Origin: Octopus vulgaris
Taxonomy: Eukaryota
NCBI GenBank assembly: GCA_951406725.2
Contig: OX597817.1
Coordinates: 164,424,001 to 164,488,000, forward strand
Length of the DNA: 64,000 bases
Direction of reading: 5' to 3'
Part shown: positions 1 through 64,000 of the stretch, piece after piece
Layout of the letters: each line of letters begins with the position of its first letter
How positions within the stretch are numbered: position 1 is the first letter of the stretch
The notes under the pieces: model-generated
Databases searched by the model: none
Seen by the model: the letters and a program-made list of their open reading frames with translations, nothing else
Told to the model about the DNA's origin: nothing
Position numbers and translations under genes: made by a program

Positions 1-326
1 TATAGTCTTGAGCCTACTAAATCCTTGTGAGTGAATTTGGTAGGTGGAAACTGAAAGAAGCCTATCAGATAAATTTACATGTGTGTTTGTTTGTTTGTGC
101 ATGTGTGTGCATGCATATCTTTGTGTCTTTGTGTATCCCCCACCACCAACTGACAACCGGCATTGGTATGTTTATGTCCCCATAACTTAATTGTTCAGCA
201 AAAGTGACCAATAGAATAAATACAAGGCTTAAAAAATAAGTACTGGGGTTGATTCATTCAACTAAAAATTCTTCAGGGTGTTGCCCCAGCATGGCCACAG
301 TCTAATGATGGAAACAAGTAAAATGA
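1..326 (+). mobile_element. Partial, diverged copy of the CORE-like tRNA-derived SINE (body and tail)
   Basis: CCTTGTGAGTGAATTTGGTAGGTGGAAACTGAAAGAAGCC, internal (TG)n and tail CAGCATGGCCACAGTC..GAAACAAGTAAAA match the full copies at 34500 and 39283. Confidence 0.75.
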
Positions 327-364
327 TAAAATTGATCATTATCACCCTTGTCAGTTTATGTCCA

Positions 365-1660
365 CTTGAGAGAACAAACCGGATTTCAACCCAGCAGATC
401 ATGCTGCAAGCAAATATTCACACTGTGCAACATCGTGGAACAATGCATGGAACACCAAAGACCACTAATAATAAACTTCATTGATTTCAAAAAGGCGTTT
501 GACTGTGTGCATAAAGAAACTCTCTGGAAGATTGCAAAAGTGTATGGAATACCAGACGATTACATCAGTCTGCTTAGCAGTTTCTACTACAACACAAGCT
601 GCTACATTTGAACAGAGTATGGATACACGGGTTTTCTTAAGAATGTCACTGGAGTACGACATGGCTGTCTCCTGTCAACATTGTTGTTTCTGATGGTCAT
701 CGATTTTGCTATGCAAAGATCAATGGTGAGGGTCCAGTTAACAAACTTGGATTTCGCCAACGACATTGCCCTGTTGGCTGAGAATCACCCAACATTACAA
801 GAAATAATAACAAAAATGGGAAGGGAAACGGCAAAGACTGGGTTGAGAATCAGCAGTTAAAAAATGAAGGTAATGCAAGTTGGGAAACAAGTAGAAAGTG
901 TACGAATGAAAGTTGGACAAGAACCAGTTGAAGAAGTTACAAGCTTCACATATCTGGGAAGCATAGTGACAAGCAACGGCGATGCAAAAACAGAGGTAAG
1001 CTGCAGAATTGGCAAGGCATCGGCAGTATCTAGAAGACTGACAACACTTTGGTGTAGCAGTAACATAAGTACAGAGCTGAAGGTTCCCTCTCTCTTGGAG
1101 AGGCACAAGCACTTACACACACACATGTACGCACACAGCAGTAACTCCTGCCTACCAAATTCAATTACAAGGCTTCGGTCGGCCCGGGACTATAGCAGAA
1201 GATGCCTGTACAAAACAGCAAAACTGCCAATAACAATCTGTGCAACTGAAACCTGGAGGATAACAGCAAAAATTGCCCACCAACTTGACATACTTCATCA
1301 GTGGTACCTTAGAAAAATCCTAAGAATCACTTAGAGATACAGCATAACAAATGATGCCATTCTCTAAACAGCAAGAGTAAGGCACTTGCATGCAATTGTA
1401 ACTAAACAATGAATGAGAATGGCATGGCTGGACACATACTAAGACTGCCAGAAGAGAGGCCTGTCAAAACAGCCATGGGCTAGATGCTGCTGGAAGGTAA
1501 GAGAAAAATAGGTCAGCCAAGGAAAACATGTAGTACCTTCTATTGAAGACCTACACAGACTGAACATCACCTGGGAAGAAGCATACTTGTTGGCCAGAGA
1601 CAGATAATTGGCGATCACTGACTGCACAATATGCCGCTCAAAGGCACTAATGGACCTAAG
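365..1660 (+). mobile_element. Degenerate RTE-clade non-LTR retrotransposon, reverse transcriptase region
   Basis: Translations give QTGFQPSRSC..QIFTL..IVEQCMEHQRPLIINFIDFKKAFDCVH, LDFANDIALL (degenerate YADD) and VEEVTSFTYLGSIVTSNGDAKTEVSCRIGKAS; several stops and frameshifts. Confidence 0.85.
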
Positions 1661-1856
1661 AGAAAGATATAATATACACACACATATGCACACAATGGGC
1701 TTCATTCAGTTTCTGTCTACCAGATCTATTCACAAGGCTTTGGTTGGCCTGGGGTTATAGTAGAAGGTATTTGCCAAGGTACTATACAGTGGGCCTGAAT
1801 CCAAGATCACACAAATGGAAAGCATGTTCCTTAATTGGACAACTATACCTGCACAA

Positions 1857-2430
1857 TCATCATCATCGTTTAATGTCCACTTTCCATACTAGCATGGGTT
1901 GGACCATTTGACTGAGGACTGGTGAACCAGATGGCTGCACTAGGCTCCAATCTAATCTGGCAGAGTTTCTACAGCTGGATGTCCTTCCTAACGCCAACCA
2001 CTCCGAGAGTGTAGTTGGTGCTTTTACGTGCCATCAGCATGAGGGCCAGTCAGGCGGTACTGGCAACGGCCACACTCAAGTGGTGTTTTTTACATGCCAT
2101 CTGCACAGGAGCCAGTCCAGCAGCACTGGCAACAACCTTGCTCGTACTGCATATTTCCAAAGGTCTCGGTCACTAGTCATTGCTTCAGTGAGGCCTAATG
2201 TTCTAAGGTCGTGCTACACCACCTCATCCCAGGTCTTCCTGGGTTTACCTCTTCCACAGGTTCCCTCAGCCGCTAGGGTGTGGCACTTTCTCACACAGCT
2301 ATCCTTATCCATTCTCGCCACATGACCATACCAGCACAGTCATCTCTCTTGCACACCACATCTGATGCTTCTTAGGTTTCTCTCAAGCTACTTACACCCT
2401 GTCAAGTGTGCACACTGACATTACACATAT
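1857..2430 (-). mobile_element. RTE LINE 3' fragment: ORF C-terminus, 3'UTR and (GAT)n tail
   Basis: Minus strand of about 2150-2370 reads ..CGVQER..WYGHVARMDKDSCVRKCHTLAAEGTCGRGKPRKTWDEVV.HDLRTLGLTEAMTSDRDLWKYAV, contiguous with the AGGAAGG.CATCCAGCTGTAGAAAC..GGACATTAAACGATGATG tail. Confidence 0.85.
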
Positions 2431-2809
2431 AAATGAATATATATTAAAAGATGTATATTTAAAAAAGCATTAGAAAACATTTAATTTAAAAACTAGATTA
2501 GTTTGTGTGCTAGCAACTAGCGCAATATCTCATCTTTCCTGCTTTTGATATGGTCACATCTGTTGTTTAGCAGCATATCAGTCCTAATCCCAAAATTTAA
2601 GTTGAAAGACCTCCAAGCTGTGACCCTCTACTCTTTTCTTTCAAACTTAGTATCTAAGACTAGCACTCTATTGTCTAACATGTCCTCTTCCTTTGAGGAA
2701 GATTTGGCTGTTATTTCTAAAATGCCTCAGCGAATTCTGTCTAGCCCATGCAAGCATAGAAAAGTGGACATTAAACTGATGATTTGATGATTTTCATATA
2801 CATGTCTAT

Positions 2810-3350
2810 CTTGTTTCAGTTGTTTGACTGACCATTCTGGAGCAGTGCCTAGAAAAATTTTTGTCAAATGAATTGACCCCAGTATTTATTTATTTTTAAT
2901 CCTGGTACTTATTCTATAAGTCTCATTTGCTGAACTGCTAAGTTACAGGCACATAGTCACACCACCGCCCATTGTCAAGCAGTAGTGACACAAAATCTAT
3001 ATATATATATATATAATTTATAAATATATAATTAATAAATATCAGGGTAGGAACAATTTTAGGAATTTTTTTATTACCAGTGGCCTAGCATGTAGAAAAT
3101 TAGTCAGACTATATATTATATATATCTATATATATTATTCATGTGTATATATATATATATATATGCACACAGACATACATACATACATATAATGGGCTTC
3201 TTTCAGTCTCTGTCTACCAAATCCACTTACAAGGCTTTGGTCAGCTTGAGGCTATAGTAGATGGCACTTGCCCAAGGTCCCACACAGTGGGACTGAACCA
3301 GCGACCATGTGGTTGGGAGGCAAGCTTACCACACACCCACGCTTGTACCT
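2810..3350 (-). mobile_element. CORE-like SINE, interrupted by (TA)n and an unrelated fragment
   Basis: Tail at about 2810-2990 and head at about 3190-3350 are reverse complements of the 34500 copy. Confidence 0.65.
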
Positions 3351-4029
3351 AATATATATGAAGGTAGTAAAATTTTGTGGGGTATACAGACAGCTATAAA
3401 TGAAGGTTGAAAAGAATAGAGTTTTGTGTGTGTGTGTATGTGTGCAAAATAAACCAGTAAAAAGACTGTGTGTTTATATTTACATTAATAGGTGTGAGAG
3501 CAGTAGCTTTGTGTATGTGTACACCTATTTAGCTGTAATGCTATAAGCCATAAAACAGGTGAAAGTGTAGGTAGGTAGGTAGGTATTTGATGTATATAGC
3601 ACTCTAAATCAGCCACGTGTGTGTATGTGCATACATTATATGATTACTCTGTGTTACTATTACACAACAAAATTGACCTTGTTTTATGTTCTGTCTTATT
3701 TAACATACACGAGGATTTATAAGGTCAACTTGGCAGTTGGCTTTGTTTTTCACTGGTTTGCCTGGTACAGTAGATTTGTCAGGTGGACTAGCTTCATGCT
3801 TCATGCCAGATAGTTCAGTCACAGACTTATGCCTTAACATTTTTCTCTGGGTCAGTAATATCTTCATTATTCTTAATTTTTATTATCGGTGTTTATAACA
3901 ATACCTTATAATGAAATGTACTCTACATAACCATATCGTGAGGAGATTAAATTTACCTGTTATGCCTCCCCTTTTTTTATTATTATTTTTTTTTCTTTGT
4001 ATCTTTCTTTCTCAGACACAGAAAATGTT

Positions 4030-4067
4030 TGTGTGTGGTGTGTGTGTGTGTGTGCACACATGCATGC

Positions 4068-4117
<50 letters not shown>

Positions 4118-4268
4118 ATATGTGTGTGTGTATGTGTGTGTGTGTGTGTGTATGTGTGTGTGTGTATGTGTGTGTGTGTGTGTATGTGTGTGTGTGTATG
4201 TGTGTGTGTATATGTGTGTGTGTGTGTATATATGTGTGTGTATATATATGTAATATATATATATATAT
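4030..4268. repeat. Compound (TG)n/(TA)n microsatellite
   Basis: Directly visible; source of several spurious CVCV/HTHT ORFs. Confidence 0.97.
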
Positions 4269-4454
4269 CATCATCATCATCATCATCGTTTAACGTCCGC
4301 TTTCCGCGCTAGCACGGGTTGGACGGTTTGACCGGGTCTGGGAAGCCAGGGGCCGCACCAGGCTCCAGTCTGAATCTGGCAGAGTTTCTACGGCTGGATG
4401 CCCTTCCTAACGCCAACCACTCCGTGAGTGGATTGGGTGCTTTTTACGTGCCAC

Positions 4455-4456
<2 letters not shown>
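4268..4456 (-). mobile_element. RTE-LINE 3'-tail copy
   Basis: (CAT)n CGTTTAACGTCCGCTTTCC..GGATGCCCTTCCTAACGCCAACCACTCC, the same tail as 1857-2150. Confidence 0.8.
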
Positions 4457-4493
<37 letters not shown>

Positions 4494-5444
4494 GTACAGG
4501 CATACTGAATGATTAAGAAGTTTATTTTGCAAACATGTGGCTTCAGGTTCAGTCTCACTACATGGTTATCTTGGCCATCTAAGGAAGTGTCTTCTATTAT
4601 ATCCAACCAATGTTTTGTGAGTGAATTTCATTGCTGGAAACAGTACAAAACCTGTGGCATGTACGTGTGTATATATCTGTGTAAACGTTTATACACTACA
4701 CTTGGATGTTGTTTATTAACATTTCCCTGTTAACCAATCACCTGTTAGTTGTTCTCTTTCTAAGACAAGTGAAATAAAAATTCCTTACTTCAAATCAGGT
4801 AAAGATTAGCAACAGGGTGGGCATCCAGCAGTAAAACAATGTATTCATCTAACCCATGCTAGCATGGAAATGGGGATGTAAAACAAACGATATACGTGTG
4901 TGTATTCATAAATGTATATTGTATATATGGTTATGTGTATCTGAATTTGTTTACATGTGTGTGTGTATGTTCATATAATGTATCCTCATTTATAGCTTTA
5001 TGTGCTTTAAGATCCACTGTTCCAAAAAAGAATTTAAACAGTCTCACAAAAGTTTATAAATTTTTAGACATCAGCAATATGTATGTTTGCCTGTGTTCTT
5101 TGCATTTACCCCAACTCTCTGACAACCAGTGTTGGTTTGGTCACATCCCATAACTTAGTGGTTCAGTGAAAGAGTCTGATAGAATAAGTACCAGAGTTGA
5201 TTTATTCAACTAAACCTTTCAAGGCAGTGCTTCAGCATGATCCAATGACTGAAACAAGTAAAAGATACAATATTCCTGTAACAAGACTGATGGCATTTCT
5301 GCTATGGGCTCTCAGATGATTACCTTGCCCTAATTTTGCTTTAGATTTTTTGTGACAGTGTTGCACATAATTTGATCAAGAACTACACCAACAGTAGCTC
5401 TGCTTTTGTACATTCATCCAAAATGGATTTTCAGCTAGTAGTTA

Positions 5445-5780
5445 AGATACCCATGCCGGTGACATGTAAAAAGCATCGTCCAAACGTGGCAGAAGCCAGT
5501 GCCGCCTGACTGGCGTCTGTGTCGGTGACATGTAAAAGCACCAACCAATCGGGGACGTTTGCCAGCCTCCCCTGGTCCCTGTGCCGGTGGCACATAAAAA
5601 GTACCCACTACACTCACAGAGTGGTTGATGTTAGGAAGAGCATCCAGCTGTAGAAACACTGCCAGATTAGACTGGAGCCTGGTGCAGCCTCCTGGCCTCC
5701 CAGACCCCTTGAACCGTCCTACCCATACTAGCATGGAAAATGGACGTTAAATGATGATGATGATGATGATGATCATCATC
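5445..5780 (+). mobile_element. RTE-LINE 3'UTR copy with three GTGCCGGTGGCAC.TAAAAAGCACC-type modules
   Basis: Modules near 5454, 5519 and 5581, then AGGAAGAGCATCCAGCTGTAGAAAC and a (GAT)n tail. Confidence 0.8.
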
Positions 5781-6354
5781 ATACTTTTAGACATAAAGGA
5801 TAACAGTGCTTCTCTGGTGTCATTGGAGCTTTAGGCGTATGGGCACTTCATATGTTGGTCTCCTGGTTGTTGATCACTCATAGATGACGGGTCTAGCTTT
5901 TGAAGGTGTACTGTGACCATAGACTATGTATGTGAGATTATCTCCAATACCTTTATCAACCTGCAGTTTTCAGGTATTAACATTTCACTATTTAATGTGC
6001 TGCTTAAATTTTCTCAAGCTTTCACTTCATTTTTTTTTTTTTTGTGATTTCACAATTTCTGTATTTTTGGTCTCAACTGAAGATGCTTTCTGAGAACTAA
6101 TCACTTTAAAAGCTTGAGTTCATCAAGCTAAATGATGTGGCCAATCCATTTCATATGATACTTGAAACTGCCCACTTTTTTGCTGCAGTTCTGTCAGATG
6201 TAAAAGATTTTCAATTTCTGTTGAAATTTCTTGATATTTTGATGCATCACTGATACAAAGTCTGTGTCTCAGACAAGTATAGCAGGGATGTGATGATGCA
6301 AGCATCACAGATATGAAACTTAGTGGACCATTTCCAACCAAAGCTTTCTCAATA

Positions 6355-7288
6355 ATTATGACTGTAGCTTTTGACCAGGAGAAATCATTAGAGGGGGTAT
6401 CCAACTCTCCTTGGATGTTTTGATCCTCAACCACAGTGTCATCTAGTTGGCAAGTCCAACATGGTGGCCAGTCACTGACTGTCTTCTAGCTTCCAGCTCA
6501 ACTTCTCTTGCTTCTTCTATGGCCAGCAAGATGTTCTTTCTGCTACCTCTCTTAATTTCCAAGTATTTTCCTCTCCTTTCATGCCACTCCCATAGCTGTC
6601 AGCATCTTCCACATTGGGGAAACCCTGCAACTAACTCCAGCAGGAAATAGCCAGACTTGCCAACCTTTTCCTCCTACACTGTTGAACCAGATCCTGGCTC
6701 TTCCACTCTGAAGCATCCTTAGAATATATGATTATGTCAAACCTTGGGGATGTTTGAACAATCTAGAAAAAATGAAGTTTCCTACCCAGGTCCACCCTCA
6801 ACTGCTGAAATGGTGCTAACTGCCTGAGACTCTTCTTCCTTTTTGGAAGAGATTACTTTGACCCCCCCCCCCCCTCCGCTATCTGACAGTCAGGGATGAT
6901 TTCACAAGAGTCTAGCAATTTCTGTCTCTCCTGCTCCAAAATGTCTGACAGTGCTCTGAGGATTTTTTCATAGTGCCATCTATATCTTTCTTGGCCAAGT
7001 GCAGCCTTGCACCCTGCCTGTATATATGCCAATATGCTCCCACATTCTTGCTCTCTCTCTCTCTCTCTCCCACCCAGGGGTCCTCTTTTATTCTTCTCCT
7101 TTTAAGTTTGTTCTTGTCACGAAAGTGTCATACATTAATCAAATAATCAGAGCAGAAAAGGGACAGGTTTTCCAGTCTCCAAAATTGAGGCCAGGTGATT
7201 TCCTTTTTGGTAGGTTCCACTTTGTCCAGGTTCTTTGAGATCTACATTCCAAAGTCCTGGACCTTCATCCTTTCTCCTCCAATTGTCT
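6355..7288 (-). mobile_element. Degenerate HERO-like (REL endonuclease) non-LTR retrotransposon, 3' portion
   Basis: Minus-strand translation across frameshifts gives QTEVRQLEEKG..SQRTWTKWNLPKRK/ITWPQFWRLE, MYDT, AGCKAALGQERYRWHYEKILRALSDILEQERQK, LRVDLGRKLHF..IVQTSPR/DIIIYS, QDLVQQCRR/KGWQVWLFPAGVSCR..MWKMLTAMGV, EKLSWKLEDSQ-stop (6472-6474), then a short 3'UTR. Clade call is from recalled motif order, not a search. Confidence 0.8.
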
Positions 7289-7751
7289 TACCTCAGTTTG
7301 GGTCATGGTGGATGTTAGTGGAGAGAGTAATAGAATTGTGTCACCCAGCACAGGTGCTTTTTGCATGTCACTGGCACAGGAAGAGCATGCAATTGTAAAA
7401 AAAAAATATAACACACAAAATGGTGTATTTGAAAAGAAGCATCCAACTTATGCCTGCTTGATAAAAGTGGATGTAAAGTTGATATATATATATATATATA
7501 TATATATACCATCATTATCATTGTTTTTACATACACTTTTCCATATTGGCATGTGTTTGATAAGAACTTATTGAGACAGTTTCTATTTGGCCAGGTGTTT
7601 TCAAGTAAGGGATTCGTAGTTTGGCATGTGAAATACAGAGATGTAGTTTACTGGAGAAAGTAAATAGTGCCACTTTTCGCTCAAACAGTGTTAATGAGAA
7701 CATGTACAGTTAACATTTTACACAGACACACACACACATATATATCACACA

Positions 7752-8085
7752 TTCTCTCTTTCTCCCTCCTCTCTTTCTCCCTCCTCTCTCTCTCCCTCTT
7801 CTCTCTCCTTCTTCTCTCTCCCTCTCTCTCTCTCCTCTCTCCTTCACCTCTCTCTCTCCTTCTCCTCTCTCCTTCTCCTCTCTCTCCTCACTCTCTCTCC
7901 TTCTCTCTCTCTCCTTCTCTCTCTCTCCTTCTCTCTCTCCTTCTCTCTCTCCTTCTCTCTCTCCTTCTCTCTCTCCTTCTCTCTCTCCTTCTCTCTCTCT
8001 CCTTCTCTCTCTCTCCTTCTCTCTCTCTCCTTCTCTCTCTCCTTCTCTCTCTCTCCTTCTCTCTCTCTCCTTCTCTCTCTCTCCT

Positions 8086-8116
<31 letters not shown>

Positions 8117-8132
8117 CTTCTCTCTCTCTCTC

Positions 8133-8163
<31 letters not shown>

Positions 8164-8308
8164 CTCTCTCCTTCTCTCTCTCTCTCTCTCTCTCTCCTTC
8201 TCTCTCTCTCCTTCTCTCTCTCTCCTTCTCTCTCTCTCCTCTCTCTCTCCTCTCTCTCTCCTCTCTCTCTCCTCTCTCCTTCTCTCTCTTTCTCTCTCTC
8301 CTCTCTTT
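7752..8308. repeat. ~560-bp almost pure polypyrimidine (CT)n/CCTT compound microsatellite
   Basis: Directly visible; explains the 260-aa SLSL and 162-aa ERER ORFs. Confidence 0.97.
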
Positions 8309-9330
8309 TGTATATATATATATATTACACATACTCTCTGCTCTCCCTCTCCTCTATCTCCCTCTCACCCCTTCCTCTCTCAACAATCTTCGACACAGAT
8401 TCTGTCCAGCATTTTCACTCTGAAGGTATTGATCAGCTTGAGGCTATAGTAGAAGACAGTAGCCCAAGATGCCATGCAGCAGAACTGAACCTGACAGTAC
8501 ATGATTCAAAGCAAACCTCATATCCATACAACTATGCTTGAATTGTGGTGGTGGACAGATGGTGAGAGTACACACACATACTCAGTGTTGAGTGAGTGAT
8601 TTAACCCTGATATAATGCTGCCAATTATTTTATATATGTGTTATGTATGTCATATATATTTGGTGGTGGTAGAAGAAAGGCGCAGTGTGGTGATTGGAAG
8701 ATAGAGATGTAGTTGTAAGAGATTAGAGTGGTGAGATGGTTGGAGATTAGAAACTGGAATGGTAAGATATGATCATCTGATGGGCAGATTTCTTTACTTG
8801 TCTTATACTAGCACAGAAATAATCAGAAATATGAAAGCTATGCTAGCGTTAATGTAAACTTATATAAACCAGTTATTTTTTGAGAAATCCAAATATCTAC
8901 GTGGAGAAACTCTACATAATTGTTCTATTAGTGCTAAGAGTTCGTTAAATAACACAACACAACACAGTACAATAGAATAAACAGGTGAATGGCCTGGTTA
9001 TTGAAACTATCATTCCTAATCAAGTGGTAACATTTTAATATTCAACATCTGACAGAAATTACTTACTTTAATAGTGTTAGATCTAAAAATAACATTTCTT
9101 CTGTAAATTCCACCTCTGGGTGCTTAACCTGTTTGAGTTGGCTGCTATACTGATGGTGTAGTGGGGTGGAATGGTAGAGAAATTATAGCTCCAAATTGAC
9201 AGGATAATATTTTGTAGTGCAGTTCCTGAGTACAGCCTTATTACCATTCTCTTATGATTATGATGCTATTGAGTTAGGTTCAGCTTTACGTACAGTCACA
9301 CTAGTGTAAGTTACCAGGCTGCACTTATAT

Positions 9331-9545
9331 ATTTCTTTACTACCCACAAGGGGCTAAACACAGAGAGGACAAACAAGGGCAGACAAACAGATTAAGTCGA
9401 TTGCATCAACCCCAGTGCATAACTGGTACTTATTTAATCGACCCCGAAAGGATGAAAGGCAAAGTCGACCTCGGTGGAATTTGAACTCAGAACGTAATGG
9501 CAGACAAAATATGCCTACACATTTCACCCAGCGTGCTAACGTAGA
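9331..9545 (-). mobile_element. Nin/Deu-domain tRNA-derived SINE, head truncated
   Basis: Reverse complement of the 21175 and 27880 copies, including GCCTTTCATCCTTTCGGGGTCGATTAAATAAGTACCAG. Confidence 0.85.
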
Positions 9546-10799
9546 GATTTCCATCTAGTACAATCATATTACTTTATCTAGGTTCTAGTCAAAACCTGTT
9601 TTTAAGAATGATGAGTTCAATTTACCTTTCATGTTTGATCTTCCAACTGTGAAATTGAATTTCATTGTTTATTCCAGTAATGATCTTAAGCATCTATCAA
9701 ATAATAAAACTCATATTTTCTGCCAGTCACATTGCCTCAATCAATTTGACATATCTCAACTAAATATGGTTTCAAACACAACATTCCTCTACAAAAGATA
9801 GATTGGTATATAAAACTGATTTCTGCAGTAAAAGAGTCAAGTTGAATTCACCTTGGATATGTCAGTGGCAGGAAGAATTTTATCAAAACTGGAAGAGAAA
9901 TATCTAAAAAAAATGATTGAGATTGAAGTCTTTATCTAAAATACTCGCATATTTTGATTTATGATTGGTTTAATAATAAAGATCAGGAAATAAATTTTTT
10001 CTCATTTCCTTTCTTTGAAAAACTTCAAATTCTAGTATAGAGATAGCATGGCCAAGTTTTAGACTACTAGCTTATTATCCAATTCCACAATTTTTGTACA
10101 CATACTACAAAAATTCCCCTAAACTCTCCTCCATGCTACTAGTTTCACTACATTAAACACATTGCCAAGTGCTAAAGATTCCTCAATTCAAATCCACTGC
10201 TTTTTTACTCCCTCTTAAATATTGTACTTTATGTCTAGCTTGTATTCTCTCCAAATTCTTTCATTTTCTTCTCTCTACTGTAAGGACATTTCCAACAATT
10301 ATTGCAGTGTTCTCTTCCCCAAAACACTAGCCTCTCTGACAGCTCTATAGTGCTCATTTCCAACATCTCCAAAAGTAATGAAAACAGTTGTCAACAATCC
10401 AATACTTTGAATCAGTCTCTCTCTCTCTCTCTCTCATAAAGATGCAATCTCTACATATATCAATGAAAGTTTTAAACTTAACAGGTCAATGAGTAGAAAT
10501 CAGCAATATTGGATAACAAAACTATTAAAGAATAGAAAATTGAAAGTTTGATTCCAGCTGCTAGTAGAAATCAAACGACAAGAAATCATGCTGGTTAGAC
10601 TTTGAATAAGTAAGGCACTACACCTATTGTTACATAGTAGACATGCTACCATCATCAAGTAGATGTTACCTTTGTAAAGCATGCTATCCTTTTCACAATG
10701 TCTTCAGTAAATCTACCTTCATTCTACCTTATGAACAACACAACTAAAACCATTAAAGTTACTACAAATGCTAAACTTCTCATTGTATTTGACTGATTG

Positions 10800-11120
10800 T
10801 GAAAGCACATTGCTTAGTAGTTAGGGTATTCGGTTCACAATCATGAAGTCATGAATTCAATTCCTGGCTGCATGTTGAGTCCTTGAGTAAGACACTTTAT
10901 TTTATGTTGCTCCAGTCCACTCAGCTGGCAAAATGAGTTGTATCTATATTTCAAAGGGCCAGCCTTGCCCCATATTGTGTCATGTTGAACTTCCCTGAGA
11001 ATTACATTAAGGGTATGAATGTCTGTGGAGTGCTCAGCCACTTGCATGTTAATTTTACGAGCAAGCTGCTCCATTGATCAGATCAACTGGAACCCTCATC
11101 ATTGTAACCAACAGAATGCC
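10800..11120 (+). mobile_element. tRNA-headed SINE of a third family (GTCCTTGAGTAAGACAC core)
   Basis: A/B-box-like head; the tail GTGGAGTGCTCAGCCACTTGCA..GATCAACTGGAACCCTC recurs inverted at about 48350-48510. Confidence 0.7.
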
Positions 11121-11249
11121 AGTTTTTTGTTTGTTTTTTTATTTGACTAATCAACAGAGATGCACTCCCCAACTTTACAATCACCAAGCTGTTTCTTCTC
11201 TCTGACTTACCATTCCTTCAACAGTCTTATGAACAAGCAAGCTACATAC

Positions 11250-11468
11250 CTATTTCTTTATTGTCTACAAGGGGCTAAACACAGAGAGGACAGACGAAGG
11301 TATTAAGTCGATTACATCGACCCCAGTGCGTAACTGGTACTTAATTTATTGACCCTGAAAGGATGAAAGGCAAAGTCATCCTCGGCAGAATTTGAACTCA
11401 GAACCTAGCAGCAAACGAAATACAGCTATTTCACCTGGCGCGCTAACATTTCTGCCAGCTTGCCACCC
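11250..11468 (-). mobile_element. Nin/Deu-domain SINE with TSD CTACATACC
   Basis: Reverse complement of the family consensus; CTACATACC on both flanks. Confidence 0.8.
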
Positions 11469-11719
11469 TACATACCACCTCCATCTAAATGCACTGATGT
11501 ATCTTTCTCTCCTTTCCTCATTTCTGTCTTACTCCCCAAGACACAACACTAAAATCATCCAACCCCCTCCCAATCATTCCTCCCCAGAATTGCATCCCTC
11601 TGGAATATCTTCCCTACCCATCTTTTTCCTACAGGCATTGACATAAAGCAATTAAGGCTAAACATCAACCATATTGTTTACACCAGTAAGGTGTACGATA
11701 CTTTCACTAGGATTCATAA

Positions 11720-12254
11720 TGGTTTTAAATTTTAGCACATGGTCAGCAATTTTATGGGTAGTGGGTAAATTGATTACATTGAGCCCAGTGTTCAACTAGT
11801 ACTTCTTTTATCAAACCCTGAAAGAATGAAAGGCAAAGTATCCCTCAGAGAGCAAAAATGGATGAAATACATAAGCAGTTTCTCTGGAGTGCTATGATTA
11901 TGCTCACAACATCATAAGCGGAAAGTGTAACCTCTTGAAAGAGCTGTTCTTCACTCCTGCTCCAGAACATCGGCTGCGGGGTCACTCTGAAAAGCTCTAT
12001 CTACGACGATTTCATCTCAATCGAAGGAGAGGGGCTTTCTCCATCCGGGTTGCGGATCCGTGGAATAAGCTGCCAGACGAGATAGTGAAGATACCGACAA
12101 CCACTCGGTTCAAAGTCTCCCTTGACCACAAATGGCCTGAACTCTTTGCATGAACACCACCCTGTACATAACTCCATGTCCCCCTACATGGCCTTGCTTT
12201 TTGCTTTTTGAGACAAAAAATTAACTTAACTTAACTATGCCAGTTCGTTCCCCT
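11720..12254 (-). mobile_element. Old Nin/Deu-domain SINE with 14-bp TSD, interrupted by a CR1/L2 fragment
   Basis: ACTAGGATTCATAA at 11706-11719 and 12255-12268; SINE sequence resumes after 12240. Confidence 0.75.
11904..12235 (+). mobile_element. 5'-truncated CR1/L2-type LINE 3' end with (TTAAC)n tail
   Basis: LRGHSEKL..RRGAFSIRVADPWNKLPDEIV is a typical CR1-group ORF2 C-terminus; stop at 12153; TATGC on both flanks. Confidence 0.85.
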
Positions 12255-12507
12255 ACTAGGATTCATAACAACACACTCCAAAAATTATTTGTAATTCCTG
12301 AACACCAAAATGAACATAAGAGAAAATTCAATGTGACTTCATTCAACAGCAGAATGGTGCATCTGAAAATGTTTTGGCTTAATATTGATATGGCTGTTGC
12401 TGTTATCTCCGACAGTTCCACTTCATAGTTATTTGAATTATTAATTCATTATTTTAATGATGGCATACATTTGTTATTTACACCCGTAATTCCAAGTAAC
12501 TTTAAAT

Positions 12508-15094
12508 CATTGTTTCTCTGCTGGAGTCCATGTAACACTTGGGGGCCCCTGTAAGATTTTGTTGTTAAAATGTATGTGCAATAAATTGGTTCATTGCACT
12601 TCTACAATGCACAACACATTTTAACATATTTTAGTACAATCCCTAATAATATTTAAATATGTAATTGTAAAAATATTATAGGATTTTTTAAAACTTTGAA
12701 TGGTTCTGGAGTTCCATCCAAGTAAAACTGGTCACAAGTAGTGACTGGACTCAAACTGGACTAAAACTGGACTCAAACTGGTCACAAGTAGTCACCTCTC
12801 CAACAAGAGGCGACAACACCTTGGACCTGCTCTTCACCACAACTCCTGAAGCGGTTATCAATTGCACTACGGAGGAACCTCTAGGTGACTCTGATCATGC
12901 TATGATCATCGCCAATCTGGCTCTTGCGGGCAACAAACACCTGAACCATCTCCAATCTGCTTCCTTCGATTGGAAGAGAGCAGATTGGAACCTGTACCAC
13001 ACTGAACTACAGCACCCAAACTGGCGTGAATTCTACAACTCTGGAGATGTGAATACTATACTCCAGAGTATCCTGGACTCAATATGGGCAGCATGTGCAG
13101 CATCAGTGCCACGTAAACAAAAAAAGAAGAACCGCCCCAAAAGGGCAATTTGGGAAACTTCAGCGGTCCGACTTGCCAGGAAGGAACGTCGGACTGCTGA
13201 ACAGGAATACAAGTTGCATAAATCAGACACCAACAGGAAGAAGCGGAATAAATCCTCCAACCATCTCAAGCAAGTGACAAAAAATGCAGTGCTTGAATTT
13301 GAACAGTGCATAGCAGCCAATCCTGACAGCAAGGTTTTCTGGAAATATGTGCATTCAAAGCAGAGACCTCACTCTCCAGTGGGCCCTCTTCGCAACCCTC
13401 ACACGAACCAGATCACTGACGACCCCAAGGAATGCGCAGAACTCATTGCCGAGTGCTATGCAAACATATTCACTGTCGAAAGTCAAAATGTACCATCTTC
13501 ACCATCACTAACAGCAAACTCCATAACAACTATGGAATTTACACCTGCAATGCTGCGACGTCACCTTCAAAATAAGCGCAACTATGCCTCCCCTGGTCTC
13601 GATGGAGTTACATACCTGCTTCTCAAACGTGGCAGGTACTTCCTTTTACACCAGCTTTCTATTTTCTTCCAGTACTGTCTCAACAATGGTGCTACTCCGG
13701 AGCAGTGGAAAACTGCCAGTGTCATTCCTCTGTTCAAAAAGGGTGACCGCACATCACCTGTCAACTATCGCCCAGTCAGTCTCACTAGCTGTATTGCAAA
13801 ACTGATGGAATCGTGTGTCAGAGAAACACTCTGGAACTTCTGGAGCTCTCACAGTCTCATCCGACCCTCACAATATGGATTTGTCCCTAACTCCAGCTGC
13901 AGTGACCAGCTTGTTGAGTTCCTTGAGGACATTACTCAGATCACTGACAGTGGCTCATGGGTGGATGTTGTCTACCTTGACTTTGCTAAGGCTTTCAACT
14001 CTGTGCCACACAAAAGGCTTATGGTGAAACTCTCTGCAATGGGTGTGGGGGATGACCTTTTTAACTGGTTGAAATCCTTCATCCTCAGCCGAAAGGAGGT
14101 AGTCACAGTTCTAGGACAGCACTCTACACCATATGAGATGTCATCGGGTGTACCACAGGGATCTGTCCTTGGTCCCCTCCTGTTTGTGGCATACATTAAT
14201 GACATAGATGCCAATTTAAAGAATGCCACAGTATTGAAATATGCAGACGACATCAAGCTGTACCTTGAAATCAAGAGGACTGATCCTGATGTCTACAACT
14301 CTTTCCTGCAATCAGACCTAGACACAATGCAGCAATGGATCACAGACTGGCAACTGAAACTGGCTGTGGACAAGTGTACCACCATGCATTTTGGGAGAAA
14401 AAACCCTGCGTCCACATACTCCCTCCACAACACTGATATCAAGAAATCCTCTTGCGAGCGTGACCTAGGCATCACTGTCAGCAGTGATTTGCGTTGGACA
14501 AAGCATATCTCTAAAATTGTCAAGAAGGCCGAGGGTGTCTTGGCATCACTCAGCAAGACTTTTGTTAGCCGCTCTCCAGCCATCTATTTAAAACTGTATA
14601 CTGGTACGACCACACTTGGAATTCGCATCATCAGTTTGGAATCCCTATCTTGCTCAGAACATTGACCTCCTGGAATCTGTCCAGAGACGTGCAACCAAAC
14701 GCATACCCTCCATCAGACACCTACCATATTCTGAGCGCCTTGTTTCCCTGGGCATGGATTCACTGAAGCTCCGGCGTCTGGCGATGGACTTGGTAAACAC
14801 CCACAAGGTTATCAACCACCTCACCAACAACAACACTGAACACCTTTTTGATCTCCATGTGTCTAACACACGTGGACATGCCTACAAAGTCAGAAAACAG
14901 CACAGCTCCCATGACTTTCGGAAATTTTTTCACGCTCAGGGTTGCTGAAGCGTGGAATAAACTGCCTGCATCAGTTGTTGACTGCCATGACACTGCATCC
15001 TTTAAGGCCCTCATGCTTCCCGAAATCCGTCAAAACTACACCTGATTATATATACACTTTAGATGAGTTGTAGTGCACCTGAGCACTGTACACA

Positions 15095-15126
<32 letters not shown>

Positions 15127-15169
15127 AGGGGTTCATAGGGAAAAAGTGTAAAATGGTTGAGAACCACTG
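12508..15169. mobile_element. hAT (Charlie-like) MITE split by the LINE insertion (parts 12508-12724 and 15126-15169)
   Basis: Left end CATTGTTTCTC, right end TTGAGAACCACTG (TIR about CAGTGGTTCTCAA); 8-bp TSD CTTTAAAT (12500-12507) / CTTTAAAC (15170-15177). Confidence 0.75.
12768..15125 (+). mobile_element. 5'-truncated CR1/L2-group LINE ORF2 (end of APE endonuclease plus full RT), short 3'UTR, (ATT)n tail
   Basis: QVVTSPTRGDNTLDLLFT..LGDSDHAMI (APE end), SPGLDG, PLFKKGD..NYRPVSLTS, QYGF, YLDFAKAFNSVPH, SGVPQGSVLGPLLF, YADD, RDLG; frameshifts near 14600 and 14925; stop at 15045. Confidence 0.95.
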
Positions 15170-15849
15170 CTTTAAACAGTTTAAACTTTTTTCTTTTCTT
15201 TCATTTTTTAATATTTTTTGTTTTTGTGGTCATTTCAATTAAAGCTTTCTGTCTGCACACAAAGCCACTTAATGATAGGGTTTTATCATTAAACCATTGA
15301 AAATCTGATTAAATGAAACCTATTTATTACTGACATGAATGAAGTTTACTTTTTATTTAAACATCCATTCATGGAAAGGGGTGTGTGGATTAAAGCTCTA
15401 TATGAAATGCCTTCCTCACACATATGTAAAGTTAACAAACTGTCCTGTTAGAAACAATGCCTGTATTCTTCTCTTTTTCTTATATGTCGTCTTTCTCTTT
15501 CTTTTACAATTGCAGCTTTTGTTTCCTTTTGTTTCGTTTCAACTTGTGAAGCTGAGTCAGCTGTACAAGCCCTGTCTCTTACAACAAATACCATTATTTC
15601 TATGCCATTTTGAAATGTTGTCATACTGACTTCATGTCCTTTTCTTTATATGTCATCTGTGTGTGGTTATGTAGTTCAGAAGCTCACTTCCTAATCATTT
15701 GGTCTCAGGTTCAGTCCCACAGTGCAGAACCTTGGGCAAATGATTCCTACTATAGCATCAGGCTGACCGAAGTTTTGTTAGGGATTTGGTAGACAGAAGC
15801 TGAAAGAGGCCTGTGTATTTGTGTATATCCTTACCAGTGTCGTCTTACT

Positions 15850-16170
15850 GCCACTTGTGCCTGTGGTGCGTGAAGAAAACATTCGAGCGAGGTCACTGCC
15901 AGTGCTGCTGGACTGACTCCTGTGCAGGTGGCACGTAAAAAACACAATTTCGAGCGTGGCCATTGCCAGTACCACCAGACTGGCCCTCATGCCGGTGGCA
16001 CATAAAAGCACCCACTACACTCTTGGTGTGTTTGGCGTTAGGAAGGGCATCAAGCTGTAGAGACTCTGCTAGATCAGATTGGAGCCTGGCGCAGCCATCT
16101 GGTTCACCAGTCCTCAGTCAAATCGTCCAACCCATGCTAGCATGGAAAATGGACATTAAATGATGATGAT
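15850..16170 (+). mobile_element. RTE-LINE 3'UTR copy
   Basis: GGTGGCAC.TAAAA modules, GGCGTTAGGAAGGGCATC and GGACATTAAATGATGATG tail. Confidence 0.8.
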
Positions 16171-18209
16171 CATCATCACCATCATCCTTGTCTAAACATC
16201 ACATGGAAATTGTAAACAAGCACCACCATCATACAAATGATGTTCATACATAGCCTTCCTTGGAAAACATGCCTGGCCGTGGGGAAATGTTACCTTGCTT
16301 GGAAACAGGTGAGGGTTGACAATAGGGAGGGTATCCAGCAGTAGAAAATCTGCCTCAGTAAATGCCATCTGATCCATGCAAGCATGGAAAGTAAGTATGA
16401 AATGGTGACAATGACTATGTCACTCCCTCCTTGATAACTTGTCTTTCCACTATGTTTAATTTTTTTTTCATAACACTCTACTACATATAAGTTATCTGTT
16501 AATATATCTTTCCATTGTATGAAGCCATTTGTAACAAATCTCTTTTTCTGATCTTTACAAGTTAACTATAACAAGATTTTTCGAGGGCTATATATATATA
16601 TATTCATACAAAGCAGTCTGTCATTCTGTTTGATAGAGCAGTCATGTGTGCTCGGGTTTTATTGGTAACATTATTCTCTTTCAAACCGGTTACTACATTA
16701 CACTTGACCCATAACCATCTCAAAAACATACTACAGTTGTTATTTTTTTTTATTCAACACAATTATCAAATATTAGAGTAATGGCATGACATGTCATCTT
16801 GTCTTTAGCTACTATCTTGTTCCAAAGTGTAGAACAGCCATATGGCTTTGTTAACCTCAATTTATTAACTCTTGTTAATCACTGAATATATATGTGAGTG
16901 TATGCCAGCATGGAAGGCAGACATTAAATGATGATCATTATCATATCATATGATATTCATATGATATGATCATTATCATTCATATCATATGATATTCATA
17001 TGATATGACGTTTTGGTTTTTTGTTTTGCTATAAGTTAATGTGACAGGAAAATATGATCCAAGTTTGCTTGATAAAACAAGGCTGACTTTATTATTGCAC
17101 ATTTTTAGAGCCATTGTACAAAAAACATATCTCTGCTTGGCTATTTATTGCTTTGCCAACAGGATTCAGGAAAAACACATGCAGGTGTAAAAGCAATTTG
17201 TCAAGCAGTTTATAAATGTCAACAACAAAAAGGTGCTTTTCTAATATACTTCAAATGTATGTGGTTGTGCGTATGTTGGGGTGGAATGGGTGCTTGTGTT
17301 ATTTAACTGTACTCTTATCTCTGCAAGTTTTCCATTTGCCTCAAGGATATTTTGTCCATTAATGTATTGTATTATTGTCAGACAAGTTATGTAAGCAATT
17401 GTGAGCCTGAATGAGGAGATTGTAGTAATGGTTGTGTTCAATACCATGTTGCCAGCACTTTACAGTCATTTTTCTTTTAAAGGCTTAGTCCAAAGAAGGT
17501 GGCAAATATAGAATTGTTAAAGTGCTGGACAGAATTCTTGTGGTATTTGTTGTGGCCATCTGTGCTCTTTCAGGTCTCACTGAGGTAAATGTTGCCTTCT
17601 GTTCTTTTGGTGGCATTAAAAAAAAATGCACCAAACCAGATTGGTAAAACCATTAGAGGTTTGGTCGAGACACCTTGCAATATGTTCTGGCTCTTTGCAT
17701 TCAGCCAGTAATGCCTGCGACAACAATATAGGTGCTGAAGTGTATCGGCCCCAAGTTAGCTGCCTTTTCCTTAGGTAAACATTGGCTGCTTTGAAAGGGG
17801 AGACTTGCATGCTTGAGCAATCACCAGTCTTCCTTAAAAAGTTTTGCCCAGGATTACACATACATGTATAGATGCAGGATTACCCTTGATAAACTGAGGG
17901 CCCACAGTCTGAGGAGGAAACTCCTGTTTCTGTGACCCTTTTCAAAGTATCTGAGACTAATGGAAAGAAGAAAAGAAGGATGGAAGTAAACCTCAAATCA
18001 GAGGCCTGGCCAAAATGCTTGTAATTGATGGAGCTCTGCTAAAGCACCTATGGACAATACAGATTTGTTAAAATTTTGTAGGAATATTAAATTTGTAGAA
18101 TCTGCTTGATTTAATGATTTCTTAAACACACTGGTGTTAACTTAATATCTATTTCTGACAATACTCGCCATCATCTTACTAATTGTATCTTCTTTTGTAT
18201 TTTTCAGTC

Positions 18210-18821
18210 ATGGCAGAGCAGAACAAGAGTGTAGAGGACGACTCTTACTCACAAGGAATGTTCTATTTCAGCACTCAGCATTCAGATGCTCTTAGAGCTA
18301 ATGTTGAAGCATTTCGTGTGAATGCAAACTACACTGATGTTACTATAATTATTGAAGACAAGAAATTCCCTTGCCACCGAGCCATCTTGGCAGCAGGTTC
18401 TTATTATTTCAAATCAATGTTTTCGTCTGGAATGGAAGAAACACATAAGAACTCATTTACCATCAAGCAAATCGATCCACTGGTGTTTGGACATGTTTTG
18501 CACTTCATTTATACTGGGAGCATCACCATTACTACTGGAATAGTCTTTGAATTGTTCTCACAATCTCATATGTTCCAAATCTCAACGTTAGTAGAGTTGT
18601 GTGTTCAGTTCTTCAAGGAGGAAATCAGTGACTCAAACTGTCTTTGCGCATTGTCTCTGTCTGATGCCCATGCACATAAGGAACTATACGAGTTCACCAA
18701 GGAATACGCCTGTAAACATTTCACATCACTCATAAAAGATGAAGATTTCTTACGCCTCTCTGGCGAATGTGTGATAGATCTGTTGAAGGACAGACGACTA
18801 AATTGTACAACTGAAAGTCAG
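18210..18821 (+). CDS. Kelch-like protein (KLHL24-like), coding exon 1: BTB and start of BACK domain
   Basis: Acceptor ttttcag|TC ATG; YTDVTIIIEDKKFPCHRAILAAGSYYFKSMFSSGMEE is a canonical BTB motif; donor CAG|gtgagt, phase 0, 204 codons. Confidence 0.95.
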
Positions 18822-19112
18822 GTGAGTGTTTGAATTTCTCATTTTCACCATTCTTGACTGCTGAGTCGAAGTAGATCATTGTCCAGCTTCTGCCTGGTTT
18901 CTAAATTGGCTGAACAAACCCCACTAGTCTGACATTCAGCTACATGACACACTCATGATAAAGAGCCAGTGGGAGCTGTCTATGTGTGAGAGCTCAACAT
19001 AATGGAAATCATACACTACTATCTTATAAGAAGATTATGAGACATTATCACACAATTGTTTTGAGGTTACCTATTTGGCAATGCTGACTTAGTTGACATC
19101 AGACGTTTTAAT

Positions 19113-19147
<35 letters not shown>

Positions 19148-19270
19148 GGAAGAAGGCCACAGACATACATTATGCATTGTTATAAATCTGTCTAATAAAG
19201 GCCCGAAACATATGTACCGCTGAATCCTTGGCATCATGTTTTTATTTTGATCAATTTATTTATCTATCTA

Positions 19271-19307
<37 letters not shown>

Positions 19308-19441
19308 GAGAGAAAGAGAGGGCATTATTACACATATATGCCACACACTAGGAGGGACTCTTAAAGTCAAATCTACTAAAATAAATAAACATATCGTACC
19401 AAATGCAACTCTCGAAGCAAGTCATTTAAAAACAGGATTCA

Positions 19442-19507
19442 GCTGCAGATCACCTGTGTTTTCATAATCAGTGCAGTGGTTTGCACTCTTTACTCATCAG
19501 TGCAAGC
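19442..19507 (-). ncRNA. Type I hammerhead ribozyme, antisense copy with a mismatch in stem III
   Basis: Reverse complement reads GCTTGCA CTGATGA GTAA..AGTGCA aaccac TGCACT..TTAT GAAA ACACAGGTGA TC TGCAGC. Confidence 0.7.
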
Positions 19508-19588
19508 ATAATTCAAGATTTATAATGAATGAACAAATCAACATACCAGACGATTGATTTTGTTCAATTATTATAAATCTTGAATTAT

Positions 19589-19654
19589 GCTTGCACTGAT
19601 GAGTAAAGAGTGCAAACCACTGCACTAATTACGAAATCACAGGTGATCTGCAGC
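19589..19654 (+). ncRNA. Type I hammerhead ribozyme (predicted cleavage after AUC, C19648)
   Basis: Stem I TTGCA/TGCAG; core CTGATGA (19596-19602); stem II GTAA/TTAC extended by AGTGCA-aaccac-TGCACT; GAAA (19633-19636); stem III ATCA-cagg-TGAT; H17 = C. Confidence 0.85.
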
Positions 19655-21174
19655 TGAATCCTGTTTTTAAATGACTTGCTTCGAGAGTTACATTTGGTAC
19701 GATATGGTTATTTTTTTTTTAGTAGTTTTAACTTTAAGAGTCCCTCCTAGTGTGTGGCATATATGTGTAATAATGCCCTCTATATAATATAAATAAATAT
19801 ATTTAAGTGAAAAAAATTGGTGGATTTTTTTCTCTTGAGGTTTTTCACGCTAACTACTTGATAAATTCTTATAAAGATTTTATCCTATTTTTAAATTATA
19901 TATATATATATATATATCCCTCTGGACTGATTGATATATCTGGTGCTTTGCTGTTCACTTGAAGTTCTGTCCACCACAAAAGAATTGATATCCTGGGGAG
20001 CATTTTGTCGTGCAAGTTACTCAGTAACTCTGTTGGTGCTATGTAAAATCACCAGTGCAGGTGCCCTGTGAAAAGAAAGTGCTGCTGGTGTCACGTAAAA
20101 AACATCCAGTACACTCTGTAAGGTGGTTGGCAACAGGAAGGGTATCCAGCCATAAAAACCATGCCAAAACAGACACTGGAGCCTGGTGCAGCCCCTGGCC
20201 TTGATAGCTCCCATCAAACTGTCCAATCTATGCCAACTTGGTAAGTGGATGTTAATGATGATGATTTCTGTATGTGCATTCATATGTTTATCTTCAGTGC
20301 CAAAACAGTTGCAAAAGCAAGTTGAATGTTCAGTCAGTCATGATTCACACCTGATCATCTTATTCCAGGCAGGAAAGATTAGATAATTTTCTCCCGGATA
20401 AATGACCAGATGGATTATACCCGCGCTTGCTCAGGGCAAACTTGGTACTCGACAACAACTGATAACGACCTCTATAGTTCTTTTAAGAATGACAATTAAT
20501 TCAGGATTATGTATGATTTCCCCCCCCCTCCCAAAAAAAGAAAGAAAGAAAGATGTAAGCAACAAAATGATTTGCTAGTTGAACCATCTTTTAAAAATTG
20601 TCACTCATTGGTTGTTAAAATCCTCAGAAATTAGGTCATCCACATCATACTTCTTGTTGTGTCAATGTACAATGTTCTTGTCGTCATCTACTTCTCTAGC
20701 TAACCTACATGTGTCTAGGATGTTCACTTTCACCAAGATTGCAGTATTCTCCCCCTCTGGCAAAATACTTTGTCAATATACTACTTTATCAGTAGTAGTT
20801 GTGGTGGTAGTATTATTAGTGACTGATGTTTTTGTAATTGTATTAGAGATATTATTGTAGTAATCTGGTAATATAGAATGTGATAATGTTATTGGGGGAG
20901 AGTGTAATTAGTAATTATATTAAAGATATTAGAGTAATACCCTGCATTGTGATAGTGGTGGTAATGTTGTTAGGGGAGGGTGTAATAAAAGTGCTTTAGA
21001 TGACTTAAAGCATGGAATTTGATGGTAAAATGTTATACTCTTATCAAGAAGACCCCTGAACAGAGGTATCTCAGCCATAGTTATCCCATATTTTTATTCT
21101 GAAAGCAGTTGAAGATAATGTGTGGAGTGGAGTGTGGGAGTAAGAACAAGGTGTAATAGATGTAGAGTACAGAA

Positions 21175-21407
21175 GGCGGCAAACCGGTAGAAACATCAGC
21201 ATGCCGGACGAAATGCATAGCCATATTTTGTCTGCCGTTACGTTCTGATTTCAAATTCTGCCGAGGTCGACTTTGCCTTTCATCCTTTCGGGGTCGATTA
21301 AATAAGTACCAGTTACGCACTGGGGTCGATGTAATCGACTTAATCCGTTTGTCTGTCCTTGTTTGTCCCCTCTGTGTTTAGCCCCTTGTGGGTAGTAAAG
21401 AAATAGG
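21175..21407 (+). mobile_element. Nin/Deu-domain tRNA-derived SINE, full length, in the KLHL intron
   Basis: tRNA-like head, GCCTTTCATCCTTTCGGGGTCGAT domain, TSD TGTAGAGTACAG at 21161-21172 and 21408-21419. Confidence 0.9.
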
Positions 21408-22631
21408 TGTAGAGTACAGTATTATAGTGAAGACAAATACAGGATGGTTGTGCTCTGTGCTACAGTGTAGCAGTAAGGACAGTAATTGTATTTTTTCTGA
21501 TGACTTATAAAACATTTAAAGAAAATTTATATTTCTGATATTTAAATCCATTTATCAATATTATCATGGGTTATGCTGTTCTGTAAATCACCTTGTTATC
21601 TTAAGCCTTCATCCCCCAGGTTTTGTTGTTTTCGAATTGTCATCAGTGCATTTGTAATGTTGCTTCTTTTGTCTAATCAAGGGTATTGGCTCTACACAAA
21701 CCCATTTTTACCTGTCAGAAGAGGTGGTCCATATTAGTCTGGCCTCTATCCATTGACCTGTTCAGCATAGGTCTCAGGGTCATTGAGACACTCAAGCCAC
21801 CACACTGCAACCAGGACTGGAATTTGTGGTAACATAATAGTGTTAGTTACTAGTTAACATTTTTATCTAACCAGCAATCACTCAAGCATGAAGTGAGAGT
21901 AACACCTGCATTTCAAATAAGGCTACTTCATGCATATAATTTATGCTAGAGTCCAACAGTGTTGGTGGCTGGTTTTAAACCATGACTCAGTTATACAGCA
22001 CCTTAACCACAACACTTCATTGCCTCTAAACATTTTTTTATGGTTTGGCTATGGATTTCTCTTGCTCCCCATCTCATCATTTCTGTTTTATTTGATCACT
22101 ACAACAAAACAGCATTTACATTGAATCTTCATTCTCCACTGCTCTGATTCATTGATGCAACTTAACAAGAGTCTGTTCATTCTTCTATCTACTAACTTGT
22201 CACTAGAACATTATAGAAATAGGATTTCTCTCCATTTATTAAACATAAATATTAAAGATCTGAACATTCTGTGTGACCCCTGTTTTTGGAACAAAACTTC
22301 TTGTGATAAAGACTGTACCATCTTCAATCACTAACCTAACTTGAAATCTTGTTGATGTTATTGTTGTTCTCATACTGTAGCGATTGTTATTATTTAAACT
22401 GTACATGAAAGTGATGGGCCACATAACAAGCAGAGCATCAGACAAAATGCTTTGCATCTCTTCAATTTCTGGGTTAATAAAATAATTACAAGCAAGAAGG
22501 CTGCATATAAAATAGGTATAAGACATGCATTGACTTAAGTTAATTTAATCGATTGTAATTCTAAAATATTTGTGCCACTTTTTAAAAAAAAAATCGATAT
22601 TTCAACTCTATTGACTTGTTTTCTTTTGTAG

Positions 22632-23744
22632 GTTTTCGAGGCTGCTGTCAAATGGCTGGAGTATGACATTGAACACAGGAAATCTTTCCGCTACCAGATG
22701 ATGACTTGTGTGAAGTTTCCCTTGATTGCTCAAAGCTACCTGCTGGATTACGTGATCAAATCCAATCATATGACGTGTGAAAAGGGTCAAGAAATGATAG
22801 AGGATGCAATCTCATTCCATACTGTTCCTTCACGGCGTAACTTACTACAAGCTTATCAGATTACTCCTCGCTTTGCTTTCTCTTACACGGAAGTTGCTGT
22901 ACTCCTCGGTGGCAGAGTGGCTGATGGCCTCAGCAGTGATGTGGAGTTTTACAGACCAGATACAAAAGAGTTTGTGTCTTTGAAACCGCTTCCCTTCAAA
23001 AAGCGAAACGAATATGCTGCTGCAGTGATCGGCAATGAGATTTATGTGTCTGGTGGTTTGAGAAGTCCAGAATTATGGAAATATGATCTCACATTCCATT
23101 CCTGGATTAGAGGAAACAACATGTTACAAGCTCGAAGACGACACGCTATGGCTGTCGTTGATAACAACATTTATGTATTGGGAGGATTTGATGAAGAATG
23201 TGTGCTAAACACTGTAGAAATGTGGGATAGTTCTTCAAATAAATGGACAAGCACGGGAAAACTACTGTTTGCTGTAGAAAACATGGGTTATGTTGCCTAT
23301 GGTAAATACATCTATCTGTTCGGAGGGAAAAACAATGACGAGGTCGTGACAAATGTCGTACAATGTTATGATACAACAACACATACCTGTAGCATCGTAA
23401 AGAATGGTCTTCCTGCAAATGACATGTGCCTCAGTGCTGTGGTATTGAACTCTCAGATATACGTGGTAGGGCTTGAAGGTGTATTTCGTTACACACCACT
23501 AACTGGTAACTGGGACATTCTCCCCGAAATGAGATGTGCCCGTGACTTTGTTAGCTTGGCTGTGCTGGATGAGAAAATCTATTTATTTGGGGGCCGGTGC
23601 AGGGGGTCAAAAGAGAACCTTTATTCTGATCTGATAGAAGTGTACAACTCCAAAGACAACTCATGGGATGTTGTTGGCAAGATCCCTGTGCCAATGTATT
23701 CATATGGTTGTGTGAAAATATTTCTCAGTCAAACAAATACATAA
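22632..23744 (+). CDS. Kelch-like protein (KLHL24-like), coding exon 2: rest of BACK and six-bladed Kelch propeller
   Basis: Acceptor ttttgtag|GTT gives VFEAAVKWLEYD in frame with exon 1; GG..Y..W Kelch repeats; LPFKKRNEYAAAVIGNEIYVSGG, RRRHAMAV and PMYSYGCV resemble KLHL24/35/6 motifs; total 574 aa. Orthology not established. Confidence 0.95.
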   Translation, partial: VFEAAVKWLEYDIEHRKSFRYQMMTCVKFPLIAQSYLLDYVIKSNHMTCEKGQEMIEDAISFHTVPSRRNLLQAYQITPRFAFSYTEVAVLLGGRVADGLSSDVEFYRPDTKEFVSLKPLPFKKRNEYAAAVIGNEIYVSGGLRSPELWKYDLTFHSWIRGNNMLQARRRHAMAVVDNNIYVLGGFDEECVLNTVEMWDSSSNKWTSTGKLLFAVENMGYVAYGKYIYLFGGKNNDEVVTNVVQCYDTTTHTCSIVKNGLPANDMCLSAVVLNSQIYVVGLEGVFRYTPLTGNWDILPEMRCARDFVSLAVLDEKIYLFGGRCRGSKENLYSDLIEVYNSKDNSWDVVGKIPVPMYSYGCVKIFLSQTNT

Positions 23745-24058
23745 AAATCAACACAAATTCTTTATATATTGATATGTGAGTGAGTGTGTGACTGTGAGCA
23801 TGTGTGTGCTTATATGTTTGTGGTTGTATATATAAAGATTACCAAAATACAAACCATCATGGAATGTATCCAAAACAATGTCTTACCTGCAGTGTGTTTA
23901 GGACAATTCTGCACAATGTGATATTTCTTTAATAATGATTCAGGGAAAAGTCCACGGCAGTTTTTCACTGCTTTTCTCCCTTCACCTCACCCCTTTTGTG
24001 GCTTCTATTGTATTCTGTTGGGTTTCATTTTATTTCTTTTTAATGTTTGTTTGCTTGT

Positions 24059-24357
24059 AACAAGCACCATCCGATCGTGGCCGTTTTGCCAGCCTCATCT
24101 GGCACCTGTGTCGGTGGCACATAAAAACACCATCCGAGCGTGGCCGTTTTGCCAGCCTCATCTGGCACCTGTGTCGGTGGCACATAAAAACACCATCCGA
24201 GCGTGGCCGTCTGCCAGCCTGGTTGGCGTTAGGAAGGGCATCCAGCTGTAGAAACACTGCCAGATCTGACTGGTGCAGCTTTCGGGCTCCCCAGACCCCA
24301 GTTGAACCGTCCAACCCATGCTAGCATGGAAAGCGGACGTTAAATGATGATGATGAT
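24059..24357 (+). mobile_element. RTE-LINE 3'UTR copy downstream of the KLHL stop, with an internal tandem duplication and 16-bp TSD
   Basis: TSD ATGTTTGTTTGCTTGT at 24043-24058 and 24356-24371; unit CACCATCCGAGCGTGGCCGTTTTGCCAGCCTCATCTGGCACCTGTGTCGGTGGCACATAAAAA repeated. Confidence 0.9.
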
Positions 24358-25000
24358 GTTTGTTTGCTTGTCTCCCCATCCTCATCTCTTGCACTTCTAT
24401 TGTATTATTTATTTCTATCCCAAGAAACCACAAAACAAAACTTAAAACAGTAGCCTCTGTTCTTAATGTCTCAACAAAACTTTAGTATTTTCCTTATGTT
24501 ATTCTGTCATTGAAAGCTCGATTCTTTTTAAAATAAATACAGATATTTTGTTACCGTCTACAATGGCATGAACTTGTCTAAGTCAGCTTTGACTTCCATC
24601 CCTTCAGGATTGATCCAAGTAAATACCAGTAATACACCAAGGATTTGGTCAGTTCACTTTCAGTTAACTACATCTCCCTCTTCAACAAACGTGTGATCTT
24701 GTACCACACATTTCTTGAAAGGGAGCATAGATTCTTCATCATCATCATCATCGATATCTTTCTCAAGTGTTAAATTATTACTTGAACTATTGTTACACAG
24801 ATTGTTATTCACCTACTACGACCTCTTACCACAGGACCATTTTTTTTTTTTTGTTTTATTAGCATCTACTAAATAGAGATTGAACTCTTGTTAAATGTCT
24901 TTGGTTGTCCTTATACAACCAACAAGACAAATTATTATTGCTACAGAAATGTTTTCTGTCTCTTGAATTTTTACTGCAAGATTTCATTATTTTATTATTA

Positions 25001-25031
<31 letters not shown>

Positions 25032-25046
25032 CATTATTATTATTAA

Positions 25047-25303
25047 GGTGGTGAGCTGGCAGAATCACTAGCATGCCTGCGAAAAATGCTTAGCAGCATT
25101 TCTTTGGGCTTTACGTTCTGAGTTCAAGTGCCACCCGGGTCAACTTTGCCTTTCATCCTTCAAGGGTCGACTTTACCTCTCATCCTTTCGGGATCGATAA
25201 AATAAGTACCAGTTGAACGCTGGGGTTGATATAATTGACTTATCCCCTCCCCCAAAATTATTGGCCTTGTGCCAAAATTTGAAATTATCATCATTATTAT
25301 TAA

Positions 25304-25334
<31 letters not shown>

Positions 25335-26311
25335 TTTAAAATGGTGGATTAGCAGAATCGTTAGTGTTAGATTAAATGCTTTCCAATATTTAGTTGTGAC
25401 TCCTTAATTATTGTATTCAGATCCTGCCAAGGTTAGCTTTGCCTTTCATCCCTTTAGTGGGGTGGTCAATAAAATGAAGACGGTACTAGTCAAGTATCGA
25501 GGTCGGTGTGGTTGACCAACCCTACTTCCACTAAATTTGCTGACCTTGTGCCGAAATTACAAAGAATTATTATTGGTTAGTATTACTATTATTATTGTTA
25601 TGAAGGTGGCAAACTGGCAGAATTGTTAATGCATCGGAACGAAATACTTAGCAGCATTTCTTCCAGCTTGTTACATTCTGAGTTCAAATGCCATCGATGT
25701 CAACTTTGCCTTTCAGAGTCAATAAAATAAAGTGCCAGTAGAGTTGCTGTAATTGCTTTGCCCCCTCAAAATTTCTGGCCTTGTGCCAAAATTAGAAAGG
25801 ATTATCGTCATCATCATCATCACAAGGACGGTGGGGTGTTGAATAAAATACTTTGCAGTATATGGTTACATCCTTTTATGTTCTGAGTTCTAATCATGCC
25901 AGAGTCAGCATTGCCTTTTGTTTTCCTGAGATTGATAAAATAAGTACCAGTTATATACTGGTGTTGATATGATTGATTGTTTACCTCCATTTTTACTCCC
26001 CAAAAGTTTCTGGTTTTATACCTGTGTAAGAAATTGTTGTTATTTTGTCATAACGTTCGGGGGTTGTGAATGGCATAATTAGTTGAGCACCAGACAAGAT
26101 CTTTGCACTATTTAGTTGCATCCATTTACTTTCTGATTGCAAATATCTCTCTCTGGGGTGGGGGTCAACTTTATACCTTTCACCCTTCCAAGGTTGATAA
26201 AGTTAGCACCTGTTAAGTACTTGAAGCAGTTTGATCAACTAATCCTCCACTATATTTCTGGCCTAATGCCTTTATTAGAACTTATTATTAAAGTTGTTGT
26301 TATGGTTATCG

Positions 26312-26355
<44 letters not shown>

Positions 26356-26565
26356 GGTGGTGAGCTGGCAGAATTGTTAGAATGAAATGCTTAGCAGCAT
26401 TTTGTCCATATTTACATCCTGAGTTCAAATGCCACCAAGGCCAACTTTGCTTCTCGTCCTTTCAGGATCAATAAAATAAGTACCAGTTGAGTACTGGGGT
26501 TGATGTATTCAACTAGTGCTCTTCCCACAAATTTCAAGCCCTGTGCCTAAAGCAGAAAGACTTAT
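25047..26565 (+). mobile_element. Head-to-tail cluster of about six Nin/Deu-domain SINE copies separated by (ATT)n-like tracts
   Basis: Heads resembling GGTGGTGAGCTGGCAGAAT near 25047, 25342, 25605, 25827, 26065 and 26356, each followed by the CTTTGCCTTTCATCC domain. Confidence 0.8.
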
Positions 26566-27394
26566 TGTCACCATCATAAGGGCAATGTAGTTGAAAAAGA
26601 AAATGTTAATGAACCAAAACTTAAAGTATTCAGTTCTGTTCATAACTATTCTAAATGCCCTGGAAGTATTTGTAATATTCTTGTGATTGATATTATAAAT
26701 TATATCTCACCTCAACAGCCTTGTCCTTGTAGCTTATATTATTATTATTAAGTTGACTCCATTTCCTCTAACATAAAGAGAGAAAGAAAATATGTAAGTT
26801 AAAACTATGGTAAATTATTTTGGTGTTCTGGGTTTAGAAAAGAACTGTTTTAATATTTGATACAGTATTTTGGCTTGACATTGATTTGTTTCATTGTTTC
26901 TTGTGAGATTATTTAATATTTGATCAAGGTAAACATACTCTGAAAAGAATCACATAGAATTCCTACAATTTTTTATAATTATTTAAAAATGAATCATTCT
27001 AACTAATAAACTCTCTCCTTCCAATGAATACTTTATATCAACCTTAGATTTCGAAGTGGATTTTTTTTTTTTTTATCTTTGTATTAAACCTTGTTCATCT
27101 GTTACTGAAAATTAGGTGTTAGATTGATTTAAAAAAAAAAAAAAACTTGTATTTTATGGCAAAGTATGGAAGAAGGGATTGCAAATAAGTGTCAACAGAC
27201 CAGGGCCCTATTAAATAATCAGTAACAATTTGTTTGGTGGTGTGTAAATTGAACCACTCTAATATGTAAAATGAAATAATTTGACATGTAGCAGTGTTAA
27301 GTCTGTAATGAAATACAGTTGTCTGGTGTTAGCTGGACTGATCACCACTGAAAACACATAAAAAATAGCAATCTAAAAACATAAACAACGAGCA

Positions 27395-27625
27395 GATACA
27401 ATTATCCAATGTGATATTACCTTGATATAATTATATGCTATGATATTGCCTGGATGTAATTTATACAATGTGGTATTACTTGGATACAATTATATGGTGT
27501 GATATTACTAGTTAAAATGATATGGTATGATATTGCCTGGATATAATCATACAATGTGATATTCCCTTGATATAGTTACATTGTGTGGTTTTCCCTGGAT
27601 ATAAGTATATGGTGTAATATAGCCA
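27395..27625. repeat. Degenerate ~29-bp minisatellite, about 8 copies
   Basis: Unit about GATATAATTATACAATGTGATATTACCTG. Confidence 0.8.
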
Positions 27626-27879
27626 GTTTACAGAACAAAAACACTCGATGTTCTGTGGTGCAGTTTGTTGCACAGACATAATTTCCAGAAATGCTACAAC
27701 ACTATCTCAGTTGCTTGAAGACTGTAAGAACAGCTGGAGTACACTTAAATTATGTTTTTAGATTCAATCTTTCTAATACTTTTAACTATTAATAACCACT
27801 TCAGATATCCAAGGCAGCTAAAGGTTTGGTTTATTGTTGGTGTCACTCAGATAGATCAAAAAGCTGGTATTTCATTTAA

Positions 27880-28110
27880 GGCGGCGAGCTGGCAGAAATG
27901 TTAGCACGCCGGGCGAAATGCTTAGCGGTATTTCGTCTGCGTTACGTTGTGAGTTCAAATTCCGCTGAGGTCGACTTTGCCTTTCATCCTTTCGGGGTCA
28001 ATAAATTAAGTACCAGTTACGCACTGGGGTCGATGTAATCGACTTAATACCTATGCCTGTCCTTGTTTGTCTCCTCTGTGTTTAGCCCCTTGTGGGCAAT
28101 AAAGAAATAG
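27880..28110 (+). mobile_element. Young Nin/Deu-domain SINE
   Basis: GGCGGCGAGCTGGCAGAA..GAGTTCAAATTCCGC (A/B boxes), CpGs retained, TSD GGTATTTCAT. Confidence 0.9.
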
Positions 28111-28844
28111 GTATTTCATGGTGAATGAGGTTTTCACTCAAGGAGGAGGATGCACCTGCATTTCAAATGAAAACTGCCTAGTTTCTTTTTGTGCACACAC
28201 ACATATATATTATATTTGGTTAATGAGAGATGGAAGATACGAGAATTTTTATTTATCACTACATGAGTATTATCTATATTTAATATAATATACTAACAGT
28301 AGTTCTAGAGTTACTACCAAAAGTGTCATTGCTGCAGTCTATAGAATTTTTGCTTTCTTCAGTTCGATAAATAGCAGTGCAGTCTAAATAGCAATTGCTG
28401 GTGTAGCACTGGATAACAATACTTGCTTAAACTGCACCAGATAATAATATTGCTTAATTAATCATGTTCCACGATACTGCCACAAATAACAAAGAGAGAA
28501 TTCCATTATATGTAATTGTTTGTGAGAGATTTATTAGCTACAGGTTTTTCTGACATCAGGAAAAAATAAATCAATAACACCATAAATACTTAAATATCAC
28601 AATATCCATATTTTTTGCTGAACTGGAAACTGCTGGTAATTTACAACAAAATTTTGAAACTGACAGAATTTAGTAACTTAATGTCCACCTTTGAAAGATA
28701 GTTTTCTTTTCATATTATAAAGTTCAATACCAATCTTTTTAAATGCTTCTTTTTTTTTTACCTCATTCTGTTGGTTGTATTCAGTGGCACTTCAGCTTCA
28801 GAACAATACCACCCGTCGCTTTTGAATATGATATTTTAATAAAA

Positions 28845-28905
28845 ATAATAATAATGAAATTATTGTATACAGTGCTCAGGTGCACCACAACTTGTCAGAA
28901 GTGCA
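28845..28905 (-). mobile_element. Very short 3' tail of a CR1/L2 family related to the 12768 element
   Basis: Reverse complement AGTTGTGGTGCACCTGAGCACTGTATACAAT..(ATT)n matches 15066-15125. Confidence 0.7.
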
Positions 28906-29979
28906 AGCTTTATCTTATTACATTTACTTTCTACTGTTAACTGTGATCACTCATGGTGGCTGCGAGTTTTATGCCGAAAGTTAGGAATAGATAGACCGTT
29001 AAACAGATGTGTTTGCATTCATCTAACTAAATATGCATTGATTTAAAGCCTCTGGTTTAAAAAGTACTTTTTGTTCTAAGGTAGAATTCGTTGAAAGGAG
29101 AGTTGTATATTCTTTTTCTGAACCATATAGAAAAACTGTTTCTAAACAAGTCAATGATCATAAAATAGAAAGCATTAGCTTTATGATTTGTTAATAATGT
29201 TGTTATGTAATTATTATCCTCAAGAGTTTATCATGACCAGGATTATAACTCAGGCTTAATGTGATCAGGCCTATGTAGAAAAAGTCTACTAGTTACCCAA
29301 GACTTGCTGCAAGATATCTAATCTTCTCTGTTTATAGATCTTCCTTTACACACCAGGTAATCTACCTATATACCTCCACATCCTTTCTCCCCCCCCCCTT
29401 TTTTTTTGTTTTTACCATTTCAACGTGACATTTTCTTTGTCAACCCTTTTAATTGATATTTTCACTTCCAAATAGTGTTGATGTTTTTATTTTATTTTTA
29501 ATAAACTCTTGTAAAATAAATAAACTCAAATTAATAAAGCTCATATTATTTTTGTTTGACTACTTATTTTTTTTAATGAAGGTTAGTATAATTGACAAAT
29601 GTTTTGAATTATTAGCAATAAGCTGCTAAATATAAGGCAGTAATTATAGCTGTTAGTGGATTGTTAATGTCAGGGATAAATCTTGTTTAAATAACATTAA
29701 CAAACAACTAAATTTTTTTTACATGTTTGTTTGCTTTTGCTCACTACAGAATCATTTCTAGAAGGTTTTTTTTAGTTTTTTTTTTATGCTCACTGCATTA
29801 AATATGTTAACACTAACTTAACTACTGTTTCTCATGCAAAAGACACCTCTAAGTAATTCTTGGTGCCAGTGATGCCACATATTTCTGGTTACACTACATA
29901 CTGTTTAATTACAAGGAAATGTTGTTTTTTTTCATTTCTACAATGTTTCATAATCAAACCTTAATATGTAGTACTCATG

Positions 29980-30620
29980 AGGCAGTGAGCTGGCAGAATC
30001 ATTAGAACACTGGGCAAAATGCTTAGTGGTATTATTTTGTCCATCTTCACATTCTGAGTTCAAATTCTGCTGAGGTTAACTTTGTCTTTCATATTTTCAG
30101 GATTGATAAAATAAGCATCAGCTGAACAGTGGGCTGGATGTAATTGACTTAAACCCTTCCAAAATAAGCATCAGCTGAACAGTGGGCTGGATGTAATTGA
30201 CTTAAACCCTTCCAAAATAAGCATCAGCTGAACAGTGGGCTGGATGTAATTGACTTAAACCCTTCCAAAATAAGCATCAGCTGAACAGTGGGCTGGATGT
30301 AATTGACTTAAACCCTTCCAAAATAAGCATCAGCTGAACAGTGGGCTGGATGTAATTGACTTAAACCCTTCCAAAATAAGCATCAGCTGAACAGTGGGCT
30401 GGATGTAATTGACTTAAACCCTTCCAAAATAAGCATCAGCTGAACAGTGGGCTGGATGTAATTGACTTAAACCCTTCCAAAATAAGCATCAGCTGAACAG
30501 TGGGCTGGATGTAATTGACTTAAACCCTTCCAAAATAAGCATCAGCTGAACAGTGGGCTGGATGTAATTGACTTAAACCCTTCCCCAAATTTCTGGCCAT
30601 GTGCCAAAAATAGAAACCAG
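29980..30620 (+). mobile_element. Nin/Deu-domain SINE containing an internal tandem amplification
   Basis: Head GGCAGTGAGCTGGCAGAATC; the tail resumes after the array (CCCCAAATTTCTGGCCATGTGCC). Confidence 0.8.
30108..30584. repeat. 53-bp tandem repeat, 9 identical copies
   Basis: Unit AAAATAAGCATCAGCTGAACAGTGGGCTGGATGTAATTGACTTAAACCCTTCC; 477 bp = 9 x 53. Confidence 0.97.
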
Positions 30621-31689
30621 TATTTAGCACTCAAATTATGAAAATGTGCCACTATTAGCACATATGGTAGTTGTACGAAGTTTGTGATGAACCACTGGTG
30701 GTACGTGTGGCAGGTAATATGTTAATTGGCACCAATATTTCAGTTAATCTGTTTGACCAATACCTTATGTGAGTGAAATTTGGTAAATGGAAACTGTGCA
30801 GAAGCCCATGTATATGTTTGTGTGTATGCCTTAGGTATTCACTCAGCAGTTTGACACCTGAAGATGTGGAATAACATACTTTATGCAAAAAAACAAAGGC
30901 TAGTATTAAGAATGGCATGGTTGGACTGTTTGATGGATCCAAGGACTGAATTTTGCTCCATTGTCTACTTTGGCCTCTATGCAAGTCTACAAACCCCAAA
31001 GAAGTGATTTTATGCTAGATGAGAGAAGAGTCGGAGCAGAACTGGTTTCTTGCTCTATGCTAAAGAGGAGCTAACTGGTTATTCACATTTTAGAAGAGTG
31101 GGTGGGGGTGATTAGGGGTGGTGCTGGGAAGAGGTAAAAGCTGTGATAAGGTGTTTGAATGGACCCTCAAGGTGTGAGGTGAGTGGGGATAGGAGAACTG
31201 GGTAGAAGTTGCCAGGGTGTATGGGAGAGAGAGATTAGAAATGTGTGACTGTGTGTGTGAATATATTGAACAAAGAACAAGTTTTAAGGGCTGAGTGAAG
31301 AGCAGCAGAATAGCAATATTGATACAGTAGGCAAAGGAGAAATGATGTGATTGGGTAGATTGCCAGGGTGGGAGAAAGAGAGGCAAGCATAGTGTGAGAG
31401 ATGTCTGGTAGTGCAGAGGGAAAATAGCATGTTAGTTCAGTAGAATGATCAGTGTGAAATGTGGGTGGAGAGGACTATATAAGGATGAAGAATGGGTACC
31501 AAGTAAAATTGGTTCCAGACAGAGAGAAAGAATTGTGATATCAAAGAAAAGATACTGTATAAGAGATGATGGGTGGTGAGGGTGTCTTCTAGAGGAAATT
31601 GGGAGAGGGGCCCAGTTGTGCATGTATACAAACACACCCTGTTTAAAGAAATTAGTTTTGCTAATTTGTATGGGTGTTCTTGTGAATTG

Positions 31690-32575
31690 AATATCTCCAC
31701 ATCCTTCACCACTTTGTCTGTGTTCCTCTTTTGAAAAATCCATCCTCTTTAAGTGATCAGCACATCTTTATACAGCCGTTCTTGTCCCTACACATGTCCA
31801 TATCTACAGGGTCTTCTTTCTTGCATATTACATCTGCTACCTCTTATGCTGATCTCAGCACAATTATATTTTGTCTTTCATGAACACTTACATTGCACAT
31901 CCAATGGAGCATGCTCACGTCCTTTCTTTCCAGTCTCCTCAAATCCTCTGCATTCAAGACCCATATCTCACAACCAAACAGCTTGCAGTTCTAACACAAG
32001 CTTCGTACAATCTGCCCTTTATTCTATAGGAAATAACTTTTGTTGCCAGTAGTGACAGTAGCTCCCATACACACTTATATTGTCCATCCAATAGAGTATA
32101 CTCACTCCATTTTTTTTTCTTCCAGTTTTTTTAACAGTCCATTTTCTCTAGACCATTCTTACCCTGGCTGCAGTACTTTCAGGAGCAACCATTTCCTCTA
32201 CTAATTTACATCTAATTAACAAAGATTGCCAACTACTTCTAGTGAGTCAACTAGGCATTTAAGAGAACCAGTTCCTGGTGTGCTCGTGATATGAACTGCT
32301 TCAGTTCAACTAACCAGCTTACATTCTCTGTTAGTCTGCTTGTGAGTCCACTGCACTTTTTGTGTGTCCATAGCCTACAAGACACAGAGTATGGAATTTA
32401 TATCTACTCCTTTTCTAGTTAACAAATAAGGCCACTCCCCTAAGGATAAAAAGATTGTTTCTCCCTTTAGATTCAGCTCTGAGAACTAGATTGTCAACAT
32501 ATTGAAGTTCCCATGACCACTCAGTATTATTAAACTCCTTTGTGATGAACTGTAAAACTATGATGAATATAAGAC
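31690..32575 (-). mobile_element. Degenerate RTE LINE RT / C-terminal region
   Basis: Minus strand gives LIFIIVLQFITKEF..WELQYVDNLVLRAES (degenerate YADD) and LATKVISYRIKGRLYEACVRTA..GCEIWVLNAEDLRRLERKDVSMLHWMCNVSVHERQ. Confidence 0.8.
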
Positions 32576-33189
32576 TACATATACATACATAGATACATAA
32601 AAACGTATATATGCACACACGCATATATATATAGTGTTGTTGTAGATTGCATATCTAGGACTACTCTATCCACTGTGTTCTTTCGTTTTAAGATAAACTT
32701 GACTGCTACTTTTAGCTGGCTAAATGACAATTTAGAGGCTTTCTCATTGACTTACAATCAGTATGTTAGAATAAATAAACAGTGGAGAAGGCAATGGAGC
32801 TCAGTTTACTCTGTAATTTGATCAACCACTTATAACTTACAACTAGAGACAGATATAAATGGCTGAGGCTCTTGTCAACTTAATCAATGACCACATCAAC
32901 CATAGAGTCAAGAAAATATCTCCTTCTCCAAAGGCCACAACCTTGAGTCGTTACATTTAGGAAAAGAGATGTAGTTGATCAGCTACACTTCCTTTGTCAA
33001 ATGTAGTGAATGTAAAATTATATTTAACACCTTTATATATATTCAAACGTGGTAAGACCTTTCAGTGTTGAAATAGCCTGGTGAAAGATTTTATTCAAAG
33101 TCCAATGTGTTTTCACACATTACCTAAGAGGATAGATTTCTTCTTGGACTGTTTCCACTGCAAACCAGGTTATGTGTGTGTTTACAAGC

Positions 33190-33397
33190 GAAACACCTAA
33201 GCTCCACGTAGCTCTGGCAGACGGTAATGGCAAACTTCTGCTGACTCTTTTGCCACAACTTTCCCTCACTCTTTCCTCCTGCATCAAGCAGCTCACCTGT
33301 AATGGATCGGTGTCCCGTACAGGTGGGGAACCTATACGCTATTGAAACCAGGAAACCGGCCCTTATGAGCCAGGTATGGCTCGAGAAGGAACAAACA
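33190..33397 (+). mobile_element. SINE-like 3' fragment
   Basis: CACCTGTAATGGATCGGTGTCCCGTACAGG resembles a V/Meta-SINE-type motif; part of it (CCACAACTTTC.CTC.CTCTTTC) recurs inverted at about 48540-48570. Confidence 0.45.
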
Positions 33398-33429
33398 TCA
33401 TATATATATACATATATATATACACATAT

Positions 33430-33635
33430 AGTTAATCCAAACATGAAAACATAAAGAGAAAACACAACAATACGAGGATGTAGAACAAGTATAGTGTTAT
33501 TGGACTCTCGGGAAAGGAAAGAAAGGAGGATTTAACGTTTCGAGCGGAGCTCTTTGTCAGAAACATAGAGGAAGGGAAGGTTCAAGGAAGGGAAGACGGA
33601 GAAAGAAAATCGACAACGATACACGCAGTCACATA
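33430..33635 (-). mobile_element. Penelope-like terminal-repeat fragment with a degenerate minimal hammerhead
   Basis: Minus strand of 33530-33564 reads GTTT CTGACAA AGAGC-tcc-GCTC GAAACGTT AAAT; embedded in (TA)n. Confidence 0.55.
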
Positions 33636-33648
33636 TTTTATATATAAA

Positions 33649-34035
33649 TCTATATATATAAAGCTGAAGTTGTCTGTGTGTGGCAGGTTTGGTAGCCTTC
33701 AACTAACACTATCTCCTCTGAGACCCTGCAGCGCAAGTTGACCAAAATTGAGAGTATGATAGAAGAAGGCTTGCTCTTCATTCCATAGAAGATAAAATTC
33801 AAATCGGACCATGTTAAGACCAAAAATTATTTACATCAAAAAGGTGCTTTTTTTCTATGAAAATCCCTATTTTCTACGATTTTTTTTACTGCTGTGTCAC
33901 CATTTTTCAGTGTATTTCAACCAAATGTTCACTTAAAGAGAATAACAAGCTACATAAGGCAAAATTTTTACTTTTCAAAATTTCCAATTCTAAAGGGTCG
34001 AAACAAACCCAAGTAATGCCAGGCGATACTGCTAG
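33649..34035 (+). mobile_element. Non-autonomous Helitron
   Basis: Begins TC (A|TCTATATATATAAAGCTGAAG), ends CTAG|T, sits between A and T with no TSD; decayed subterminal hairpin CCCAAGTAATGCCAGGC shortly before the CTAG. Confidence 0.75.
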
Positions 34036-34499
34036 TATATATATATATATATCTGTTATAAATGAGGGTGAAAAATCGGTAATGGTGGTTTGTAAACAGT
34101 ATAGAAAAGTAAATATAAAATGTCAATAGTTGCACACAGAAATTATATGTATGTAAGCATAGAAACATTTGGATATTGATGATTGACAGACAATACATGA
34201 AATTACAAGAAGTTGAACAATTATTCATACAAAACTGTGTATATATGTGTTTGTGTGTGTGTCTATACACCCACTCTCATTCATACACAATCATATATGA
34301 AGTGTAATGATTGATAGCAACTATTGACAAATACAAGAATGATGAACAGCTGTACACAGAAAGCTATATATACAATAAGGTAATAAGTGACTGACACAGA
34401 TTAACAGAAAGGTCAACAGTTATACATTAAAAACTAATTCATTTAGTACAAGACAATTAAAAGGTCAAATGACTTAACTTTTAAAAAACTATAGGCATA

Positions 34500-35660
34500 G
34501 GCGCAGGAGTGGCTGTGTGGTAAGTAGCTTGCTAACCAACATGGTTCCGGGTTCAGTCCCACTGCGTGGCATCTTGGGCAAGTGTCTTCTGCTATAGCCC
34601 CGAGTCGACCAATGCCTTGTGAGTGGATTTGGTTGACGGAAACTGAAAGAAGCCTGTCGTATATATGTATATATATATATATATATACATATATATGTGT
34701 GTTCGTGTGTCTGTGTTTGTCCCCCTAGCATTGCTTGACAACCGATGCTGGTGTGTTTACGTCCCCGTCACTTAACGGTTCGGCAAAAGAGACCAATAGA
34801 ATAAGTACTGGGCTTACAAAGAATAAGTCCCGGGGTCGATTTGCTTGACTAAAAGGCGGTGCTCCAGCATGGCCGCAGTCAAATGACTGAAACAAGTAAA
34901 AGAGTATAGCTGTGAGGTAAGAAACTTGCTTCCCAACAACATGGTTCTGGTTTCAGTCTCACTGCATGACACTTTAAGCAAATGTTTTCTACTATAACTC
35001 TGAACTGACCAAACCCTTGTGTGGATTTGGTAGATGGAAACTGAAAGAAGCTTATTGTACGTATGTGTGTATACATATATATATATCATCATCATCGATG
35101 ATATATATATGTGTGTTTGTGTGTGTCTTTGTGTCTGTCCCCTGCCACCACTTGATAACTGGTGTTGGTGTGTTTACATCCCAGGAACTTAGTGATTTAA
35201 GAAAAGAGAACAACAGAATAAGTATTGTCTTAAAAAAACAATAGGTATTGGGCTTGATTCATTCAACTAAAAATTCTTCAAGGCAGTGCCCATGGCGTAG
35301 GAGTGACTGTGTGGTAAGTAGCTTGCTTACCAATCACGTGGTTTTGGGTTCAGTCCTACTGCATGGCACCTTGGGCAAGTGTCTTCCACAATAGCCTCAA
35401 GCCAACCAAAGCCTTGTGAGTGGATTTGTTAGACGGAAACTGAATGGATATATATGGGTGTGTGTGTGTGTGTGTGTGTGTGTGTATTTGTGTGTCTGTG
35501 TTTGTCCCCACAACATTGCTTCACAACCGATGCTGGTGTGTTTACGTCCCCGTAACTTAGCGGTTCGGCAAAAGAGACTGATAGAATAAGTACTAGGCTA
35601 ACAAAGAATAAGTCCTGGGGTCGATTTGCTCGATTAAATGACTGAAACAAGTAAAAGAGT
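34500..35660 (+). mobile_element. Three nested/tandem CORE-like SINE copies (34500-34904, about 34905-35292, 35293-35660)
   Basis: tRNA head GGCGCAGGAGTGGCTGTGTGGTAAG..GGTTCAGTCCC, CORE-like CTTGGGCAAGT, internal microsatellite, tail ATGACTGAAACAAGTAAAAGA. Confidence 0.9.
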
Positions 35661-35989
35661 ATAAAAGTTAAAAGAAAATATTATGTATGTGCGTTTAAAA
35701 TTTCGGTTTTACAATGTACAAAAAAGAAAAGAAATTGTAGAAAATGAGAAATAATCTAATAAATATAAGAAAAAGAGGGGTAGTAGTATTGCCTTTTGTC
35801 TCCTCAATCTCTACTTACGTTATTGTTCACATATATTTAATTGTAATTATATACACATTTCGCCCAAGCTTTACTATATTTTATATCCAATATATCAATT
35901 ATTATAATCCCTTATATAATTAAGTCATTTGCAGGGGCGTACATTCTGGGTGTGATAGCACTACCAATCGCAAATGGCAAATTCATCAC

Positions 35990-36365
35990 TCTTTACTCTT
36001 TTACTTGTTTTAGTCATTTGACTGTGGCCATGCTGGATCACCGCCTTTAGTCGAGCAAATCGACCCCGGGACTTATTCTTTGTAAGCCTAGTACTTATTC
36101 TATCAGTCTCTCTGCTAAGTTATGGGGACGTAAACACAACAGCATCAGTTGTCAAGTGATGTTGGGTGGGGGACAAACACACAAATATATATATACATAT
36201 ATACGACAGGCTTCTTTCAGTTTCCGTCTACCAAATCCACTCACAAGGCTTTGGTCGGCCTGAGGCTATAGTAGAAGACACTTGCCCAAGGTGCCACGCA
36301 GTGGGAATGAACCTGGAACTATGTGGTTGACAAGCAAGATATTTACCACACAGCCACTCTTGCAC
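35990..36365 (-). mobile_element. Full-length CORE-like SINE
   Basis: Reverse complement of the 34500 copy along its whole length. Confidence 0.9.
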
Positions 36366-37249
36366 TCATTTATTTAATCACAAATCTTAATGGAAAACTT
36401 TTGCTATACCCTTGCTTGCAATTTGGTGGTATTGGGCGTGGCAGCACACTCAATATAACAACCACCATATGTCACTGGATATTTATTTGTTAACTAGATA
36501 ATCAATTTTAAACCAATTTTTAAAAATTCTGAATGCTTGGTGTTCAAAAAACCAAAAACAATCACAAAAAAAAACCGAAAACTATTTAAAACAAACAAAA
36601 AAAACATTAAAAAATTGAGGAGAGTTTTAAAACCATATGCTAAAAGTAATAAATGTCCCATAAATACCAGTTCTATTTATTAGGTAACCTACAAAACCTT
36701 TGTAGCTAGCACTTTGAATTCATTCACTCTGATTCTCTTGCAGTTCAAAATGTAACTTCCCGGCTTGACATAATGGCTGTTGTTAATTCTCTCTTCTGTT
36801 GCCTCCCGCAAATTCCACTGAACAAGCGTTTTCACTTTATGATGAAAATCAGAAGAAAGCTTAGATTAAATTACTTGATGTTATTACTAAGAAAGTAGCA
36901 TAGAGAAAGCCTAAAATAAGTCTCCGATTTAATTCAATTTTCTGTTAGAAGGAAGAATAACTTTGGAAATCGTTATTTTATTTACCTCCCTTGAACTTTA
37001 TATTCGGTATAAAACGATAATTCAAATATTCTAAATTTGCTCGTTTACTTGTTTCAGTCATTTGACTGCGGCCATGCTGGAGCACCGCCTTTAGTCGATC
37101 AAATCGACCCCAGGACTTATTCTTTGTAAGTCTAGTACTTATTCTATCGGTCTCTCTTTTGCTGAACTGCTAAGTTACGGGAACGAAAACATACCAGCAT
37201 CGTTATCCATATACCATACCATTTATTGGAAAAACCACCTTGTGACAAA

Positions 37250-37615
37250 TCATCATCATCGGTTAACGTCTGCTTTCCATGCTGGCATGGGTTGGACGAT
37301 TTGACTGAGGACTGGCGAACCAGATGGCTGCACCGGGCTCCAATCTGATCTGGCAGAGTTTCTACAGCTGGATGCCCTTCCTAACGCCAACCACTCCGAG
37401 AGTGTAGTGGATGCTTTTATGTGCCACCGGCACAGGGGCCAGTAAGACAGTACTGGCAACGGCCTCGCTCAAATGTTTTTTTCACGTGCCAGTAAGGCGA
37501 TGCTGGTAACAATCACGCTCGAATGGTGCCTTTTACGTGCCGCCGGCACGGAGGCCAGATAGCCGCTCTGGCAACGATCACGCTCAGATGGTGCTCTTAG
37601 CACCCCACTAGCACA
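37250..37615 (-). mobile_element. RTE-LINE 3'UTR copy
   Basis: (CAT)n..TTAACGTCTGCTTTCCATGC, GGATGCCCTTCCTAACGCCAACC and repeated GTGCCACCGGCAC modules. Confidence 0.85.
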
Positions 37616-37663
37616 ATGTAGAGAATATTTCTAATCTTGGTAACATTCATAAGTTCCAACACA

Positions 37664-37870
37664 TGGAATATTCCTATCAAATTACCCATCAATTGCATAA
37701 ACAACAGGCTTGATATTGTTGCTTTGGTCAGAGAACAAAAATTATGTACTGTTTATAAGGGTCAGCTGCCCAGTAGATAAAATTTCTTACAAAAGAAAGA
37801 CAACGTTAATGGACAACAACTATGAAACCGCTAACATATATATCCAGGTTATATCCTAGGAATACATCAT
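37664..37870 (+). mobile_element. Fragment of an REL-endonuclease domain (R4/Dong-like non-LTR element)
   Basis: WNIPIKLPINCINNRLDIVALVREQKLCTV, then after a frameshift VSCPVD; resembles the W..PIKT...HNRPDIV..D...C..IEVSCP motif. Confidence 0.55.
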
Positions 37871-39282
37871 ATTGACTTTGATGTAGTTTGAACTCATGAC
37901 TGTAGGTTGTTGATGTATTATAGTTGTGTCATTTGAAACGAGTTAATTCAATATGTACAAGTAATACCACTAGATTCAAAACAGTTAACTATGCAACTCA
38001 CACATTTTTTTATTTAAATATGATAAATCTGATTTAGTTTCACAATGATCATGGATATTAAACCAAGGCCCTCACTACAATTTTATGGAACTGCTAATTG
38101 AAATAATAGGTTGTATGGAGACATGACCAAAATATTTTTATAAACTGCCATCTTAATGTAACTAAGATATTTCTGTCATCACATAAATTTAGAAACCTTT
38201 AAATATTCAACTATGCATAGTGATAATCAAATTGCAGTCACACATGTCAAAGTTTATCAACCTTCTGTTGAAAGATAATTAAGTCCTAATAGACAATATT
38301 AACTACAATTTTATAAAGCTTCACATATGAACATTCTGTAAACATAATTCAGAAGATTCAAATCTCTTGATTAAAAAAAAAATCACATTAAAAGTTTTAT
38401 CATCATCATCATTGTTTTAACATCCACTTTACTACCCCTGTATGGGTCAGACAAAACTTACTGAAACAGATCTTTCACGGTCAGATGCCCCACCTATTGC
38501 CAACCCTCATCTGCTTTCAAACAAGATATTTCCTTATAACTAGACATGTTTACGTATGTTATAAACCCAAACTCGAATATCAAAGTTTAAAAGGTTTTAA
38601 TCGACTAAAAATAAAGCAATATACAATACAAACAAAGATTGCTGAATTGTAAGCAAAACCAAACTTCAATGCAATAACATTTTTTATGCAGCGAGTTTCT
38701 ACATTCTCGACTAACTTATATCAACGCTGAACATGTTGTCGGCAAACAGAACAGAACTCTGCACAGTTGCACTGCAGGCATATAATAGCAATCGAGACAA
38801 TCAAAATCACGTAATCAAAACTAGAATCATAACATTTGCATAGAATTTTGGAATACTGCTTGCATCAGTTTTAATAAAGCATTTCATATTTTAGATTACA
38901 TGTTAACAGTAATTTGATAGATTAAGAAATATATTTTAACAAAGATTATTAGAGAGATTATGTGTTCCTTGTTAACATGGATTATTTTGAAGATAACATT
39001 TGCATTTCATGTTCCATGAAAATAATTCAATAGAGATTTTCAAATAATGATTTACCAGACTAAAGAGATCTGAGCATTTTACATTTGAAGTTCTATATTA
39101 CCATGAATTAAATGGATTTTACATTTCTCTATTGGTTTTGCATTTTGCCACAAGGCCAATAATATTAGGGGAAGGGGTAAGTCGACTGGTACATATTTAG
39201 TGATCCTGAAAGGATGAAAGGCAAAGTCAACCTTTGTGGAATTTGAACTCAGAACATAAAAGACATGAAATGTTGCTAAATA

Positions 39283-39453
39283 GGCGCAGGAGTGGCTGTG
39301 TGGTAAGTAGCTTGTTAACCAACTACATGGTTCCGGGTTCAGTCCCACTGCGTGGCATCTTGGGCAAGTGTCTTCTGCTATAGCCCCAGGCCGACCAATG
39401 CCTTGTGAGTGGATTTGGTAGACGGAAACTGAAAGAAGCCTGTCGTATATATG

Positions 39454-39492
<39 letters not shown>

Positions 39493-39705
39493 TTGTATGT
39501 CTGTGTTTGTCCCCCTAGCATTGCTTGACAACCGATGCTGGTGTGTTTACGTCCCCGTCATTTAACGGTTTGGCAAAAGAGACCGATAGAATAAGTACTG
39601 GGCTTACAAAGAATAAGTCCCGGAGTCGATTTGCTCGACTAAATGCGGTGCTCCAGCATGGCCGCAGTCAAATGACTGAAACAAGTAAAAGAATAAAAAG
39701 AATAA
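39283..39705 (+). mobile_element. Young CORE-like SINE inserted into a minus-strand Nin/Deu SINE (about 39130-39750)
   Basis: Near-identical to the 34500 copy; the host SINE continues as TTTGCCTGGTGTGCTAAAGGTTCTGCCAGCTTACCACC. Confidence 0.9.
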
Positions 39706-40794
39706 ATCAGTTTGCCTGGTGTGCTAAAGGTTCTGCCAGCTTACCACCTTATAAACATTTCTATATTAAGAAACTGTTCATGGAACTGAACATTTGGAAT
39801 TGCTCAAGCAATCTAAATGTCCCTTCTTATATTAAGTCTCAAACTATCAAACCAATGAAGGAGCCTCTATGTAGTTGCTCAGCCAGTTAGAAATAACAGC
39901 CAAATCTCCCTCAAATCATGCCTACTGCTTTAGAAAAAAGTGTGAGGGCATGCAATATAGTCTTAGATCAATGATGGGCAACATTTTTTATAACACAAGC
40001 TGAATGAGACATGACTTATTTTCAGGCAGGCCACACGGCTGAAAAAATTGGTATGCCATTCAAGAAGTCCTACTGATTGCAGTTTAGTTGTGACTGCCCT
40101 AGATATACAAAAAAAAAGAGAGGCTAGTCATGAGCAGAACATCTCTGATTTAAGCCCTGCTCAGTGAGAAGTGACCCAAGGTTAAACAGCAACTCGCAAC
40201 TGAAAAAAGTCACTATTTTCAATTTGTAAGAAAAATATAGGAAATATCCAGATGCACAATCTGTTTCTCAATAACCACTCTATATCCTTCAGTAACCACA
40301 CTATTATTTAACTTTCTAGTGAGGTTGAAATCTACTTGATAGGTAATAATAAAGCATATGGTCAAAACTTGAATCCAATTTAATACCTCACCTACATGAA
40401 AGACCCTTCCCATCACTCAAAATACTGAGATTTGTTGCCACATATTGCAATTAGAATCACATTTACATCAAGAGCAAAATATATCAGATAAGACTATCAA
40501 TCATAAGTCAGTTGTTAGTCGACCTTAAGTCAGTTCCATGGTCAAAGGCATTCTAGTGATGACCATCCCTCTGTTTTGTATATAATGAACTACATAGTTT
40601 GATTATCTTCACTATTCATGAAGGAAGGGTGTGATCCATGGGAGAATTAGCTGCTACATCTAGCAGGTCATGCTACTGTGTAGAAGCTTCTATATTATCT
40701 TGCTGCCAATAAAATGTAACTGAGCTGATTAGATGTTCAGCTTAAATCACAAGTCAGTACTTAGCAGTCGACCACAGGTATAAAAACTATGTAC

Positions 40795-41080
40795 TCGTTA
40801 CAGCATCACCTTACTGGCACTTTGCCAGTGGTACGTGAAAAAACATTCGAGCGAGGTCGTTGCCAGTACCGCCTGACTGGCTCCCGTGCTGGTGGCACGT
40901 AAAAGCACCCACTACACTCTTGGAGTGGTTGGCGTTAGGAAGGGCATCCAGCTGTAGAAACTCTACTAAATCAAGATTGGAGCCTGGTGCAGCCATCTGG
41001 TTAGCCAGTCCTCAGTGAAATCGTCTAACCCATGCTAGCATGGAAAGCGGACGTTAAACGATGATGATAATGATGATGTA
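40795..41080 (+). mobile_element. RTE-LINE 3'UTR copy
   Basis: GGTGGCACGTAAAAGCACCCACTACACTC..GGACGTTAAACGATGATG. Confidence 0.85.
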
Positions 41081-42142
41081 CTCATCAAGCGAAATTCTTC
41101 TTAAAGCTGGGGCAATATCGCTGTAATAAGTAACAATGAAGAGGGAAAAGGGAGAGAGAATAAAGGATGACGCTGACCAAGTAATACATATTATGTTGAA
41201 GCCATTTAAAACATTGAACACAACTCATAAACCCTTCATAATCTCTTTGTGGATCCACCACCACCACCACCACTACCAGGGGGTTTGCGAACCCATGCTA
41301 AAAGCCGCTACCGCTACCTTGGGGACTAAACAACAGGCATATAAAAATAGTCCCGACAGGTGGAGAAAACACATGGTCTGAGTGCAATATTTCACTTCAT
41401 ACAATTAATGTTAATATGGTCTTCAGGTAGGCAGAGACATAGTATATTTAAAACAACAGGTCTGCTCGATCGGGAGTTACACAACGACACCCTGTCATCT
41501 GATCTTACGTGGAACAATTAATCTAAAACAACCTATAAGTTCAATTGGCTATATCTCCTCCAGAAAATGTGTCACCTACGAAATTAGTATAGCTGTGTCT
41601 ATAGCTACAAAAGCAACAATCAATATCAGATTAATAAAATATCGAATTTAAGATTATATTCTCTGTTATTCCATCTGGTTACTAAATAAAGCAACGAAAC
41701 AACGTGTCAATGGAAGATCTTTACGGGGATCACTCGAGGAAGGGACCTTTTGCGCGATTGCTCAATCCGTTAGAAATAGCAGACAAATAGCCCTCGAATA
41801 ACCCCATCGATGTCTTAAAAAAAGAACACTTTGGATAACTGAATCATGCACATAGAAGTAAAATAGGATGGTCAAGGCTGGAATGCCCTTGGTCATTAGG
41901 CTACTCAATAAGAACAACATGAGCGAGGATTCGATGTGGTCGCTGATCCTGCTAGAAATAGCAACCAAATCCCCCTTAAATCATATTCATAGACACATTG
42001 AATAACATAATCCTAGATACTGTTTCGAATACACAAAGAAATGATCATGCTGGAATGCCTTTGGTTTGAGGTCCACTGTTCATTCTGAGCACAGCCCGGG
42101 GTTAAACGACAAGAGCCAAATCACACCAAACTATCCTGAAAA

Positions 42143-42635
42143 GGCGGCGAGCTGGCAGAAACGTTAGCACGCCGGGCGAAATGCTTTGCGATATTTTGTC
42201 TGCCGTTACGTTCTGAGTTCAAATTCCGCCGGGGTCGACTTTGGGGTCGACTTTGCCTTTCAGCCTTTCGGGGTCGATTAAATTAGATGTACCAGTTACG
42301 CACTGGGGTCGATATAATCGACTTAATCCGTGCTTGTATTTCGTCTGTCCTTGTTTGTCCCTCTCGATGTTTAGCCCCTGTCGTGGACTTAATACCTATG
42401 TCTGTCCTTGTTTGTCCTTATGTTTAGCCCTTGGGGTAATAAAGAAATAGGTATTTCGTCTGCCGTTACGTTCTGAGTTCGAATTCCGCCGGGGTCGACT
42501 TTGCCTTTCATCCTTTCGGGGTCGATTAAATAAGTACCAGTTACGCACTGGGGTCGATATAATCGACTTAATCCGTGTGTCTGTCCTTGTTTGTCCTCTC
42601 TGTGTTTAGCCCTTTGTGGGTAGTAAAAAAAAAAT
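42143..42635 (+). mobile_element. Young Nin/Deu SINE with an internally duplicated body, just upstream of USO1
   Basis: TSD AACTATCCTGAAAAG (42129-42143) / AACTATCCTAAAAAG (42636-42650); the body restarts at about 42450. Confidence 0.85.
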
Positions 42636-42849
42636 AACTATCCTAAAAAGAGAAAGACGAAAGATTCAAGTGGTCCTAAATACAGTATGTCTGAATCGGA
42701 GAGGAAGACAGTCACAGCTTAAACACGTCTGATCATGGCTCAGCTGGGTCAGGGTTAAAAGTAAGAAGAGCAATAAAGGGAGAGGAAGAAAGCAATAAGA
42801 TTTAGTGAGAGGTGAAAACGAGGTGACAAGAAGAGACAACTCTTGCTAC

Positions 42850-42939
42850 TTGACTACGTGACGTGCGAGTGAATTGTATGCTGGGATATGCCACGTTGTT
42901 AGCGCATGCGTTGTAGGCGAGTCACTCGCTACCATCAAC
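42850..42939 (+). promoter_or_regulatory. Putative USO1 promoter/5'UTR with bZIP/bHLH-ZIP and NRF1-like motifs
   Basis: TGACGTG at 42859-42865, TGCCACGT at 42889-42896 and GCGCATGCG at 42902-42910, in a locally CpG-rich region just 5' of the ATG. Confidence 0.55.
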
Positions 42940-43005
42940 ATGAATTACTTCCGAAAGGTTTTAGGAACTCCTCAAGGTGGCAATCAACCATCCAGTGCTG
43001 AGACG
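42940..43005 (+). CDS. USO1: General vesicular transport factor p115, coding exon 1
   Basis: MNYFRKVLGTPQGGNQPSSAET|gtaaat; compare vertebrate p115 MNFLRGVMGGQ..AET; phase 0. Confidence 0.9.
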
Positions 43006-43614
43006 GTAAATACCAAATACTATTCTAATGTTCGCACAACTCTTTTCCAATGTGTCAGCTATTTATTTCATCCATTTATGACTTAGTTGTGCCCTCCCTC
43101 AAGCGCTCACTCGGCAATATTCCTGCACCGGGTTCTATCGGCTGCTACGTCCCGTCTACAACAATCATTATCATCACCATCACCTCTCTCTCTCTCTCTC
43201 CTTCTCTTCCCCAATCAATGTCTGTCATTCTGTATTTATGTAATAATAAGTCGAGTCTGTACTAAACACAATTACCTCCTAATTTTCTCCTATTCGGTCC
43301 CTTATTATAGTAGATGGCCTCTTCGTACACTGACTCGACACCAACTTAACTGACAAGACACATCACCGATAACCTGTTACGTGTTAACCTCTCACACGGT
43401 CCTTCTCCCTTTCTCTCTCTCTCTCTATGTCTGTGTGTGGATATTGAAAACCCCGAACCTGCATGATTCGCTACTCGGAGTTTCCCCCTTCACTAACCCC
43501 CATATCAATTTTCAGGACCGACCTACTGGAATTGTTTATATCGATGCATTTTGCTTGTCAAGCGCTCCTCTATCCATGCACATATGTCTCTCTCTTTCTC
43601 CTCTATGTATGTAC

Positions 43615-43662
<48 letters not shown>

Positions 43663-43665
<3 letters not shown>

Positions 43666-43792
43666 GGTGTCCCCAAAAAATGTATACACACCTTAAATAA
43701 TTGTAAATTTGTTATTCTTTGTAAGCCTAGTACTTATTCTATCGTTTCTTTTTTGCCGAACCACTGTGTATACATTTTTTTGGGACACCCTG
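43663..43792. mobile_element. Tc1/mariner-type MITE within (TA)n
   Basis: TIRs CAGGGTGTCCCCAAAAAATGTATACAC / GTGTATACATTTTTTTGGGACACCCTG; TA on the left flank. Confidence 0.8.
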
Positions 43793-43916
43793 TGTATATA
43801 TATATATATGTGACCGACCAGGCTATCAGATGCTGCCACACATCGCTGGTCACAATGCGCTTCGCACTGCTTTAGCCTTCAGATGACGCCACCCCGCAGG
43901 CTAAGCGAGCAGGCCA

Positions 43917-43948
<32 letters not shown>

Positions 43949-44580
43949 ATATTTATATGTATGTATGTATGTCTCTTCATCTCAACAACTTCCCATCTCC
44001 CGTTAGCATGAGTAATATCATGATTTGTTATCACACTGAACTACGCCACTCATTCTGTTCTATACTATGCCATACTATGCTATACTATACTATGTTATCC
44101 TATACCTTTACTATATAAACCCAGTAAATTGTCTCCTCCTTCTCTCTCTACTGCCATTTAATCATCAAGCTCACACACACACACACACACACACAGACTT
44201 AACTTGAGATTTTTTTCTCTCCCTACAACTCCACGACGCACAGACAGACTCCCGGAGACGGCTGTATCTTGTACGATATTGAATTGAATACTTTATTGTA
44301 TCCATACCTCTTGCTTTCAATTCACATCCGGCCACGAGCAATAAAAATAAGTACCAGTAACATATTCGTGTCGATTCCGTGAATTCCGCTCCATTACCCT
44401 CTTTCTACAAAATTAAACTGTTTTGTTTCTAACGTACGCCCAATGTTTCCTATATGTCAACCCATCTACATCTCTCTCTTTCAATACTGTCCAAGTGAAT
44501 CAATGATTCTCTAAGGTTGTTACTCGATCTACTTGAAATAGCAGTCAAATCTCCTCATATTACACTCATAGTATCTTTAA

Positions 44581-44801
44581 CCCTTTCGTTACTGAATTTA
44601 TTTTGAGATGTTCTGTTTTTCTCTCAATTATTTTAGATATAACAATGAATTTAGTAAAATAACTTAGTTGTCATTAAACTAGTGATAGGAACATAAATTG
44701 TGACTAAGGTTTGGTGGAAGATTTTAATTCAAAACTTATGAAAACAAGGCATTTGTACTGCAGAGCCAGAGCCGGTTTCAGCCAGGTTGGTAACGAAAGG
44801 G
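44581..44801 (+). mobile_element. piggyBac-type MITE
   Basis: TTAA TSDs (44577-44580, 44802-44805); TIR CCCTTTCGTTAC / GTAACGAAAGGG. Confidence 0.9.
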
Positions 44802-46055
44802 TTAAAAAAAAAGTAAGACATATCGAATAATTCAGTCCTTTATACACTATATATCTGTAATAAGGATAGAAAGGACATGATTGTCACGGCTGGAATGTCT
44901 TTGATCATTCGCATGTCAGTTTGATCAAAGCCGGACCGGGGCTATAAACAACACAACTGTTGCTCGGTAGCCTTACTTTAGACCTGCGTTGTGTATTACT
45001 CCTAAATCTGGTTACTGTTATCAATGCAATAAGATCGTTGTGACTACCGATGATGTGTGAGTTAAACACGACCCGCCTCCTTGTGTGTCCAGCTGCTACG
45101 GCTGTGAGAAAATCATTGTCATCGCTGCTGCTGTTGTTTGTTTAATGCTGCTGATGACACCGAAGTCAGATTCGGTTGGGGTTGACTCTTTTGTACTCAC
45201 TCGAATTAAAGAATCGGGTTTATTGATCCTGGTGGGACGTGGTTCATCTGAGAGTCGAGTCTCGTATTTTTTATAATCGTAATATTTTAATATGCATATT
45301 ACAATAAACAAAAGGGGGTGCACACTTTTCTGGACTGTCTCAGCTATCCCTGGCGCCTTCCATGCTTTGCAGCTATTATTGTGTACGATATGTTTCAGTA
45401 CTTCATTGTTTTGAGTTCAAATCATACTAGTGTCGACTTCCTTCGGACTTCACGGGTCTATAAAATAAATGCCAGTTGCTGTTTAGTTCCAGAATAGCCC
45501 CGGTTAAACAAATCTACGATCTAAAGCATTCCAACCACGATCGTTCCGTCTGTATGTAATGTGTCTGAAGATGACTAGTGTGATTCGAGGTCAATTTGAT
45601 TCGTATTTCTCGCGGGTCGAACGTTTAACTGCTTATATATAAGTATCAGTTGATTAACCCCGTGTTTGTTGTGTCCGGGGCATATATTCTAGACACGAAT
45701 TTATATTAGCTGGTCATAATGTTTCCAAATCTAATGATAACCCCCACCTCGCTGAACCCAAAATTAAATCATGTTGAAGTTGTATTAGTATACAAGTTCG
45801 TCTGTTTATATTTATACCAGAGTAACAAATTTTTCTAATAACCTCCTTACGCCACTGGTATGTATGTGTGTGTGTGGTGCTCTAGCATGGCCGCAGTCAA
45901 ATGACTGAAACAAGTAAAGGAGTTAAAAAAGACTATACCAGCCATAACTATCTTATTACTCTACTGCTCTTATAACTTAGAGAGTGTGCTTCTCTTTCGA
46001 GTTTATGATTTACTAACGATATATATATATATATATGCGTTCTTGTCCCATTTTG

Positions 46056-46102
<47 letters not shown>

Positions 46103-46107
<5 letters not shown>

Positions 46108-46456
46108 GCATATATGCCATTTGAATATGGCTAACCCATAAGGGTGGATGCTACTGTAGTTTGTAGCCCCAGGAAGATATCTCCTCCAGCTGGCTATAGA
46201 CACACTATCTGTGTCCTGTCAGTATTTGTGAAGGGGAGTCAAACTACAGTAGCATCCACCCTTATGGGTTAGCCATATTCAAATGGCTAACCCATAAGGG
46301 TGGATGCTACTGTAGTTTGTAGCCCCAGGAAGATATCTCCTCCAGCTGGCTATAGACACACTATCTGTGTCCTGTCAGTATTTGTGAAGGGGAGTCAAAC
46401 TACAGTAGCATCCACCCTTATGGGTTAGCCATATTCAAATGGCATATATGCATCAC
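46103..46456. repeat. Combined inverted and tandem (156-bp period) repeat
   Basis: Outer ~59-bp perfect inverted repeat GTGATGCATATATGCCATTTGAATATGGCTAACCCATAAGGGTGGATGCTACTGTAGTTTG; the internal unit is duplicated. Confidence 0.9.
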
Positions 46457-46503
46457 GATGTGTTACCGCTACTGTTTATAACTCGCTCTGAGATTTATCA
46501 TTG

Positions 46504-46550
<47 letters not shown>

Positions 46551-46556
<6 letters not shown>

Positions 46557-46650
46557 AAAAGTTTTGAGCCTTGAAGTCTTGTACGTTCATCAGAAGTCTT
46601 GTACCATGTTTTTTTTTTTTTGAGGCTCAAGACTTCATACACCCATCGTA
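46551..46650. mobile_element. Small mariner-like MITE remnant
   Basis: TGTATGAAAAGTTTTGAGCCT / AGGCTCAAGACTTCATACACCCATCGTA imperfect TIRs in (TA)n. Confidence 0.5.
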
Positions 46651-48349
46651 TAATATATATACATATATATATATATATATGTATATATATAATGTATATA
46701 TATAATGTATATATATAAATGGCGGTGCCCCAGCATGGCCACAGCTCATTAGCTGAAACTGGAAAAATCAAAAATCAAAAATCATATATAGACATGAAAC
46801 TAGGTATTTGTATTTTTCGGTCGATAACTGATGAGGTATTAGGGTTCTGGTGTCTGCCCTACGTATAGGTTTTGTAGTATTTAATGTATTTTTTCCTTTA
46901 TGGAATAAGTGAACGCCACGCACCCCGACTTATGTTTCGGCAAGAGAGACCGATAGAATAAGTACTAGGCTTACAAAGAATAAGACCTGAGGTCGATTTG
47001 CTCGACTAAAGGCGGTGCTCCAGCACTGCCGCAGTCAAATGACTGAAACAAGTAAAAGAATATATAAATATATATATATATCGCTGATGTATTTTAGAGA
47101 AGGATAGCCGAAAGAAAAACAAGAATAAAAAATAATAATAATAACGGTAGTTTGCGAGAGATATTAGTATCTTGCTACTTTTGACCTGTTCATAATGTAT
47201 AACTAATGATACTATTGTTCACCAATAGCATTATAAAATAAGTAGATACATCAAAAACTTTATGTGCCTTTAGTTAAGTGTGGCAAACCCACACCCTCAA
47301 GAATCTAGCCAATTGATTTTAAAGTGATAACAAAAAATAAAAGGGGATTAGCGTTAATGACAATGTTGAAAGGAAAACAAGGGAGAGAACCCTGAAATTT
47401 TAATTGATTAAAAATCAAATGGTGTACAGTGGAGAGTGAGTTTGATCATTGGTAAGTACAGTGACAACTTTGGACGTGTTTGGCCTTATTAGACTTCCTC
47501 AACATACCTGATCATAGAACCACTTTGACTGGATATGGTTTTCTTGTGAAGAAAATTTACTGATTTAGCAATTTAAAATAATGACATTGGAACATTTCCC
47601 AAGAGTGAGTGTATGCAGAGTTTGCACACACATGTATGTGTGTGTGTATATATATATATGTATGTGTGTATATATATATGCACACACATACATTAACATT
47701 TATGCCATACATTTTAGTAGAGCTGTAAACATTTTTATTTATTTTTCTCTTGATTGGAAATGTTTTAGTCTGTTTTTAGATCAGTTTTTATTATCATTAT
47801 TATTCATATCAGAATTATCTAATTTTATATGATTAAAAAAATTCTTTCTTGAAAATTTTTGATGAAATTATCTTTAAACTGTTTTATAAAGAGAGTTACA
47901 AATATGCAAGTATTATATTACAAACTGATAATTCTTTGCTTCCATTTTTAGAACATTTATAGGTAATAGTAAACATTCTGTATGAAAAATTAGTTTTCAG
48001 TTACTCCTGTGGAATACTACTACATACCATTTTGTAACATTAGCTGACCAGTTTTCCGTAATATGTGTGTACGTGTGTGTTTTGCTAGAAAAGAGCCCAA
48101 ACTTAGCTGCAGTAATTAAACAATCTTGTTTGCTTTTTGATATTCCTTGCTTTAAATATGTCAACACCAGCTTATCAATAAAAATGTCTGAGAAAAGGAA
48201 CTGTGCAAAATATAGAATTGCTGTGTCAAGGTGGAATTCTAATGAATAACTGTAGCTATTAATATTTAAATGATCATATGACCTAATTACCTTGTGCTGA
48301 GATTTCTTTTTACCTCCTACTCCTCCCTGAAGATTCTCCTTTCTATCGT

Positions 48350-48715
48350 GGTACTCCATCAGTCACTACGACGAGGGTTCCAGTTGATCCGATCAATGGA
48401 ACAGCCTGCTCATGAAATTAGTGTGTAAGTGGCTGAACACTCCAGAGACACGGATACCCTTAACATAGTTCTCAGGGAGATTCAGCATGACACAGTGTGT
48501 GACAAGGCTGGCATGTTGAAATGCAGGTACAACAGAAACAGAAAGAAAGAGCGAGAGAAAGTTGTGGTGAAAGAGTACAGCTAGAGTTCACCTTGCCCCC
48601 CTTGCTGGAGCCTTATGGAGCTTTTGATGTTTTCGCTCAATAAACACTTACAACGCCCAGTCTGGGAATTGAAACCACAAGTCCGCTGTCCTAACCACTG
48701 AGCCATTGCACCCCA
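48350..48715 (-). mobile_element. tRNA-headed SINE sharing its tail with the 10800 family
   Basis: GAGGGTTCCAGTTGATCCGATCAATGGAACAGC..GTGGCTGAACACTCCA; tRNA-like head at about 48660-48715. Confidence 0.7.
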
Positions 48716-51700
48716 CCTTCTTTTTATATATCTTGTTTGTATGTATATGACTTAAAACATTGATCTAATCAACTCTTTCTACATTAGCTTTAGCTATATT
48801 GTAAAGTTTATTTCAAAGGAATTTGTTTTGTGTTTCATAAGTTTTCTTATTCTACATAATTGTTTTCCTAGAACTGTTTATTAGAATTTATTACAACAAT
48901 TTTAAATTTGGTTCTCTTAGGAATTGAACACCCATATTATTGGCTTTTTTCTTAACATCTTTTGTTTCCTTTCAGTTAGAATGATTATAAATTCCAAGGA
49001 CTTGCATTTTCCAATTAAACTCTTTTCTAAACAACTTTTAAACTTACTAAAATGATTTGAAAGCAAAATTTATGAAATAATATATAAGTTTGTGTGGTGA
49101 GTTCCTATATTTATTGAAGAAATGAAATGTTCAAATTGTAGAAACTCATTAGCAAAGAAATTGAGAATTTCTTCAATCTTACTCAGCCTATCTTAATCTA
49201 ATGAGGGTGATGTTAACAATCTTTGTCATTCCATTCTGGTGAGATTGAGGCAGTTGATATTCCACTGGAAATACTGTTAAATGATATATGTAAGAAAAAC
49301 TGACATTTGCATCTTTGGTTACAAAGAAAGAACTGAGTGGAATATTTAATGTGGAGGTTTGTTGAGAAGAGGAAAGATGTATATCCATATTCAGTTCATG
49401 TCTACCATCATTCTTAATGCTCTCTCTCTCTCTCATATCCATATGTTTCTCTATGAAGGTTCATTTCACATCTGTTCATATCCATTCTGGTTATACTACC
49501 AGCTTTCACTCCTTCCCTAGACCACTTATTTTCAACATCCATCACCTTCTCTCTTATCACATATTTTTATTATTATCCATCACTAGGTCTCTCTCTCACC
49601 AGAAAATATGCAGTTGCCGTCACTGTCTCTCTTCTATTACTCTTTGCCATCCTGTTGCCTGAGTCGGAACATAACTTCTCTTCAATATATCTAGTACACT
49701 GTAAAATTGTTGATGGTAGGAAGGGCATCCAATAATAGAGCTTGTATTGAAAATGGAGTCTATGAAACGGACATGTTCCAATGACTCTGAATAAAAACTG
49801 ATTCAGACTATGGCAACTCCACCAGCCCATGCATGTGTGGAAAGTGGATGTAATATATATGTGTATGCGTGTGCAAGCATGTGGGTGTATGTGTGTATAT
49901 ATATATGAATGGATATATTTTTGACATCATATGAGTTTTATAAACTCATATGATGTGAATTCATTTTCAGAATGGTGGATCTTGAAACACATGAAGCTGT
50001 GAAAAAAAACAATAGCATGTAAATAATGGATTATAAAACCCCTTTTGAATAGAAAAAGTCAAAGTATTCTGGCATCAATCAAAAATATGTCTCACAAAAA
50101 CAATACAGCAGTTAGTTTAGTTGAGTGGAAAACATTACCACTCTGACAGAACTAATCTGGTTTCAGAGAAATTATATTAAAATCAGACACAAACATCTTA
50201 CAGACATTGTAACAAAACAAAATTGCACATCAGCTTGAAAGAGAATGGAATTGACAACCTCAGTAACCTGGCTGAAATCTTAAAACCTCATAAAAAATAG
50301 GCCTCATTTCTGGTTCTATATAGTACAACCTTATACAGTGTTTTGTTATGCTTGACTGGCACCCATGGCAGTGGCACATAAAAAGTGGCATTTGTGTGTA
50401 GCCCATGCCAGTGCCACCTGGCTGGCACTTGAAAAGCACCCACCACACTCTCGGAGTGGTTGGTGTTAGGAAGGGCATCCAACTGTAGGAACCTTGCCTA
50501 ATCAGAGTGGGTCCTGGTGCAGCCTCCCAGCTCTGTCAAACCGTCCAACCCATGTCAGCATGGAAAATGGACATTAAACGACAATGATGGTGATGATATA
50601 TATATATTTATACACATACAAACATACACACATTATTTGTTTATGTGTGTATATGTGAGTCTGAAGGATACAGAAAAAATGCAATAAATACAGGGCTGCT
50701 ATTGATTACAAAACTGTACCATAAAGAGTGCCCTCAACTACTAGTTGGGGGCCAGAGTTCTGAATTAGAAAGCAACAGGTATCAACATGACTGAATTTAG
50801 TTGTCAGCAATTTGGTATCTTGTTGTCATTCATCGACTTCTTTGATGTTCAGCAAGCAGAACATGTCAGATCAATTGGTTAGCAGACTTGAAATGTATGT
50901 AGTTTTGACAACACCACCTGTTTAATCAGTTGTTCAGTGTTGTTGTTGCTGCTACTCAGATGAGCTCTGCTTGAGGAGGCCTATAATTAATGTTGTTTCA
51001 GCTGTAATTGTTGTCTTTTCTTTTCTTCCAGGCATAGCACATCTGGGACTATATTTTCTGGGGTTTTTTTTCTTTTTTCTTTTAAGAACATAGATTGTGC
51101 TTTGATTTCTAGTAACCACTTGGATGTTTCCTCAACACTAGAATGCAGATGACTTTTATCTAGAGATTAAATTGTAACACTGCTCACTGTGTTCCTATCT
51201 AACCATCTCACATTCTAATGAAATTTTCCCTCTGTCATTCTGCTCACTCACCTAATCCTTACCTCTGTATCACTTCACCATTAATTACCCACCCTCACAG
51301 TACCTTGAAAATATGTTCTGATACATCATCCTCCTCATCATCATCGTTTAACGTCCGTTTTCTGCGTTAGCACGGGTTGGACGGTTCGACCGTGGTCTGG
51401 GAAGCCAGGGGCTGCACCAGGCTCCAGTCTGATCTGGCAGTGCTTCTACAGCTGGATGCCCTTCCTAACGCCAACCACTCCGCGAGTGTAGTGGGTGCTT
51501 TTTACATCCTGTATTTTTCTTTATGTCTCTTTCTTGCTCTTCTTCTCCAGCTGGGATATCCTTGTAATTACTCAACAGCAAAACACCTGTCTCTATCCCT
51601 CTATTATTCTTTTAACTAATCATCAACTGGTACAAAGTCACTTCCCTCAATACTGCTGCCCCCCCCCCCCAATGAGGGGACTTAGTTTTGTCTTGCAAGT

Positions 51701-52330
51701 TACTAGGTAACTCCACTGATGCATGTGCTATGAAAAAGCACCCAGTACATTCTGTAAAGTGGTTGACATTAGGAAGGGCATCCGGTTATAGAAACTGTTT
51801 CAAAACAGACAATAGAGTTTGACACAGCTTGCCAGCTCTTGTCAAACCACCCATGGAGATCAGATGTTAAATGATGATGAAAGATACCTTTAAGAAATTT
51901 CAAGGCAACTTTTCAATAAGTTGATAATTTTGTTCCTCATATGATCTTGCTTCACATTTCGTGTATGTAGCATGGTAGTAAAGTCAGCCGTACACATATA
52001 CATTAAACTGTCTGCCTATTGCATGTTTGAAAAATCTGCTTGTTGATGATTGAGATAAAATAGCTCCCTGATATTCTTACACTGCATACTTCACTGGTTT
52101 TTGCCTCAATTCTAGTTCTAGTTATGCCCCATAAATAACAGACATAATCTACAAGTAGTGTACAATTTCAGCAATTTGTAGGCTTTATTTCAAGGGCCAT
52201 GTACATTTGAAGTAATAGTTCTCTATCAATTTTTAAAAAAAATCTTATGACACCGTTCCTTATACCATATAGACAGCACTGAATCCCTACCTTCTCCTTT
52301 CCGACATATTGAGTACATTCACTTCTAAAA

Positions 52331-52595
52331 TGGTGTATTGTAGCATTGATTTGTGTATTTACTGGTTTATTTCAGTGTTGGTTTTTGTACTCATTGGTGT
52401 TTTGTAATGTTAAACTGTATACTCATTGGAATATTGTAGCATTGATTTAGGTACTCATTGGTATATTGTAGTGTTTATATGTGTGCATATTAGTGTATTA
52501 TTATAGTGTTGATCTGTGTACTTATTAGTATATTATAATATTGATCTGTGTAGTCATTGGTGTTTTATAGTGTTAACATGTATAATTTCTGGGGT
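52331..52595. repeat. Degenerate ~32-bp minisatellite, about 8 copies, just upstream of USO1 exon 2
   Basis: Unit about TGGTGTATTGTAGTGTTGATCTGTGTACTCAT. Confidence 0.8.
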
Positions 52596-52629
52596 ATTCA
52601 CTGGTATTCATCTCTAATATATTTGACAG

Positions 52630-52716
52630 ATTGAAAGACTCTGTGATAGAGTTCAGTCTTCGACATTATTGGAAGATCGACGAGATGCTGTCCGTGCCCT
52701 TAAATCATTATCAAAG
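52630..52716 (+). CDS. USO1: p115 coding exon 2
   Basis: gacag|IERLCDRVQSSTLLEDRRDAVRALKSLSK|gtaaga; compare human IQKLCDRVASSTLLDDRRNAVRALKSLSK; 87 nt, phase 0-0. Confidence 0.97.
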
Positions 52717-53154
52717 GTAAGAATATTTTTCTGAACATATTGATTTTGTTAATGTTATTGCTATGTTTTGTGTTTAAAATTTCCAGATAGTTGTTTAAGA
52801 TACCTAATCTCTCCTGTGGTCCCATAGAGCTACCACTCAACTTCATTCTCTACAGCATTTTAGTAAATTGAAGAGAAATGTTCTCTGAATGGAATAGTTT
52901 TAGAAAAGGTACACCACATCTCTGTATGCATAAGAGACACCTGAAAAGTTTGGCAATGGAAAGGGCATCCTGTTGTATGAAACAGCAGCAGCAGAACAAC
53001 TGAGGAGAAATTTTATCATAGGAAGGATTAAACTTAGCACTAGAATTTAATAAAATACTGTGCTAATGTTATCATTGCCCACTCCAACATTAAGTGGATA
53101 TTGGCTGTGGACACCACAAACAACTAGCAACAAGATATGTGTATGTGTATATAT

Positions 53155-53335
53155 TGCTAGCCACTACACATTCTTTATTTTCTCTCCTTGTTTCTGTCTA
53201 TGTTCCTTTCTGTGGAAGAGCGTAGGCTCGAAATGTTAAAGACTTTTTCACTTCCTAAGTGTTATACTAATACATCTATTTGTTGTCTACACCACCTGTC
53301 TTCGTCTTTTGTTTTTTTGTGTGAATTCTCCCCCT
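53155..53335 (+). mobile_element. Penelope-like terminal-repeat fragment with a degenerate minimal hammerhead
   Basis: 53206-53241 reads CTTT CTGTGGA AGAGC-gtag-GCTC GAAATGTT AAAG, the same layout as the motif at 33530. Confidence 0.45.
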
Positions 53336-54889
53336 ATATATATATATAGCCTGCCTCTTATATTCACTGTTCTAAAATTTTAAATAGTTTATTTTTGAAT
53401 ATAACATAAGTTAATATTGTGACAACTATATTACTTATAGAAATGTAATGAGAGTGATTTTGAGTGATTAAATGTAGAAAATCTCAATGATATTCCTTAT
53501 TCCTCAGATGAGTTCTGATTTTACAGACCTATGATCAATGACATTCCACCTATGTCCTACCTGTTTGCTTTTGTATATTTATGAATAGATATGTTTATCC
53601 CTTTTTTTTTTAAAGACAGCAAGGTATGATTTGAGGGAATCTGGCTATATGTGAAAATATTAAACTGAAAGGCAGATCTATCCAATTCATAGTAGCATAA
53701 GGGCCTCAATGTCAGTTGTGAAAACATTTCACAAAATTTTACCTACTTCATATTTGGAAGGGAAAGTTTATGCTTTTAGATAAAAATCGTAATTTAACTC
53801 TTAACATCTTGTTGGAAATGTTTTATGTTAATAGTGCAGTTCTGTAATGATTTTGTTACAGAACTGAAATGAATGATATAGAAAGGGATTTGTGTTATCT
53901 TATTTATAGCAGAGTTTCTTATTTTCTTCAAAATGAATGTAAACAAGGTTAGTTTGATTATTATGATACTGTGTGTTTCAGGACTGTCTGTGTTGTATAG
54001 GAAGTTAATAGTAAAAATAGCATGCTTATGAATTTGTAAAATTAAAAGTGTCATTATTTTTCTCAGCACTAATGTATTTCCCACACATCTTATGTACTTG
54101 CAATTAGCTCTTGGTACTAAATTGGTTCCCACCCCTGCTTTATTTGATCACTCAACTTGTTAGAAATAGCAACCAAATTCCCTTAAATCACACCTTACTT
54201 TCTTTAAAAAAAGGCAAAGATACAATAAAGTCCCTGATATACAAAGAGATGGAACAGTCATGGTTTGTATGCCTTTTATCAGAGCTGACCTGTGCTTAAA
54301 CAACAGAACTTTAATAGAGTTCTTACATAGATACACAATCTCAAGTTTATGATGGGAAAATGAAGTAAAACAACAGCCAGCTGGGAATCACAACCAAATA
54401 TTTTTTATTGTTTCTTCTTGCTGGATCTTACTTCTATATTATTGATTTCTTTCAATTAACCTCCCAGGTAATTTTTGTGTGGAGGCAAAAGAGTCAGTCG
54501 GTATGGCTTCAGTATATTAGTCTTACTATTTTGAATTTGGAAAGATGGGAGACATAGGTGACACTAGTAGAATGTGAATTTAGAGCATAGATAAATGTGA
54601 TTAACAAAGAAAAGGTAACATCAGATACCAGATAAGCCTGTGGCCTGTCAATCCCCTTCTGATTGTTCATTTAGGCAGGTCCACCTTCCAACGCCAGATT
54701 ACCAGCCTATTTGTGACTTACCATATTAATAAGTTTTGTTAGCTGAGTGCACTAAAGCAACATGAAATGAAGTGTTTTACTCAAGAACATGAGGCATTGT
54801 CCAGTCCAGGAATCAAAACCGAAATCTTACAATCATGAATGGCAACACTTTAATCACTTAACCACATGGTTCCACACAAATGAAATTAA

Positions 54890-55098
54890 CCCTTTTGTTA
54901 CCAACCCAGCTGGCCCTGTAGTACAAATGTCTTGTTTTCAAAAGTTCTGAATTAAAATCTGCCACCAAACCTTAGTCACAATTTATGTTCCTAACACTAA
55001 CTTAATGATAACTAAGTTATTTTACTAAATTCTTTGTTATATTTAAAATAATTGAAAGAAACACAATGCATCTCAAAATAAATACAGTAACAAAAGGG
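54890..55098 (-). mobile_element. piggyBac-type MITE, same family as 44581, opposite orientation
   Basis: TTAA TSDs; TIR CCCTTTTGTTAC / GTAACAAAAGGG; interior is the reverse complement of 44581-44801. Confidence 0.9.
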
Positions 55099-58000
55099 TT
55101 AAATACCATGAAACATTTAATCCATGCAGGTACCTTGATATTAAAATGAAACTGCACTGTTTCACTATTTTAGAAAGGTACGAAACATACATTTTTGTAA
55201 CAATGATGACTGTTGTAAAGGTATATATCATTATCATCATCACCGCCATCGTTGTTTTAATGTCCACTATCCCATGCCTGCATGGATTGAATGGAGTTTA
55301 TTATGGCAGACTTTCTGTGGCTGAATGGCTTTCCTGTCACTGAATCTTGCCTGCTTTGAAGTAATGTAATGTTTCCCCATGGTCAGAAGAGTTTTCACAG
55401 GATATTGGAAATAAATGACATTGCTTTCATGCTAGTGAAACTTTGTATACGACCTCTTTAAGAAACAACCAAGTGGCTGAATTATTACCTCTGTAATAAA
55501 TCAAATAGTAAAACTAGTAGATTATAGTTATGTATCATTCAATTAATATTATATTTGTAAACAAATGTAATTAATTTCATACGATATAATCTTGTCTTCC
55601 ATTTCCTTTCGGTAAATATTTTGACTAACTACATATTTTCAGTGTTTTATACTCATACAATGTTCTGTACTTGAGGTTTTTCTAATCAAATGACTAATGT
55701 ATATAAACAAAAATTTAATGACTAATTCCTAATTAATTTTACATCATATCTAGCTATAATCTTTTGTTTTTATAATATTCAGAATTCACCTTCTGTTACT
55801 ATTTGCTCTCAGTTTATCCACTACCATATTGATATATACCCACTTCCCCTGAGCTAGCCTACAAACTTTAACAATTATTGTCTGCTGTAGAATTGTTATG
55901 GGTGATGAACTTGTACCACATTCTGTTTCTTAATTATTAGCAAGTCACTTGATGGAAAATTGTGTAGACTGTAATATATGAAGTCTGTGGTTTACTTGTG
56001 ACTATTTTACTGAAATTGTTTTTCTCTAAAATGAGTTTCAAAGGTCTCAAAGAGCTGATAACACAGCTATTATAGTAATAATAACTTCCACTTTACACTA
56101 TATCAAGATGATATTAGTCATAATATTGATTTCTAACACTGGCATGAGATCACACATTTTTGGGTTAGAGATGGTGATTCTCATAAATTGAGTCAGTTCT
56201 CTTGGGAGCTATACTGCTAAGGGCTGGTATTCGTACATGTTATTTGGGTTGGTTTCTATGGTTGAATGCTCTTCCTATTCTCAACCACTGTATAGAGTGT
56301 ACTAATAGCATTTTTTATGGCACCAGCACAAGGAACAAGAGTATAATAATAAGAAGGTATGGATATGTAGGGGTGGTAAGGAGAAGAGAGAATCAATGGC
56401 AGAGGGGTACTCACTTTTTCTCTCAGTTCATCTGTGTATTGTCTACACATCCTGCTGAGTATGCTTACACTGTAAAGTCCCTTTAGTCTTGCTAAGGATA
56501 TGACAATATCTGATATCATGATAAAATGCACCCGATATACTCTATAGAGTGGCTTGTGTTAGGATAGGCACCCAGCTGAAGAAACTAAGCCAAAAATGAA
56601 ATATACAAACCAGAAGCTCTCCTCTGACCCATCTAAGTAATCAGTATCTTTGAATGAGTAATCAGTATCTTTGGACTGTGGTGACTTGTATAATTCATGC
56701 CAGCTTAGAAAATAGTGACAATAATCATGAAACAAATATGTGTTGATGATAGCACACCTGAAAACAAAACAACCCTTTATGTAAGATTTGATTCCACTAT
56801 AAAATAAAATAAATGTGTCTGTGAAAAACATGCTATATCACACAAATCTGTTGAAACTTCTCACTTGTATATACACAGATTTATTAACAGAATATTTTTG
56901 AAAATTTCATTCTATTTCTAATAGAAAACTGTGATGAAAAAAAACTCATGAATACTAAAGGCAAAATTTCAAGTTATTAGTCAGGCTCTCAATTACATTT
57001 TAATAAATATACTGAAGAGCATGAAAATCTTAATGCTGAGAGGTGATTTGTGTGTCAAAAATATTGAAGGAAATGTAGAAATAAAAAGGAATATTCAAGG
57101 AAATACTAAAAAAAGACTCCTAAGAAATTCACATACTTGGGAATGTGAATTATGTGAATTTCTCACAATGTACTTACTGTTACCCGCATGGCTATTAGAA
57201 CAAAAGTTTTTCTGTAGTATTATATTTACTTGGATCAATGCATGCAAGTAAATCACTGAATGCAACCATTGTGAGCGCTCATGGTTATTTGGTAAGAAGC
57301 TTGCTTCCCAACCACATAGTTCTAGGTTCAGTCCCACTGTATGGCTCGTTGGGCAAGTGTCTTTTATTATAGCCTTGGGTCAACCAAAGCCTTGTGAGTC
57401 ACCTATGGTTCCAGGGATTTATGAAACCATTGTGTAGATATTATTCTTGTTTCAGTCAAAGGAATGTGGCCATTCTGGAGTACTGTCTTAAATAGTCAAT
57501 AGTATAAACTCCAGTACTTATTTTAATGCTACATACTTGTTTTAGTGATCTCTATTTGCTGAGCTGCTAAGTTTGGGATTCAAATTAACAAAAGGGAACA
57601 CAGACATAAACATGTGTTCATTCATTAGTTCATCTTGTATATAGACACAGGTGTGGCTGTATGGTTAAGAAATTTGTTTACCAACCACATGGTTTCTGAT
57701 TCTGTCCTACCTTGGGCAAGTGTCTTCTACTATAAAGCCAGACTGACCAAAGCCTTGTGAGTGGATTTGGTAAACACAAACTGAAAGAAACTCATTGTGT
57801 GTGTTTGTCTTGATATCACACAGCAGTTGTAAACAAGCATCAGAGTGTTCATTTCCAATCTTGTATGAAAGTATGTCTAGCCTGGGAAAATATTACTTCC
57901 TTGGGAACAAGTGAGAGTTGGTGACAGGAAGAGCATCCAGTAGTAGAAAAGCCAATTGATTCATACAAGCATGGAAAACACATTAAAATGACGATATTGT

Positions 58001-58342
58001 GTTTGTGTGTGTATCATCATCATCATCATCATAATTTAACATCTGTTTTCCATGCTGGATGGTTTGCCAGGAACTAGCAAGTCAGAAGACTGCACCAAGC
58101 TCTGCCATCTGTTTTGTCATGGTTTCTATGGCTGGATGCCCTTCCTAATGCCAATGCACTGTCAAGTGATTATGATAAATGCAGTTTATAGCATAAATAT
58201 GGCTTAAATAGAAAGTACAAATGACTTGATAATTGATCAATATAATTCATTAATCAATGTGTCATACACACACACACACACATTCTCTATGTACATAACA
58301 TTTTTGCTGTTCTCTCTCGTCACTTGTAATCCTAATTCCCAT

Positions 58343-58540
58343 TAGTACCGCCTGACTGGTCCTCGTGCCGGTGGCACATAAAAGCACCCACTACACTCTG
58401 AGTAGGAAGGGCATCCAGCTGTAGAAACTCTGCCAGATCAAATTGAAGCCTGGTGCAGCTATCTGGCTCACCAGTCCTCAGTCAAATCGTCCACCCCATG
58501 CTAGCATGGAAAGTGGACGTTAAACGATGATGATGATGGT
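58343..58540 (+). mobile_element. RTE-LINE 3'-tail copy in USO1 intron 2
   Basis: GTGCCGGTGGCACATAAAAGCACCCACTACACTC..GGACGTTAAACGATGATG. Confidence 0.85.
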
Positions 58541-59713
58541 GATTGCCAGTCATTTAGAAAGAGCAGGTCTTTTTATTCCAAGTATAAATCATAGAAAAAT
58601 GCAGCTATGATATGTATGTTCCTAGAACTTTGCTAGACTGTATCAACAATGGTAGGGATTATTTCAGCCAAATTTGTTATTTAAATGCAACTGCAAGGAA
58701 AGGTGCATACACACAGAGCAACATGTGACTTGTATGGGTCAGAGGCTGAAGCCTGAATATAATTACAAAGGGAGTGTAACTTAGCTACTGCCGTGACTTA
58801 TGTACGAGTGTATATATGTTCATACTTTTCATTGTCTCACCTGAAAAACATTTGCTAACTTTCTATTCTCTACTTCTTTCTTAGGTAAACATGTCTAACT
58901 TGCTTACCTGATTTTTAAATATGTTTCTGTCCTCTACAACTGTTTAGTCTACTTGACTAAAACACTCTGCATTGTATTAACATTGTATTACAACAAACTT
59001 TATTTAATTCCTTATTCCTTCACCACTTTCATGTGTAGTCGAGTTGTTTTACTCACACGCTTCTTATTATTTTTACGCTACTCTGTTATTGTTATTTCCT
59101 GGTTATCATTTACCTTCTCTAGTAGACTACAGGAGTTGCTTTTCTAAAAATCCCTTTTACTTTTTACTCTTTTGATTTCTATCCACTGTTAGAATGCAAT
59201 TGTTTTTTGCAAATTGATATCAAGTCTGTAAGACATATAACCTGTTAGAATACTTTATGTCTTTTCCTGTGATCTTGCTGCTCTCTAACTTTCTAGTTCA
59301 TTGAATTGATGACTTGGTGGTTTTCTGAAGTTACTTTTACAGGTTTACAAAACACTAAAAGCTTAAACCTTTGTCATCAGTTACAGTTTCATATTTCTTT
59401 TAAACTTATTTTCTACAATATATTTTATTACATTTCTTGTCAATGACAGATAAATTGCCCCCTCGTCATTGTTCTGTTTTGGAACCCAAACATATTTCCC
59501 ACTTAGACAGGCAAGTAAAGTAATAGTCTGTTTTTCTGAACTATTTCAGTCTTTGTGCTATTGGTAGTCAGCTACAGAAGGCTTAGTCACATCTTCAGTA
59601 TTATAGATCTGTAGCAATGTGTTTTTATATATATATATAAGGTCTACAGTCTGACATCAATATTGATAGAGACAAGAACATTAACATACATTTCATTTTA
59701 CTTTTTTCTATAG

Positions 59714-59778
59714 AAATATGCTCTGGAGGTTGGAACTCAGGCAATGGATATCCTTATCAAAGTGCTGGAGACTGACAG
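59714..59778 (+). CDS. USO1: p115 coding exon 3
   Basis: ctatag|KYALEVGTQAMDILIKVLETD(R)|gtcagt; compare human KYRLEVGIQAMEHLIHVLQTDR; phase 0-2. Confidence 0.96.
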
Positions 59779-59914
59779 GTCAGTATTTTATGATGCAATT
59801 AATTCTTTTAGCTTAATGTCCAGATGGTTCTGGTAATCAAATTATTTTTTATACATAACATGTTTATTGCTTTTGATAGTTGGTAAAGCTGTCTTTACAA
59901 CCATAAGCATTTTA

Positions 59915-60835
59915 TCATCATCGTCATCATCATCATCGTTTAACGCCTGCTTTCCATACTAGCATGGGTTGGACGATTTGACTGAGGACTGGCGAACCAG
60001 ATAGCTGCTCTAGGCTCCAATCTGATTTGGCAGAGTTTCTACAGCTGGATGCCCTTCCTAATGCCAATCACTCTGAGAGTGTAGTGGGTGCTTCTACGTG
60101 CCACCAGCACGGGGACCAGTCAGGCGGTACTGGCAGCAGCCATGCTCAAATGGAGCTTTTACATGCCACCTGCATAGGAGCCAGTCCAGCGGCACTGGCA
60201 ACGACCTTGCTCGAAAATTTTTTCACAAGCCAGTCACAAGTGCCAGTAAGGCAACGCTGGTAACAATCACGCTCGAATGGTGCTCTGGCAACAATCACAC
60301 TCGGATGGTGCTCTTAGCGCTCCACTAGCATGGATGCCCGTCATCAAATTTGATTTTGATTTCAATTTCACTTGCCTCAACAGGTCTTTGCAAGCAGAGT
60401 TTAGTGTCCAATGAAGGAAAGGTACACATAAGTCGGCTGGTTACACCCCTGGCATAGACCACGGGTTATGGTCTCACTTGACTTGCTGGGTCTTCTCAAG
60501 CACAGCATATTTCCAAAGGTCTTGGTCACTAGTTATTGCCTTGGTGTGGCCTAATGTTCGAAGGTCGTGCTTCACCACTTCATCCTAGGTCTTCCTGGGT
60601 CTACCTCTTCCACAGGTTCCCTCAACCACTAGAGTGTGGCACTTTTTCACAAAGCTATCCTCATCCATTCTTACCACATGACCATACTAGCGCAGTCATC
60701 TCTCTTGTACACTACATCTGAATCTGATGCTTCTCAGGTCCAACTTTTCTCTCAAGGTACTTACACTCTGTCGAGTATGCTCACTGACATTACACATCCA
60801 GCAGAGCATACTGGCTTCATTCCTTGCAAGCTTAC
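59915..60835 (-). mobile_element. 5'-truncated RTE LINE: ORF C-terminus plus long modular 3'UTR and (GAT)n tail
   Basis: Minus strand gives ERNEASMLCWMCNVS..WYGHVVRMDEDSFVKKCHTLVVEGTCGRGRPRKT.DEVVKHDLRTLG..DLWKYAVLEKTQQVK, followed by the UTR modules. Confidence 0.9.
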
Positions 60836-61127
60836 GCTTATTAAGTAATATATAACTGTTAATATATATTTCCACATTGTAAAATAGATTTTATCTATGC
60901 AATAACATTTCTAATGCAATACATTTCAAAGTGTATAAGTTTATGCACCATAAGAAGTGAATTCTAATGTTTTTGACAGGGACCCTTTATCAAGAAGAAT
61001 CTTATGTTAAAGATTCCTGCTCTAGAATTAACTTCTCATAGTAAATGACTTACTAACTTTGTGAACTTTATTAGCTAATTTTTCTTAACACAGTCTGATT
61101 TTATTGAGTTGTATTAGTTGTTTTAAA

Positions 61128-61345
61128 GGTGGTGAGTTGGCAGAATTGTTAGAATGCCAGACAAAATGTGTAGCAGCATTTCTTCCAACTTTACATTCTA
61201 AGTTTAAATACTACTGAAGTTGACTTTGCTTTTCATCCTTTTGGAGTTTATAAAATAAGAACTAGTTGAGCTCTGGGGTTGATGCATTCAACTATCCCCT
61301 TTCTCCATAATTTCAGGATTTGTGCCTGTAGGAGAAAGGATTATT
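61128..61345 (+). mobile_element. Diverged Nin/Deu SINE, near-duplicate of 62307-62525
   Basis: GGTGGTGAGTTGGCAGAATTGTTAG..GACTTTGCTTTTCATCCTTTTGGAG. Confidence 0.8.
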
Positions 61346-61476
61346 ATAAAACTGACTTTAACTGTACTTCCTCTAATATAGATCATAATAATGTTATACA
61401 GACTTATAACAAAAGTTGCTGAACATTCCAGGTTGCCTTTTTCCTACAATACTTTTTGTTGCTTTGTATATTGTAG

Positions 61477-61550
61477 GAGTGACGCCGAGATTATTGGTTA
61501 TTCTCTGGACACACTTTGTAACATAATGTCAAATGAACCTTCAGATGATG
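61477..61550 (+). CDS. USO1: p115 coding exon 4
   Basis: ttgtag|(R)SDAEIIGYSLDTLCNIMSNEPSDD|gtaagt; compare human SDSEIIGYALDTLYNIISNE; phase 2-1. Confidence 0.96.
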
Positions 61551-62306
61551 GTAAGTTTATAACATTTTCATTTTCCCGGCTATTCACACATATGTGCACA
61601 TAAAAATGTAAGGTAAACTTATAAACCTTATGTTTTTAATTGACAGACATTTTGCCTCATTGTGAAAAATAGACACTCAGATTAAACCACAGGTTTTTTT
61701 TCCTTTCTCTCTGATTAAATATCAATCGCTTTTGTTGGTGAAGGGAAAAAACATGGTTTAACTAGTGTCAACTTTTCACAGAAAGGTTTTAAGCATATTG
61801 AATGCTTACTTAAAATACACACTTGTAAGTTTACCAATATTTCTGTGTATGATAACAATGTATAGTGCTTCTATTTATAAATAGATGTGTGTGTGTGTTT
61901 GCATAGAGTTTTTCTTAATAAGAACAAGAATAAGTTATGAATATTCTTTCTCTCTCATATCTCCTCAATATTGATAAATAAAACTTAATATAAGCATTTC
62001 TTTGGGAATTGAAATTTAAATGCTTTCAAAATTATATTAAAAATATTTTCATCATTGTCATTTACTTCTCATCTTCAATTTAATATCTGCTTTTCTATGA
62101 GTACTGCATTAATTGAATTGAACTTATCCCACATCTTTTTCTCTGCTGGGCCCAATAACATAAGATGTGCTAGAATCATTTTATTCCAAGCTTTCTTTTG
62201 TCTACTTTTGTTTCTTCTGCTGAAGAAGTTGCTACATTTTATTATTATTATAAAACTGAAACAAAATTACTGGCCTTGTGCCAAAATTTGAAAGCGTTGT
62301 TTTAAA

Positions 62307-62525
62307 GGTGGAGACTTGACAGAATTGTTAGAATGCCAGACAAAATACATAGCAGCATTTCTTCCAGTTTCACATTCTAAGTTTAAATGCTACTGAAGTT
62401 GACTTTGCTTTTCATCCTTTTGGAGTTGATAAAATAAGAACCAGTGGAGCTCTGGGATTGATGCATTCAACTATCCCCTTTCTCCAAAATTTCAGGATTT
62501 GTGCCTGTAAGAGAAAGGATTATTA
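62307..62525 (+). mobile_element. Diverged Nin/Deu SINE just upstream of USO1 exon 5
   Basis: Same family motifs; bracketed by ATTATTATAAAACTGAA at 62244-62260 and 62519-62535. Confidence 0.8.
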
Positions 62526-62577
62526 TAAAACTGAATTCTTTTGTTCTCATTTTCTAGTTATATTGTTTCTTTTTCAG

Positions 62578-62699
62578 ATTCTATGTCACTGACAGAAGAT
62601 GAATTGTCAAATCACATTCCAGATGACTTAGGGGGTCAGTTCACTGAAATTTTTATAAAGTCCACAGAGAATGTCACACTATTACTATTGCTATTGGAA
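62578..62699 (+). CDS. USO1: p115 coding exon 5 (gene continues beyond the window)
   Basis: ttttcag|(D)SMSLTEDELSNHIPDDLGGQFTEIFIKSTENVTLLLLLLE|gtgagt; compare human EDLGSQFTEIFIKQQENVTLLLSLLE; phase 1-0. Confidence 0.96.
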
Positions 62700-62803
62700 G
62701 TGAGTAAAGTATTCACCTTCTCTTTAAATAAGACATTACCAGCTTAAGAAAAATATGCTATTTGTGATTGTTGTTTATATCTTGTAAATTCATAATTTCT
62801 AAG

Positions 62804-63021
62804 CCCTTTAGCATTCAGATTACTATCAAATGTAATGCTTATTTATTCACATTGTTTTGAATTAACCCTGCATTTTCTCACAGTTTCAAGATTTTGATGA
62901 CGTGCTTGTTTATTTTTGGAAATACATTGTAAGGAAGATGTAGAGGCAGGATCTAGTCTGTTTGAGCATAAAATGGGTAGAATATATGGGTCAGATATGG
63001 CTGATTTAAATGCTAAATGGT
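62804..63021. mobile_element. Older piggyBac-like MITE of a second family
   Basis: Ends CCCTTTAGCATTCAGAT / ATTTAAATGCTAAATGG; TTAA-like flanks decayed. Confidence 0.55.
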
Positions 63022-64000
63022 TGATACAAGAATTGAAATTTTTGTGAGCACCCTTAATATTTTCTACTTTTGCACATGTCCCTCTGTTTCTAAATATTTA
63101 TCTCCCAGTTGTCCATTTAGTTTCATTAATTTCAATCAATATTTCTGTTGTTCTTTGTTAATTTTAACATCTGTTTTTCTCTACTAGTGTTCTTGCAAAA
63201 ATATTGATTTTAAGGCAGGATATTACAGCCAGATGCTCTTCCTTTCCTCACCAATCCTCACTCATTTTTCAAGTAGGGGATCTTTTTATTTCACGGGTCT
63301 TTGAAAGCACACAATGACTAGTGGTAATGTCAGCAACATAATCAACATTTATCAAATGGTGAAAAATGAAATATCAAATCCATGCACATTCACACACATA
63401 CACTCATATATGCAACAGGCTTCCTCCAGTTTCCATGTAGTAAGATTCATTCATAAAACATTAGTCAACCTAGGGCTATTGTAGAAGACACTTGCCCAAG
63501 GCACCATGCAGTGAACTGAACCCAGAAACCTGAAGCCATGTGGTTTTAAAGCAGACTTAACTACACAGTCATGCCTTGAGTTTTCAGTCATAAATCTATG
63601 TTGTCTTATATCTTATATTTTAATTGTAAAAGAAAAGAATAAAAGACAAGAACTAGAATCTTAAGAAACTAGTTGTGGTCTGCATAAGCACTAAAGCAGT
63701 TAATGAAATCTGTAAAATTGAAGGGCTCTTGCCCAAAATGTCAGAACTGACTTCTCCCTTTGCCTCATGAACTTATCTTATTTTTTGGATTTTAGATTTT
63801 ATCTGTCTGTCTATTTGGAGAATATATACAGTATATATGAAATATGATATAATGATCTGTGTTAAAAGGAGTATAGAGCCATGAAGCAACAATATCCCTT
63901 ACAAATATTTGAACTTACTTGGTCAAAATTTATTTGAAAATCCTGAATTATATTATTAGAAAATTGATTATCCGGAACCTTTTATATTCTTTTACCATTA

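What the first reader, a model, noticed from the sequence alone, without database searches (positions are those of the whole stretch)
19317..19781. Double-hammerhead foldback: a possible self-masking ribozyme element
Seen: two ~225-bp arms in inverted orientation with a 12-nt loop, each carrying the hammerhead, so either strand contains one ribozyme preceded by its own antisense. Inference: in the sense pre-mRNA the antisense arm is made first and would trap the ribozyme in long dsRNA. That could explain why the insertion is tolerated, and activity might depend on unwinding or A-to-I editing, which is extensive in coleoids (established). It may be an inverted PLE terminal-repeat insertion or an undescribed non-autonomous palindromic retrozyme-like family.
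Basis: partly seen in the sequence, partly recalled or inferred. Interest (0 to 1): 0.75.

Follow-up and report, generated by a model that had tools for sequence, protein, structure and literature searches.

The report
Back-to-back retrozyme insertion in an intron
The hairpin is two overlapping pieces of a common ~500-base non-coding repeat with a hammerhead-ribozyme motif, joined back to back inside an intron; it was likely pasted in from both ends of one DNA break by a Penelope-type enzyme, so the predicted blocking of the ribozyme is probably a by-product, not a designed switch.

Summary
The foldback is real (arms about 93% complementary, 12-nt loop), but it is not a palindromic element family. 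Each arm is a 5'-truncated piece of a 499-nt, tandem-forming, non-coding repeat with a type I hammerhead motif, i.e. a non-LTR retrozyme. The exact junction occurs once in the genome. Of 76 distinct insertions read, 38 carry a head-to-head inverted piece with differing junctions; only 7 inversions cover the ribozyme. Outer ends fall mostly at two fixed points ~100 nt apart, next to (TA)n; in 20 of 20 classifiable two-armed copies the arms use different points. This is the inverted-copy-plus-tail signature of Penelope-like elements. Each arm here holds sequence the other lacks, which favours priming from both target ends over simple fold-back. Only the right-arm hammerhead passes my intactness test. 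Masking in the pre-mRNA is strongly predicted (85 kcal/mol), but nothing shows it is selected or relieved by editing; RNA data were unusable. No partner element was found. This scan has reported a matching family and rule before on other DNA.

The parts
19270..19316 (.). Left target flank: (TA)n run and a short purine/pyrimidine stretch
   Evidence: sequence; family 3' ends usually run into (TA)n
19317..19553 (-). Left arm: inverted, 5'-truncated retrozyme piece ending at the short end point A (unit position ~250-255); includes the 12-nt loop
19435..19514 (-). Type I hammerhead motif of the left arm; G10.1-U11.1 and a stem III mismatch; predicted cut between 19448 and 19447
   Evidence: cleavage untested
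19542..19553 (-). 12-nt loop: family sequence kept only by the left arm, i.e. the difference between the two 5' truncation points
19554..19897 (+). Right arm: sense, 5'-truncated retrozyme piece ending at the long end point B (unit position ~349-355)
   Evidence: 92% identity to a natural tandem unit over 353 columns
19582..19661 (+). Type I hammerhead motif of the right arm; core from 19596; stems I-III pair; predicted cut after 19648
   Evidence: cleavage untested
19782..19897 (+).
19897..19917 (.). Right target flank: (TA)n run
18210..18821 (+). Host gene, upstream coding exon (BTB and first part of BACK domain); donor GT at 18822
22632..23744 (+). Host gene, downstream coding exon (rest of BACK, Kelch repeats); acceptor AG at 22630-22631
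   Evidence: BACK profile positions 1-61 and 62-102 join across the predicted intron

Best explanation
The foldback is one insertion of a 499-nt non-coding hammerhead-motif repeat (a non-LTR retrozyme) made of two 5'-truncated pieces joined head to head, likely produced when a Penelope-type enzyme cut both strands of a (TA)n site and copied the RNA from each DNA end, which would leave the ribozyme blocked in the host pre-mRNA as a by-product. Shown: the unit, its tandem and permuted copies, two fixed outer end points, (TA)n flanks, variable inner junctions, use of different end points by the two arms, and location in a predicted intron in sense orientation. Inferred: the enzyme; a circular or uncut multimeric RNA template (copies run across the predicted cut site); joining of the two cDNA ends by repair; self-cleavage of source RNAs, perhaps helped by dimer folding; masking. 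The copy is most likely an inert, neutrally decaying insertion whose hairpin may be edited like other inverted repeats.
For: Unit of 499 nt in natural tandems, longest stop-free frame 67 codons. 61 non-redundant insertions: main 3' end at A in 30, at B in 23, elsewhere in 8; 28 have a head-to-head inverted 5' piece; of 15 with both ends classifiable, 8 are A/B, 7 B/A, none alike. Hold-out of 15 further loci: 10 inverted, 5 of 5 classifiable discordant; 20 of 20 has chance about 7e-7 if ends were independent. Junction unique. In this copy the left arm has 12 nt the right lacks and the right about 100 nt the left lacks, so neither is a fold-back copy of the other. The arms share a variant seen in no other of 74 aligned pieces. 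Hammerhead columns: N7 takes all four bases, H17 is C 46, A 21, T 5, never G; core positions vary 1-10%; 95% of stem cells pair against 21-42% when slid. Literature: inverted 5'-truncated copy and one-sided tail in PLEs (PMC8557442, PMC3846280, passages); both strands cut and extended, two internal RT starts equal the tail, AT-rich targets (PMC11167929, parts 1-2 of 4).
Against: No partner found: no match of the unit to the terminal regions of 30 GIY-YIG loci, 30 fetched of 150 scored. The tail is about 100 nt, not the 30-40 bp published. In vitro PAc showed no difference of RT start between strands (PMC11167929). 11 of the 28 inverted pieces start at neither A nor B. No covariation above shuffles and no Rfam hit. 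The hammerhead fold is not the predicted minimum-energy fold even in the arm alone (4-5 kcal/mol above). No empty site and no read across the junction. Loci were top-scoring hits, not a random sample.
Confidence: 0.8

Rival explanations
1. Masking is a selective filter: sense intronic copies with an active ribozyme are purged and those whose inverted arm covers it are kept.
For: This copy is intronic, sense and passes the intactness test, and its arm is predicted to block it. Xenopus retrozymes are depleted in introns (10.64898/2026.07.22.740005, parts 1-3 of 5). Blocking by self-complementarity is predicted for plant retrozyme and viroid circles (PMC7229834, part 4).
Against: One case. Only 7 of 76 inversions cover the ribozyme (3 of 44 among loci found without the foldback query). 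Arm differences are mostly mismatches. Short-stem-III hammerheads cleave poorly as monomers (PMC4209133, passages) and 8 of 9 tested Xenopus dimers did not cleave (bioRxiv above), so masking may not be needed. My search for exons round 14 unmasked intact copies found none, so the direct test is open.
Confidence: 0.1
2. The same retrozyme, but the inversion arose by self-priming, template switching or a later local rearrangement rather than priming from both target ends.
For: Head-to-head PLE palindromes were read as self-priming on an antisense template (PMC3846280, passages). Some inverted pieces start at neither end point.
Against: Each arm here has sequence the other lacks; many junctions join non-overlapping unit positions; 20 of 20 classifiable copies use both end points.
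Confidence: 0.12
3. A dedicated palindromic (foldback) element family that moves as a unit.
For: Other long foldbacks exist (L002, L003, L049, L069, L120, L128).
Against: All have different junctions and arm lengths; this junction occurs once.
Confidence: 0.02
4. Assembly mirror artefact.
For: No contig from three DNA runs bridges the junction.
Against: Arms differ at 10 of 222 positions with private changes on both, end at different points, and follow a family-wide rule. The runs are short contigs, probably of other individuals.
Confidence: 0.02

Closest known systems
Metazoan non-LTR retrozymes (Cervera and de la Pena 2020, PMC7229834, parts 2 and 4 of 6 and passages; Li, Clavereau and Pollet 2026, 10.64898/2026.07.22.740005, parts 1-3 of 5; supplements not read)
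   Same: Non-coding unit of a few hundred bases, low GC (31%), one type I hammerhead per unit, partial tandems, proposed mobilisation by Penelope-like elements.
   Different: Unit of 499 nt is above the 150-450 range given in 2020; most copies are 0.5-1.5 units; half carry a head-to-head inverted piece, which I did not find in the parts read ('retrozyme' with 'head-to-head' gave 0 papers). Cleavage and circles not shown.
Penelope-like elements with endonuclease: insertion architecture (PMC8557442, PMC3846280, passages; PMC11167929, parts 1-2 of 4)
   Same: 5' truncation, partial tandems, inverted 5'-truncated copy head to head, tail at one end only, AT-rich or microsatellite targets, type I hammerhead with short near-palindromic stem III (PMC4209133, passages).
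   Different: No RT or GIY-YIG frame; tail about 100 nt, not 30-40; no sequence link found to a coding element.
LINE-1 twin priming (recalled, no call)
   Same: Both target ends prime, giving an inverted 5' piece.
   Different: Here both primings start at fixed internal points and the arms overlap widely in the unit, which needs a circle, a multimer or two RNAs.

Membership tests
Type I hammerhead ribozyme | Core motifs in order, with stems I, II, III and G10.1-C11.1 | tested here: met
   Right arm passes; left arm fails on 11.1 and stem III; 16 of 70 family pieces pass; no Rfam hit
Type I hammerhead ribozyme | Variation concentrated at N7, H17 and loops | tested here: met
Type I hammerhead ribozyme | Compensatory changes in stems | tested here: inconclusive
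   95% paired but covariation equals shuffles, 31 sequences
Type I hammerhead ribozyme | Self-cleavage | not testable with these tools
   needs an assay
Non-LTR retrozyme | Short non-coding low-GC unit in tandem with one type I hammerhead per unit | tested here: met
   tandems in L013, L004, L054; 67-codon longest frame, 31% GC
Non-LTR retrozyme | Two consecutive units with complete hammerheads (active copy as defined by Li et al.) | tested here: not met
   not in this copy; neither unit of L013 nor of L054 passes. Sample limited to 76 insertions
Non-LTR retrozyme | Expression as linear and circular monomer RNA | not testable with these tools
   no holder on record as RNA; only contigs available
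Penelope-like element (autonomous) | RT plus GIY-YIG reading frame | tested here: not met
   no frame in the unit; upstream of the unit lies the unit again
Penelope-mobilised insertion | Inverted 5'-truncated copy, one-sided tail, AT-rich target | tested here: met
Penelope-mobilised insertion | Sequence similarity to the pLTR of a coding element | tested here: inconclusive
   none among 30 of 150 scored GIY-YIG loci
Palindromic foldback element family | Same junction at many loci | tested here: not met
   one match in 2.8 Gb with up to 2 mismatches

The most novel reading that the evidence does not exclude
A Penelope enzyme dimer copies a retrozyme RNA circle from both ends of one break with obligate asymmetry (one end at A, the other at B), and the occasional long second arm silences the ribozyme in cis, so that self-masked copies are the ones that survive in sense orientation in introns. 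The two-ended asymmetric priming alone I put at about 0.6; the selective filter is the doubtful part.
Probability: 0.1. Interest if true: 0.65.

Novelty: new member of a known kind. Interest (0 to 1): 0.3.

Why it matters
As a single locus it is ordinary. As a family it gives a genomic footprint linking a retrozyme to Penelope-type insertion, a link that the papers read infer from co-occurrence and pLTR similarity, and it gives an exact prediction for a bench test: two reverse-transcription starts about 100 nt apart, one per DNA end. It also explains why ribozyme foldbacks keep turning up in this genome without any regulatory design.

Tried and rejected
Rfam scans: no hammerhead family, only generic hairpin matches below cut-off. 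Reads: no RNA holder listed; all runs were short contigs; at 88% likeness the region was swamped by other copies; at 97% no contig bridged the junction and one guessed RNA run laid nothing: inconclusive for artefact, polymorphism, expression and editing. Empty site: the host paralogue matches in the exon only. Partner search: a Pfam accession recalled from memory was not in the library; GIY-YIG loci gave no pLTR match, one locus simply held another copy of the repeat. Selection test: 290 of 322 candidate frames round 14 unmasked intact copies had no Pfam hit, so their intron status is unknown. Pile-up of 5' ends at the predicted cut: none begins at it, 5 of 77 begin at unit positions 80-99; the apparent pile at position 1 is an alignment-split artefact. 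A-to-G imprint between arms in DNA: none of 10 substitutions. One search used a mis-set structure string and was discarded; one search is the valid one. Rows dropped: 16 overlapping loci and 4 segmental duplicates of 81 before the 61-copy count; L089 (ends 231/346) and the interrupted L003 fit the rule but were not counted. Tolerance of intronic cleavage by exon tethering is recalled only; PMC5834221 (passages) merely cites it. A sequence look-up of earlier findings gave nothing.

Full report
Observation. The inverted repeat is there: arms 19317-19541 and 19554-19781 around a 12-nt loop, predicted to pair over 93% of its length at -353 kcal/mol. Each arm carries hammerhead motifs in type I order, the right arm on the + strand (core from 19596, predicted cut after 19648) and the left on the - strand. 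Only the right one passes a test for four-pair stems I-III and G10.1-C11.1; the left has U at 11.1 and a mismatch in stem III. Rfam reports no hammerhead.

Setting. The window lies in a 2.8-Gb genome. The insertion sits between two + strand coding exons of a BTB-BACK-Kelch gene; the BACK profile breaks at position 61/62 across a GT-AG intron, 18822-22631.

What the arms are. A genome search with the foldback gave 2,148 first-look candidates, 40 scored; most hits match one arm plus the loop. Their flanks show that the arm is part of a longer unit that continues on both sides and closes on itself. A natural tandem gives a unit of 499 nt, 31% GC, longest stop-free frame 67 codons. This fits the description of non-LTR retrozymes (PMC7229834, parts 2 and 4 and passages; bioRxiv 10.64898/2026.07.22.740005, parts 1-3). 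In the window the right arm continues to about 19897, and the loop is family sequence that only the left arm kept.

Is the ribozyme real? Across about 70 pieces, N7 takes all four bases, H17 is C, A or T but never G, loops II and III vary in length, and core positions vary 1-10%. Stems pair in 95% of cells against 21-42% when slid, but covariation does not exceed shuffles. 16 of 70 pieces pass the intactness test. Stem III is short and nearly palindromic; the 14-nt piece does not fold alone but two copies pair at -11.4 kcal/mol, as in hammerheads that work as dimers (PMC4209133, passages). I infer that source copies were selected for cleavage and genomic copies decay; cleavage is untested.

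How the foldback arose. From 81 loci, 61 remained after removing 16 overlaps and 4 duplicates. Main 3' ends fall at point A (unit ~250-255) in 30, point B (~349-355) in 23, elsewhere in 8, mostly running into (TA)n; 5' ends are scattered. 28 of 61 have an inverted piece head to head at the 5' side. Of the 15 with both outer ends at A or B, 8 are A/B, 7 B/A and none alike. In 15 further loci fetched afterwards, 10 were inverted and 5 of 5 classifiable ones were discordant. With independent ends 20 of 20 has a chance near 7e-7. Eleven inverted pieces in the first set start at neither point and remain unexplained. Junctions differ throughout, and this one occurs once in the genome with up to two mismatches. 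Inversions long enough to cover the ribozyme number 7 of 76, and 3 of 44 among loci found without the foldback as query. Penelope-like insertions are known to carry an inverted 5'-truncated copy and a tail at one end only (PMC8557442, PMC3846280, passages), and a purified Penelope protein cuts and extends both strands of AT-rich DNA from two internal RNA starts that define the tail (PMC11167929, parts 1-2). Here the left arm has 12 nt that the right lacks and the right about 100 nt that the left lacks, so neither can be a fold-back copy of the other. Both share a variant absent from 72 other pieces, with a background of up to 2 shared variants, which is modest support for one template. 60 of 61 main arms cross the predicted cut site and none starts at it, which points to a circular or uncut template. 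No coding partner was found among 30 GIY-YIG loci.

Self-masking. Forming the hammerhead costs about 5 kcal/mol in the right arm alone and 85 in the foldback, so masking is predicted. Nothing indicates that it is maintained: the arms differ by 10 substitutions in 222 positions, private to either side, none A-to-G; by my reading one of the five transitions gives a G-U pair on the + strand. Editing of inverted repeats is general in animals (PMC9989829, passages), so editing of this hairpin would be unremarkable, and heavy editing would also hit core adenosines (inference). A lone short-stem hammerhead may cleave poorly anyway. The direct test, whether unmasked intact copies occur in sense orientation in introns, failed for want of exons near 14 such copies. 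Read data were contigs only and did not bridge the junction.

Novelty. Searches showed no paper on this family or on head-to-head retrozyme insertions; supplements were not read and subscription journals are largely missing. The parts, however, are known kinds. This scan has reported a ~490-495-nt family with the same two-point rule, and similar foldbacks of other families, elsewhere in this genome; I had the rule before that look-up, and those notes are not independent support. Verdict: real feature, new member of a known kind, interest 0.3.

Noticed in passing
unit positions 84-85 across the family: C11.1 is T in 27 of 72 pieces while the neighbouring G12 is A in only 3, although both belong to one CpG; suggests that source lineages tolerate G10.1-U11.1 but not loss of G12.
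   Followed up: partly
L088, L093 and many places: An abundant Penelope-type family with repeated 781-codon open frames ending in GIY-YIG; its 3' region holds ~93-bp tandem repeats and a degenerate hammerhead-like motif (my reading by eye). No similarity to this retrozyme unit.
   Followed up: partly
window 12692-14948 (+): LINE-type element with endonuclease and RT domains, frame broken near the end.
   Followed up: no
G000:C8:64601393-64601819 (L113): Paralogue of the host BTB-BACK-Kelch exon, 92% identical, with no match in the intron.
   Followed up: partly
L003:1740-2435 (oriented as): Another long foldback whose main arm is split near unit position 220 by a ~340-bp insertion of another repeat.
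   Followed up: no
L013: Tandem array of more than two units that all lack about 46 nt of the unit (period 453).
   Followed up: no
L019/L025, L035/L036, L045-L047: Near-identical insertions close together on one contig, probably segmental duplicates.
   Followed up: no
L099: A GIY-YIG match followed by a splice donor, apparently a cellular nuclease gene (SLX1-like, name recalled) rather than a mobile element.
   Followed up: no
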